Shown here: one piece after another, positions 1 through 64,000 of the stretch
Position numbering within the stretch: the first letter of the stretch is position 1
Layout: every line of letters starts with the position of its first letter
NCBI GenBank assembly: GCA_030390025.1
Contig: CM059432.1
Coordinates: 27,592,001-27,656,000, forward strand
Reading direction: 5' to 3'
Source: Squalus acanthias
Lineage: Eukaryota
DNA: 64,000 nt
Position numbers and translations under genes: made by a program
Notes under the pieces: model-generated
Databases searched by the model: none
Told to the model about the DNA's origin: nothing
What the model saw: only the letters and a program-made list of their open reading frames with translations

Positions 1-1656
1 GTGGTCGAATGCGATGCATCGGAGGTGGCGATCTCCACTACCTTGAATCAAGGTGGCCGACCCGTGGCATTCCTATCCAGAACCTTGCAGGGTAGCGAGC
101 TCCATTACCCCCCCGTCGAGAAGGAGGCTACGGCCATCATCGAGGCTGTACGCCAATGGGGTCATTTTCTTGCTCGGCGTCATTTTACGCTTATAACTGA
201 CCAGCGCTCTGCGGCCTTCATGTTGGATAACCGGAGGCGCACGAAAATCAAAAATAATAAAATTCAACTCTGGAGGATGGAGCTGGCTGCCTTTGGATAT
301 ACTATCTGTTACCGACCCGGCAAACAGAACGTGGCCCCAGATACCTTCACACGGGCATTTTGCTCCTCAATGTCAACGTCGACTCTGGCGGATTTGCATA
401 TGGACTTATGCCATCCTGGTGTGACCCGCATGTTGCACTTTGTGCGCTCCAAAAATCTACCATTTTCAACCGAGGACGTAAAGAAAACATGCTCCTCCTG
501 TAGGATTTGTGCAGAATTGAAACCACAATTCTTTCGCCCATCAGATGGCTTACTCATACATGCAATGCAGCCTATGCAGAGGCTCAGCATAGACTTTAAA
601 GGGTCATTGCCTTCGTCGACAAGGAACACCTACCTACTTACGATGGTGGTCGAGTATTCACGCTTTCCCTTCGCCTTCCCCTGCCCTAATATGCTTACCT
701 CTACGGTAATTAAATGCCTCGATCAGGTCTTTCCCCTTTGCGGGACGGCCAATTTTATCCACACTGATCGGGGTCCCTCCTTTATGTCGAGTGAACTTAA
801 AAGTTATCTCTCCCAACGGGGAATCGCCTCAAGTAGGACGACACCATATCACCCAATCGGTAACGGACAGGTTGAACGATACAATGCCATCATCTGGAAC
901 GCTGTCCGTCTGGCGCTAAGGTCACGCAACCTGCCGGACCAGCAGTGGGAAACGGTCCTCCCCGACGCGTTACACTCTATCAGGTCTCTTCTCTCCACAT
1001 CTACTAATGTCACGCCTCATGAGCGATTCTTCAAATTCCGGCGTCGCTCTACACATGGGACGTCTCTACCGTCATGGTTGGTGGCTCCAGGCCCGGTACT
1101 ACTCCGGAGGTTCGTCCGGTCTGCCAAAAACGACCCTCTCGTTGACGAGGTGGAGTTAACGGAGGTAAACCCCACGTATGCGCACGTACGGTACCCTGAT
1201 GGCCGGGAGACCACCGTCTCGCTCCGAGATCTGGCTCCCTGCCCAACCGGTCACACGGGCCCGAATGATGAAGGATCCCCCGACAATGATATCAACACTC
1301 CGCACCCCTATGAAAATGACGCCCCGCCTGGGACATCGGGGGATCTGCCGGCAACGCTACCGGATCAACTCAGGGAGCTGGACGCTCCCCGTAGGATGGC
1401 CACCCGAAACCAGGACGCCGGACAATCTCCAGCCACGACCCGGGATGAGGCCAGCTCAGCACCTGTGGGGACCCGCACCCGGAGTCATGATATTCCCAGT
1501 CCTCCACAGGATGATCAAGATGACGCGGACTCTACTGACTTACCGGTACGGGCCAAGCGACCCAGGGACCAGGACACGGTCCGGGGAGACGTGCCTTCCA
1601 GTCACAAGCAGAGAGCTAAACGTCTGCGGCTATTTCTGGTCCGCCTAGTCCGTTAA
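1..1656 (+). CDS. pol: Ty3/Gypsy pol, 3' part (RNase H + integrase); the 5' end lies outside the window
   Basis: Open 551-codon frame. RNase H residues (ECDAS, EKEA, ITDQ, APDTF) are followed by the integrase HHCC motif (LHMDLCH...CSSCRIC) and DDE triad (SIDFKG, HTDRG, VERYN). RH-before-IN is the Gypsy domain order. Confidence 0.95.
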   Translation: MVECDASEVAISTTLNQGGRPVAFLSRTLQGSELHYPPVEKEATAIIEAVRQWGHFLARRHFTLITDQRSAAFMLDNRRRTKIKNNKIQLWRMELAAFGYTICYRPGKQNVAPDTFTRAFCSSMSTSTLADLHMDLCHPGVTRMLHFVRSKNLPFSTEDVKKTCSSCRICAELKPQFFRPSDGLLIHAMQPMQRLSIDFKGSLPSSTRNTYLLTMVVEYSRFPFAFPCPNMLTSTVIKCLDQVFPLCGTANFIHTDRGPSFMSSELKSYLSQRGIASSRTTPYHPIGNGQVERYNAIIWNAVRLALRSRNLPDQQWETVLPDALHSIRSLLSTSTNVTPHERFFKFRRRSTHGTSLPSWLVAPGPVLLRRFVRSAKNDPLVDEVELTEVNPTYAHVRYPDGRETTVSLRDLAPCPTGHTGPNDEGSPDNDINTPHPYENDAPPGTSGDLPATLPDQLRELDAPRRMATRNQDAGQSPATTRDEASSAPVGTRTRSHDIPSPPQDDQDDADSTDLPVRAKRPRDQDTVRGDVPSSHKQRAKRLRLFLVRLVR

Positions 1657-1682
1657 AGGAAGACTGGACTTCCAAACCTTTT

Positions 1683-1694
1683 AGGGAGGAAGAA
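1683..1694 (+). promoter_or_regulatory. Polypurine tract of the Gypsy element
   Basis: agggaggaagaa lies directly before the TG that starts the LTR. Confidence 0.85.
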
Positions 1695-1909
1695 TGTCAT
1701 AAATCGCAAGTAACAACTCAGGAAGTACTACTGGGCGGCCAGCTGGGGCGCCGTCCAGGGAGTATAAATACTCCGGCATGGGCCCACCTTGGACAGAGAC
1801 AATCTGGAAACAGGAAGCTAGTGACTGCTAACTAGACCTCCATGTTTTGTTACAAGTTGATTAAAGCCTTGCTTTATGTTCAAGTGCGTAGTGAGTCTTT
1901 ATTACGTCA
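1695..1909 (+). mobile_element. 3' LTR (215 bp) of the Gypsy element
   Basis: TG...CA ends, TATAAA at 1763-1768, ATTAAA at 1860-1865. Collinear with the solo LTR at 38582-38804 (both end ttacgtca). LINE sequence follows. Confidence 0.88.
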
Positions 1910-2400
1910 CTCTCCACTTGTCTGGATGAGTGCAGCTCCAACAACACTCAAGAAGCTCGACACCATCCAGGACAAAGCAGCCCGCTTGATTCGCACCCCA
2001 TCCACCACTTTAAACATTCACTCCCTCCACCACCGGTGCACCGCGGCTGCAGTGTGTACCATCTACAAGATGCACTGCAGCAACTCTTCGACTCAACCTC
2101 TCAAACCCGCGACCTCTACCACCTAGAAGGACAAGGGCAGCAGGCGCATGGGAACACCACCACCTCCAAGTTCCCCTCCAAGTCACACACCATCCTGACT
2201 TAGAAGTATATCGCCGATCCTTCATCGTCACTGGGTCAAAATCCTGGAACTCCCTCCCTAACAGCACTGTGGAAGTACCTTTACCACACGGACTGCAGCG
2301 GTTCAAGAAGGCGGCTCACCACCACCTTCTCAAGGGCAATTAGGGATGGGCAATAAATGCTGGCCTTGCCAGCGACACATACATCCCATGAATGAATTTA
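1910..2400 (+). mobile_element. CR1-group LINE 3' fragment (family 1); host of the Gypsy insertion
   Basis: Encodes LKKLDTIQDKAARLI. Its tail gggatgggcaataaatgctggcc recurs at 6632-7105 (-) and 22212-22570 (+). Confidence 0.8.
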
Positions 2401-2404
2401 AAAA

Positions 2405-2932
2405 AACGCCCGTCTGCAAGCGAGCCAGTGCTTTCCCTTCATTCTGAAAAAAGTACAAGTTCACTGGACAGCCGAAGGAATGAGCCATGGCACATATGTG
2501 CAGCAACCCATGGCAGTGCCACACACTTAATTAAATATTAAAGGAATTAAATTCATTTCGGTGGGGGTTAATAGCAGAGCTTTGTCGCCACAATTGCAGT
2601 CTACAGTTCCAAGCACTCGTGGGAACGCAACAATTGATGAAGATTAATGGCTCTCTCGCCCAATTGTCTTGCTTTTGAGTTGAATGTAATACCTGGAAAA
2701 AAAGGCATTTATGACTTGTGCAAGAATGGACAGGAAAACTGGTTAACCTGGCTGCATCACCCATTACCTCTTGAATGAGCCAGTACTGGCCCAGAAATTA
2801 AGTATAATAGTGACTTTCTGAGCCACAGTTAGTGCAGTCCAATTTCTTGAGAAAGTTTGCAGATCTTCCCATAGGATGGTGTAAAGCTCTTCCAGGGCTT
2901 CTGCAGTGAAATACAGATTCCTTATACATACT
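2405..2932 (-). pseudogene. Degenerate PIF/Harbinger (HARBI1-like) DDE transposase
   Basis: Frameshifted minus-strand blocks occur in the expected order: LTVAQKVTIILNFWASTGSF, MGDAA, AFPRVLGTVDC (first Asp), RNEFNSFNI, FLRLS, GSLADG. Confidence 0.8.
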
Positions 2933-3603
2933 GGGGTAGAGTTTCCACTTTGGGTGCAATCAGCGATCCAGGTGCAAATTGCCCCCAAAATCATGCTAGT
3001 TTTGAGAAGTATCTTTTTATTCTCAAGTTTCCGCTCAAACTGATTTGCATATCGCCGAACATAAAATTTGTCACGAGCCAGTGCAATCAGGCAGCGTTTT
3101 AGAACCTAATTTTTTTTTTAATTTGCTTGAAAAATATTCCGTGATATATTCAAGAGTGGCAACTTGGTGCAGTTTGATTAATACAACAGAAAATGGGCTC
3201 ATCACAAAAAATAAGCATTTTTCATCAGAGTGTCCACCACCACCTGTGAGTAACCCGATTTTAAATAACTGAAAATGACTTTAAAATCTATACAGAAGCA
3301 TTTGCTATTATATTGGTGTACAGTAGTCAGTTTCTTAGCAAATTAAAAAAAATTATATTCAAAAGCTTTTAAAACATGCCTATTGGTGTCCTTGCGCCCA
3401 AAAGAACCAGCTTAATTTTAAGCGTCTCCTCAAAAGTCCGCAAACGGGCACAACTGGCGGAAGTTCGCCATGGTGATTAATTCGATCTGGGGGCGGGGCC
3501 AGCTTCTAGCGCGATTTTTTTAAACTAATGCAAAAGATCGCGGAAACTCGAGTTGCGTTGGATGTAATTTGCACTGGTTTGGCCGATTTGGGGCAAAATC
3601 CAA
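2933..3603 (-). mobile_element. Non-autonomous DNA transposon, inverted copy of 24128-25301
   Basis: Shares the terminus ggggtagagtttcc and internal blocks (attggtgtacagtagtcagtttctt; gtgattaattcgatctggggg) in reverse complement. Confidence 0.75.
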
Positions 3604-3757
3604 AGTAACCTATAAGTCTGTATGTAATAGCATCCTTCCTCAGCTCTGGTCTAAGTTATCCCTGCTTTATATTGGAGGAAGCACTAAAATGTGCTGCAAG
3701 CTGCATTTAAAGCTGGGCTCCTCTTAAAGTAGATACAACATGCAACAATTTGAAACC

Positions 3758-4470
3758 ATGGATCAAAAAGGAACCAGGAAGAAGAGAGCCTGAAACCTCT
3801 CATATAGTATCAGAAATATTGTTTTAACTGAAATTAGGTTTGGGGAAAGGGGGATGGAATAGTGGGAATGAACTTAAGGTACCTTCCAATACAGCAGCAA
3901 GGGGATAGGCACATGGCAGGCCTGGACAGACAGATGGTTTGTGTCATGTGCTAATGGTCAAAGATCAGAAATATCTTTTGAGGCTCATACTCTGAGAAGA
4001 CCCTTACAGCAGTTTAACAAGAAGGAAAAAGTGGACACCTGGCATTGTTCTTATCATGAACCCTATCACTTGCACTCACCAACCCAGATATATTAACTCA
4101 GGCAGGTACAGATAGTCTAAAGAAGGGATTGACATAGAGCGATTCACAGCTCTCAAGGAAGCCAGAGGAGGCGCTTTGGAAGCGGAGCATGGTGTACTTG
4201 AGCAAAAGCTTAGGAGATGTCAGATCCAGGCTGTTGACATTTAGATGATGATCAACAGGGATCCTAGAATGAAATGAATAATGCCTGCAAAGCATATGAA
4301 GAGCCTGCAAAGAGTGTTCAAAGATTGCAGAAGGTGGCAGGGATGGTGACAGAGTCCAGTGCCATCCTACACAGCACTCTCAGGGAGGGTTTCTTTATGA
4401 TGCAGAGCATCCTGGAGCCAGTGATATCTCCAAGATCCTCCGCACATATCTCACAAAACGCAGAAATCTC
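3758..4470 (+). pseudogene. Possible degenerate Harbinger Myb/SANT gene, divergent from the transposase
   Basis: accATGg start encoding MDQKGTRKKRA*NLS, similar to the basic motif that opens Harbinger Myb domains. The remainder is highly decayed. Confidence 0.35.
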
Positions 4471-4820
4471 CTGACACGTAACTCATGGATATAGTGAGGA
4501 ATGGTCATCTGGGGCTGAGTATCTGTAGGAGAATCTCTGTCAGTGCTGTCTTATGAGTCTGGCTTCCTGGGTTGCCTGCTGTGCCTCATCCTCCAACAAA
4601 TAAATTACAAAAAGAAAATCCCCATGAGGAAAATCATTTTGCAGCCTTTCCCTTCATTTTAGAGAAACGTGCCAAACAAGAAACAGTCTCAAGAGAGAGA
4701 CTTTAGAATGAAGCTAGGAGCTTCCAAAATAAATAGCAGAAAAATAAAACCTTGGCAAAAGACCAATCTAAAGTAAAATTGTGAGCCTCTACATAACAGC
4801 GCATTGAAACACAGCAATTA

Positions 4821-5371
4821 GGGCTAAAAATTGAGTAGCGCCCCACTGGGGGTGCTAACTTTGCCGGGGAGCTAAAAAAATTAGCGCCCCCGCGCCAGAA
4901 ATTGAGTGGTTGCGCCCCAAGAGGGAAACGGGGCACTACGTTGTGCCGCGGTATTGCAGGCCTTCCTCCCCTTCTTAAAGGGGAGGGGCCTTGCGCATCA
5001 CGAACCAGGGCCCAGCTGCGCCCCCGGGGATTGGGAGTGCCGGCAAATGAGCCCGGCACTCAAGAGAAGTGCTAGGCTCTTGGAGTGCAGCAGGCACTCC
5101 GCGGTGGGGGGGGGGGGGTGCATATGAAGACCCTGCAAAGACATAGCGTCCGGCGGTAAGTCAGGGGGCGTTCCTGAAGATCGCGGCCGGGGCGCGAGCG
5201 GGGCGCTGCGCACGGCGATGACGTCATCGCCGGTGGTGCAGCGCCGCAGGGCGCTACCGGTTAGCACCGCCGCTAACCTCCCGCTGAATTTCACGGGAGG
5301 CGTGGGCGGTGCTGCACCAGGGCACTAGTTGCTTTGCGCCGGGAGGCACAAAGCAACTGAATTTTTACCCC
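4821..5371 (+). mobile_element. CpG-rich Harbinger-type MITE (subfamily A)
   Basis: TIRs gggctaaaaatt / aatttttacccc, with TTA on both flanks. Homologous to 42216-42976 and 31041-31779. Confidence 0.85.
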
Positions 5372-6047
5372 TTAATATTCCGGCATCAGCTTTCCTCAGC
5401 TGCTGGTCTATGTGACCATTGTTTTATAGTGGCATGTTAGACCAGTAGATCATAGGATGAAAACGATGGAATTTAGGACTGATGATGTCTTCCTGGCCTA
5501 AACACATCATTTACATGACTGCACCTTAGCTAGGTAAGCATATCTTACACTCTCCCTTGTTTCAGACAAATTTAGGGCAGAATTTAAATGGGGTGTAACT
5601 TGTAAGAATGTCATGTCATCTTCATGTCCCTCCCCCCACTCTCCCCCCCCCCGCCGATAGATCTACTAGATTTACATCCTACCAAACCATCGGAATTTGG
5701 AGGCATAGAATTTTATAACAGAGAAGACATTTGGCCCATGATGCTTGTGCCAGCTCTCTTAGCCCCACTCCCCTGTCCTTTTCCCATTTCCTTTTAAATT
5801 CTTCTTAATCATATATTTATCCATTTCCATTTTAAAAACTATTATGGTTTATGCTTCCACCATTGTTTCTGTTAGAGAATTCCCATGTTCTAACAACCTT
5901 GTGGATAAAATATTTCTCCTAATCTCGTTGTTTTGTTGACGAACTTAAGTTTATGCCCTTATATTCAGCCTAGACAGTGAGTTTTGGCAGATTATTCGAC
6001 TGTGAAGGAGCTTCTCAGCTGAGCCAACTGGGTTTGTAATGCGGTCG

Positions 6048-6482
6048 AGTTCAACAATTTTAGATCATAACCTCAGCTCCAATCACATTTATATTTTATT
6101 TTTTCCACCCTTTTATTTGCCCCCCCCACCTTTTTTTTCTCCTAGAAGCTGGCAGCTGTCCTTCATTCTGCCAGTGGATTTCACACTTCTTTCAGCCTTA
6201 ATCTGTCACATTAACACCACCTCTAGCCTTGCATATCTCTTAATGTCTCTTAATGTCTCTTCCTCTCCCCCTTTGTTCTTTTATCCTCTCCCCCTTTTCC
6301 CAGCTTTACTCTGGCCTTAAATCCATTTGATTTCCGGCTCTTCACAGTTCTGACGAAAGGTCATCGACCTGAAACGTTAACTCTCTTTCTCTCTCCACGG
6401 ATGCTGCCTGGCCTGCTGAGTTTTTCCAGCATTTTCTGTTGTTATTTCAGATTTCCAGCATCCGCAGTATTTTGCTATCGTA
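6048..6482 (+). mobile_element. 5'-truncated Penelope-like element, family B (ORF end + 3' repeat)
   Basis: Begins with the last codons (E)FNNFRS*, matching IEFNNFRQ* at 39363. Flanked by the 15-bp duplication tttgtaatgcggtcg (6033-6047, 6483-6497). Confidence 0.88.
6346..6382 (+). ncRNA. Minimal type I hammerhead ribozyme (family B)
   Basis: agtt-CTGACGA-a-aggtc(atc)gacct-GAAA-cg-tt-aact: intact core, stems I and II, palindromic stem III (AACGTT). Confidence 0.85.
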
Positions 6483-6631
6483 TTTGTAATGCGGTCGCTA
6501 GTTTGCCACCCTGTGAAAAATCATCTTTATTAGCGTTAATGTTCTGGCATTAGTTTGTCACTCAGCGCTAAGTAATGCGAGCTAAAGGTTTGGTTAGAGC
6601 TGGTGATTAAGTTCTCCAACAGCATTTAAAA

Positions 6632-7105
6632 AAAATTCATTCTGGGGTTATGGACATTGCCAGCAAGGCTGGCATTTATTGCCCATCCCTAGTTTCCCTG
6701 GTGGTAAACCACCTTCTTGAACTGCTCCAGCGCATGTGGTGAAGGTACTCCCACAGTACTGTTAGGTAGAGAGTTTCAGGATTTTGACCCAGCGATGATG
6801 AAGGAATGGTGATATTTTTCCAAGTCAGGATGGTGTGTGACTTCAAGGGGCACTTGGAGGTGGTGGTGTTCCCATGCGCCTGCTGCCCTTGTCCTTCTAG
6901 ATGGTAGAGGTCGCGGGTTTGGGAGGTGCTGCTGAAGCAGTCTTGGTGCATTGCTGCAGTGCCTCTTGTAGATGGTACACACTGTACGCCGGTGGTGGAG
7001 GAAGCGGATGTTTAATGTGTTGGACGGGCTGGCAATCAAGCGGACCGTTGGGTTCAGTATGGTGTCGAGCTTCTTGAGACTTATTGCAGCTGTCCCCATC
7101 CAGGC
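6632..7105 (-). mobile_element. CR1-group LINE 3' fragment (family 1)
   Basis: Reverse complement of 1910-2400 (LKKLDTIL...). Confidence 0.8.
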
Positions 7106-8139
7106 ATCTCTCGCTCCACAGTGGAATTGTAGCAATTATGTTTCCAACAGAGGATACAGAAGTGTGAGTGTGGCTGTTGCAATGACTGCTACATATTTAA
7201 TGATTACTCATCAGCATGTGCTGACATCACTTGTTTTCTACAGAGCAGGCATAGAGAGCATGACATTTAAATCAATGGTCATGTAAATATTTGATTAATA
7301 TGCAAAAATCTGATGTCTCTGCACTGACTGTGGCTATTATGGACTACAGTTGCAGAACTTGTTGGTTCTAAAACTTTGGTTGGGGGTAAAGAGGGGCCGA
7401 TGCCTTAGGACGTTTTATTTATTTTAAAGGCGCTATATAGGTGCGTTGTTGCTGAACAATGGAGAGCACAACAGTTTCAATGTGAAGTCAGCAGAGTACA
7501 TGTTGCATCAATGTCTCCCTTTAAGGGAAATTCTCAATCATTTTCTTTTGAACTCCAGATCTGGTCTATATGTTTGCATTTATTGGAGAACCATTTCTCA
7601 CGTATGGCCCTATGCAAAAATCTAGATGCTCTTTAACAAAAATACCCAGCTATACATACATAAAACATTTCAACCCCTCCCGCCCCCTGCAAAGGCTGGC
7701 AGACAGCCTGCTCTGCGTCCTGCTTTCAGCAGATGCTGCTCACTGTTTGACCTGATCTGATCTGATCTGATCCACCTGTGTTGGTTATCCTCCGACACCA
7801 GGCCTGGCCTTGGCCTGCGTCACCGCTCTCCACTTGCTTATTGCTGCCACCTTCCTTAATGTATGCCGCTCGCTCTGCTCACCGCCGCTGCCCGGTGTGG
7901 ACTCTCTATTCGACTTTTCCAGCGCTTGTCCACCCGCGGTGATATCTGTCGTGTTCTAAAGCTAGCCCACTGGTTTTCTGCTGCAGCGTCTCCACAGACA
8001 GGAGAGTTCAATTACAGCATGACAAACTTACACCAGCAGTTTCCATTATAAATGTGGACATAAAGTTTCATGTCTTATGACATCTTAGATTACAAGCAAT
8101 TTCCTGTAATTGTCCATACAATCTGTATCTGTCCTTTTG

Positions 8140-8665
8140 CCAGTGCTTCATGTATCATTGTGAGCTTGCATTGGTTTTCAATGCTCTCCTGGCTGACCTC
8201 CCATCTTCCATTCTCCAATAACTTGAGCTTATCCAAAACTCTGCTGTCCGTATCCTAACCTGCACCAAGCCCTGTGCTCACTGACCTACATTGGCTCCCT
8301 GGCCCCGAAGGCCTCTATTTTAAAATTCTCATCCTCATGCTCAAATCCACCCATGGCCTTGGCCCTCCCTCTCTCTGTAACCTCCTCCAGTCCTACAACC
8401 TCTGAGAAATCTGCATTCCACCAATTCTGGCCTCTTGTGCATCTCTAACTTCTTTCCCCCACCATTGACAGCCGTGCCTTCAGCTGTATGGCCCTAAGCT
8501 CTGCTATTCCCTCTCTAAAGCTCTCCACTTCTCTCTCCTCCTTTAAGACACTCCTTAAAACCCACCTTTTTGACCAAGCTTTTGGTCACCAGTTCTAATG
8601 CCTCCTTCTTTGGCTCTGTGTCATTTTTTTTATTTTGCTCCTATGAAGCACCTTGGGATGTTTTA
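8140..8665 (+). mobile_element. L2 LINE 3' fragment
   Basis: Blocks ctcactgacctacattggctcc and tttaaaattctcatcct are shared with the L2 copies at about 37090 and 41370. Confidence 0.7.
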
Positions 8666-9516
8666 CATAAGAACATAAGAAATAGGAGCAGGAGTAGGCC
8701 ATTCGGCCACTCGAGCCTGCTCCGCCATTCAATAAGATCTTCGATCTCAACTCCACTTTCCAGCCCAATTCCCATATCACTTGATTCTCTTAGAGTCCAA
8801 AAATTTATCAATCTCAGCCTTGAATATACTCAACGACTGAGCATCCACAGCCCTTTGGGGTTGAGAAGTTTAAAGATTCACAACCCTATGAGTGAAGAAA
8901 TTTCTCCTCGTCTCAGTTCTAAATGCCGACTCCTTATCCTGAGACTATGGCCCTAGTTCTAGACTCCCCAGCCAGGGAAAACAGCCTCTCAGCATCTACC
9001 CTGTCAAGCCCTCTCAGAACCTTATATGTTTCAATAAGGTCACCTCTCATTCTTCTAAACTCCAGAGAATATCAGCCCTTTCTACTCAATATCTCCTCAT
9101 AGGACAATCCTCCCATCTCAGGAATCAATCTAGTGAACCTTCGTTGCACCCCCCTCTAAGGCAAGTATATCCTTCCTTAGGTACAGAGACCAAAACTGTG
9201 CACAGTACTCGAAGTGTGGTCTCACCAGAGCCCTGTACAATTGTAGTAAGACTTCCTTACTCTTGTACTCTAACCCCCTTGCAATAAAGGCCAAAATGCC
9301 AATTGCCTTCCTAATTGCTTGCTGTATCTGTATGTTAACTTTCTGTGTTTCGTGTACAAGGACACCACATTTAATAGTTCCTCACCATTTAAAAAATATT
9401 CTGTTTTTCTATACTTCCTACCAAAGTGAATAACCTCACATTTCCCCACATTATACTCCATCTGCCACCTTCTTGCCCACTCACTTTACCAGTCTATATC
9501 CCTTTGCAGACTCTTT
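8666..9516 (-). mobile_element. CR1 LINE fragment (resumes at 11272-11310)
   Basis: Encodes MEYNVGKCEVIHFGRK and has a ttcttatg tail. The sequence continues after the 9517-11271 insertion. Confidence 0.88.
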
Positions 9517-11271
9517 GGCCGAAATTTTGCTGGCACTCAGCGGACGGGGTGGGTGGCAGGTCAGCTGTTAAATTTAAACTGATTGTCAGCGGGTCAGGAA
9601 CCCGCTGTCAAAAAAGCACACTGGACTTTCCTGATGTCGGGTCTGCCAACGCTGAGCAGACCTGACAGGCAGCGGCGGGGAAGGCAATTAAAATCATTAT
9701 TGGCTTTTTTACAGCCACTTATCAATGGGTTTTTTTCCAGCTTTTTGGATTTGACAGGTTGCCCACCGATTTCCCAGCTGTGCCTAGACCTCGTCTGTGA
9801 AGCTGAGGTGGGAGGTCAGTGGCCATTGAATCAGCTGATGAATTGACAGCTTCAAATGTCAAGTCAAAGCTCCCAGCTGATTGAGATATGTTTCCTTAAC
9901 CACTAGATTCTCTAAACTGCATTTCCACTACTGATTCAGGATGCTGCAAGTCTTTACACAAGTCTCCATCCAGTCTGACCTCAATTCCTCTCCCACCATT
10001 GACAGATCACTTCTGCCATCTATTCCATCAGCATGGGTGCCCTTGAAACTCTCTCACCTTGGTCCTCAGAATCCCACCATGATCAGCCCCAACACCAGCA
10101 TCATCAGGCACACCAGCAGCACCAACAACAACACCAAACTTCTCCGCAATCAACTGATGCTACACAGGACAGAGGGCATTAGCACCCGACCACATTGCTG
10201 CCCAGGATGCCAGGGATGGCCTCACCATAGCCACATTTACTTCACTTGACGCTGTACACCCTGGCTGCCACATGATTCACCTGGTTGGCACCATCCCACA
10301 CCAACAACATAAAGCATCCCCACAATGCCCAAGCCATTCCTTTCACACTCATCAGCATTGTCGGGGGTTACCGTTATGTCTCACCATTCACTGCAACTCA
10401 CTAAGCCACTTCCAAAGGTGCACACAAATCTGTTCAAGAACACAAAGTGTTGAAAATAAAAATGTCAATGTTGGACAGCACATTAACAGAAACTTTACAT
10501 GAACATTGGCTAAAACACCCAAGTGCCTACCACTGTGTGTTGTTAGTTGGTATGATTGCACTAGGATGAGGGTGAGTGTGAGGGGTGACTGGTGAGATGG
10601 GGAAGTGATAATGTAGATAGAGAGGGATGGGTGGAGGTGCAAGGTAAATTGGTGTGAGTAAGGATGTGAAGGAGTAGGGTAGGGAAGGCAGAGTGATGGG
10701 GATGTGATGATAGGCACAGCAGGATGAGGTTGAGTGTGGCTTTGTACTAACGTTTCGTGATCTAATGAGATCATTGAAACGTTTGCGGCACTGCACCCAA
10801 GTCCTCCTGACTACATCCCTGCTTGTGCCCTCCTCTGCAATGTGCAATCAGGCTGTGTTGATCTCCTGGGGAGGTCTCTTCCATCCATGGGAAGGGAAGA
10901 GAACCTCCCTGTGTGCTGTGACTCCCTCCATAAGCATATAGAGGGAGTAATGGGAGAGCCTGGGTGCAGCCCTGCACCTCTGTGTAGTGCTTGTCAGTGT
11001 TTGCAGCACCTCAATGCTGTAGAACACTGACAGCACAAATGTCAAAATAAAGTTGGCCATGGTCCCTTTAAGGAAACCGGCTGATGAAGAGTCATCAAAG
11101 GTCATCACCAGACCTGTTTCCTCTAATTGGCCGGGAAACGCGCTGGGCGGGCTTAGCGAGCCCCATATGGGGAAATTCATTTCAGAGGCTGGGACGGAGA
11201 CAGCAGCGGGGTTGGGACCCGCCACCGACGTCGCCCGCCATGGACCCGCCGAGCTTTGTAAAATCGCAGCC
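9517..11271. mobile_element. Non-autonomous Harbinger element carrying a Myb/SANT exon
   Basis: Imperfect 14-bp TIRs (ggccgaaattttgc / gtaaaatcgcagcc) and a TTT duplication. Removing the element restores the CR1 sequence cagactctttgtgtcctcc. Confidence 0.85.
10752..10973 (-). pseudogene. Harbinger Myb/SANT-like DNA-binding domain with one in-frame stop
   Basis: RAAPRLS...LMEGV...EVLFP...NTA*LHIAEEG...RRTWVQCRKRFNDLIRS, ending at a gttagt donor-like site. Confidence 0.85.
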
Positions 11272-11409
11272 TTTGTGTCCTCCTCACAGCTTCCTTTCCC
11301 ACCTAGCTTTCCTATGTTCAAGGTGCTATATAAATGCAAATTTTTTTTTGTGCATGTCAATAAACTTCTTCTGGATCTCCTCCATGGAATGGAAAGCCAG
11401 GGACAAAAC

Positions 11410-11668
11410 ATTGAAATAAAAACAGAAAATGCTGGAAATACTTTGCAGGTCAGGCAGCATCATGCGGAGAGAGAAACAAAGTTAAGATCGATTACCTTTC
11501 ATCAGGACTGAAAAAAGTTAGAGATGTAACAGGTTTTAAGCAACTACAGAGGCAGGGAAAGGAAGGGGGGGGTCAGGGGGGAAGTGGTGGAAAGAACAAA
11601 AGAGAAGGTCTGTGATAGGGTGGAACTTGAGCTTCAGATTTCCAGCATCTGCAGTATTTTGCTTTTGA
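11410..11668 (-). mobile_element. Penelope-like family B 3' fragment with inverted tail; hammerhead partly deleted
   Basis: Matches 28219-28420. The segment 11632-11668 is the tail seen at about 6446-6480, in the opposite orientation to the body. Confidence 0.75.
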
Positions 11669-12154
11669 CTAAACATCGACCCTGTTTGTAGCTTCAGTGG
11701 TACCTGTTTATGCTGTTAACTCCCACTGATCCAAAAAAGAGCCTTGTTCCTTTCCAGCACTGCAACTACAAGTTCAGTCAAGGACATGTCTGAGAAGTGA
11801 GCTTTCATATTTTCAGCTGAAACCTGAGCCCTGGAGTTACAACCTCGATTGTGTTGCAGCGGACGATATTTTAACTAGTTAACAGATTGTTCAGCACCTT
11901 AATAAGTGTGAAACTGTTGAACTTGGTCAAAATTATGACATCAGCCTGAATGACAAAGTGGTGCGAGATTTCGCCAATCAGAAAACGCCTGAGACTTCAC
12001 ATCTTAAGTGGTATTTTACCCCAAAAAATAGGTTTACTAAATTTAAAAAGAACCAAAATAGAAAAATGTACACATTGATAAACAGTTTTATTATTCAGCA
12101 TCTGTAACCATGGGAGCAAATCTTGTAATGGAGTTGTAAATTCCATATTTTGTA

Positions 12155-13207
12155 ATAGATAAATGGGTCATTTTCAGGTTGGCAAACTGTAACTAGTGGG
12201 GTGCTGCAGGGATCAGTGCTGGGGCCTCAACTATTTACAATCTATATTCATGACTTGGATGAAGGGACTGAGTGTAATGTAGCCAAATTTGCTGATGATA
12301 CAAAGATAAGTGGGAAAGCAAATTGTGCAGAGGACGCAAAGAATCTCCAAAGTGATACAGATAGGCTAAGTGAGTGGGCAAAAATCTGGCAGATGGAGTT
12401 TAATGTGGGAAAATGCGAGGTTATCCACTTTGGTAAGAAAAATAAAAAAGCAAATTACTATTTAAATGGAGAGAGATTACAAAATGCTGAGGTACAGAGG
12501 GATCTGGGGGTCCTTGTACATGAATCACAAAAAGTTAGCATATAGGTACAACAAGTAATTAGGAAGGCAAATGGAATGTTGGCATTTATTGCAAAGGGAA
12601 TGGTGTATAAAAGTAGGGAAGACCTGTTACAACTGTACAGGGCGTTGGTGAGACCACACCTGGAGTACTGCGTACAGTTCGGTCTCCTTATTTAAGGAAG
12701 GATATACTTGCATTGGAGGCAGTTCAGAGAAGGTTCACGAGGTTGATTCCAGAGATGAAGGTGTTGTCTTATGAAGAAAGGTTGAGCAGGTTGGGCCTAT
12801 ACTCATTGGAGTTTAGAAGAATGAGAGGGGATCTTATTGAAACATATAAGATTCTGAAGGGGCTTGACAGGGTAGATGCAGAGAGGATGTTTCCCCTTAT
12901 GGGGGAATCTAGAACTAGGGGGCATAATTTCAGAATAAGGGGGCACCCTTTTAAATCGGAAATGAGGAGGAATTTCTTCTCTCAGAGGGTTGTGAATCTT
13001 TGGAATTCTCTTCCCCAGAGAGCTGTGGAGGCTGGGTCATTGAATATATTTAAGGTGGAGATAGAGAGATTTTTGAAAGGTAAGGGAGTCAACGGGTTAT
13101 GGGGAGCGGGCAGGGAAGTGGAGTTGAGGCCAAGATCAGATCAGCCATGATCGAGGGGCCAAATGACCTGCTCCTACGTCTTATGTTCTTATGTCTTATG
13201 TTCTTAT
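12155..13207 (+). mobile_element. CR1 LINE, 5'-truncated (RT C-terminal half)
   Basis: QGSVLGP, KFADDTK, MRGDLIETYKIL, RVVNLWNSLP; ttcttatg tail. Confidence 0.93.
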
Positions 13208-14407
13208 TCGCTCCATGTTTTGTGATAGATCTGCTCCATGTTTTGTGTTAGATCTGCTCCAAGTATGATGAAGAATCCACTCCATATTTTGTGACTGACA
13301 GCAAGCTCAGTTTAATCACAAGGGGGAAGATGCAGAGTAACAAGTCATACACACCAGATGTTGAGAGCTGGAGTCAAAGTTCCAGTGTCAAGCACAGGAT
13401 GTTGTCAGCCAACAAATCTGTTCTTTGAAGAACTGGAAGGGTTTGCTAGTGTACAGGATGAAAAGTCCAAATACAGCTTGAGCTGCAATGAGCGACTGAA
13501 AAAAACAAGTCTCCTCACTTCTCTAAATTACATTGTCTGACAGTTAGGGAGGGAAACTCCCAAAAACAACTCAAAACCATGTCAAGAAAACTTACCTGTA
13601 ACCCTTTACTATCTTAAATCTAAGACAAAAGTTCACTAACATTTCAAATACAAAGTGGATCTGCTTTTCTCCTCCCCCCCCCTCCCCCCCCCCCCCTGCC
13701 CCATCTCTTCTGAAGGTGTTGACTCTTGCTGGGGTATATCTGTAGTGCTAGCTGAGATCGGTCCAGATATTTTTCTCTTTGCGACCAATACAAAAGTTCA
13801 TTTCTGTAGGCAAGCCCTCGCTTCCTACGAACCACAGCATGACCTTATACGCAAAGTATTCTGACAGACCACAGGGTGAACAATGAATCCTTTTCATCAT
13901 TTGGCTAAGCACCGGAAATGGTGCAGGATCCCAGCATACACTCCAGAGCCTGGGTCTCCTGCTCGCTCGTAATGCTGGTGGTAGCGCCGTGGGATGGGAC
14001 TTCCATCTGCTGCAAGGACACGCCCCCGCACCACAGCTGAGTTTCTAAGTTTTCGGGCATTTAAATTGCTTCGGAGGGCCCCCGGCCTTTGCCGGTCAGC
14101 CTGCCAGGGAACGGCCAGGGAATGGCTGCAGCAGGCCACGGAGGTTTGCGGCAAAGTAGCATTGGCCAGCTGCCTTCGGGCGAGCAGAAGAGTTGCAAAT
14201 TTATTTTCTTAATTTTCAAATTACAGGGCTGGGCAGTTCAATCGATCACCTCTGCCCTCCCAGCCATAGCAACGATCGAAGCCGGGGTACAGAAGCATCC
14301 TTTTGCGTTTGGCGTTACTAGCAGGCTACGGTAACGTAGTGGTAGTCAAGAAAGAAAGACTTACATTTATATGGCACCTTTCACAACCTCAGGACATCCT
14401 CAAGACA

Positions 14408-15134
14408 TAAATGTGAGGTATTACGTTTTGGTAAGAAAAATAAGGAGGTCACATATTACTTGGAAAATAAGAATCTAAATTGGGTAGAAGAGCAAAGGAA
14501 TCTCAGAGTACCAATACACAAATCACTAAAAGTAGGCCATAAAAAAGCAAACTAAGCACTCGGGTTTATTTCTAGTGGAATAGAATTGAAAAGTAGAGAA
14601 GTTATGCTAAACTTGTATTGAACCTTGCTTAGACCACCTTTGGAGTACTGTGTAGAATTCTGGTCGCCATATTATAAAAAGGATATAGAGGCACTGGAAA
14701 GGGTGCAAAAAAGATTTACAAGGATGTTACCAGAAATGCGAGGTTATACCTATCAGGAAAGGATGAACAGGCTGGGTCTATTTTCTGTTGAAAAGAAAAG
14801 GCCTAATAGAGGTCTTTAAAATTATGAAAGGTTTTGATAGAGTAGACACAGAGAGTATTTTCACTTGTGGGGAAGAGCATAACTAGAGGCCATCAATATA
14901 AGATAGTCACCAAGAAATCAATCGGGAATTCAGAAGAAACTTCTTTACCCAGAGAGTGGTGAGAATGTGGAACTCGCTACCACAGGGAGTGGTTGAGGCG
15001 AATAGTATAGATGCATTTAAAGGAAGGCTAGACAAGCATATGAGGGAGAAGGGAATAGAGGGTTTTGCTGATAGAGTTAGATGAGGAAAGACGGGAGGAG
15101 GCTCGAGTGGAGCATAAATGCCGGCATGGACTGG
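14408..15134 (+). mobile_element. CR1 LINE fragment
   Basis: RPPLEYCVEFWSPYYKKDIEALERVQKRFTRM. Confidence 0.88.
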
Positions 15135-15222
15135 TGACCAGATAATCTGTTTTTTGGTGATGTTGTTTGAAGGATAACCATTGGTTAGGACACTAGCGAG
15201 AACACCCCTGCTCTTCTTCGAA

Positions 15223-15585
15223 ATAGTGGTCATGATGCGGAGATGCCGGTGTTGGACTTGACATCATTGTCTGTCCTTCCAGTTTAAAATTTTTTTTTTT
15301 AAATAAAAAAGTTAAAAGCTTAACTGCAGACGGCAGCATTTGACATGTTGGACCCCCTGTGACCCACCTCATTGTCTTAGCTGTACTCTGATGTGTCTTT
15401 GATGTAATACCTCCCTGACGGATTATATCTTTGCAGACACATTGTTCTCTGTTTATATATATTGTGTAATCGATTTGTATTCCCTCACTGTACCTGTACC
15501 TGAAGAAGGAGCAGAGCTCCGAAAGCTCGTAATTTCAAATAAAACTGTTGGACTATAACCTGGTGTTGTGCGACTTCTCATTTTT
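15223..15585 (+). mobile_element. Short Penelope-like family A-related insertion (inverted tail + terminal repeat)
   Basis: 15223-15258 is the reverse complement of about 53710-53745. The rest aligns with 53350-53700. Flanks are ttcttcgaaatag / ttctttgaaatag. Confidence 0.85.
15497..15531 (+). ncRNA. Minimal type I hammerhead ribozyme (family A variant)
   Basis: tac-CTGAAGA-a-ggagc(aga)gctcc-GAAA-gc-tc-gta. Confidence 0.85.
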
Positions 15586-16564
15586 CTTTGAAATAGCGCC
15601 ATGGGATCTTTTATGCCCACCTGAGATGTCAATGGGGCCTCAGTTTAACATCTCATCTGAAAGGCAGCACCTCTGACAGTACAGCTGTCCCTCAGTACTA
15701 CACTGGCATGTGAGCCCAGATTTTATGCTCAAGCCTCTGGCGTGGGACTTGAACCCACAATCTTCTGACTCAGAGCCACAGCTAACATCTAGTAATAGCA
15801 TAGTAGTAGCGTCTTGGATATTTTACTATGTTAAGTTGTTGTCATGTTACTGGAATAGTAATCCAGATGCCTGGACTAATAATCCAGAGAACGTGAGTTC
15901 ATGGCACGTTGAGAAATCTAACTCAGTTTAAAACATTTGCTATCAGTAAAAGTGACCATGAAGCTGTTGGATTGTCATTAAAAACCCAACTGGTTCACTA
16001 ATGTCCTTTATGGAAGGAAACCTGCCACTCTTACCCGGTCTGGCCTATATGTGACTACAGTCTCACACCAATGTAGTTGACTCTTAACTGCCCCCTGAAG
16101 TGCACCCGCTCAGTTGTATCAATCTGCCACCTACGGGCCCACCACCACCTTCTCAGGGCAACCAGGGATGGGCAATAAATGCTGGCTTTGCCAGTGAAGC
16201 CCACATACCAAGAATTGATTTTTAGAAAGCACAAAGGACAAGAAATACATCATATGTCACATTTCTGTCATTTGTACCTAATTATAGTATGTTCACCCAT
16301 ATTTGGGTGAATGTATTATAGGCCCAGCAGACAATGCTGGAAGTGTTGAGGGTGAATGGGGAGCCAGTGGGACAGCTCCCAAAGAATTTCCCAACGTATG
16401 CCATTGAGAATCAGTGCAACTCAAGCAGAAAATCCAGGCCCTGATGCCTGCAAATACCACACTAACAGATCATAAAACTATGGATCAATCAATTAGATTA
16501 ACAGAAGCAAGGTCAAAGCAAATAGCAAATTTTAGCTCGATTACAATACCTTACATAACTCTTA

Positions 16565-17404
16565 GGGCTGGATTTTGAAGTTGGAGTCGTGTTGGGGTCG
16601 GGAATCACACATTCTGGCTTGTGAACCCGCCTCCATCGAGATGTGGCCAACCCACTGTATTTTCCCGTGATTGACCTTGTTGAGCCCGCCCAGTGGACTC
16701 AGCAGGCCAATTAAGGGCCACCCGGCAACAGGTGACGTCACAGACTGACATTTCATCTGTCAAGAGCTTTTGACAGATGAAATATCAGCGTTTGACAGCT
16801 CTGTGAAGCTGTCAAACACTCACAATATGATTTCTAACTTCAGTCCTTCCTTTCAGGCTGAGTTAGAAATCATTCCACCACAGAAAACAGAAGGCTGCTG
16901 TTTTTGACAGGTCCACAGCTTTCCTGCTTTCTGTGCCGGTGAGATTTCTAACTCCCAAGAACTGAAGGGCTGACACCTGCAGGAGGAAGTTAAGGTAAGT
17001 AAAACTTTTTCCAACACTTAGCACTTACCTTACACACTTACCTCTGCACACATGCACCCATCACTCACCTGCCCACCGGAGATATCGACCCCTCCAACCC
17101 CTGCAGACCCACGGCCCGGCCCAATAACTTGGAGTGTTTGCCACCTGTCAGGAAGCCCACACTTTTGTTTTTAAAATAGGGATTATGCAAAAAAACTGCC
17201 TGTTAACTACCTGTTAATTGTCACTAATCCCTTCCCACCTCGGGGAGTCGGGTCTCAGACCAGGTCGGGTACCCGCCACCAGAGAAACTGGCATGGAGGC
17301 GGGTTGGAGTCGGGATGGGGTCGGGACCCCCGAATCTGCAACTTTAACCCCCCCCCCCCCCGCGACTCCAAACCCGACTCCACAGGTCATTCAAAATCCA
17401 GCCC
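16565..17404 (+). mobile_element. MITE with perfect 15-bp TIRs and internal hairpins, copy 1
   Basis: gggctggattttgaa / ttcaaaatccagccc, flanked by TA. A near-identical copy starts at 18501. Confidence 0.88.
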
Positions 17405-17544
17405 TATGTGTCTCTTTCAAAAGTCAAGGAGCCTTTCTGCACTACTTTAAACAAAGTGGGCCACCTATGTGAGAAATTAACATCACAAAGTCCTCCCTAA
17501 ACCTTTGCCTGTATACTGATAAAGCAAGAACGGAACTAAGAAAC

Positions 17545-18346
17545 ATGGGAAAAATTCGGTATCGCCCATTTTGGGGCGCTAATATCGGCCGGGCGCAAAG
17601 TTTAGCGCCAGGTGCTAATTATCGCCTCCGACTGCAAAATTCGTCTCTATTGTCCCTGGAGGTGATTTGAGCGCTAAATCAGGCGCTACACACCTCTCAA
17701 GGCGCAAACATCAGGGAGCGAGGCGCTACCTCAGAACGCTACCAAAGCTCAGGCGATGCCAATTACCATGGAAGCCAGACAGACTGGCGCCATCCAGTTC
17801 TTAAAGGGGAGGGGCCATCTTGCTGGCCAGCCACTCCCTGCTCATTGCAGCCTTGAATCACGGCCTGGAGAGACCACAAAAGCAATTGTGTTGGAAGCAC
17901 TAATGGACAGGCCCAGGTAAAGAGCTCGGCGCTTAGGAACCTCAAAAGTGGTGCTGAGGGCCAAAACTCCTTAGGACAGCGTTAAAACCAAAAATTTTGC
18001 CGACAAGAAAAGGCAGGAAGTGCCCGCTTTTAAATAGCACTCCCCCAGCCCCTTCCCGACTGCAAAACGTTCCCCTCTACCTGTCGTTCCTAGCGGCAGG
18101 CGCTAAGGCAGGGGGCGCAACTCAATATCCGGTCCGGGGCACTACCGGGGCATTGCACGCTTGACTGACGTCACGATCTGCAGGCGCAGAAGATCATGGC
18201 GGCTGTGTTTAGTGCCGCCGCAAAACGACTGGTCAATTTCGCGAGCGGCACTAAAATCGCCGCGGTCGGGCACTAAGTTCCTAGCGCCCCGTTAGCGCCC
18301 CATAGAGGCACTAACGGGAGGCGCTAACCAACCGAATTTTTCCCCC
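17545..18346 (+). mobile_element. CpG-rich Harbinger-type MITE (subfamily B)
   Basis: gggaaaaattcggt / accgaatttttccccc; collinear with 26945-27841. Confidence 0.85.
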
Positions 18347-18500
18347 TTAAGTTACCCGCCCCAATTATATGATTTTCTTCCCATTGATCCAGACTGGTAC
18401 AAAAGGAAGCTCCACATATTTCCTTCACAATAAATCAAAGCTGATCCTCTGAAAAATGCCTCTTGCAGTGACACACCCCTCACAGGTATAAAGACGGACC

Positions 18501-19311
18501 GGGCTGGATTTTGAATTTGGGGTCGGGAATCACACATTCTGGCTTGTGAACCCGCCTCCATCGAGATGTGGCCAACCCACTGTATTTTCCCTCGATTGAC
18601 CTTGTTGAGCCCGCCCAGTGGGCTCAGCAGGCCAATTAAGGGCCGCCCGGCAACAGATGATGTCACAGACTGACATTTCATCTGTCAAAAGCTTTTGACA
18701 GATGAAATATCAGCATTTGACAGCTCTGTGAAGCTGTCAAACACTCACAATATGATTTCTAACTTCAGTCCTTCCTTTCAGGCTGAGTTAGAAATCATTC
18801 CAGCACAGAAAACAGAAGGCTGCAGGTTTTGACAGAACCACGGCTTTCCTGCTTTCTGTGCCGGTGAGATTTCTAACTCCTGAGAACTGAAGGGCTGACA
18901 CCTGCAGGAGGAAGTTAAGGTAAGTAAAACTTTTTCCAACACTTAGCACTTACCTTACACACTTACCTCTGCACACATGCACCCATCACTCACCTTCCCA
19001 CCAGACATATCGACCCCTCCAACCCCTGCAGACCGACACCCACCCCGATAACTTGGCGTGGTTGCCACCTGTCGGGAAGCCCACACTTTTCTTTTTAAAA
19101 TAGGGATTATGCAAAAAACTGCCTGTTAATTGTCACTAATCCCTTCCCGCCTCGGGGAGTCGGGTCTCAGAACAGGTCGGGTACCCGCCGCCAGAGAAAC
19201 TGGCATGGAGGCGGGTTGGAGTCAGGATGGGGTCGGGACCCCCGAATCTGCAACTTTAACCCCCCCCCCCCCCCCGCCTCCAAACCCGACTCCACGGGTC
19301 ATCCACAAAAT
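18501..19311 (+). mobile_element. MITE copy 2 (same family as 16565-17404), right TIR damaged
   Basis: Collinear along its whole length with copy 1. Confidence 0.85.
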
Positions 19312-19417
19312 GCTGTGGGCCATCAACAGCAGCAGAATTGTGTACCACCACAATCTGTAACGTCATGGTCCGGCACATCTCTCACTCCTCCTTCACCATC
19401 AACCTGGGAAGCCAAAA

Positions 19418-20595
19418 TATAAACAGAAAACGCTGGAAACACTCATCAGATCAGTCAGTATCTGTGGAGAGAACAAACAAGTTAACCTGTCAGGTGTAGA
19501 CCTTTCATCAGAAATTACAGATGAACAGCATTTAAAAAGGAACAGAACAAGGGAAGAGGGAGAGGGAACACATACGTGCACACTCATGAGAGATGGTGAT
19601 GACGATGGAGGAGTCTAGGATGCGACAGGTTAAACTGAAAATAAGAGACTGTTAAATGGTTGAAGTGATAGTAACATGAGACAATAGGAAGCATAATGAG
19701 AGAAATTAAAGACGTTTATGAGACATAGAGAACGTGTGAATAGATTAGACAGTGGGGGCGGATGAAGCACCTAGAAGTGGAAGCAGGAAAAAACTGGCAG
19801 CACACTCTAGCACCCCACACCGACAACATTTCCCGCTGAACAGAAATTAAGGTCTGCCAGAAGGATGCAAAGTGTTTAGTAGAAAGATAAGGCTCTGTTC
19901 CTTGAGCTTGTGTTGAGCTTCATTGAAACTACGTAGAAGGCCAAATACAGAGATGTCAGAACGGGAGTGGAATGGAGAATCGAAGTGGCAAGCGACAGGG
20001 AGCTCAGATCGCATTTGCAGACAGAACGGAGGTGTTTGAGATAGCGCTCACCTAATCAGCGCTTAGTCTCCTCAATGTAGTGGAGTCGCACTGTGATCAG
20101 CGAGTACAGTATACTAGGTTGGAGGAAGTACACATAATTTGTTGTCTCACTCGGAAGGCGTGTTTGATGCCTGGTCAGTGGTGTGGGAGGGGGGTGAATG
20201 GACAGATGTTGCATCTCCTGTGCTTGTGCAGGAAGGTACCAGGGGAAGGAGAGCAGGTGGCAGGGGTGGTGGAACAATGAAGCAGGGTGTCGCAGAAGGA
20301 ACAGTCCCTTTGGGGAGAGGAAGATGTGATTTTGTGGTAGGATCATGGCAGAAGTGCCAGAAGATGATCTGTTCAATGTGGAGGCTGATGGGGTGGAATA
20401 TGCGCACAAGTGGGACCCTATCACAGTCTAAGAGGGGGGAGAGGAGTGAGGGCAGAAGGGTCCTGTTTACCACAGTTGAGGGGAAATCTCAGCTGAGGAA
20501 AATGGAGCACATTTTGGAAGCTTATGTGGAAGGTGGCATGATTAGAGACAATGACATGGAGACAGAGAAACTGGTAGTAGGGTGGGAGGAAGTAT
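19418..20595 (-). mobile_element. Old Penelope-like family B fragment
   Basis: Encodes RVPLVRIFHPISLHIEQII and YIEETKR. The hammerhead core is degenerate (GACA in place of GAAA) at about 19480-19515. Confidence 0.75.
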
Positions 20596-20599
20596 AATC

Positions 20600-22570
20600 T
20601 AATCCAGCCACCTACCCTTGACTTTCAATGGTTCCACCATCGCTAAGATTTCCACCATCAACATCGTGGGGGGTCACCAATGATCATCATATTAACTGGG
20701 CCAGATCAACAATGCGACTACAACAGCAGGGCAGAGGCTATGTACTCTCTGACGAATAGCTCATCTCCTGACCCGGCAACGCCTCTCCACCAACGGCAAT
20801 TCTCAAGCCAAGAGTGTGATGGAATACGCACCACTCACCTGAACTGGTGCAGCTGCAACAACACTCAAGAAGTTTGACACCCTCCAGGACAGAGAAGTCT
20901 GCATGATCGATACCCCTGCCACTGGATTCAATAATCATCCCCTCCACCACTGGCGCACTGTGGCTGCGAACTCATTTTTAATGTGGAAGCAAGTTATCCT
21001 CGGTTCCGAGGGATTGCCTAAGAAGACTGTGGCTGCAGTATGTATTTTTCAAAAGGCTTTCGATAAGGTACCACACGGTAGGCTCATGACAATGGTTAGG
21101 GCATGTGGAGTCAGGTGATAAATAGCTAAATGGATAGAAAATTGTCTAAAAATAGAAAGCAGGGAGTTGGGGTAAAGGGTAGTTATTCAGATTGGAGTAG
21201 GTTGGAAAGCGGTGTTCCACAAGGATCAGTGCTGGGACCACTGTTATTCAAAATTTACATTCATGATTTGGACTTAGGAACAAGTAACTCAATATCAAAA
21301 TTTGCAGATGATATCAAACTGGGGGGTATAGCTAACACTGAGGAAGAATGCAACATAATACAAGAAGACATTAGAAAACTTGCAGACTGGACAGTTAAGT
21401 GGCAAATGAACTTTAACATCGATAAATGTGAGGTGATGCACTTTGGTAGGAAAAATAGAAACATCAGCTTCACTTTAGAAAATAAGAAACTGAATGGGGT
21501 AGAAGAGCAAAGGGATCTAGGGATACAGGTCAACAAATCATTAAAAGCATCATTACAGGTAAGCAAAGCAACTAAAAATGCTAACAGAGTACTGGGATTT
21601 ATTTCTAGGGATATAGAATTCAAAAATAATGAAGTTAAGTTAAACTTCTTCAGGATCCTGCTCAGGCCACACTTAGAGTACTGTGCATAGTTCTGGTCTC
21701 CATACTATAAAAAGGACATAGAAACACTGGAGAAAGTGCAAAAAAGATTTACTAGGATGGTACCAGAACTGAGCGATTACAGCTATCGGGAAAGATTGAA
21801 CAGGTTGGGACTTTTAAGACTTAGAGGTGACCTGATAATGGTCTTTAAAATGATGAATGGGTTGGACAGGGTAGATGTGGAGAGAATGTTTCCACTTGTG
21901 GGAGAATCTAAAACGAGGGGCCATAAATACAAGATAGTTACAAATAAATCCAATAGGGAAATAAGGAGAAATATCTTTACTCAGAGAGTGATTAGAATAC
22001 GGAACTCACTTCCACAGGAAGAGGTTGAGGCAAATAGCTTAGATGTGTTCAAAAGGAAACTAGACAAATACATGAGAGAAAAAGGAATAGAAAGATATGC
22101 TGAAAGGCTGAGATGAGGTAGATGGAATGGAAGGAGATTCGTGTGGAGTATAAATACTACCACAGACTAGTTGGGCCGAATGGCCTGATTCTGTCCTGTA
22201 TATTCTATGTAATGTACTACCTGCAGAATGCATTGCAGCAACTCACCAAGCCTACTTTAACAGTACCTCCCAGCCACAAGGCCTCTCTTACCAAGAAGGA
22301 CAAGAGCAGCAAGCTCATGGAAATTTCCCCCACCTCCAAGTTCCCCTTCAAATCACATCCCATCCTGACTTGAACATATGCTGCTGTTCCTTTATTGCTG
22401 CAAGGTCAAATTCTTGGAATTCCCTATTTAACACCATTGTGGGAGCACCATCAGCACAAGGACTGCAGTGGTTCAAGGAGAAGGCCCACCACCACCTTCT
22501 CAGAGCAAGTAAGAATGGACAATAAAAAGAAAGCAGTTAGTCCAGTATCATCTGTGTCCCGAGAACAAAT
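20600..22570 (+). mobile_element. Family 1 LINE fragment with a nested CR1 (about 21046-22211) and a 58-bp insert
   Basis: Inner CR1 encodes GVPQGSVLGP, KFADDIK and LRGDLI. The outer LINE resumes at about 22212, collinear with 2055-2400. Confidence 0.85.
20968..21025 (+). mobile_element. 58-bp retroposed 3' end (possibly RTE-clade LINE)
   Basis: 11-bp TSD actgtggctgc (20957-20967, 21026-21036), stem-loop cctcggttccgagg, short aag tail. Confidence 0.7.
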
Positions 22571-24127
22571 AATTAAAAAAAATAGGTGCAATATACTTTT
22601 TGACAAAAATTTTTTTTTACTCAAAAGGCAAAGTTCAATGTTCTACCAAACATCAATTAGTGGATGGCTTACACTCCTAGACACAACCAGGACCCTGGAA
22701 TTTCATCTGCGGAGTGCCTCTTTTGTGGCAAGGGCCATTGCTGTTGTCAACGGGTAGAAAGAAATACCTTTGTGTGAGAGATTTTCAAATGCACAGTGCT
22801 TGTGATCCATTGCCAAGAGAACAGAAACTTCTGCTCAAATTATTGAATGTAATTGTTGGTTATTTGTTTTGGGATCTGGGTATAGATGTTGTAACTGAAG
22901 CACAGGACATCATCTGATTTGCTGTGGCATGATCTTTGAACCAGTTTCCAAAGTCTACCTGGATTCATTGCTAAATGATGCTCATGAGCTGGAGACAAAA
23001 GGTGTTGTGCTCCGCCTCCACTGATTGACTTTGTGCCTATTCTGGAAATATCAAAGGTTCATCTTACTGCGGTTGTAAAGATAAATACTACTCCCTTGAA
23101 CCACAACTTTATTGAAGAGACTGTCAATTTGGATTTGGCGATAAAGAATGATAAAAATTTGTAGACTGCCAAAAGCAGAAAGGAAGAACAAACAGCCAGC
23201 AGTGTACAGTTGTAACAGGAAGCCCGCCGTGCTCTGAGCTTGTTTCCTTCTCAGGATGTGGTCAAATCCTCATACCCTCCACCAGCTTCAGATGTAGCAC
23301 TGGACATGGCACTGCCTGAGAAAAGTCGTTTGTTAAAAGAACGCAGTAGGTTAGCAAGCGAGCAACCAACAGAAAGATTGCATGCGACACACAGCAGAGC
23401 AAGCTCAACTCAATACACTGACCGATATGTACTTTTTACAGTTGCTTTTGCGTCTGTTAGTTCGGAAGTTTCAGCAGGTATTCCCAGCCGCTGCTCTTAG
23501 TGCGTCCCGGAAGCCTTATTTAGCTTTCAGCCAGATGTGAGAGACCTGCGCTTCCAGGAAAAGGTGCTGTGGGAAGGCATCAAGCAGTGGCCATGCACCC
23601 CACCCAATGGGAAGAGGGGAGGAAGGGAAAAATAGGCAGGATGGTAATCTCTGGCCTTTTGTGGTGCCACTTCTATTTGCCAGTATTGATTGAGGCCTGC
23701 GATTGATTGACACCTGCCTTCTCAGCTGCAGGTCATGTGCAGCTTATGAGGATTATGAAGGGAAATGACAACATTGATCCTGGCAAATTGTTCATGTTGC
23801 TAAAGGGTTCAAATACTGGTGGACATAAGTTAAAAATTAGGAAGTCAGCGTAAGTAGAGAAACAAGGCAAAACTTTTCCATCCTAAGGATATTCGACTTG
23901 TGGAGACTTGGGACACCACTGAATTGGACAGTAGAAATGGGTTCAAGGGGCTTGTGTTTTTCGAGGGAACAAGGATTGTGGAGTATGAGAGTAAGTTCCA
24001 TGATCCTGTACTCCCAGCAGGAATCCATGCCTGCATGGCGTGCAAGTTGGAGAACCGAGGTTACAATGTCGTGGCCCTACTCTGGTCCATGTGCCCGTTG
24101 AGTACGACTTCCTCACCATATCACTTT

Positions 24128-25301
24128 GGACTGGAGTTTCCGCTCGGTTGCGCTGTTTTTTTCTCGATGCAATTCACCCAAAATCGGCCAAACCAGCGCA
24201 AAAGACCGAGGAATTTCAAGCGCAAATTACGTTCAGCGCAGATCGAGTTTCTGTGATCTTTCGCGCTAGTTTATAAAACAACGCGCTGGAAGCCGGCCCC
24301 GCCCACAAAACTGGCCACACCCCCAGATCGAATTAATCACTATGGCGAGTTGCCGCTAATTGTGCCCATTTGCAGACCTTCAAGGAGGCCCTTAAAATGA
24401 AGCTTTTTTTGTGCACAAGGGCACTGATAGGTAACTTTTAAATATTAAAAAATATTTAATTTACAAAGAAACTGACTACTGTACACCAATGAAACTAGTA
24501 AATGGTTCTGGATAGCTTTTAAAGTCATTTTAAGTTATTTTAAAATTGGGTTACACACAGGTGGTGTGTCAGCTGTGGCTCAGTTGGTAGCATCCTCGCT
24601 TCTGAGTCAGAAGGTTGTGGGTTCATAGTCCCACTCCAGGGACTTGAGCACATAAAGTCTAGGCTGACACTCCAGTGCAGTGCTGAGGGAGTGCTGCACT
24701 GTCGGAGGTGCTGTCTTTTGGATGAGACGTTAAACCGAGGCCCCCCGTCTGCTCTCCCTCAAATGGACGTAAAAGATCCCACGGCACTATTTCGAAGAAG
24801 AGCAGGGGAGTTATCCCTGGTGCCCTGGCCAATATTTATCCCTCAACAATCAACATCACTAAAACAGATTATCTGATCATTATCACATTGCTGTTTGTGA
24901 GAGCTTGCTGTGCGCAAATTGGCTGCCGTGTTTCCCACATTACAACAGTGACTACACTCCAAAAAAGTACTTCATTGGCTGTAAAGCGCTTTGAGATGTC
25001 CGGTGGTCATGAAAGGCGCTATATAAATGCAAGTCTTTCTTTTCGACACACTGATTAAAAATTTTTTTTTGATAAACCCATTTTCAGTTGTATTAATAAA
25101 ATTGCACCAGGTTACCGCTCTTAAATATAACAAGGACTATTTTTTAATGTAAGGAGAAAAAATTACATTCTAAAACACTGGTTCAAGGACGATTTTATGT
25201 TTATGATTATGCAAATGAATTTGAGTGGAAACTTGAACCATAAAATTCAATTCGGAAAACCAGCTCAATTGTGATTGTGCCCAAAGCAGAAACTCTGGCC
25301 C
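24128..25301 (+). mobile_element. Non-autonomous DNA transposon with a nested SINE
   Basis: Imperfect TIRs ggactggagtttccgc / gcagaaactctggccc; homologous to 2933-3603. Confidence 0.75.
24566..25044 (+). mobile_element. Full-length tRNA-derived SINE (LF-SINE-like body)
   Basis: A box tggctcagttgg, B-box-like ggttcatagtccc, tail aggcgctatataaatgcaagtctttct. At least eight copies occur in the window. Confidence 0.9.
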
Positions 25302-26487
25302 TACATCTTGCTATTTGTGCATAAAGTTAGTCCAACAAAAATGACGCATGGATTTTCAACCTCTTTTCCTCACTGGATTGTGCCAGTTACCCTGCAGTGA
25401 GGAGGTAGGGCTGATCAGTCAAAAAAAAGGATGGGCATAATGGTGTCCGAAAAATTCTTAGGCAAAGATTTGCTGCGTACCAGCTAGATCGCAGAGATGG
25501 TGGAAATGCTTCTACGATTTAGCAAACCAAACAAATCTTCTTGCTAAAATTTACGATGTCGCTGACTAGATCTTGCCACCTTCTGTTCTCATGAAACCAG
25601 GTGCATTTGGAAAAAAATACAGAGTGAAATTTTCTTCCAAAACCTAAGGGAAATTCCTGTCAGAGACTTTAACAATGTGTTTCATATGTTTAGACTGTAA
25701 CTACAGCTGGGGGGAAAAAACAGGTGCTGGGGGTGGGGTTGCAGTTTATTTTGCTAATTCCACTTTAAAGTATTTTACATTTGATGATAAACAGCAGTAT
25801 GACAGGAAATGTGAATATTTTGAGAACTGCTAGGGAAATTCAAGTGCAGCCCTTTAAAGGTACACTGACTTCATGGAAAAGTGTTGGGCAAATATTTTTC
25901 TGTTTTCAAACACTCAACATTAGAACCCAAATCATATCAAAAATCATTATCTTGTGACCTGCACATGTCGCTAGTTAAATGTCACACGGGGTTTCAACCT
26001 CTTTTCCCTTGCAAAAGAAAGGTTTGCCAAACACTCTTTAAAAAAAATGTTTTTACAATTATTTTTCACCTCAATTTTCTCTAACGGTGCTGATTTGTTG
26101 CAGCCCTCTGGCACTGAGCACGAGTGGCCATTCTTCAAGTATGAGCCCAGTAAGTTTTATCGGGCTATTCAACTAAGGAGTGCATACAACCAAGCCTAAT
26201 CCTGCCCTCATCCGATGTCCACGCATGCACTTTCCAGCAGAAGTAACTGAATTTAAAGACTGAGGCACTTGTCAAAGACTGAAGATTAAACCAGGGACTT
26301 TTTAGTCTATGTGTTTGAGATACTCACAGTCCCAATGAGTGAGTCATTAAGAGAAATATGGCCTCAATTTGTCATATAAATCTAGTATGGTATGAACCAT
26401 CTATGGCTCAGCAAATATCCGCTATTTGGTCTGTCATTTGGGAACGCCAAAAAAATTACAGATTTTCCATGTCTAGCAGTTGTATCA

Positions 26488-26944
26488 GTGTCAGCCTTGG
26501 CTCAGTGGTAGTAGCACTCTTGCCTCTGAGTGAGATGGTTGGAGGTACAAGGCCTGCCACTTGATTTGAGCACATAATGGAGGCTGACACTTCAGTGCAG
26601 TAGTGATGAAGTGCTGAATCGTCGGAGGCGCTATCTTTTGTGGCGACATTAAACCGAACCCCTGTCCTGTCTGCCCTCTCAGGTGGATGCAAAAGATCCC
26701 ATGGTACTATTTAAAGTGCAGGGAAATGCCTGTTTTTTCCCTGTTGTCCTGGTCAGCATTTGTCCCTCAACCAACACCACCAAAAAAACAGCTTAACTGG
26801 TCATTTACCTCATTGCTGATTGTGGGACATTGCTGAGTGTCAATTGGCTGCTGCACCTGCCAACAAGACAATAGTCTCTACACTTCAAAAGTAATTCATT
26901 GGCTGTGATGCACTTTGGATGTGAAAGGCACTATATAAATGCAA
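26488..26944 (+). mobile_element. tRNA-derived SINE; tail split by a MITE
   Basis: Collinear with 24566-25044; the tail resumes at 27842. Confidence 0.85.
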
Positions 26945-27841
26945 GGGGAGAAATTCAGTATCGTCCCGTTTGGGGCGCAATTATCGGCTGGGCGCAAAGT
27001 TTAGCGCCTGGCGCTAATTATCGCCTCCGACTGCAAACTTGGCTTCTATCACCCCTGGAGGTGATTGGAGCGCTAAATCAGGCGCTACACACCTCTCTTA
27101 AGGTGCTAACGCCAAGGAGCGAGGCGCCAACTCAGAGTGCTGGCGAAGCTCATGCGATGGCAGTCAACAATGGAACACAGACACACTGGCGCCAGCCAAT
27201 TCTTAAAGGGGAGTGTCGATCTTGCTCTCCGTCCACACCCTGCTCATTGCAGCCTTGAATCTCGGCCTGGAGAGACCTGTACATCAAATCTACTGGAAAG
27301 AACAATGGAGAGGCCCAGGGAAAGAGCTCAGAGTCCAGCCCCCATAGTCTCTTCTAAATCGATGCAAGGAAAGTCAAATCAAAATGAACCTGCAAATTGC
27401 TGCTCAGTACCCAAAACTCCTTCACACAGCATTGAATCTCTCCAGAAGTGTCTCTCTCTCTCTCTCTCTCAGAATGCGTGGTGCAAAAATGTCGCCGACA
27501 AAAAAAGTCAGGAAGCAGCCGCCTTTAAATAGCGCTCCCCCTGTCCCTTCCTGACTGCAAAACGTTTCCCTCAACCTGTCGTTGCTAGCGGCAGGCGGTA
27601 AGGCAGGGGGCGCCACTCAATATCCGGTCCGGGGCGCTACCGGGGCGTTGCACGCTCGACTGACGTCACGATCTGTGGGCACAGGAGATCATGGCAGTAG
27701 TGTTTAGCGCCGCCGCAAAATGTCTGGTCAATTTCGCGAGCGCTGCAAACATCGCCGCGCCTGGGCGCTAGTTGCTTTGCGCCCCAGTAGCGCCCTCTTA
27801 GGGCGTTAATGGGAGGCGCAAAGCAACCGAATTTTTCCCCC
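26945..27841 (+). mobile_element. CpG-rich Harbinger-type MITE (subfamily B)
   Basis: Termini ggggagaaattc / gaatttttccccc. A 3-bp duplication restores the SINE tail aaatgcaagtct. Confidence 0.88.
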
Positions 27842-28218
27842 AAGTCTGTTCTTTCTGTCCCTGAAACAAGATTCCAAATTTTGCAACTTTCCTCTTCCAA
27901 CGCACGCTCTTGCTCAACAGAACTATGGATCAGAGAATAGAGTGCGGAGGTCAGTGCATCTAATTTGTGGCTCTATGAATTTTTCAGTCAAATGGCCTCA
28001 AAATTGGGAGCACTGAGAATCCCTGGAACAGAGTCTCACAAAATTTACCCTTTTGTTGAACTTCAAAGATTAAAGTCCAATTCAGTTAATCCATTAAATA
28101 TCAAAACCACAAAGATTCCCAGAATCATCTGCTAGTGTTTCCAGGAAGGCCTAGGGTGGTAATGATTAGTGGCTGAATAAAATGAGCAAGGGGCACAAAA
28201 CCAACAGAGGTACGTCGT

Positions 28219-29900
28219 AAATAGAAACAGAAAATGCTGGAAACACTCAGCAGGCCAGGCAGCATCTGTGGAGAGAGAAACAGAGTTAACGTTTCAGGTC
28301 AAAGACCCTTCATCAGAACTGGCAAAGGTTAGAGATGTAACAGGTTTTAAGCAAGTACAGAGGCAGGGAAAGGGGGGAGGGGAGGAAAGAACAAAAGGGA
28401 AGGTCTGTGATAGGGTGGAAGGCAGGAGAGATTAAAAGACAAAAGGGATGATGGGGCAAGGCAAAAGGGGTTGGCAATGGGACAAGTAAAGAAACAAAAA
28501 ATGGTTCTAGAGGAGCTGTAAATGGCAACAGCAGATTCATTGCCAGCAACTGCTGTCTGAAAAAAATGGGAGAGTGGTTATGATCTGAAATTGTTGAATC
28601 CAATGTTGAGTCCAGAAGGTTGTAAAGAGTCTAATCGAAAGATGATGTGCTGTTCCTAGAGCTTCCGTTGAGCTTCATTGAAACAAAGAGGACAAAGAGG
28701 TCAGAGTGGGAGCGGGGTGGTGAATTAAAATGGCAAGCGAACAGAAGCTCAGGGTCACGCTTATGGACTGAATGGAGGTGTTCTGCAAAGTGATTACCCA
28801 ATCTGCGTTTGGTATCGTGAGAAATGAATGCAGTATATTAAATTGAAAGAAGTACAAGTAAATCACTGTTTCACCTGGCAGGAGGGTATGGGGCCCTGGA
28901 TGGTGGGAAAGGAAGAGGTGAAAGGGCAGGTGTTGCATCCCCTTCGCTTGCAAGGGAAGGTGCTGTGGGAAGGGGAGCTGGTGCTGGGGTGATTGAAGAG
29001 TGGACCAGGGTGTCACGGAGGGAACAGTCCCTTCGGAATGCTGAAAGGGTGAGTAAGATGTTTGGTGGTGGCATCACGCTGGAGGTGGTGGAAATGGCGG
29101 AGGATGATCTGTTGAATATAGAGGCTGGTGGGGTGGAAGGTGAGGATAAGGGGAACCCTATTGTGGTTCTGCGAGGGAGGAGAAGGGGTGAGTGCAGAAG
29201 TGCAGGAAATGGGATGGACACTGTCGAGGGCCCTATCAACCATGGTGGAGGGGAATCCTTGGTTGAGAAAAAAGGAAGACATATCAGAAGCACTGGTGTG
29301 GAAGGTGGCATCGTCAGAACAGATGCGACGGAGACGGAGAAATTGGGAGAATGGAATATAGTCCTTACAGAAAGCGGGGTGGGAGGAAGTGTAATGATGG
29401 CAGCTGTGAGAGTTAGTGGGCTTATAGTAGATATTGGTCGACAGCCTAACCTCCCTAGAAATGGAGATAGGGAAGTCAAGGAAGGGACGAGTCAGAGTCA
29501 GAGATGGACCATGTGAAGGTGAGGGAGAGGTGGAAATTGGAAGCAAAGTTGATTAAGTTTTCTAATTCGGGCTGAGAACAGGAAGTGGTGCCGATACAGT
29601 CATCAATGTTCCGGAAAAAGAGGTGAGGGAGGAGACCTGAGTAGGACTCGAATAAAGAATGTTTCACGCATCCCACGAAAAGGCAGGCATAGCTAGGACC
29701 CATACCGGTTCCCATAGCAACACCTTTTATTTGGAAGAAGTGAGTGGAGTCAAAGAGAAGTTGTTCAATTAAGAACAAGTTCAGCCAGGTGGAGGAGGGT
29801 GGTGGTGGATGGGGACTGGTTGGGCCTCCGTTCAAGGAAGAAACGGAGAACCCTCAGACCGTTCTGCTGGGGGCGGAGGTGTAGAGGGAGTGGACTTTCT
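28219..29900 (-). mobile_element. Penelope-like family B, 5'-truncated and degenerate
   Basis: QIKGVAMGTGMGP, RNIDDCIG, YYKPTNSH, IPFSQFLRLRRICS. Confidence 0.9.
28284..28320 (-). ncRNA. Minimal type I hammerhead ribozyme (family B)
   Basis: Minus strand agtt-CTGATGA-a-gggtc(ttt)gacct-GAAA-cg-tt-aact. Confidence 0.85.
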
Positions 29901-31040
29901 TGGGTTAGGGAAGGGGAAACCAGCCAAGTTTCCTGCTGCTGATCAATATTCAGAAACCCCTGCTGGAAAGAGAGAGGTATGTCGTAAGCTGACTGTGCTC
30001 TCTATTTAAAGTGTAAAGACAAGTTTTATGTATTATTAAATGGCTACTGGGCCTAAGACATCTGTGCTTTCCAATAAGCCATGTAAATATTTGTAGTATC
30101 ATCAACTCCACTCAATCTCTTGAGGGAGGTGACAAATCACAGGCAAAACTTCCAATAAGATAAAGCTCGGTGAAATTTCTTCCCCCAGCTCTTCTGATGG
30201 TGCAGTTGATAAGTGCCCTGCCCGATGTGGAACTGAGCCACACACACCAGGAAAACCCTGGGTTAAATAGCTGGTCTGAGCTGATCCATGAATTGGGAAG
30301 CATTTGAGGTGCTACAATTGAGCTCAGTGCTGTGGATTAGGAAAGGGGAAATCAGCCAAGTGTCCTGCTGTTGATCAATATTCAGGGACACCTGTTGGAA
30401 GGAGAGAGAATGTGTGTGTGTGTGTAGATGTGGGGAAAGGACTGAATTGGGCTTGGCTGTGTTGTTTCCGTTGTTCACTAAGCCGTTAACACTTATTGAA
30501 TCGTAGCATGGTTCAGCACTGAAGGAGGCCATTTGGCCCATCGTGCATGTGCTGGCTCTTTGAAAGAGCTATCCAATTAGGCCCACTCCCCTGCTCTTTC
30601 CCCATATCCCTGTAAATATTTCCTTGACAGCATCTAGTCCTGAACACTATCCAGTGATGCATATGTGGATGTCAGGTGAGGACAGTTTTGGGAGCGACTG
30701 TAATTTTCTCACATAGTTGAGAATGAGCACTTTGCTAAAATAGCTGAGGATCATTGGTGGCTGCAGAATCGTATCAGTGCTTTCAGGGTAGCCAATTGCC
30801 ACATCCCTACTTGCACTCTAACTGATTAGGTGACCAGAGATTGAGCTGATTGGCTGCTGTGTCCCTTGCCTAATCAGTGGGTACGCAACATTGTTGAACT
30901 AGGAAAGCATCACAGTTGTGCTCAATCCTGTTGTCATCCAATGCCCATGCCTCCAAGGATTTCCAACAGTGGCCATTAGATAGTGATCTGGAGCAAGAAT
31001 CCTGGCTAATATTTCCCCTCCATGGTCCACTGGGACACTA

Positions 31041-31779
31041 TGGGAAAAATTGGGTTGCTTTGCGTCTCCCATTAGCGCCCCCGGGAGCGCTAACAGGGCG
31101 CAAAGCCACTAGCGCCCGGGCGCGGCACCGCTAACGCCTCCCGCGAACTTCAGCAGGAGCTTAGCGGTGGCGGTAGCCGATAGTGCCCTGCGGCGCTGTG
31201 CCTCCAACGACGATGCCATCGCCGTGTGCAGCGCCCCGCTTGCGCCCCTGGCCGCAAACTTCAGCTGCGCTCCCTGACCTATCGCCGGACGATATGTCCG
31301 ACAGGGTCACGGTGGCGTTTGTGCAGCTGCGGCGGCGGTATTTAAAGGGGCAGGTGTCGGGCGGCCATTTTTTTTTCTGGCTGCCTGCCAGCACCTGCCC
31401 CCTTCCCCTCTTTCATTCGGGGTGCCAGCCACAATCGCTCAGCCCGGCACTCCTCTTGAGTGCCGGGGCTGTTTCCATGGCACCCCGGTGGTCCAGCAGG
31501 GCCCCGGTGCACGCAGCGCTAGGCACCGCTTCTTTAACCAGGGGAGGGAGGCCTGTAATACGCTATGTGCCGATGCGTGTGGTGCTGTTGCACGTAGCAC
31601 CGCGATATTCAGTGGTAGCACCCCAGAAAGGAGGGGGAGAGCTTCTAATAGCGTCCCACCGCCTGCTTGGGGCACTATCACTCGATTTATGGCACGGGGC
31701 GCTAACTTTTTCGGGGTGCTAAAAGTAGCGCCTCGGCGAATTTAGCGCCCCAAAGGGGGCGCCACCGAATTTTTCCCCC
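31041..31779 (-). mobile_element. CpG-rich Harbinger-type MITE (subfamily A)
   Basis: gggaaaaattgg / ccgaatttttccccc; collinear with 42216-42976. Confidence 0.85.
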
Positions 31780-33474
31780 ATAACCCTTATTACCAACTCA
31801 GCTAGGGTTACCCAAATCAATATTGAATACAATTACTGACCAAGCCATTGAAAAAGCTATGTTTTATCACAATTAAATTAGTGACATCACCATAGTTGGG
31901 TCATAAAGTGCTAACTTGGACCAGCAGCATGTACTGCAGCTATTTCTGGCAGTATTTTCCCCTGTATTGTGATGGATGTTTCCTGCCTGCTTTTCTAGCT
32001 CTGGAGGATGACCTTTTGAGCCACCAGCAGGGAGGCCGGAATCAGGGAAATGGAAACTATGATTTCTTTAAAAAAAATACACCACACATTTAAAGGGGAA
32101 GTGTATACGGTTAATTGTTGCACAATTCGATATGTTATAAAGGGACAATATCAGTATACTAATCTGTGTCTTGTACTGTAGTTGGCTCTCATTGCTGTGT
32201 TTTATGCTTAAAACTGCTTGCTATAAACAAATAAGAACTTGCATTTATATAGCGCCTTTAACATAGAAAAACCTCCCAAGGCACTTCACAGAAGTGTAAT
32301 CAGACAAAAATGCAGCGCGAGACAAAGCAGGAAATATTCAGAAGGGGTTTTAAGGAGGATCTGAAAGTAGGAGAGGGAGATTGAGAGGCAGCGAGGTTTA
32401 GGGAGGGACTTCCAGCGAGTGTAGCCTAGACAGCTGAACGCACGACCGCCAACGGTGGGGCGAAGATTGGAGGGTGCACAAGAAGCTAGAATCAGAGGAA
32501 TAGAGAGTTCTGGGGGATCTGAGACAGCAATTTTGTGGCTAACTCCCAATATAATGTTTCACAATGAAACTTGATTTGAGTGGCATTGTGAATTGAGATG
32601 GCAGGCTGTGAGCTTTTCGAGTCTCTCCTGTCTGTCTGTCTGTCTGCCTCCCTCATGGGTCCCGATCCAAGACTCCAAAGGTGCTGAATTAACCCTGGAG
32701 CGATTGGAATTCTAAGAAAAGCTCTGGACAAGAGTTAAGAAATGAGAGTTGGGGCTTCCCTAATGGCTCAGTTGACTAAGGCATAAAGGTAGCTAATCCA
32801 TACAGGCCAGAAAATCCATACATCCATTGTTCAATCACTCGTCTGTGCTGAATTAAATGATGTCAGCACTTCTGGTCAGTAATCAAAGACCCGCGCTGGA
32901 AAGTAATCCCCTGTCTGTAAATGTTGGTCAGGTCAGAATGGGGCTTGGCTGTGATGCAGTAGTTGAAAAGCTTGCTGGCACTCACTGGCTTGGCTCACAC
33001 ATGAAGAATGTCAGACTCATTTTCACTCCTGACTCTTCTGGCTCCATCATGCCCTGTGCTTCACCCATTAATAAAATCTCACCATCACCTTGGAAGGATC
33101 ACTCTGTAATAATGAGTACGATAGAAAGGGTGAATGATGGTGTGGGTGAGGATGTCTGGTAGCATGGCCTGAGGCAGATGGACTGTGCGCATTTTATTCC
33201 TACTCCTCTGCAGCTTCTTGCTTATTTGGAGTAAAAGAAGATGGCGAGGTTAGAATATTTGACACCCTCCAATCCTCGCCTCACCGTTGGCGATCGTACA
33301 TTCAGCCATCTAGACCACACTGGAAGCTCCTCCCTAAACCACTCTGCCTCTCAATCTCCCTCTCCTCCTTTCAGACCCTCTTTAAACCCCACCTCTTCTT
33401 GCTGTATTTTATTTGGAGTATAAGAAGATGGAGAGATTATAATATTTGACAGACAAAATAGAGAGAGAGAGAGA

Positions 33475-33926
33475 GCCTTACATTTATATCCTGCCTTTCA
33501 CGACCACCGGACGTCTCAAAGCGTTTTACAGACAATGATGTACTTTTGGAGTGTAGTCAGTCACTGTTGTAATGTGGGAAACGCGGCAGCCAATTTGCAC
33601 ACAGCAAGCTCCCCAAACAGCAATGTGATAATGAGCAGATAATCTGTTTTAGTGATGTTGATTGAGGGATAAATATTGGCCAGGACACCGGGGATAACTC
33701 CCCTGCTCTTCTTCGAAATAGCGCCATGGGATCTTTTACGTCCACCTGGGAGAGCAGACGGGGCCTCGGTTTAACGTCTCATCCAAAAGACGGCCCCGCT
33801 GACAGTGCAGCACTCCCTCAGCACTGCACTGGAGTGTCAGCCTAGATTTATGTGCTCAAGTCCCTGGAGTGGGACTTGAACCCACAACTTCTGACTCAGA
33901 GGCGACCACTGAGCCACAGCTGACAC
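33475..33926 (-). mobile_element. tRNA-derived SINE
   Basis: Reverse complement of 24566-25044. Confidence 0.9.
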
Positions 33927-34118
33927 TATAATAAAGTGTGCTGAGCTGCATTTAACGGAGCACGAACAGTTAAAGAAAGAAGAAAGAACATTTATACGGT
34001 GTCTTTCACAGCCGAAGGATGACCCATTGCGCTTTACAGCCAATGAAGTACTTTTGAAGTGTAGACCCTGCTGTAATGTAGGAAATCGGTCAGTAAGATT
34101 AGCCACGCCCACTGGAAC

Positions 34119-34341
34119 CTTGGATGCCCTGGTTAGTTTGTTGAACTCTTTCTGCGCTGCAGTCCTAAGTGTCAGTAAAGTGGCACTAACAGCCACAACT
34201 ATCTTTCTTCACATGGTGCAAAAGACTGAATTCAGGGACCTTCTGCCAGCTAGGCCAAACAGACCATCTCTCCTGCATTGTATTTCACAGAGGAGCACAT
34301 CCAGGTCCAACTCCACGAAAGTGGCTGCTCTCTGTTTCCAT
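34119..34341 (-). pseudogene. Second, divergent Harbinger Myb/SANT-like domain remnant
   Basis: RAATFVELDLDVLLCEIQCRRDGLFG...TM*RKIVVAVSA...RTAAQKEFNKLTRASK. Confidence 0.7.
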
Positions 34342-36019
34342 TGATGTCACCACTCACCGCCCCTTTAAGCAGCAGCAGGTTTTATATCCTACTGCTGCAC
34401 CACTTCCTCACCCCCCTACGAGTCTCCCTCCCCACCAAAATTCTCCTCCCTCTACAGGTGGGACCCACGCTCCCTGCAATTTATGCATATGTGTTAGACC
34501 CTGGGAATTGTGGGGGTGTCAGCCGACAGGCCAATCAGATCACACTGTTTTTTTAATTCATTTTCAGGATGTGAGCATCACTGAGTGTGGCTGATATTTA
34601 TTGCCCATGCCTAGTTGCCCCGAGAAGGTGACAATGGACTTTCATCTTGAACCGCTGAAGTCCAGTTCTTGTTACTCATTGTAGAAGCTTGAGACAAACG
34701 TGAATAGTTTCCTGGGCCATTTCAGAAGGCAGTTAAGAGTCAGTCACATTGGTGTGGGACTGGAATCACATTTAGGGCAGACTGGGTGAAGACGGCACGT
34801 TTCCTTCCCTAAAGTACATTAGTGAACCAGTTAGGGCCACTTTTACTGATGACAACTTTTTTTAAATTTCACATTCTCATATTGCCATGGTGGGATTTGA
34901 ACTCTGTTCTCTGGATACTGAATCCAGATTACTCGTTCCGATAATATAACCACTATACCCTTCAGGCCACACAGCAGTGCTCAGAATTTCTATGCAACAC
35001 ACTTTCCAGAAAGGTTCACTGGATGGTGATCAAGAGCCAGAACCTGAGCTGATTTTTCCGCTCTTTACCCCAGGCTAACGAGTCCAGTTGTAGTCATCTC
35101 CTCCGTGTCATCCTGGCTGAGGCCAACTGACTTAGCACAGACTGGGTTTGAATTTGGGACCTCTCTGATCAGTGTGTACCACACTGAAGTAAAGGAAAGA
35201 AGGAAGGAAAGAAAGTACTTGCATTCATTCACAAGAACTACTTTGCTGGGGATACACTGGTTTGCCCTACTGGGTTGTTACTTACTCACCAGACTGCTGT
35301 AAAGAGGACAAAGCAAAGCAAAGCCGCCAGCAGCTGAGGAAGGCTAATGCTTGGATTGTAACGGTGGGTGTTTCATTGTGCTGCTAGACAGTGTTTAAGA
35401 ATCCAAGCAAATGGAATCTGTATTAGGAAAGGATTAGTGACGCTCGTATACACCATAATTGTCTCGTTACTAGACCATCATACACTCAGCACAGACCAGG
35501 GATCAGCGCCTTTATCCACTAAACCTTCAGGAAATTAGCACAGACCAGGGATCGGTGCCTTTTCCAATTGAACCCACAGAGGGAGACTCACTGAAAGAAG
35601 AAAAAAGAAAGACTTGCATTTCTATAGCACCTTTCACGACCACCGGACGTCCCAAAGCGCTTTACAGCCAGTTAAGTACTTTTTGAAGTGTAGTCACTGT
35701 TGTAATGTGGGAAAAGACAACTATAGGCCTTGCTTTGTGGAGCGCTTTAATGTTTAATGAGGTTGTTGATCCAGTGAAGTTCTGCACCTGTGGGTTGTCA
35801 GTTTGCTCATTACATATTGTAACATTTTATCTTAAAATTAAATGGTACCGTGTGTACCGTGTGTAACAATTTTTGATCCAATGATACAAAGCCCTGGGAG
35901 TAAGGAGAAGGGTTCCCTGCTGCTGACCAGGTCATGTCTCCACTAATCTTTGCCATGTCTATGTAACCTGTGTCCATTCATGTGAGCATTTCGGCTGCAC
36001 TCCAGACCCAAGCCCAATT

Positions 36020-37293
36020 CTTGTACATCCTTTTTTTCCTCTAAGCCCATCTTGGGCTCTTCCTGTCCCCAGTCATTCTACCTTTTGCTTCTCCCCTCTT
36101 GGGTACTTTATCTCCCAAATCCCTCCCCTAACCCATCACTGCACTGAATTCACTGCCCTCCCTGAACCTCCTCCTCCATATAAACTCCTGTACACATATT
36201 CATGGACATCCCTTCGGCCTTGTCTCTGTTATTCTAGTGGTCTCAATCAACAACAACCCCATCGCTGACCACAACCTTATATCCCTCACCACCCACAGCC
36301 TCTAACCCTTACCAGCATCATCTCCTGCTGCGGCAGTCCTTGTAAAAATCTCTCCCCCAAGTGCACTTTCAAACTCCCACTGCCCAGCCTTTGGCCTTCC
36401 ATTCACCACAATACTTCTGCAGCTGTTGATTGGCTCAGCCACTCCCTCACCTATGATGCTGTTGTCCCCAACAAAACCTTTACTCTGTCCTATCCTAGTC
36501 ATTCTCCCTGGTATAAACCCCATCTTCACTCCCTCAGGTCCAAGGGGCACAGACTTAAGCGTATCTGCTGCACAATTGGTCATGGGGTCAGGTTCCACAA
36601 TGTATGCTGCAGGCACCCAGTTCTATCTCTCCACCACCTCTCTCAACCCATCCACTGCTTCTGTGTTGTCAGACTGCTTGTCCAGTCTTGGATAAGCCAC
36701 AATTTCCTCCAGCTAAACGTTGCCAAGACTAAAGCCCCCGCCACAAACTTCTTAACTTTTCCACTGATTCCATTCCCCTCCCCAGGCTGAACCAGGCAGC
36801 TCACAACCTTGGAGTCCTATTCAACCCTGAGCTGAGCTCCTGACCGCATATTCTCTCCATCACAAAGACCACCCACTTCCATTCTATAATATTGCCTGCC
36901 TCCACCTCTGCATCAGCCCATCTACTGTTCAAACCCAAATTCATGTCTTTGTTACCTCCAGACTAAATTATTCCAATGCTCTCCTGCTTGGTCTCCCATC
37001 CTCAGCGCTCTGTAAACTTCAGCAAATCCAAAACTCTGTTGCGACATCCTATCCTGCACAAAATCATGGTCATCCATCACCCCTATCCTCACTGACCTAT
37101 ATTGGCTCTCGGTCTCCCAACACCTCAAATTTAAAATCCTCATCCTCTTATTTAAATGCCTTCACGACCTCCCTATATTAGTAACCTCGACAATCCCCCG
37201 ACCCCTCCAAATTCTCCGTTCCTGTGACTCAGACCTGTTGTGCATCCCACCGTCCCCACCCTTGGCAGCCATACCTTCAGCTGCCTAGGCCCC
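36020..37293 (+). mobile_element. Degenerate L2 LINE
   Basis: MYAAGTQFYLS (decayed YADDTQLY); collinear with the reverse complement of 41005-42200. Confidence 0.75.
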
Positions 37294-38108
37294 ATAGAAT
37301 CATAGAATGGTTACAGCACAGAAGGAGGCCATTCGGCCCATCGAGCCCATGCCGGTTCTCTGCAAGAGCACCTCAGCTAGTCCCACTCCCCCGCCCTTTC
37401 CCCGTAGCCCTGCAATTTTTTTTCCTTCAGGTACTTATCCAATTCCCTTTTGAAAGTCACAATTGAGTCTGCCTCCACCACCCTTTCAGGCAGTGCATTC
37501 CAGATCCTAACCACTCGCTGCGTAAAAAGTTTTCCTCATGTCGCCTTTGGTTCTTCTGCCAATCACCTTAAATCTGTGTCCTCTGGTTCTCGACCCTTCC
37601 GCCAATGGGAACAGTTTCTCTCTATCTACTCTGTCTGGACCCATCATGATTTTGAACACCTCTATCAAATCTCCTCTCAACCTTCTCTGCTCTAAGGAGA
37701 ACATTCCCAGCTTCTCCAGTCTATCCACGTAACTGAAGTCCCTCATCCCTGGAATCATTCTCGTATATCGTTTCTGCACCCTCTCCAAGGCCTTCACATC
37801 CTTCCTAAAATGCAGTGCCCAGAATTGGACACAATACTCCAGTTGAGGCCGAACCAGTGTTTTATAAAGTTTCTTCATAACTTCCTTGCTTTTGTACTCC
37901 ATGCCCCTATTTATGAAGCCCAGTATCCCGTATGCTTTTTTAACCGCTTTCTCAACCTGCCCTGCCACCTTCAATGATTTGTGCACATCCACTCCCAGGT
38001 CTCTCTGTTCATGCACCCCCCTTGAGAATTGTACCCTTTAGTTTATATTGCCTGTCCTTGTTCTTCCTGCCAAAATGTAGCACTTCGTACTTTTCTGCGT
38101 TAAATTTC
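37294..38108 (-). mobile_element. CR1 LINE fragment
   Basis: RPQLEYCVQFW...LRGDLIEVFKIM. Confidence 0.92.
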
Positions 38109-39157
38109 ATAAGAACATACATAAGAACATAAGAAATAGCAGCAGGAATAGGCCATTTGGCCCTTCGAGCCTGATCTGCCATTCGATAAGATCATGGCTG
38201 ATCTGGTCTTGGCCTCAACTCCACTTTCCTGCCCACTCCCCATAACCCTTGACTCCCTTATCATTCAAAAATCTGTCCATCTCCACCTTAAATATATTCA
38301 ATGACCCAGCCTCCACAGCTCTCTGGGGTAGAGAAATCCAAAGATTCACGACCCTCTGAGAGAAGAAATTCCTCCTCATCTCCGTTTTAAATGGGCAACC
38401 CCTTATTCTGAAACTATGCCCCCTAGTTCTAGATTTCACCACGAGGGGAAACATCCTCTCTGCATCTACCCTGTCAAGCCCCCTCAGAATCTTATACGTT
38501 TCAATAAGATCACCTCTCATTCTTCTAAACTCCAGAGTATAGGCCGAACCTGCTCAACCTTTCTTCATAAGACAAACCCTTTGACATGAATCTGTCATTC
38601 ATGAAAGAAAGACTTATGAAATAATACTGAGTGGCCTGCGGGTGGTGCTGTCCAGGGAGAATATACTCGGGCACGGGCTCAGCTTGCGCAGGACATTCTT
38701 AACAGGAGCTAGTGAAGGACACAACGAGACCTCCACGTTGTAAAACAGTAGATTAAAGCTTTGTTTAACGCTTAGACCAAGTGCCTAGTAGTTTTCTTAC
38801 GTCACCCTTCATCTCAGGAATTACCGAGTGAACCTTCTCTGAACTGCCTCCAATGTAAGTATATCCCTCCTTAAATAAGGAGACCAAAACTGTACGCATT
38901 ACTCCAGGTGTGGTCTCACCAACGTCCTGTACAGTTGTAGTAAAACTTCCCTACTTTTATACTCCATCCCCCTTGCAATAGAGGCCAACATTCCATTTGC
39001 CTTCCTAATTACTTGCTGTACCTGCATGCTAACTTTTTGTGTTTCATGTACAAGGACCCCCAGATCCCTCTGTACCGCAGCATTTTGTAGTCTCCCTCCA
39101 TTTAAATAATAATTTGCTTTTTTATTTTTCCTACCAAAGTGGATAACATCACATTTT
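38109..39157 (-). mobile_element. CR1 LINE fragment interrupted by a solo LTR
   Basis: MRGDLIETYKILRGLDRVDAERMFPL; collinear with 63491-64000. Confidence 0.92.
38582..38804 (+). mobile_element. Solo LTR (223 bp) related to the Gypsy LTR at 1695-1909
   Basis: TGAC...GTCA ends, 5-bp TSD ccctt (38577-38581, 38805-38809), shared blocks gtccagggag, gctagtga, agacctcca, gattaaagc. Confidence 0.9.
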
Positions 39158-40932
39158 CAGGTCTGGGACCCTTCATCAGAACTGGAAAAAGCTGGAGATG
39201 TAACAGATATTAAGCAGGTGCAGAGACAGGGGAGGGGGGGGTGGTTTAGGAGGGGAGGAAGGAATTGAAAGAATATACTGTGCTTATGTAAGAGGCAGGA
39301 AAGATAAAATGTTGCAAATGGGAATGGCAAAAATCATACAGCATGAAAAATGGGGGCAGGGATTATTGTCTGAAATTGTTGAACTCAATGTTGAGTCCGG
39401 AAGGCTGTAAAGTGCCTAATCGAAAAATGAGGTGCTGTTCCTCGAGCTTACGTTGAGCTTCATTGGAACAGTGTAATAGGCCGAGGACAGAGAGATCAGA
39501 GTGGGAGTGAAGCGGAGAATTAAAGTGACAAGCGACCGGGAGCTCGGGGTCACCCTTACGGACTGAACGGAGGTGTTCCACAAAGCGGTCACCCAATCTG
39601 CGTTTGGTCTCCCCAATGTAGAGGAGACCGCATCGTGAGCAGCGAATACAGTATATTAAATTGCAAGAATTACAAGTAAATCGCTGTTTCACCTGGAAGG
39701 GGTGTTTGGGGCCCTGGACAGTGGGAAGGGAGGAGGTAAAAGGGCAGGTGTTGCATCTCCTGCGCTTGCACGGGAAGGTGCCAGGCGAAGGAGAAGGGCT
39801 GTTAGGGGTGATTGAGGAGTGGACCAGGGTGTCGCGGAGGGAGCGGTCCCTTCAGAATGCTGAAAGGGGAGGTGAGGGGAAGATGTGTTCGGTGGTGGGA
39901 TCACGTTGGAGGTGGCGGAAATGGCGGAGGATTATCCGTTGAATGTGGAGGCTGGTGGGATGAAAGGTGAGAACAAGGGGAACCCTATCGTGGTTCCGGG
40001 AGGGAGGGGCAGGGGTGAGGGCAGAAGTGCGGGAGATAGAATGGACACGGTCAAGGGCCGTGTCAACCACAGTAGAGGGGAATCCTCGGTTGAGGAAAAA
40101 GGAAGACATGTCGGAAGCACTGGTATGGAAGGTGGCATTGTCAGAACAGACGCGGCGGAGACGGAGAAACTGGGAGAATGGAATAGAGTCCTTACAGGAA
40201 GCGGGGTGGGAGGAAGTGTAGTCCAGGTAGCTGTGGGAGTCAGTGGGCTTGTAATGGATGTTTGTCGAAAGCCGATCGCCAGAAATGGAGACCGAGAAGT
40301 CAAGGAAGGGAAGGGAAGAGTCGGAGATGGACCATGTGAAGGTGAGGGAAGGGTGGAAATTGGAAGTAAAGTGAATGAACTTATCTAGTTCAAGTCGAGA
40401 GCAGGAAACGGCACCGATACAGTCATCGATGTACCGGAAAAAGAGGTGAGGGAGGGGACCTGAGTAGGACTGGAACAAAGAATGTTCCACATATTCCATG
40501 AACAGGCAGGGCCCATGCGGGTTCCCATAGCAACACCTTTAATTTGGAGGAAGTGACTGGAGTCAGAGGAGAAGTTGTTTAATGTGAGAACAAGTTCAGC
40601 TAGGCGGAGGGTGGTGGTGGTGGATGGGGACTGGTTGGGCCTCTGTTCAAGGAAGAAACGGAGCGCCCTCAGGCCGTCCTGGTGGGGGATGGAGGTGTAG
40701 AGGGATTGGACGTCCATAGTGAAAAGGAGACGGTTGGGGCCAGGAAACTGGAAACTGTTAAAGTGACGGAGGGCGTCGGAAGAGTCGCGAATGTAGGTGG
40801 GAAGAGACTGGACAAGGGGAGAAAAAATAGAGTCGAGATAGGAAGAGATAAGTTCCGTGGGGCAAGAACAGGCTGAAACGATGGGTCTACCAGGGCAGCC
40901 CTGTTTGTGGATCTTGGGAAGGAGGTAGAAGT
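39155..40932 (-). mobile_element. Penelope-like family B, 5'-truncated (RT + GIY-YIG, frameshifted)
   Basis: LPKIHK, TMDVQSLYTSIPH, GVAMGTRMGP, RYIDDCIG, LIYCIRCSRCGLLYIGETKRRLGDRFVEH. Confidence 0.93.
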
Positions 40933-41004
40933 TCATCATTGGTTGTAAATTGCTTTGGGACATCCTGAGGTCGTGAAAGGCACTGTATAAATGCAAGTCT
41001 TTCT

Positions 41005-44000
41005 TTCTTTTTATATAGCGCCTTTAACATACGAAAACGTCCCAAGGCGTGTCACAGATCGTTATCTAACAATATTTGACACCGAGCCACATAAGGAGTG
41101 TTAGGGGAGATAGAGGTAGGTTTTAAGGAATGTCTTCAAGGAGGATAGAGATGGAGAGGCAGAGAGGTTTCCGGAGGGAATTCCAGAGCTTGGGGCCTTG
41201 GCATTTAAAGGCATGGCCGCCAATGGTGGAGCGATTAAAATTGAGGATGCTCAAGAGGCCAGAATTGGAGAGCACAGATATCTCGGAGGGTTGTAGGGCT
41301 GGAAGAGATTACAGAGATAGGGAGTGGGCGAGGCCATGAAGTGATTTAAAAACAAGGATGAGAATTTTAAAATCGAGGCCAATGTAGGTCAGCGAGCACA
41401 GGGGTGATGGGTGATGGGTGACTGGGACTTGGTGTGAGTTAGGACAAGGAGTTTTGGATGACCTCAAGTTTACGGAGGGTAGGACGTGGGAGGCTGGCCA
41501 GGAGTGCATTGTTTTAGTCAAGACCAGAGGTAACAAAGGCAGGGATGAGGGTTTCAGCAGCAGATGAGCTGAGGCAGGGGCGGAATCGAGCGATGTTACG
41601 GAGGTGGAATATGTGGTCAGAAGCTCATCTTGGGGTCAGATTTGACACTAAGGCTGCGAACAGTCTGGTTCAGCCTCAGACAGTTGCCAGGAAGAGGTAT
41701 GCAGTCGGTGGCTAGGGAACGGAGTTTGTGGCAGGGACCGAAGGCAATAGTCTTCCTAATATTTAGTTGGAGGAAAAATCTGCTCATCCAGTACTGGAGG
41801 TCGGACAAGTAGTCTGACAAATCAGAGGCAGTGGAGGGATCGAGAGAGGTGGTGGTGAGGTAGAGCTGGGTGTCGTCAGCATACATGTGTAAACTGGCAC
41901 TGTGTTTTCGGATGATGTCGCTGAGGAGCTGCATGTAGATGAGAAATAGGAGGGGGGTGGGTGCAAAGGATAGACCCTTGGGGGACACCAGGTGTAACGG
42001 TGCGGGAGCGGGAAGAGAAGCCATTGCAGGTGATTTTCTGGCTATGACTGGATAGATAAGAATGCAACCAGGCGAGTGCAGTCTCACCCAGCTGGACGAT
42101 GGTGGAGAGGTGTTGGAGGAGGATGGTGTGGTCAACTGTGTCAAAGGCTGCAGACAGGTCGAGAAGGACGAGCACGGATAGTTTACCGTTGCCATAGAAT
42201 GACATAAAAGACATAGGGGGAAAAATTCAGCTGCTTGCGCCTCCCGTTAGCGCCTTAAGAGGGCGCTAATGGGGCGTAAAGCAGCTAACGCCCGGGCGCA
42301 GCGCCGCCCACGCCTCCCGAAAAATTTAGTGGGAGGTTAGCGGCGGCGGCAGCCGGTAGCGCCCTGTGGCGCTGCGCCGCCGGCGATGACGTCATCGCCG
42401 TGCGCAGCACCCCGCTCGCGCCCCGGCCGCGATCTTCAGTCGCGCCCCCTGATTTACCGCCAGACGCTATGTCCGACGGGTTCAGGGAGGCGTACGTGCG
42501 GCCGGGGCGGCGATATTTAAAGGGGAGGTGGCAGGCGGCCATTTTTGTTGCTGGCCGCCTGCCAGCACCTGCCCCCGGCCCCCGTGAAGCCCCCCCACCG
42601 TGAAGTGCTGGCTGCGCTCCAAGAGCCCGGCACTTCTCTTGAGTGCCGGGCTCTTTTGCCGGCACTCCCGATCCCTGGGGGCCCAGCTGGGCCCCGGTTC
42701 GCGCTGCGCAGGGTCCCTCCCCTTTAAGAAGGGGAGGAAGGCCTGCAATACCGCGGCGCGACGTGCCGCAGCGCGTGGCGCTGCGGCACGTAGCGCCAGG
42801 ATATTCACTCGCAGCGCCCCAAGAGGGATGCGGGGTGCTTCCAGTGGCGCCCCGCTTCCCTCTTGGGGCGCAACCACTGAAGTTCCGGCGCGGGGCCGCT
42901 AATTTTTTCGGCGCGCTAAAAGTCGCGCCCCGGCGAGGTTAGCGCCCCAAATGGGGCGCGACTCAATTTTTACCCCATAGAATGTCTTTTGAGACTTTGA
43001 TAGCCGTTCTGGTACTGTGGCAGGGGTGAAAATCTGATTAGAGGGATTCAAATATGGAGTTCCGGGAAAGATGGACACGGATTTGGGAGGCGACAGCTGT
43101 TCAAGGACTTTGGAGATTAAAGGGAGGTTGGAGACGGGCGGTAGTTTGCAAGGACGGAGTGGTCAAGGGTTGTTTTTTGAGGAGAGGGGTGATGTTGGCA
43201 GATTTGAAGAGGGGGACAGTACCTGAGGAGAGAGAACTGTTAACAATATCAGTTAATATGGGAGCCAGGGAAGTTGGGTGGTCAGCAATTTAGTGAGAAT
43301 AAGGTCAAGGGAGCAGAAGGTGGGTCTCATGGACAAGATGAGCTCGCAGAGGGCATGAGGGGATATCGGAGAGAAATGAGAGAAAGATGTGAGTTTAGGG
43401 CTAGGGCAGGGGGGAACCTTAGAGGAGGTTTGGCCCGGTGGGCTAGGGAGGGAGGGAAGTGGCAGAGGCAGTTGATCGGATGGTCTCAATCTTAGTGACA
43501 AAGAAGTCCTTGAGCTCCTCGCACTTGTTGTTGGAGGTGAGGGTGGAGGAGACAGGGGAGAGGATTTTAAGAAAATGGTTTACAGTAGAGAAAAGAAGCC
43601 AGGGTTATCTTTGCATTCCAGGATGATTCTGGAATAGTGAGCAATTTTGGCAGACGAGAGCAGGACCCGATAATGCTTTGTGTGGTCCAGCCAGGTCTGG
43701 CAGTGAAATGGTTAAACCAGTTTTCCGCCATATCTGTTCAAGTCTGCGTCCCTTGGACTTAAGGGAGCGAAGATGAGGGCCGTACCAGGGGGCACGGTCA
43801 GGATGAGATAGAGTAATAGATTTAATGGGGTCTAGGGCATTTAAAGGTGGTGGTGAGGGTGTGGTTGAGCAGATCGGTAGCTGCAGAAATGTCCTGGTGA
43901 ATGGAGGGCCAAAGGCTGGACAGTTGGGATTTTGAAAGTGCAGTTGTAAGAGAATTAAGAGAGAGTTTTTTCCAGGGCCAGACACAGAAGGAAGTAGGGT

Positions 44001-44060
44001 TGGGAGGGGAAGGGGGATGTGAGTGGAGAGTGATAAAAGGAAGTGATCAGAGATGGCATA
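41005..44060 (-). mobile_element. L2 LINE fragment (about 2.3 kb) split by a MITE
   Basis: LLDLSAAFDTVDH, GVPQGSIL, HMYADDTQLYL. Confidence 0.9.
42216..42976 (-). mobile_element. CpG-rich Harbinger-type MITE (subfamily A)
   Basis: gggggaaaaattc / aatttttacccc with ATA on both flanks, inside the L2. Confidence 0.9.
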
Positions 44061-44492
44061 TCTTCTTTCAAAATTTGTTGAGAGACAAACAATGCAAAAA
44101 TTTAAACGATGTCAAAACACAACACATCACTTAACATTAGGCTGAAATACAGACATGGCTTTTCTCTTTTCTCTCTCTCCCCACAAAAACTCACAAAAAC
44201 CTGTTTGCCAAATAATTGTTCAAGAAGCTAGTGTACCTTTAATACCGATTTTTGACTTGTAGCTACATGTTAAGTTATGTGGGAGCAGAAATGCAGTTCT
44301 GAATCATTATGGAACTGATTCAACATCCACGTCACAAAGCAAAGCTCAATATATCTATTTGAATAAGCGTGTAAAAACAGATAATGGGACTGGAAAGTGC
44401 ACTGGATCAAAAATTCCAACTGCCCTTTCATCTCTGTGACATGATTCCACATCCAACCCTGCTGGGATAAAAGTCTTCTCTCATTGAAGAAG

Positions 44493-44934
44493 CACTTGAA
44501 TTTATATAGCACCATTCACGACATTACAAAGCGCTTTGCAGCCAATGAAGTATTTATGAAGTATAGTCACTGTTGTAGGAAATGTGGTAGACAATTTGCG
44601 CACAGGAAGTTCCCTCAAACAGCAATGAGATAATGACAAGATAATCTGTTTTAGTGATGTTGGTTGAAGGATAAATATTGGCCAGGACACTGGGGAGAAG
44701 TCCCCTGTTCTTCTTCGAAATAGTGTCATTGGATCCTTTACGTCCATCTGAGAAGGCAGATGGGACCTCGGTTTAAAGACTCATCAAAAAGCCAGCACCT
44801 CTGACAGTGCAGCACTCCCTCAGCACTGCACTGATATTTCAGCCTGGATTATGTGCTCAAGTCTCTGAAGTGGGACTTGAACTCAAAACCTTTTGCCTCA
44901 GAGGTAAGAATGCTACCAGTGAGCCACAGCTGAC
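44493..44934 (-). mobile_element. tRNA-derived SINE
   Basis: Reverse complement of 24566-25044. Confidence 0.88.
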
Positions 44935-45272
44935 TCCTTTCACTCTTTCATTCCATTGTCACATAAGTGGATCGAGTTACAGAAGCTAGGTGAGCCAATG
45001 AATGTAATCAGGTTCCTGGAGCTTCCTTGTTGCCTTTTGAGGTTAAAGAGGAATTTTCTAAATTCGTTTTTTTTAATTGGCCTAAGCTATTTTTCTCTAT
45101 TTCTCCCCCCTCTCCCAGGAGATTACGTGGCTTGAGGGAGGGGGTTGCAGGTTGATAATGCACATGGGCTATACCACATCTAAATGGAACAGGCTGAATG
45201 GACGAGTTGGTCTTTCCTTGTTCCTCTGTCATTTGTTTAGAATCTGTATGTACGCTGATCATTCTACTGAAC

Positions 45273-45844
45273 GGGGGGCGCTAACAGGGCGCAAATGGCT
45301 TTGTGACCGGGCGAGGCGCTGGCAACGACTCCCGCCATACTCGGCGGGAGTTTTGCGGCGGCGCTACGGCGTTGCGCCCCCATCTTCTTCGCCCGGAGAT
45401 CGTGACGTCATTACCGTGCGCATCACCCCGGTTGCGCCCCGGACCCAAAATTGACTTCCGCCACTTGGAGCAGCGCGGTAGAAAACACTGACGCTGCTTG
45501 AGTGCCGGGCTGATTGTGCGGGATCGCAGCTGACTTGGTGGTCCAGGTAGGTACTCTTTAAATTGCAGAGCCTGCAGCGATGGCCCTTCCCTTTTAGGGA
45601 GGGAAGGAGCCTTTGAACGCGGCAGCGATGCACGGCCCAGTGTGCAGCGCTGCTGAAGTCTCTGCCCCGCTCTCCGACGTTAGCGCCCTAAGAGGAAGCG
45701 GAGCACTTGATTTAGCACTCCACTTCCCTCTTGGGGCGCTAAAACTCAATTTCGCGGTCGCCGGCGCTAATTACCGACGGGCGCTAAAGTTAGCGCCCAA
45801 GCGATGTTAGCGCCCCAAAATGGTCGATACCGAATTTTTCCCTC
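45273..45844. mobile_element. CpG-rich Harbinger-type MITE, left end truncated
   Basis: Right TIR accgaatttttccctc, ttagcgccc subterminal repeats, tgacgtca. Confidence 0.78.
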
Positions 45845-47121
45845 ATATTGCCAAACATACAATGGCTGATGAAATACGGCTCACAGACCCCAATTGCTCA
45901 ACTCATTTTTTTGAGCCTGTAAATAAATTGAAACAACGCTGTCATTTCTTGGTAACTAATATAGGTTTGTTTTGTTCTGCTGCTCTGAGGCTTGGCTTCA
46001 ATCTATGTCAAATTTAAGATCTTGGCAATTGAATGAGTCACAGGATGGATTGGATCATGAAATAACATCCCCATGCAGCAAAGCCTGAAGAAAACATTTA
46101 TAATAAATACACAAGTGTTAGCTATTCAGGGTTGGATGATCTAATTGTGCTTTTCATTTCTATTACAGCTGAAGATAGCAGTTCTGCAACTAAAATCGAA
46201 TTCCCATAATGCGCACCATAATAAGGCCTCAGAAGCAGGGATCTAAATTCCTCAATCCTGCTTTGCCTCTGTAAGTGTGGCAGCGTGACAACTCCGGTTC
46301 CCCGGTGACACCGTGCTCCTGACTAAGCCGGAGTGTCCAGGGTCAGGGCAGGGTCGCATTGTTTACTTAAAACTTAGAAGTCAGCTGTGGCTAGGGTTGC
46401 CAACACTGGTTGGAGGCATTCTGATCACATGACACCTGATCACATGTCTTCTACAAATGTTATTGCATTTAGCTTATAAAGGTTGGGTCCCATGTATGTT
46501 GAGTATTTTTGCTTGTGATTTCACACCAGCAGCTGCTGTGCCACAAGTTCCAAGAACCAGGAGACCACCCATGAGCAGGCGAGGAGGGGAAACCGAGGGT
46601 GGGGAAGAGGGGAATCCGAAGGTGGGTGAACGACTTGCAGAGGGGAAACCAAAGATGGGAGGTAACTCACTGAAATTGCACTGATAACTAATATAAAGTG
46701 GTAACACTCAGATTCTTCTCATGACAATAATGCAATAATTCACAGATAGTCTATATGTAAGTGGTAGTAATAGGTGTAATGCCCTGATATCCTACCTAAC
46801 TAGTAGTAATCCTATAACCTGCTGATATTCACCCTGAAACCATAGCCAGAATCCCCTTGCACTGCACAAGGTGTGGTCAGGCTCCCCGGTCGATGCCACT
46901 TTTAACTGACGATCTCTCTCCCTATCTCCTTAGATTCTGATTTGGACTCTGGTTATGTGTGAAGGTGGCAACTCTGCACTGGGAACCTCAGTCAGAGCTG
47001 ATCTGTACTTGTTCTTCACATGTCAAAACCGGGCGGCACAGACTGACCTGAACAAGAGATCGCACAAAGGACAATGGGCTTAGTGTTTGGTGAAATTCTC
47101 ACAGGGCACATTGTCGTAAGG

Positions 47122-47546
47122 CATAAGAACATAAGAACATAAGAAATAGGAGCAGGAGTAGGCCTTTCGAGCCTGCTCCGCCATTCAATAAGATTATGGC
47201 TGATGATCTACCCTCATCTCCACTTTCCTGCACTATCCCCATATCCCTTGATTCCCTTATTATTCAAAAATCTTTCGATCTCTGTCTTGAATATACTCAA
47301 CGACTGAACCTCCACAACCCTCTGGGGTAGAGAATTCCAAAGATTCACCACCGTCTGGGTGAAGAAATTTCTCCTCATCTCAGTCTAAATGGCCAACCCC
47401 TTATTCTGAGACAGTGACCCCTGGTTCTAGACTCCTCAGCCAGGGGAAACATCCTCTCTGCATCTTCCCAGTCAAGCCATGTAAGAATTTTGTATGTTTC
47501 AATAAGATCACCTCTCATTCTTCTAAACTCTAGAGAATATAGGCAG
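47122..47546 (-). mobile_element. CR1 LINE 3' fragment
   Basis: YSLEFRRMRGDLIETYKIL; ttcttatg tail. Confidence 0.9.
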
Positions 47547-48255
47547 TGTGTATTTGCAATACCAAAGTTCTGATTGGTCCCCTTGGATGACAAGGCCAGA
47601 TTTCTGATTGGTCCCCTTGGAGGATACGACACACGCAGCTGTTTGTCTGGAATGTGTAATTAGATCCTGCCTGCCTGAGTAATCAAGTACTTTGTAATGT
47701 GTAATTTGATCCATCATTCTGACTGCCAGGCTCCAGAGCTTACAGTACTGCTTTCAGAGAACAGACAAGGCTCACACTAACAGGTTAGGACCTTCTCCCC
47801 CGCAACAAGTTCCTGACCTTCCCATCACCCCCTGAGTTCCTGACCTGTTCCTTCTTCAACAAGTTCCTGATCTTCTCCCCCACCTGCGTTCCTGACCTTC
47901 CCCACCCCCGAGTTCCTGACCCTCCCCAACAAGTTCCGACCTTCTCCCGCCACCACCCCCCACCCTCCAAATCACCCCATAGATAGGGCATTGTGTGTGG
48001 GTCACGGATTGTTAACAGGATTATTGGGTATGAAGTGAATAGTTACAGTGTCATGATTTTGGACTTCGTCCAGTCCAATGATGTCACTTGCCGCAAACAT
48101 GCTGGGCTTTCTGAGAAATCAACCAGGTGTAGGGGGGAGAAGAGGGAGAATGTGGTGTGGGCGTAAAGGGGTGGGGGTGAGGGTGTGGTTGGAAGAACGT
48201 GATCCACGTCTAACAGAGGGGGGAGAACATGATCCATCTTCCCATCTGGAATGCA

Positions 48256-48710
48256 GTGTCAGCTGTGGCTCAGTTGGTAGCACACTTGCCTCCTGAGTCA
48301 GAAGGTTGTGAGTTCAAGTCCCACTCCAGGGACTTGGAGCACATAAAGCTAGGCTGACACTCCAGTATAGTGCTGAAGGAGTGCTGCACTGTCGGAGGTG
48401 CCGTCTTTCGGATGAGACGTTAAACCGAGGCCCCATCTGCTCTCTCAGGTGGATGTAAAAGATCCCATGGCACTATTTCAAAGAAGAGCAGGGGAATTAT
48501 CCCCAGTTATCCCTCAACCAACATAACAAAAACAGATTATCTGGTCATTATCACATTGCTGTTTGTGGGAGCTTGCTGTGTGCAAATTGGCTGCCGCGTT
48601 TCTCACATTACAACAGTGACTCCACTTCAAAAGTACTTCATTGGCTGTAAAGTGCTTTGAGATGTCCGGTGGTCCAGAAAGGCGCTATATAAATGCAAGT
48701 CTTTCTTTCT
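48256..48710 (+). mobile_element. tRNA-derived SINE
   Basis: A and B boxes (tggctcagttgg, gagttcaagtccc); collinear with 24566-25044. Confidence 0.9.
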
Positions 48711-48841
48711 TCCCCTCTCTCCACCACCCCTCCCCTGTCGATCCACTCTAACCTCGCCACCAACCCGATTCCCTGACCTTCTCCGCACAGAGCCGAGGAA
48801 AACGTGGCGGTGCAGGCCACAGCCGCAGCACCATTGGGTAC

Positions 48842-48900
48842 TGCACATGCATGACCGGATCGAGTGCACATGCGCAGTACGAAACGGGCACGCATGCGCA
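48842..48900. promoter_or_regulatory. Cluster of three NRF1-like motifs
   Basis: tgcacatgcatg, tgcacatgcgca and cacgcatgcgca at 23-24-bp spacing in a locally CpG-rich patch. Confidence 0.4.
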
Positions 48901-49857
48901 GAGAGAGCCAAAAATGCGGTGCAAATAATCACTCCATTGTCCTAATCTCAGCACCAACAGTTCTAAATCACTCCCTGAGCTCAGACTCGATAAAGGAGAG
49001 TTTTGATAGAATTGTATAAATTACAGCACAGGAGGAGGCCATTCGGCCCTCGGTGTTGAAGCTCTCTCCTGTAACCCCATTTCCCCCCCCCCCACCAGAT
49101 CTTTTTTATATTCCTCCTTTTCAAATATATATCCCATTCCCATCGAACAGAAGTTTTAATCGCTACCTCAATAGCCTCATGTGGTGAAGGATCCCACGGT
49201 CAAAATGCCCTCAGTTCAAGAGCATTCCTCGTGCCTTCCCCCTTGTAAGTTCCAGTGAGAATCATTGGTTTTCATTCCCAAGTTCCCCATTCACCCAGCA
49301 GTGGAAACAATCTTTCACTATTTACCCACAGTCAAGTCCCCAGGTTCCACTTAACCCCTTACTGGCTTCTCCTCTCACAGTGCCGCTCCCACTCACCACC
49401 TTGCTGTTGCTGCTCCTGGCTATGCAGGAAATGCTGGTCCCCACGCCCACCTCATTTTCTCCCTTGCATGAGCCCCAATCCCCTGGCCCCCTAGTCACCT
49501 TCTCTCCCCCAATCTCCCATTCCCCATCTCTCCCCAAGCCCCCATTCTCTCTCCCCATCGAATCCCCATTCCCTAGTCTCCATATCTCCCCCCTAGCCCC
49601 CTATCCCCAGTCTGAATCACCACGATTCCCTATCTTTCCCCCCATGCCTCCATTCCCCAGTCTCCATCTCTCTCCCGAGCTCCAATTCCCCAGTCCATCT
49701 GTTCCCCGAGCCCCTATTTCCCTGTCCCAATTTACCCCAAGCCCCCATTCTCCAGTCTCCATCTTCCCCAAGCTCCCATTCCCCAATTTCCCTCTCCCCC
49801 CCCCCCCCCCGCCCCTCAATCCCCAGTTTCCATCTTACCCCCCAAATTCAGAGACAG

Positions 49858-50220
49858 AAAGAAAGAAAAGACTTGCATTTATGAAGCGCCTTCACCGGAC
49901 GTCTCAAAGCGCTTTACAGCCAATGAAGTACTTTTTGGAGTGTAGTCACTGTTGTAATGTAGGAAACATGGCAGCCAATTTGCGCACAGCAAGCTCCCAC
50001 AAACAGCAATGTGATAATGACCAGATAATCTGTTTTAGTGATGTTGATTGAGGGATAAATATTGGCCAGGACACCGGGGATAACTCCCCTGCTCTTCTTC
50101 AAAATAGTGCCATGGGATCTTTTACGTCCAGCTGAGAGAGCAGATGGGGCCTCGGTTTAACATCTCATCTGAAAGACGGCACCTCCGACGGTGCAGCACT
50201 CCCTCAGTACTGCACTAGAC
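49858..50220 (-). mobile_element. tRNA-derived SINE, 5'-truncated
   Basis: Reverse complement of the SINE body and tail. Confidence 0.88.
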
Positions 50221-50527
50221 CCTCAATTTCAAAGTCCCCTCTTATTTCAGAAAACCCCTTCATTTAAGAGCTCCCCTCCCCGATTCCTGACTCTCCATCC
50301 TCCTCTCGACTGCAATCCAGGAGGTCCCGGCTCTCTGTAGGGTGACCTAACGGAGTGGGGGTGGGGGTGGGGACGACGCACTGCGATGGGAAATTTAAAG
50401 CGATGACCGGCACATAAATAATCTCAATAATGTCCAATGATCTCCCGGGCTGCTAGAGGCAGCGTCCTGGAGACCAGTGCCCAATTACAGGAGACTCCTG
50501 GACATTCCGGGAGGGTTGGGAACCCTA

Positions 50528-50970
50528 GCTGTGGCTAAAGTGGTAGCCCTATCTCCTCCAAGTCAGAAGGACATGAGTTCAAGCCCCACTCCAGAGACTT
50601 GAGCACATAACCTAGGCCGACATTTTTGTGCAGTACTGAGGGAGTGCTGCACCATCAGAGATGCAATCTTTCTGATGAGGCGTTCAGCTGAGGCCCTCTC
50701 AGGTGAACGTAAAAGATCCCATGGCACTTTTCGAAGAAGAGCAGGGGAGTTCTCCCCAGTGTCTTAGCCTATATTTATCCCTCAAACAAAATAGGTCATG
50801 TGGTCATTTATCACATTGCTGTTTGTGGGAGCTTGCTGTGCGCATATTGGTTGCCATGTATTCTACATTACAACAGTGACTACACTTCAAAAGTACTGCA
50901 TTTGCTGTAAAGTGATTTGGGACATCCAGAGTCATAAAAGGCACTATATAAATGCAAGTCTTTCTTTCTA
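50528..50970 (+). mobile_element. tRNA-derived SINE whose first bases lie at about 46380-46391
   Basis: gtcagctgtggc | gctgtggctaaagtggtagc, compared with the intact head gtcagctgtggctcagttggtagc. Confidence 0.85.
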
Positions 50971-52074
50971 TAAATCCAGCAAGTGTCCATGCCAGTATGG
51001 GTGCATCTTAGGCACCCGCCAGAACAGGGAGGGGGTGCAAAATGCAGTACTGGGCAACTGCTCGGGGAACCAAATGGCACGACTGGGTGAAAATGCAAGA
51101 CTCAATGAAAACCAACCCTTTTTATAAGAGGACCAATTTTGTTGTGGCTGCCTGAAGTCTTCTGGGAAGATGGGGATGGATGGCGGGAGGCCGGGGGGTG
51201 TGGGGGGCAGTTCTTGGCAAGACCCCAGGATGGACACTTCTGAAAGCCTCACTTCTACTGTTTTATTGACCCAGACATTCAGGTCGCTCAGCACAAAGGA
51301 GACAGGAGCAGCAGGAATTTTGTGGGGTGGCGCTATCTTGCCGACGCCACCTCCTTCCTGACATCAGGCCAACATTGGGGCAGACAAAACTTTAGCTCGC
51401 ACCGCACCACCCCCATCGGGTGTTTCCTAATTAATGTCTTTGTGAAAGAGATGCAATGTTTTTGGGCTACCCGGATTCTAATCTCCACAAGCTCAGTCTT
51501 GCTGCCTTAATACCAGCACCCCGCCCCAAGCCTCGAGGAAATATGAGGCCGTAGTGTTTTCTGTACTGCACCAAAATTTGCATTCACTTCCTGAACAATA
51601 GGGATTATTCTCCAATTTCACAGCCATGGTAGGCAAGGCTTACCAACCAGTAGTATACGTTGGAAATTCATGTCATGATTTTGCAACCATTAACTTGAAT
51701 GGGTGGAAAATTACACCTTAATTAGCATTGCCCAATCACTTGTCCTTGCTGATCTCCACTGGCACTCTGTTCTCCATGCACCAAATCCAAGATCCTTAAT
51801 TTTGTTTACAATTCCATAATCTTGCCCACACTACCTCTGCAATCTCATCCAGCCACAATCCCAGCCTTTGGTCCTCCGACTCTGCCTCTTGTGTATTCAC
51901 CACCCCACCACCAACCCCCCTCCCCCCCCGCCCCCCCCCCCCCCCCGCCCCACCAACGCCCCTCCCCTGGCATTGCTTACTTGTCATGATGCGGAGATGC
52001 CGGTGTTGGACTGGGGTGGACAAAATTGAGAGGTCGCACAACACCAGGTTATAGTCCAACAGTTTTATTTGAAA

Positions 52075-52112
52075 TCACAAGCTTTCGGAGCTATCACTCC
52101 TTCCTCAGGTGA
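52075..52112 (-). ncRNA. Minimal hammerhead ribozyme, inverted copy
   Basis: Exact reverse complement of 53610-53647. Confidence 0.85.
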
Positions 52113-52687
52113 AGTAAATTGGATACAGAATCGCCAGAGCATATATAGATGGAAAAAAAAGCATGTGTACTTTACAATTGCAGACCAATAAATTAAATCA
52201 TCCTGACTATCTGCCGAGGTGTGATAAAGTTAATTAAGTCAGCCAGGAAGGTACCACATCAAAAGACATAGCAAGATACAACTGAGACAATGAGGTGTAG
52301 TCGCAGGGGTTCCAACGTGTCAAAAGCTGCCGTCTGTATGTAAAACGAAAAGCTTTAAAAAAAATTTACTTTTTTACTGGGAAAATTTTTACTTTTTTAC
52401 TGGGAATCACATCTGTGAACAAGCTAACGACGACTCGAGTCCGGATCACGTCATGTATCGTGACATAAACCCAAGATCCCGATTGAGACCGTCTTCATGA
52501 GTGCGGAACTTGGCTATCAGTTTCTGCTCGATGATTTTGCGTTGTCGTGTGTTTCTAAGGTTGCCTTGGAGAACGCTTACCCGCAGATCCGAGGCTGAAT
52601 GTCCTTGACTGCTGAAGTGTTCCCCGACTGGGAGGTAACAATCCTGCCTGGCGATTGTTGCGCGGTGCTCGTTCAACACTTCTCAGC

Positions 52688-53276
52688 TCTTCGCAGCCTT
52701 CAACATGTCATCGATGACGACAAACACCTCGCTAAGGCCATCCCCACGCCTCCACTACTTGCCTTCAAACAGCCGCCTAACCTCAGAAGTACCATCGTTC
52801 GCAGCAAATTACCCAGCTTTCAGGATAACAGCGACCACGACACCACACAACCCTGCCATGGCAAACTCTGCAAGACATGCCAGATCATCAACACAGATAC
52901 CACCATCACACGTGAGGACACTACCCACCAGGTACATGGTACATACTCATGTGACTCGGCCAACGTTGTCTACCTCATACGTTGCAGGAAAGAATGCACC
53001 GCGGCATGGTACATCGGCGAGACCATGCAGACACTGAGACAACGTATGAACGAGCACCGCGCAACAATCGCCAGGCAGGATTGTTACCTCCCAGTCGGGG
53101 AACACTTCAGCAGTCAAGGACATTCAGCCTCGGATCTGCGGGTAAGCGTTCTCCAAGGCAACCTTAGAAACACACGACAACGCAAAATCATCGAGCAGAA
53201 ACTGATAGCCAAGTTCCGCACTCATGAAGACGGTCTCAATCGGGATCTTGGGTTTATGTCACGATACATGACGTGA
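52688..53276 (+). pseudogene. Duplicated GIY-YIG-coding 3' part of the Penelope-like ORF
   Basis: Translation is identical to the C-terminus of the full ORF; it has no start codon of its own. Confidence 0.9.
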
Positions 53277-53609
53277 TCCGGACTCGAGTCGTCGTTAGCT
53301 TGTTCACAGATGTGATTCCCAGTAAAAAAGTAAAAATTTTTCCAGTAAAAAAGTAAATTTTTTTTAAAGCTTTTCGTTTTACATACAGACGGCAGCTTTT
53401 GACACGTTGGAACCCCTGCGACTACACCTCATTGTCTCAGTTGTATCTTGCTATGTCTTTTGATGTGGTACCTTCCTGGCTGACTTAATTAACTTTATCA
53501 CACCTCGGCAGATAGTCAGGATGATTTAATTTATTGGTCTGCAATTGTAAAGTACACATGCTTTTTTTTCCATCTATATATGCTCTGGCGATTCTGTATC
53601 CAATTTACT

Positions 53610-53647
53610 TCACCTGAGGAAGGAGTGATAGCTCCGAAAGCTTGTGA
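53610..53647 (+). ncRNA. Minimal type I hammerhead ribozyme upstream of the ORF
   Basis: tcac-CTGAGGA-a-ggagt(gata)gctcc-GAAA-gc-tt-gtga; palindromic stem III (AAGCTT); AATAAA at 53653-53658. Confidence 0.87.
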
Positions 53648-53734
53648 TTTCAAATAAAACTGTTGGACTATAACCTGGTGTTGTGCGACCTCTCAATTTT
53701 GTCCACCCCAGTCCAACACCGGCATCTCCGCATC

Positions 53735-56413
53735 ATGACCACTATCGACACCACAAACTGCCGGCTCAAAGTGGAGAGAATCGCCAAGAAGATCGCGCAT
53801 ATCGACACCGACATCAAGTATCTACAGAGATGCAAGAAAGCAGACAAGATCCCGAAAGGACTACAGATCACGAACCCACTCAAGTCGACATACAACACAG
53901 ACTACGCTGAGAGACTCTGCCGTCGTACCTCTCGCACACTCCTCAACCATCTCGTACACCAGCTCTACAGCAAACGCCACAACCTCGAAACCAAGATAGA
54001 GTCCATGCTCTCAGCCTGTGCTCAGGACACAGCAGACCAGTTACGAGACACCACCAAACAGACGAGGCAACGGAACTACGCTGCCTACATGCGCATCAAG
54101 AACAGGAAGCTTGAGAAACTCGGCATCACCACCAGCAGCAACCAAGCCTCCCCCGGTACCACGGCTGCAACCACAGGGAAGTCCATCGTCAACTTGTCCG
54201 ACCATACCCTTCAACCAGACGAAATCGAAGTTCTCGCCCTAGGGCTCAAGTACTGCCCAACCACCAAAATGGACCCCATCGGTCTCGCGGCAGACACGGA
54301 GGAATTCATCAGGAGAATGAGGCTCCGGGAATACTTCCACAAATCCCAAGATGTCAGCAACAAACCCAATGAGACAATCAATGATCCAGAACAGCAGACA
54401 GAGGGACTCGCAGTGCAGCAACCGAAGAAAAAAGAGTCAAACTGGACCCCTCCGGAGGGTCGCTGCCCCAAGCTTGACATGTATGCTCAAGCTGTCAGGA
54501 AATGCATCAACGCCAGATTCATCAGCCGCACTCACAAGACAGTCCAGAATGTCACCCGAGCACAACGCAACGCCATCCACGCTCTCAAGACCAACCGCAA
54601 CATTGTCATCAAACCAGCGGACAAAGGAGGAGCCATCGTCATACAGAACAGAACGGACTATTGTAAAGAAGCATACCGACAACTGGACAACCAGGAACAC
54701 TACAGACAGCTACCCGCAGATCCGACCAAAGAACACACCCGCCAACTCAATAGACTGATCAAGACCTTCGATCCAGACCTTCAAAACATCCTACGCGCTC
54801 TCATCCCACGTACTCCCCGCGTGGGAGACTTCTACTGCCTCCCAAAGATACACAAAGCCAACACACCCGGACGTCCTATCGTATCAGGCAATGGAACCCT
54901 GTGTGAGAACCTCTCTGGATACGTCGAGGGCATTCTGAAACCCATCGTACAGGGAACCCCCAGCTTCTGTCGCGACACTACAGACTTCTTACAGAAACTC
55001 AGCACCCACGGACCAGTTGAACCAGGAACACTCCTTGCCACGATGGACGTATCGGCACTCTACACCAGTATCCCCCACGATGACGGCATCGCTGCAACAG
55101 CCTCAGTACTCAACATCAACAACAGCCAATCTCCAGACGCCATCCTACAACTCATCCGCTTCATCCTTGACCACAATGTCTTCACCTTCGACAACCATTT
55201 TTTTACCCAAACACACGGAACAGCCATGGGGACCAAATTCGCACCCCAATACGCCAACATCTTCATGCACAAGTTCGAGCAAGACTTCTTCGCTGCACAG
55301 GACCTCCAGCCAACGCTGTACACCAGATACATCGACGACATTTTCTTCCTTTGGACCCATGGCGAAGGATCACTGAAAAGACTACACGATAACATAAACA
55401 AGTTCCATCCCACCATCAAACTCACCATGGACTACTCCTCAGAATCGGTCTCATTCCTGGACACACGAATCTCCATCAAAGACGGACACCTCAGCACTTC
55501 ACTCTACCGCAAGCCCACGGACAACCTCACGATGCTCCACTTCTCCAGCTTCCACCCTAACCATGTTAAAGAAGCCATCCCCTATGGACAAGCCCTGCGA
55601 ATACACAGGATCTGCTCAGACGAGGAGGAACGCGATGGACACCTACGGACGCTGAAAAACGCCCTCGTAAGAACGGGATATGACGCTCGACTCATCGATC
55701 GACAGTTCCGACGGGCCACAGCGAAAAATCGCATAGACCTCCTCAGAAGGCAAACACGGGACACAACCAACAGGGTACCCTACGTCGTCCAGTACTTCCC
55801 CGGAGCGGAGAAACTACGACATGTTCTTCGCAGCCTTCAACATGTCATCGATGACGACAAACACCTCGCTAAGGCCATCCCCACGCCTCCACTACTTGCC
55901 TTCAAACAGCCGCCTAACCTCAGAAGTACCATCGTTCGCAGCAAATTACCCAGCTTTCAGGATAACAGCGACCACGACACCACACAACCCTGCCATGGCA
56001 AACTCTGCAAGACATGCCAGATCATCAACACAGATACCACCATCACACGTGAGGACACTACCCACCAGGTACATGGTACATACTCATGTGACTCGGCCAA
56101 CGTTGTCTACCTCATACGTTGCAGGAAAGAATGCACCGCGGCATGGTACATCGGCGAGACCATGCAGACACTGAGACAACGTATGAACGAGCACCGCGCA
56201 ACAATCGCCAGGCAGGATTGTTACCTCCCAGTCGGGGAACACTTCAGCAGTCAAGGACATTCAGCCTCGGATCTGCGGGTAAGCGTTCTCCAAGGCAACC
56301 TTAGAAACACACGACAACGCAAAATCATCGAGCAGAAACTGATAGCCAAGTTCCGCACTCATGAAGACGGTCTCAATCGGGATCTTGGGTTTATGTCACG
56401 ATACATGACGTGA
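53735..56413 (+). CDS. Penelope-like RT + GIY-YIG endonuclease (892 aa from the first ATG), probably Neptune-type
   Basis: Uninterrupted frame with KPADKG, LPKIHK, TMDVSALYTSIPH, GTAMGTKFAP, RYIDDIF, a Cys-rich linker (PCHGKLCKTC...C) and VVYLIRCRKECTAAWYIGET...RMNEH...EHF. The 53663 start in the ORF track is a TTG. Confidence 0.96.
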   Translation: MTTIDTTNCRLKVERIAKKIAHIDTDIKYLQRCKKADKIPKGLQITNPLKSTYNTDYAERLCRRTSRTLLNHLVHQLYSKRHNLETKIESMLSACAQDTADQLRDTTKQTRQRNYAAYMRIKNRKLEKLGITTSSNQASPGTTAATTGKSIVNLSDHTLQPDEIEVLALGLKYCPTTKMDPIGLAADTEEFIRRMRLREYFHKSQDVSNKPNETINDPEQQTEGLAVQQPKKKESNWTPPEGRCPKLDMYAQAVRKCINARFISRTHKTVQNVTRAQRNAIHALKTNRNIVIKPADKGGAIVIQNRTDYCKEAYRQLDNQEHYRQLPADPTKEHTRQLNRLIKTFDPDLQNILRALIPRTPRVGDFYCLPKIHKANTPGRPIVSGNGTLCENLSGYVEGILKPIVQGTPSFCRDTTDFLQKLSTHGPVEPGTLLATMDVSALYTSIPHDDGIAATASVLNINNSQSPDAILQLIRFILDHNVFTFDNHFFTQTHGTAMGTKFAPQYANIFMHKFEQDFFAAQDLQPTLYTRYIDDIFFLWTHGEGSLKRLHDNINKFHPTIKLTMDYSSESVSFLDTRISIKDGHLSTSLYRKPTDNLTMLHFSSFHPNHVKEAIPYGQALRIHRICSDEEERDGHLRTLKNALVRTGYDARLIDRQFRRATAKNRIDLLRRQTRDTTNRVPYVVQYFPGAEKLRHVLRSLQHVIDDDKHLAKAIPTPPLLAFKQPPNLRSTIVRSKLPSFQDNSDHDTTQPCHGKLCKTCQIINTDTTITREDTTHQVHGTYSCDSANVVYLIRCRKECTAAWYIGETMQTLRQRMNEHRATIARQDCYLPVGEHFSSQGHSASDLRVSVLQGNLRNTRQRKIIEQKLIAKFRTHEDGLNRDLGFMSRYMT

Positions 56414-56746
56414 TCCGGACTCGAGTCGTCGTTAGCTTGTTCACAGATGTGATTCCCAGTAAAAAAGTAAAAATTTTCCCAGTAAAAAAGTAAATTTTTT
56501 TTAAAGCTTTTCGTTTTACATACAGACGGCAGCTTTTGACACGTTGGAACCCCTGCGACTACACCTCATTGTCTCAGTTGTATCTTGCTATGTCTTTTGA
56601 TGTGGTACCTTCCTGGCTGACTTAATTAACTTTATCACACCTCGGCAGATAGTCAGGATGATTTAATTTATTGGTCTGCAATTGTAAAGTACACATGCTT
56701 TTTTTTCCATCTATATATGCTCTGGCGATTCTGTATCCAATTTACT

Positions 56747-56784
56747 TCACCTGAGGAAGGAGTGATAGCTCCGAAAGCTTGTGA
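56747..56784 (+). ncRNA. Minimal hammerhead ribozyme in the 3' repeat
   Basis: Identical to 53610-53647, 3137 nt downstream. Confidence 0.87.
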
Positions 56785-57464
56785 TTTCAAATAAAACTGT
56801 TGGACTATAACCTGGTGTTGTGCGACCTCTCAATTGCTTACTTGTGGCAGAGCTTTAGTCATTTTGGTTCTACACTCCAGAACTTTCTCTCTCCACCTTT
56901 TTGCATTGCTCTGTAGCTTCTCCTCCATCACCTCCTTACCCTTCATCAAGTTCCTCTCCTCTATGAGGCCCACTTCCTAATTCCTTGATCCACTCCCTAG
57001 CCAACTACTGACTGTTCAATTTCCCTTTCTTGCCCCAATGCTCAATAACTGTTAACAGCTCCCATTGTACAGACATTGTTTCCCTCCCCTTCAAAATTGT
57101 CATCATCACCTCCTGTTCCTAAAGCCCACTCTCAACCCCTTTATCCTCTTCAACTACTGCTCCATTTTTAAACCCTTTTCTTTTCTAAGGTGCTTAATGC
57201 ATCGTCACCACCCAGCCCATGCAGCCTTTTCCACAATTCTGTGTGAATCCCTTCAGTATGACTTCCACCATGCCACAGCACTGTATCATTGGTGACTCTG
57301 ACCTTGGTACACCATCCCTCCTGAACTCTCAGCAATGTTTGTCACAGTTGATTCCTCAGCCTCATCCACCGCCTATCTGTGGCCCACCTCCACGAGACTA
57401 CCCTCACAATTCCACTCCTACTCACCCCTCAGCCTTCTAAATTCAAGGACGTACAAATTATGTT

Positions 57465-57735
57465 TAGTCCTCACAATTTAACCCTTTAAGCCCTGGTATC
57501 ATTCTGGTGAATCTGCACTGTAGCCCCTCCAAGGCCAATATATCTTTCCTGAGGTTCGGTGGCTTAAACTCAGTGCAGTACTCCAGATGGGGTCTGATCA
57601 AGGCTCTGTTCAAATGAAGCATCCTCACGTTTGTATTCCAGCCCCCTTGAGATAAAGGCCAACATTCCATTAGCTTTTTTGATTCCGTTTTGTAACTGCA
57701 CACTAGCTTTTAATGATTGCCTGAACTCCCAAGTC
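57465..57735 (-). mobile_element. CR1 LINE fragment
   Basis: RPHLEYCTEF...RFTRMIPGLKGL. Confidence 0.82.
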
Positions 57736-60700
57736 CCTTTTATTATGCCAAACGTGCTTTACAAGTGCAAGTTGTTGCATTGTGCCATCTAGTCAATGCC
57801 AGTTTTGCCTCATTGCCTCATTGATAAAGGCATCATCTTTATAAAAAAAATAATTCTCGGGCGTAGGTATTGCTGGAAAGGCTAGCATTTATTGCCCATT
57901 TACAGTTGCCCTCAAAAAGTAGTGTAAGATCGTTGCAGGTTCGATACAACTGTATGACTTGCTAGGTCTCTTCAGAGGTCAGTTAAGAGTCAACTACATT
58001 GGTGTGAGACTGGCGTCATATAGGCCAGACCGGGTAAGAATGATAGGTTTCATTTACTGAAGGGCATTAGTGAACCAGTTGGGTTTTTACAACAATCCGA
58101 CAGCTTCATAGTCTCTTTTGCTGGAGAGATACAAAGCCATAAAGACATAAAAGCCATAAAAGACCAGACAATGCTGCTTTGTGTTGAATTAGCTGATTTC
58201 AGCAAGGGATACCATTTGAGCAACTAAAATTGGCCAGGACTTGATAGGGAAAAGATCAGCCTTCTCTTGATTATTAGCACATGTTCGAGAGCAGAAGTGG
58301 GCTTGGCTGTGATTCTCTCCACAATTAAATAGCTCACTATCAAGGCTCGCACATGAAGGCTGGCCATTTGGATAAGGTACTGAGGGTAACTGGTACCACT
58401 GGGTCAGTATCCCAACAAGAAGAGAGCAGAAAATCAAAGAGGGGAAAAATAGTACAAATCTTTAATGTCACCTGAACCATTGGAACAGGCAGACGGGGTT
58501 TTGGTTTAACATCTCATCTGAAGTCAAGGGACACTGAGGTCAACACCACCTCCAGCAGGGATCCAGTAATGCAGCATAGACCAGAGACCAATTCTGGGAC
58601 CTTCCTAATATTTATAGTTGAGGACAACACCATTATTTTCCACTGAACATTTGGGGCAACATCAGCAATATTGTTAATGCAATTAAGTCATCACTTCACA
58701 GAATATACCTAAATATCTCTTCCCAGAATGTTTATAAATTTATGAATTAAGAAGGGTTTTAAATGTGCAATACTCGTTCCACTGATGACTGAGCTGGTTA
58801 ATTCAGTGAGAAGCCAAGCATTATAGATCAGGAAGGTTCTAGGTTTAATCCATTATCTGCAGTGAGTTAGTTAATCTCAGCAGAGGTGTTAAAAAAAGCC
58901 TTGCATTTATATAGCGCCTTTCATGAGCTCAGGACGTCCTAAAGTGCTTTACAGCTAATTAAGTATTTTTGAAGTGTAGTCACTGTTGTAATGTAGGAAA
59001 TGCGGCAGCCAATTTGTGCACAGCAAGGTCCCACAAATAGCAAGGTGATAATGAGCAGATAATCTGTTTTAGTGGTGTTGGTTGAGGGATAAATATTGGA
59101 CAGATAAATATTGGTAGTAGTGGCACTATAACTTGTTAGTCTTCCTGCCTACTCCATCCATAAACTACAAGTCATCTGGAAAACTGTGGCCCATATTCTC
59201 ACCTACACTATGGCCTGTAACCCTATCACCCCATCCTCACCAAGCCCCACTGCCTGCCCATGTCCTAGAGAATTGACTTTAAGAGTCTCAACCTCACCTT
59301 TAAATCCCTCAACTGCTTCGCTCCATCGCTACTATCAAGGTATCCTTGCGTGCACCTCTGCTTCCCCGACAAAAGACTTGTTCTCCACTCCCTCTACTCT
59401 ACCATGAGTGGGCTACTGCTTCAACCATTTTCCCTGCCCTCTGGAACCTCGTCCTTCAACATCTCTGCCTTCATACTTCTGTTAATGCCTTTGAAAACCT
59501 CCTCAGCACACTCCTCTTTGACTGTACTTTTGTCCCCTCCTGAACAAACCCCTTTCCTTTCCTCACCTCCACTCCTCCCCAAACGAGTCCAGTGTCGACT
59601 TGTTGTCTACCGCCCTTTAAAGTTTTCTGAGACATCTTTCTGTACATAATGAGCCATGTGTTGGAGTAGGGAATATGGAGAGTGTTCCTACTCCTGAGCA
59701 TTAGCCAGTGAGCCTGACCTGAAATAGGCTTATACCTGGAGGGCACCCAGCATCCCTGAAGCCATACATCAGCAAGGAGTCAAAGGCTTCAACAACAACA
59801 ACAACCTGCATTTATATAGAGCCTTTAATGTCGTAAAATGTCCCAGGGCACAGCATGGAAGCGTTATCAGACAAAAATTGACACTAAGCCAAAGAAGGAA
59901 ACATTAGGACAGGTGACTAAGAGATTAGTCAAAGAGAGGTTTTCAGGAGTAGAAAGAAGTGGAGTGGCGGAGATTAAGGAAGGGAGTTCCAGAGTTTAGG
60001 AGCTTAGGACCTAGGTGGCTGAAGGCACGGCCGCTAATGGTGGGGCGAAGGAAGTGGGGAATGCAAAGAAGTTAGAGTTGGAGCAATGCAGAATTCTCAG
60101 AGGGTTTAGGGCTGGAGGAGGTTACAGATATAGGGAGGGGGGGGCGAGACCATGGTGGGATTTGAACACAAGGATGAGAAATTTAAATTTTAAAATGTAA
60201 AGGCTTCAGGAGAAAAGGGAAAGCGAGAAAATTGGCAGAAAAAAGATCAGCAGAAAAAAATGGTGCACAGTGTCCGCTTGCAGTGAGTTCTTGCACGTAT
60301 CTGCCTGCACTGATAGTGCTGTTTATTGATGTGTGTCCTGTTATTGCTCAGTTTGCTTGTTGACCTGACCTTGAATTATGTATAAAAATCATTAAAGTAA
60401 ACTGCACGAGTCTGGCTCTTAAACTCTGTTCAAATTGTGAACCCTAGCTGAAAGCTGAATCTTATTTTTTCCATTTTACTCTTGTGGAGTTAACCCAAGG
60501 GTGGAATGTATCCTTTGATTGTCACTTCTTCCCATCGACCTCGCCTGAAGGCATTTTACTGCTACTGAGCTACAGTACCATGCAAGCCATGTGGCCTCCT
60601 ATATATTGTTCAAATGCTCATTCTTCAGGCATGATCCTGAACAGTGAGTGTTGGAGTGTTGACAGGCTATTCGACTGGGGGGAGATCACACCATGCTTCT

Positions 60701-62529
60701 CCTCACTCAATGTGCACACACAAACTTATCCACTTCCACTTCAAGAGCAGGCACCTTGGCTGATACTTGCCTTACTCTAGCCCACCGCCCTTTCTGATGC
60801 CTCCACTGAGATCACATTAGACATGGAACATTTTTCCTGTTCTGTCGAGCTCAGTTCCACAGTAGACCCTCAGGGGAGAAAGTGCTACAATTGGCCTCAA
60901 CATACTTAATTTGGGGTTAGGGAGTTCTGCTTGTGTTTGCTTTCCACTGACCCCTGCTGGAAGTGAACATGTGTAGGCACCAGGTGAATGGCAGATCATG
61001 CCGCACTTGCAGTGGAATAACCTGCCAATACACACTGACCACTTGGACGAATGCTGGAAGGCCTCAGTGGAACCATCCCCAAACAAGGAGTCAAGACCTT
61101 CGGGAGAGGAAGAATGGGGTGGGGGAGGGAAGAAATTGACAGAGAAAATTTGCAAAGGTAAGGGTGTTTGTGGACGATTCCAAAAGGATTGTGATTTTTT
61201 TTCTGAGATCTGCTGAATGTTTCTCCATATTAGGCACTTGCCATTGAGTAAGGAACAACACACAAAATGTTAAAATTGCTCAGCACCACCCAGCAGGATA
61301 CTGAGCCATAAAGAACAGAAGATCTCAAGTTTTTTCTAATTAGTTGCTCTCAGCCAGTGTGGCAGTAAGGGTGATACGTTGGACCTGGACTAAGGAGGAA
61401 GAGGGGAGGAGGGGAAGTCAGCCAGGGTTCCTCTGCCTTGGCTTTGTTGCATTCAACAATTAAACTGCCTACTCAGTGTTCGGGTTCAAGTACAGGCACA
61501 GTACGTGAGAGTGGCTGACAGCAACAACAACAACAACTTGCATTTATATAGCACCTTTAACGTAGTAAAATGTCCCAAGACGCTTCACCTGTTATCCGAC
61601 AAAATTTGACATTGAGCCACATAAAGAGATATTACGACAGGAAAGAGGTAGCTTTTAAGCAGCGCCTTAATGGAGGAGAGAGAGGTGGAGAGGAGGAGAG
61701 GTTTAGAGAGAAAATTCCAGAGCTTAGGGCCTAGGCAGCTAATGCTGTGTAAGAGGCCAGCATTATAGTTAAAATTGAAATTGTAAATTCATTTAGTTGA
61801 GTGTGTGGGCCAACCAGATTGCACAATAGGGGTTCAGCTACTCATTTTTTATATTTTCACTGTTATTTATTATAGGTTTTCCGCATTTCAGACTGTTTGC
61901 GCCAACTTTCTCTGCTCCTCTCCCGAGGGCATTGCCTCATGCTGGACTATAGCTCCATTGGTGTTAACAAGCCTTGACAGCAGTGGAAACTTAGTTTCCC
62001 AGTTAAAGAGATGGTGAAAATGGGTTCAAAAACAAACACACACGGGAAAGCCCCGTTACTATAGAAACACTGGTTTCCTGAACATAAATGACAGAAGGCT
62101 GTGGCAGAATCCTCCAGCTACCTCAGTTGATCATATCCATTCCTGTAAAATGGACCGATATCGGACTCTGAGGCTGGAGTCTAATCAAGGGGTTCAAATG
62201 GTTTATATATAGAACGATGGTTCCCTGGGAGTGAGTTAAAGGATAGGGTCTAATTGAGGGATTTATATATAGAATAATGGATACCTGAGACGGAAACTCA
62301 GCTAGTTTATAATCATCGACTGAAGCTGGATATTAGTTTACAACATCACAACACTTTGACATTTATATTTTCATTGCTATATCCTGTTCAAATTTTATGA
62401 CTTTGAATTGCACTTGTCACTTATTATAGGCATAGATGCCAACATTCAATGCATTTGATGTGCAAAGATGTTTGTATGGGATAGTCAGTGATTGTCAATC
62501 ATTACTGCAGCTTTAACAACAAAAAGATA

Positions 62530-62920
62530 GCTCCCCCAATGGCTCAGTGTGTTCATTAAATGAGCTGTACAGGCTAGGAAAGTCCATGGTTTGATCCTCA
62601 GTCTGTTCTGAGTTCGCTGATCTCACCCAAGGTGGCCTTAGAACTGCTAGGTAGGATAAAAATCATTTGGGTTCCTGCTTCTGATCACTATCTGGTGACC
62701 CCTGCTGGAAACGTGCATGTGTTGATGCTGGGTGGGCAGGATCAGTATTGATTGTGAAGCTCCCACAGTCAAATAGTCTGCCAACTTTCAGTGCTCACAC
62801 GAGAAAACTGACCACATGGACAAGGTTTCAGAGGGTATCTGGCATCTGTGAAACTGGCCTGAGTAAAGAGTAAGCAGCTGCAAGAAAGGAGAAGAAAAAA
62901 TTGGCAACAAAAGCAAATAG
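62530..62920 (+). mobile_element. Old Deu-domain SINE (DeuSINE-like)
   Basis: tRNA-like head plus gggttcctgcttctgatcactatctggtgacccctgctggaaa, recognised as Deu-domain-like. Decayed relatives occur near 26100, 29900-30470, 32760, 35000 and 60550-61450. Confidence 0.6.
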
Positions 62921-63490
62921 TTTATATTATAAAATAATAGTCCCGGCTCAGGATCAGCTCTTGCTCTGTAAAGTCTATTTATTTGTTTACTCTTTATAAC
63001 AGCATCTTTGTGAAGCTGGAGCAGCTGAGACAAAAAAATACAATTAAAATCTGAACTGGAAGACAGAGTCGGCCCCATTTTGTATAATGGAAGATCTTCC
63101 AGTAGAATTGGTTCTACTCGTGTCTCTATTCACTCAGGCTGGATCTGAAACATCTGCGGTAACACTAGAGTAACTGCATTTGCAAGACATGTGCATGCAT
63201 GGTTGCTTAAAAGTTGTGAACGCAAATTCCCAGCCACAACACTTGCACATTTCTGATGACCATTTTGGCTGTGGACCTTCCTCGATGTCACCAGAAAAAA
63301 ATCCCAGCTCTGACATTCAATGCCAGTGCCTATTTTGGTTTTATTGTGGCTCTTTGACTTAAGAGTCAGGGGTGAAACCACCTCACAGATTGGTGTGCTG
63401 CACCCCATGGTGGCATCTAGAGCGTCGTGTTTAAATTGCAACTCGACACCGAAGGCTTTAATGTAAATGTGATATCAGTTCATTCCAATT

Positions 63491-64000
63491 ATAAGAACAT
63501 AAGAAATAGGAGCAGGGGTGGGCCATTTGGCCCCTCGAGCTTGCTCCGCCATTCAGTAAGATCATGGCCTCAACTCCACTTTCCTGCCCGCTCCCCATAA
63601 CCCTTGACTCCCTTATCGTTCAAAAATCTGTCTATCTCCACCTTAAATGTATTCAATGACCCAGCCGCCACAGCTCTCTGGGGGAGAGAATTCCAAAGAT
63701 TCACGATCCTCTGAGAGAAGAAATTCCTCTTCATCTCCGTTTTAAATGGGAGACTCCTTATTCTGAAACTATGCCCCCTAGTTCTAGATTCCCCCATGAG
63801 GGGAAACATTCTCTCTGCATCTACCCTGTCAAGCTCCCTCAGAATCTTATACGTTTTAATAAGATCACCTCTCATTCTTCAAAACTCCAATGAGTATAGG
63901 CCCAACCTGCTCAACCTTTCTTCATAAGACAACCCTTCATCTCAGGAATCAACCTAGTGAACCTTCTCTGAACTGCCTCCAATGCAAGTATATCCCTCCT
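63491..64000 (-). mobile_element. CR1 LINE 3' end, running off the window
   Basis: MRGDLIKTYKIL...RIVNLWNSLP; ttcttatg tail. Confidence 0.92.

Follow-up and report, generated by a model that had tools for sequence, protein, structure and literature searches.

The window (the whole 64,000-nt stretch of Squalus acanthias DNA analysed here) carries an intact, young copy of a Penelope-like element (PLE) of the Neptune clade, which we think was probably made by two-ended target-primed reverse transcription. Its parts follow the order of a 13-bp duplication, a 693-nt inverted arm with a 41-nt tail, a 12-nt filler, a 1011-nt direct repeat, the open reading frame (ORF), the repeat again and the duplication (Table 1). 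In PMC8557442 a 30-40-nt tail, partial tandem pseudo-LTRs, an inverted 5′-truncated copy and a short duplication are listed as features of endonuclease-bearing (EN+) PLEs. All of these are present in the window, the tail measuring 41 nt give or take the junction overlaps, together with a single ORF with a telomerase-related reverse transcriptase (RT), a C-terminal GIY-YIG domain and a hammerhead motif in the pseudo-LTR. The anatomy is the typical published one, and the element belongs to a known clade and is not a new kind of element. The initial annotation had called it a Penelope-like element, intact and with full integration anatomy, and the ORF, the repeats, the duplication and the RT and GIY-YIG domains support that call.

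Table 1. Features of the element and of a related older insertion, in window coordinates
Feature	Position	Strand	Remark
Older related insertion inside SINE-like repeat	15215..15598	.	element part 15229-15584
Left target-site duplication	51972..51984	+	13 bp at most; final 2 nt common to inverted arm
Inverted 5′-truncated arm	51983..52675	-	693 nt, copy of 53047-53739
Tail	51983..52023	-	41 nt on inverted arm, missing from right end
Minimal hammerhead, inverted-arm copy	52075..52112	-	descriptor match
Filler at head-to-head junction	52676..52687	+	12 nt between inverted and direct arms
5′ direct repeat (pseudo-LTR, partial tandem)	52688..53698	+	1011 nt
Minimal type I hammerhead	53610..53647	+	predicted cut after 53643; AATAAA follows at 53653
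Stretch between inferred reverse-transcription start sites	53695..53739	+	A 53695-53698, B 53737-53739; from insertion ends
ORF, 892 aa	53735..56413	+	helical N-terminal region, RT, thumb, linker, GIY-YIG; no stop
3′ direct repeat	55825..56835	+	ends at start site A, without poly(A)
Long Neptune-type Cys linker	55991..56089	+	C753-x4-C758-xx-C761 ... C785
GIY-YIG endonuclease	56102..56386	+	C796, C800, R816, H820, H836, H842, E866, N881
Minimal hammerhead, 3′ copy	56747..56784	+	descriptor match
Right target-site duplication	56833..56845	+	initial 3 nt common to element

Three repeat copies with one mismatch had been counted by eye, and pairwise comparison gave the same result. The two direct repeats are identical over their 1011 nt except at 53341, the inverted arm differs from 53047-53739 at that site alone, and it matches 56184-56835 at 652 of 652 positions, carrying the letter of the 3′ repeat at the variable site. 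The 5′ direct repeat consists of the final 589 nt of the ORF and a 422-nt UTR. At either border it is an element 3′ end that faces the duplication, read here as a starting point of cDNA; the outer end of the inverted arm is start site B, 5 nt inside the ORF. The target-site duplication already noted is likewise present at both borders, and its 13-mer occurs in the window only there, once per border. A match of 13 nt or longer was found at 16 of 20,000 random right borders, a null in which the true borders were allowed as positions. Since 2 nt of the duplication at the left border and 3 nt at the right border also belong to the element, its true length lies in the range 8-13 bp. The filler is similar to the stretch of the element at 53101-53111, with 2 extra nt, and was probably templated; an ungapped match as good was seen in 840 of 20,000 random 12-mers, and the gapped match arose by chance in 6 of 5000, a statistic picked after the sequence had been seen. 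Such templated fillers are taken as a mark of polymerase-theta-type end-joining.

The reported 892-aa ORF indeed translates without interruption, and its protein has the DKG (296-298), GxKY and YIDD (532-535) motifs. Pfam detects RVT_1 on the whole protein (E 1.4e-8) and GIY-YIG (PF01541) only on the isolated C-terminal 147 aa, at 22.8 bits against a cut-off of 22.6; the GIY-YIG residues, comprising the CCHH motif and R, H, E and N, are conserved among homologues. A structure model built from an 88-sequence alignment (pLDDT 91.9) has telomerase RTs as its top predicted fold matches (Foldseek ranks 1-9; VIA-align ranks 1, 2 and 4, with Z 16.8, rmsd 4.0 and 313 residues aligned), and modelled residues 788-884 match I-TevI (Z 10.7, rmsd 1.9, 91 aligned). 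A PDB sequence search gave one match (E 0.9), and neither it nor the fold searches with the model found a solved PLE structure. Compared with 120 homologues, the protein departs at five of the 128 columns that are at least 85% conserved (Y173, C390, E398, L550 and I733), none of them catalytic.

For the clade, the initial annotation had pointed to Neptune from a Cys-rich linker between RT and endonuclease. The Neptune call stands; the Cys motif alone does not carry it, since the CX2-5CxxC linker is shared by Neptune and Nematis (PMC8557442), and linker length and RT motif B decide. The spacing from CxxC to the next Cys is 24 in the window element. Counted by eye in Fig. S2 of PMC8557442, four Neptune-type rows have 26-28 and three Nematis rows have 8, and the 78 of 121 proteins that match the linker pattern have 24-34. 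RT motif B ends in FAPQYAN, resembling by eye two Neptune rows of Fig. S1 of that paper, as does motif A. Together, linker length and RT motifs indicate Neptune rather than Nematis, a clade that was rejected because a reduced linker would be expected there. Penelope/Poseidon was also set aside, as its members should be without the CX2-5CxxC linker that is present here. So were Naiad/Chlamys and Hydra, for which the clade criteria are an N-terminal endonuclease, or DKT with loss of CCHH; here the endonuclease is C-terminal and DKG and CCHH are both present. Our RT trees were built without labelled clade references, the clade assignment resting on motifs, and Neptune is paraphyletic in PMC8557442.

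The closest named relatives among the matches listed are sharks. RefSeq predictions from Heptranchias perlo (about 87-95% identity), Scyliorhinus torazame (77-87%), Mustelus asterias (72-83%) and Chiloscyllium punctatum (71-85%) represent the same lineage as the window element, but those listed are partial, and no shark protein among the matches listed covers more than 72% of the query. A 32-row tree, from which one row was dropped as too short, places the window protein with Heptranchias (97/97), Scyliorhinus with Mustelus (96/95) and Chiloscyllium with Hemiscyllium (100/99); a 125-row tree likewise groups the window protein with Heptranchias. Since the tree of these relatives follows the shark host groups, it fits vertical descent as judged from these sequences, and it suggests that the host is a shark closer to Heptranchias than to any of the other four genera. 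Horizontal transfer was considered and rejected, as no named non-shark protein exceeds 50% among the matches listed and the shark proteins branch by host group. For unnamed entries, identity climbs to 61-64% in ENA and JGI and to as much as 83% in EukProt and Logan fragments, and a metagenome scan returned one locus with a 28% match to the nuclease only.

A hammerhead motif lies in each of the three repeat copies, a feature absent from the initial annotation. In a comparison of the window motif, the motif of an older insertion described below and two motifs of another family, 39 of 40 cells are paired and 7 of 10 pairs are changed on both sides, the four sequences being few and related. The predicted window motif shares the bulge, the G-C pair and the palindromic helix III described for PLE hammerheads in PMC4209133; an Rfam search returned two chance matches and no hammerhead family. 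The role of these hammerheads is called unknown in PMC7761336. Conserved RNA hairpins at the start sites were considered and dropped as not significant: folds around the sites were no stabler than shuffled sequences (z 0.0 to -0.64), and a hairpin at site A was gone at one of three window sizes. An intron between a donor-like sequence at 53140 and an acceptor-like one at 53711 was also rejected, as none of the joints listed fits it.

The window holds a second, older insertion of a related element, also absent from the initial annotation. This relic is flanked by a 14-bp duplication with 2 mismatches (15215-15228 and 15585-15598). Its inverted arm is 30 nt long (15229-15258) and starts from site B, at the position equivalent to 53739, and its direct arm of about 325 nt ends within 5 nt of site A. 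The UTR aligns at 66% overall, and identity is complete over 39 nt around AATAAA and over 36 nt of the tail region. A 6-nt overlap at the left end is ambiguous; other copies of the SINE-like repeat have either letter.

Sequencing runs gave a view of the wider family. Of 24 runs listed, 18 contained at least 0.44 of the sampled words; nine of these came from three studies of organism A (0.60-0.83), eight belonged to three further organisms, and one was unlabelled. Shares in organisms B, C and D were 0.44-0.56. Contigs were compared over 51100-53046 in four of the 24 runs at 90% likeness. Run X1 had 20332 matching contigs, 7475 of them at least 99% alike, and run X5 had 14322, with 4696 at least 99% alike. 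In X1 the summed contig depth was 0.6-2.0 million over the element, rising to as much as 5.5 million at its end; on the flank, which one contig covers, ending at a C-rich tract (51897), it was 11.4. Summed contig depth is a hint of abundance and gives no copy number. Runs from the organism with the best match contain the family in great abundance. Run X18, from organism C, had 73 matching contigs, 36 at least 99% alike and some running into long unrelated flanks, and organism C may simply be a related shark.

Close to site B lie the ends of contigs to which unrelated sequence is attached, 57 of them at 51986 in X5 and 9 at 51983 in X6, a run that was only guessed to be RNA and was kept out of the evidence for transcription. 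Ten of the 15 joints listed are inverted-to-direct joints at other positions, two of them common to X1 and X5, suggesting that insertions of this form recur across the family. Nine of these ten joints have a short side of fewer than 30 letters; they derive from short-read contigs in a highly repetitive family, and some may be chimeras. The compared stretch could reveal only inversion joints with unequal arms. A 21-letter "filler" in contigs, first taken as templated, is more likely a diverged continuation. No listed contig bridges the left junction or the filler junction of the window copy.

The anatomy, the duplication, the two end positions and the protein and hammerhead motifs are direct observations, from which we infer every enzymatic step that follows. 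The RT-EN protein would bind its own RNA near the ORF start, by analogy with Poseidon of the anole, and its GIY-YIG domain would nick both target strands 8-13 bp apart, as the duplication suggests. The bottom-strand 3′-OH would then prime cDNA at site A, which lies roughly 36-40 nt ahead of the ATG; this cDNA would run for 4148 nt (1.32 units) to give the direct arm. The top-strand 3′-OH would prime a second cDNA at site B, the start codon, extending 693 nt into the inverted arm, and the distance from A to B would become the tail. Finally, the truncated cDNA ends would be joined head to head with a short templated filler, probably by host end-joining, and filled in. Purified anole Poseidon, an element of another clade, nicks and extends both strands, has two start sites that bound the tail and prefers ATT (PMC11167929), and the window duplication begins with ATT; a term search of the available text of that paper found no discussion of inverted repeats. 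The 2-3 nt junction overlaps fit awkwardly with the homology-free priming of the anole element. Two insertions in the window are readable end to end, and their ends agree, the relic using B at the same position and A within 5 nt.

The length of the direct arm bears on the template, as 1.32 units would need a multi-unit RNA, a template jump or a circle. Position 53341 differs between the inverted arm and the 5′ repeat although one read-through RNA would template both, which suggests that the change occurred during or after insertion or in sequencing, and that the templates were apparently identical over the stretch common to these two copies. Pure read-through would also shorten the pseudo-LTR in every round, which argues for some regenerating step. 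We speculate, tentatively and regarding it as rather unlikely in full, that Neptune insertions follow a fixed two-ended rule that also explains the pseudo-LTRs. Under such a rule the RNA would be about one unit long, beginning at the hammerhead cut after 53643; its 3′ end would be either at the following hammerhead or a little past the conserved AATAAA, leaving the RNA with a short redundancy at its ends. The start sites would then lie 52-96 nt from the RNA 5′ end, so the cDNA would have to jump to the 3′ end or circle round. The jump would resemble LTR strand transfer, a second jump would regenerate the partial tandem, the tail-bearing site would feed the inverted arm (as in both insertions here), and host templated end-joining would close the heads. 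The circle part has been proposed in PMC4209133; the combined model was not found in the literature searched.

Other origins of the inverted arm were weighed against two-ended priming. Self-priming, in which the arm would fold back on an antisense template and the endonuclease would resolve the intermediate, has been proposed for rotifer Penelope elements from palindromes at inverted junctions (PMC3846280), and the filler here does resemble a short fold-back copy of the inverted arm. However, the window junction is no palindrome, the direct arm extends 359 nt further 5′ than the inverted arm, and 16 other joints listed are offset by 88-942 nt, though the compared stretch favours such joints; given also that sense RNA was the template in vitro (PMC11167929), we regard fold-back as quite improbable. 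We judge it improbable, too, that a single priming event made the direct arm and that repair of the second end later supplied the inverted arm, copied either from the newly inserted DNA or from a copy elsewhere in the genome. The filler does look like a repair product, and the inverted arm shares the letter of the 3′ repeat at the one variable site, but repair copying leaves unexplained why the outer end falls at site B in both window insertions and in many contigs. Assemblers are known to have difficulty with PLEs in tandem or inverted arrangement (PMC8557442), yet an assembly artefact strikes us as highly improbable here, with an exact 13-bp duplication at both borders, a unique filler and the same anatomy in the independent relic and in published elements (PMC3846280).

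With two-ended priming as our preferred origin, the age and activity of the copy can be considered. One change in 2715 copy-sites amounts to 3.7x10^-4 per site. With the mutation rate published for the epaulette shark, 7x10^-10 per site per generation (PMC10587355), this corresponds to 5x10^5 generations (95% range 1.3x10^4 to 2.9x10^6), an estimate that borrows another species' rate with its own wide interval and would be younger if the change were an RT or sequencing error. The description "very recent" therefore holds insofar as the repeats are near-identical, but only in a relative sense, since the low shark rate allows about 3 million generations. The CpG observed/expected ratio is 0.88 in the ORF versus 0.26-0.38 in the flanks, and 8 of 798 flank letters are different in an X1 contig, a rate roughly tenfold that between the two repeats (1 in 1011). 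Provided that X1 comes from the same species and gene conversion played no part, these sequences suggest that the insertion is probably polymorphic.

The window copy is intact and comparatively young, and it is plausible that it is potentially active. A substantial possibility, to which we give somewhat less than even weight, is that the anatomy is real and the copy is no longer a source, being old in years, silenced or promoterless, with its near-identity due to the low shark mutation rate or gene conversion; this would be compatible with a two-ended origin. The age estimate and its upper bound allow for it, as do minority letters of the window copy at several sites (e.g., 12-15% at 52903) and differences at 21 of 543 columns conserved among shark relatives. 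On the other hand, among the element sites listed for X1 and X5 there is none where the other letter accounts for the full depth, which suggests that other copies share the window's letters, and at the nine of the 21 columns that correspond to letters listed from the contigs, other copies carry the window's letter, so that these nine look like subfamily differences and not private decay. The tenfold greater divergence of the flank and the undepleted CpG also speak against a spent copy.

PLEs are the closest relatives of telomerase RT, and their replication cycle is still open. Neptune has been described as widespread among vertebrates (bioRxiv 10.64898/2026.07.22.740005), and killifish are reported to have active Neptune subfamilies (PMC12602865). 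In the literature searched, with subscription journals mostly outside it, we found no study of shark or elasmobranch Neptune elements; the search likewise found no retrotransposition assay for Neptune, the in vitro work found covering one Poseidon. The window element alone does not alter existing knowledge, and its value is practical: as a vertebrate Neptune that is intact, has clean ends and two defined end positions and belongs to a very large family, it is convenient for testing two-ended priming, and would also suit probing what the Cys linker and the hammerhead do. The two-ended rule, if true, could be tested on many insertions of this very large young shark family.

Among known systems, Neptune-1_Ac, DrerioNep1, Neptune1_Nv and Penelope1_XT (PMC8557442) have, like the window element, a single ORF with RT and C-terminal GIY-YIG, DKG, GxKY, a long CX2-5CxxC linker, CCHH, a FAPxYAN motif B and a pseudo-LTR hammerhead. 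The window element differs from them in a linker 2-4 residues shorter, and it lies in non-microsatellite DNA beside a C-rich tract, whereas the Neptune-type linker has been associated with the targeting of microsatellites. Pen2a_Av of Adineta vaga (PMC3846280) likewise has two direct pseudo-LTRs, an adjacent inverted one, a tail at one of its ends and a short duplication; its duplication is 9 bp and its repeats are 218 and 181 nt, as compared with 1011 and 693 nt here, and, unlike in Pen2a_Av, the window ORF is uninterrupted and the arms are joined by filler, without overlap at the junction. PAc, the Poseidon of Anolis carolinensis described as the first PLE active in vitro (PMC11167929), shares with the window element a tail bounded by two ends, an upstream hammerhead and an ATT target. 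Poseidon is without the Cys linker that the window element has, the PAc start sites include one 111-118 nt into the ORF while site B in the window is at the start codon, and the PAc hammerhead overlaps the ATG, whereas the predicted window hammerhead would cut 91 nt before it.

The two broken copies of a second Penelope-like family (see table) share 28-44% identity with the 892-aa RT + GIY-YIG protein of the main Neptune-type insertion, and a tree placed the tested piece of this family far from that protein. Judged from sequence, the two copies are a family distant from that of the main element. Two minimal hammerhead motifs probably belong to the second family. Behind both lies a pyrimidine tract followed by an ATG, with an acceptor-like AG ahead of the ATG in only the 28.3-kb copy of the two.

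Coordinates of features in the window
Feature	Position	Strand	Basis or location
Second Penelope-like family, broken copy	39363-41023	-	protein similarity to 892-aa protein
Second Penelope-like family, broken copy	28649-29754	-	protein similarity to 892-aa protein
Minimal hammerhead motif	6346-6382	+	motif search
Minimal hammerhead motif	28284-28320	-	motif search
Donor-like splice motif	53140-53148		upstream of main-element ATG
Acceptor-like splice motif	53700-53711		upstream of main-element ATG
C-rich tract, 37 nt	51915-51951		20 nt left of main-element insertion site
SINE-like repeat (presumed class), ~415 nt	48296-48710		
Open reading frames	12617-13150, 21130-21690, 37507-38037, 41617-42246		resemblance judged by eye

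The donor-like and acceptor-like motifs of the main element could, on their sequence, delimit an intron in its 5′ repeat. The inverted arm of the 15.2-kb relic, an older related insertion, ends at the equivalent of 53710, inside the acceptor-like motif. The coding strand of the ORF (53735-56413) is T-poor, with 13% T at codon positions 1 and 3, and contains neither AATAAA nor ATTAAA. Among 23 listed variable letters in the last 186 codons (55859-56377), a selected subset, 14 change the residue and nine do not; given that subset, the split is not read as evidence on selection.

Short-read contigs break at the C-rich tract. In X18, a sequencing run of coded organism C, few contigs aligned to 52062-52975; these are near-identical to the main-element family, and some carry long unrelated flanks. 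The X18 contigs may reflect a related shark or, alternatively, transfer.

The ~415-nt repeat, which we take to be SINE-like, has 14 further matching pieces in the window (identity 77-90%), and the 15.2-kb relic sits within one copy of this type. By eye, the tabulated open reading frames resemble fragments of reverse transcriptases, presumably non-LTR (CR1/L2-type).
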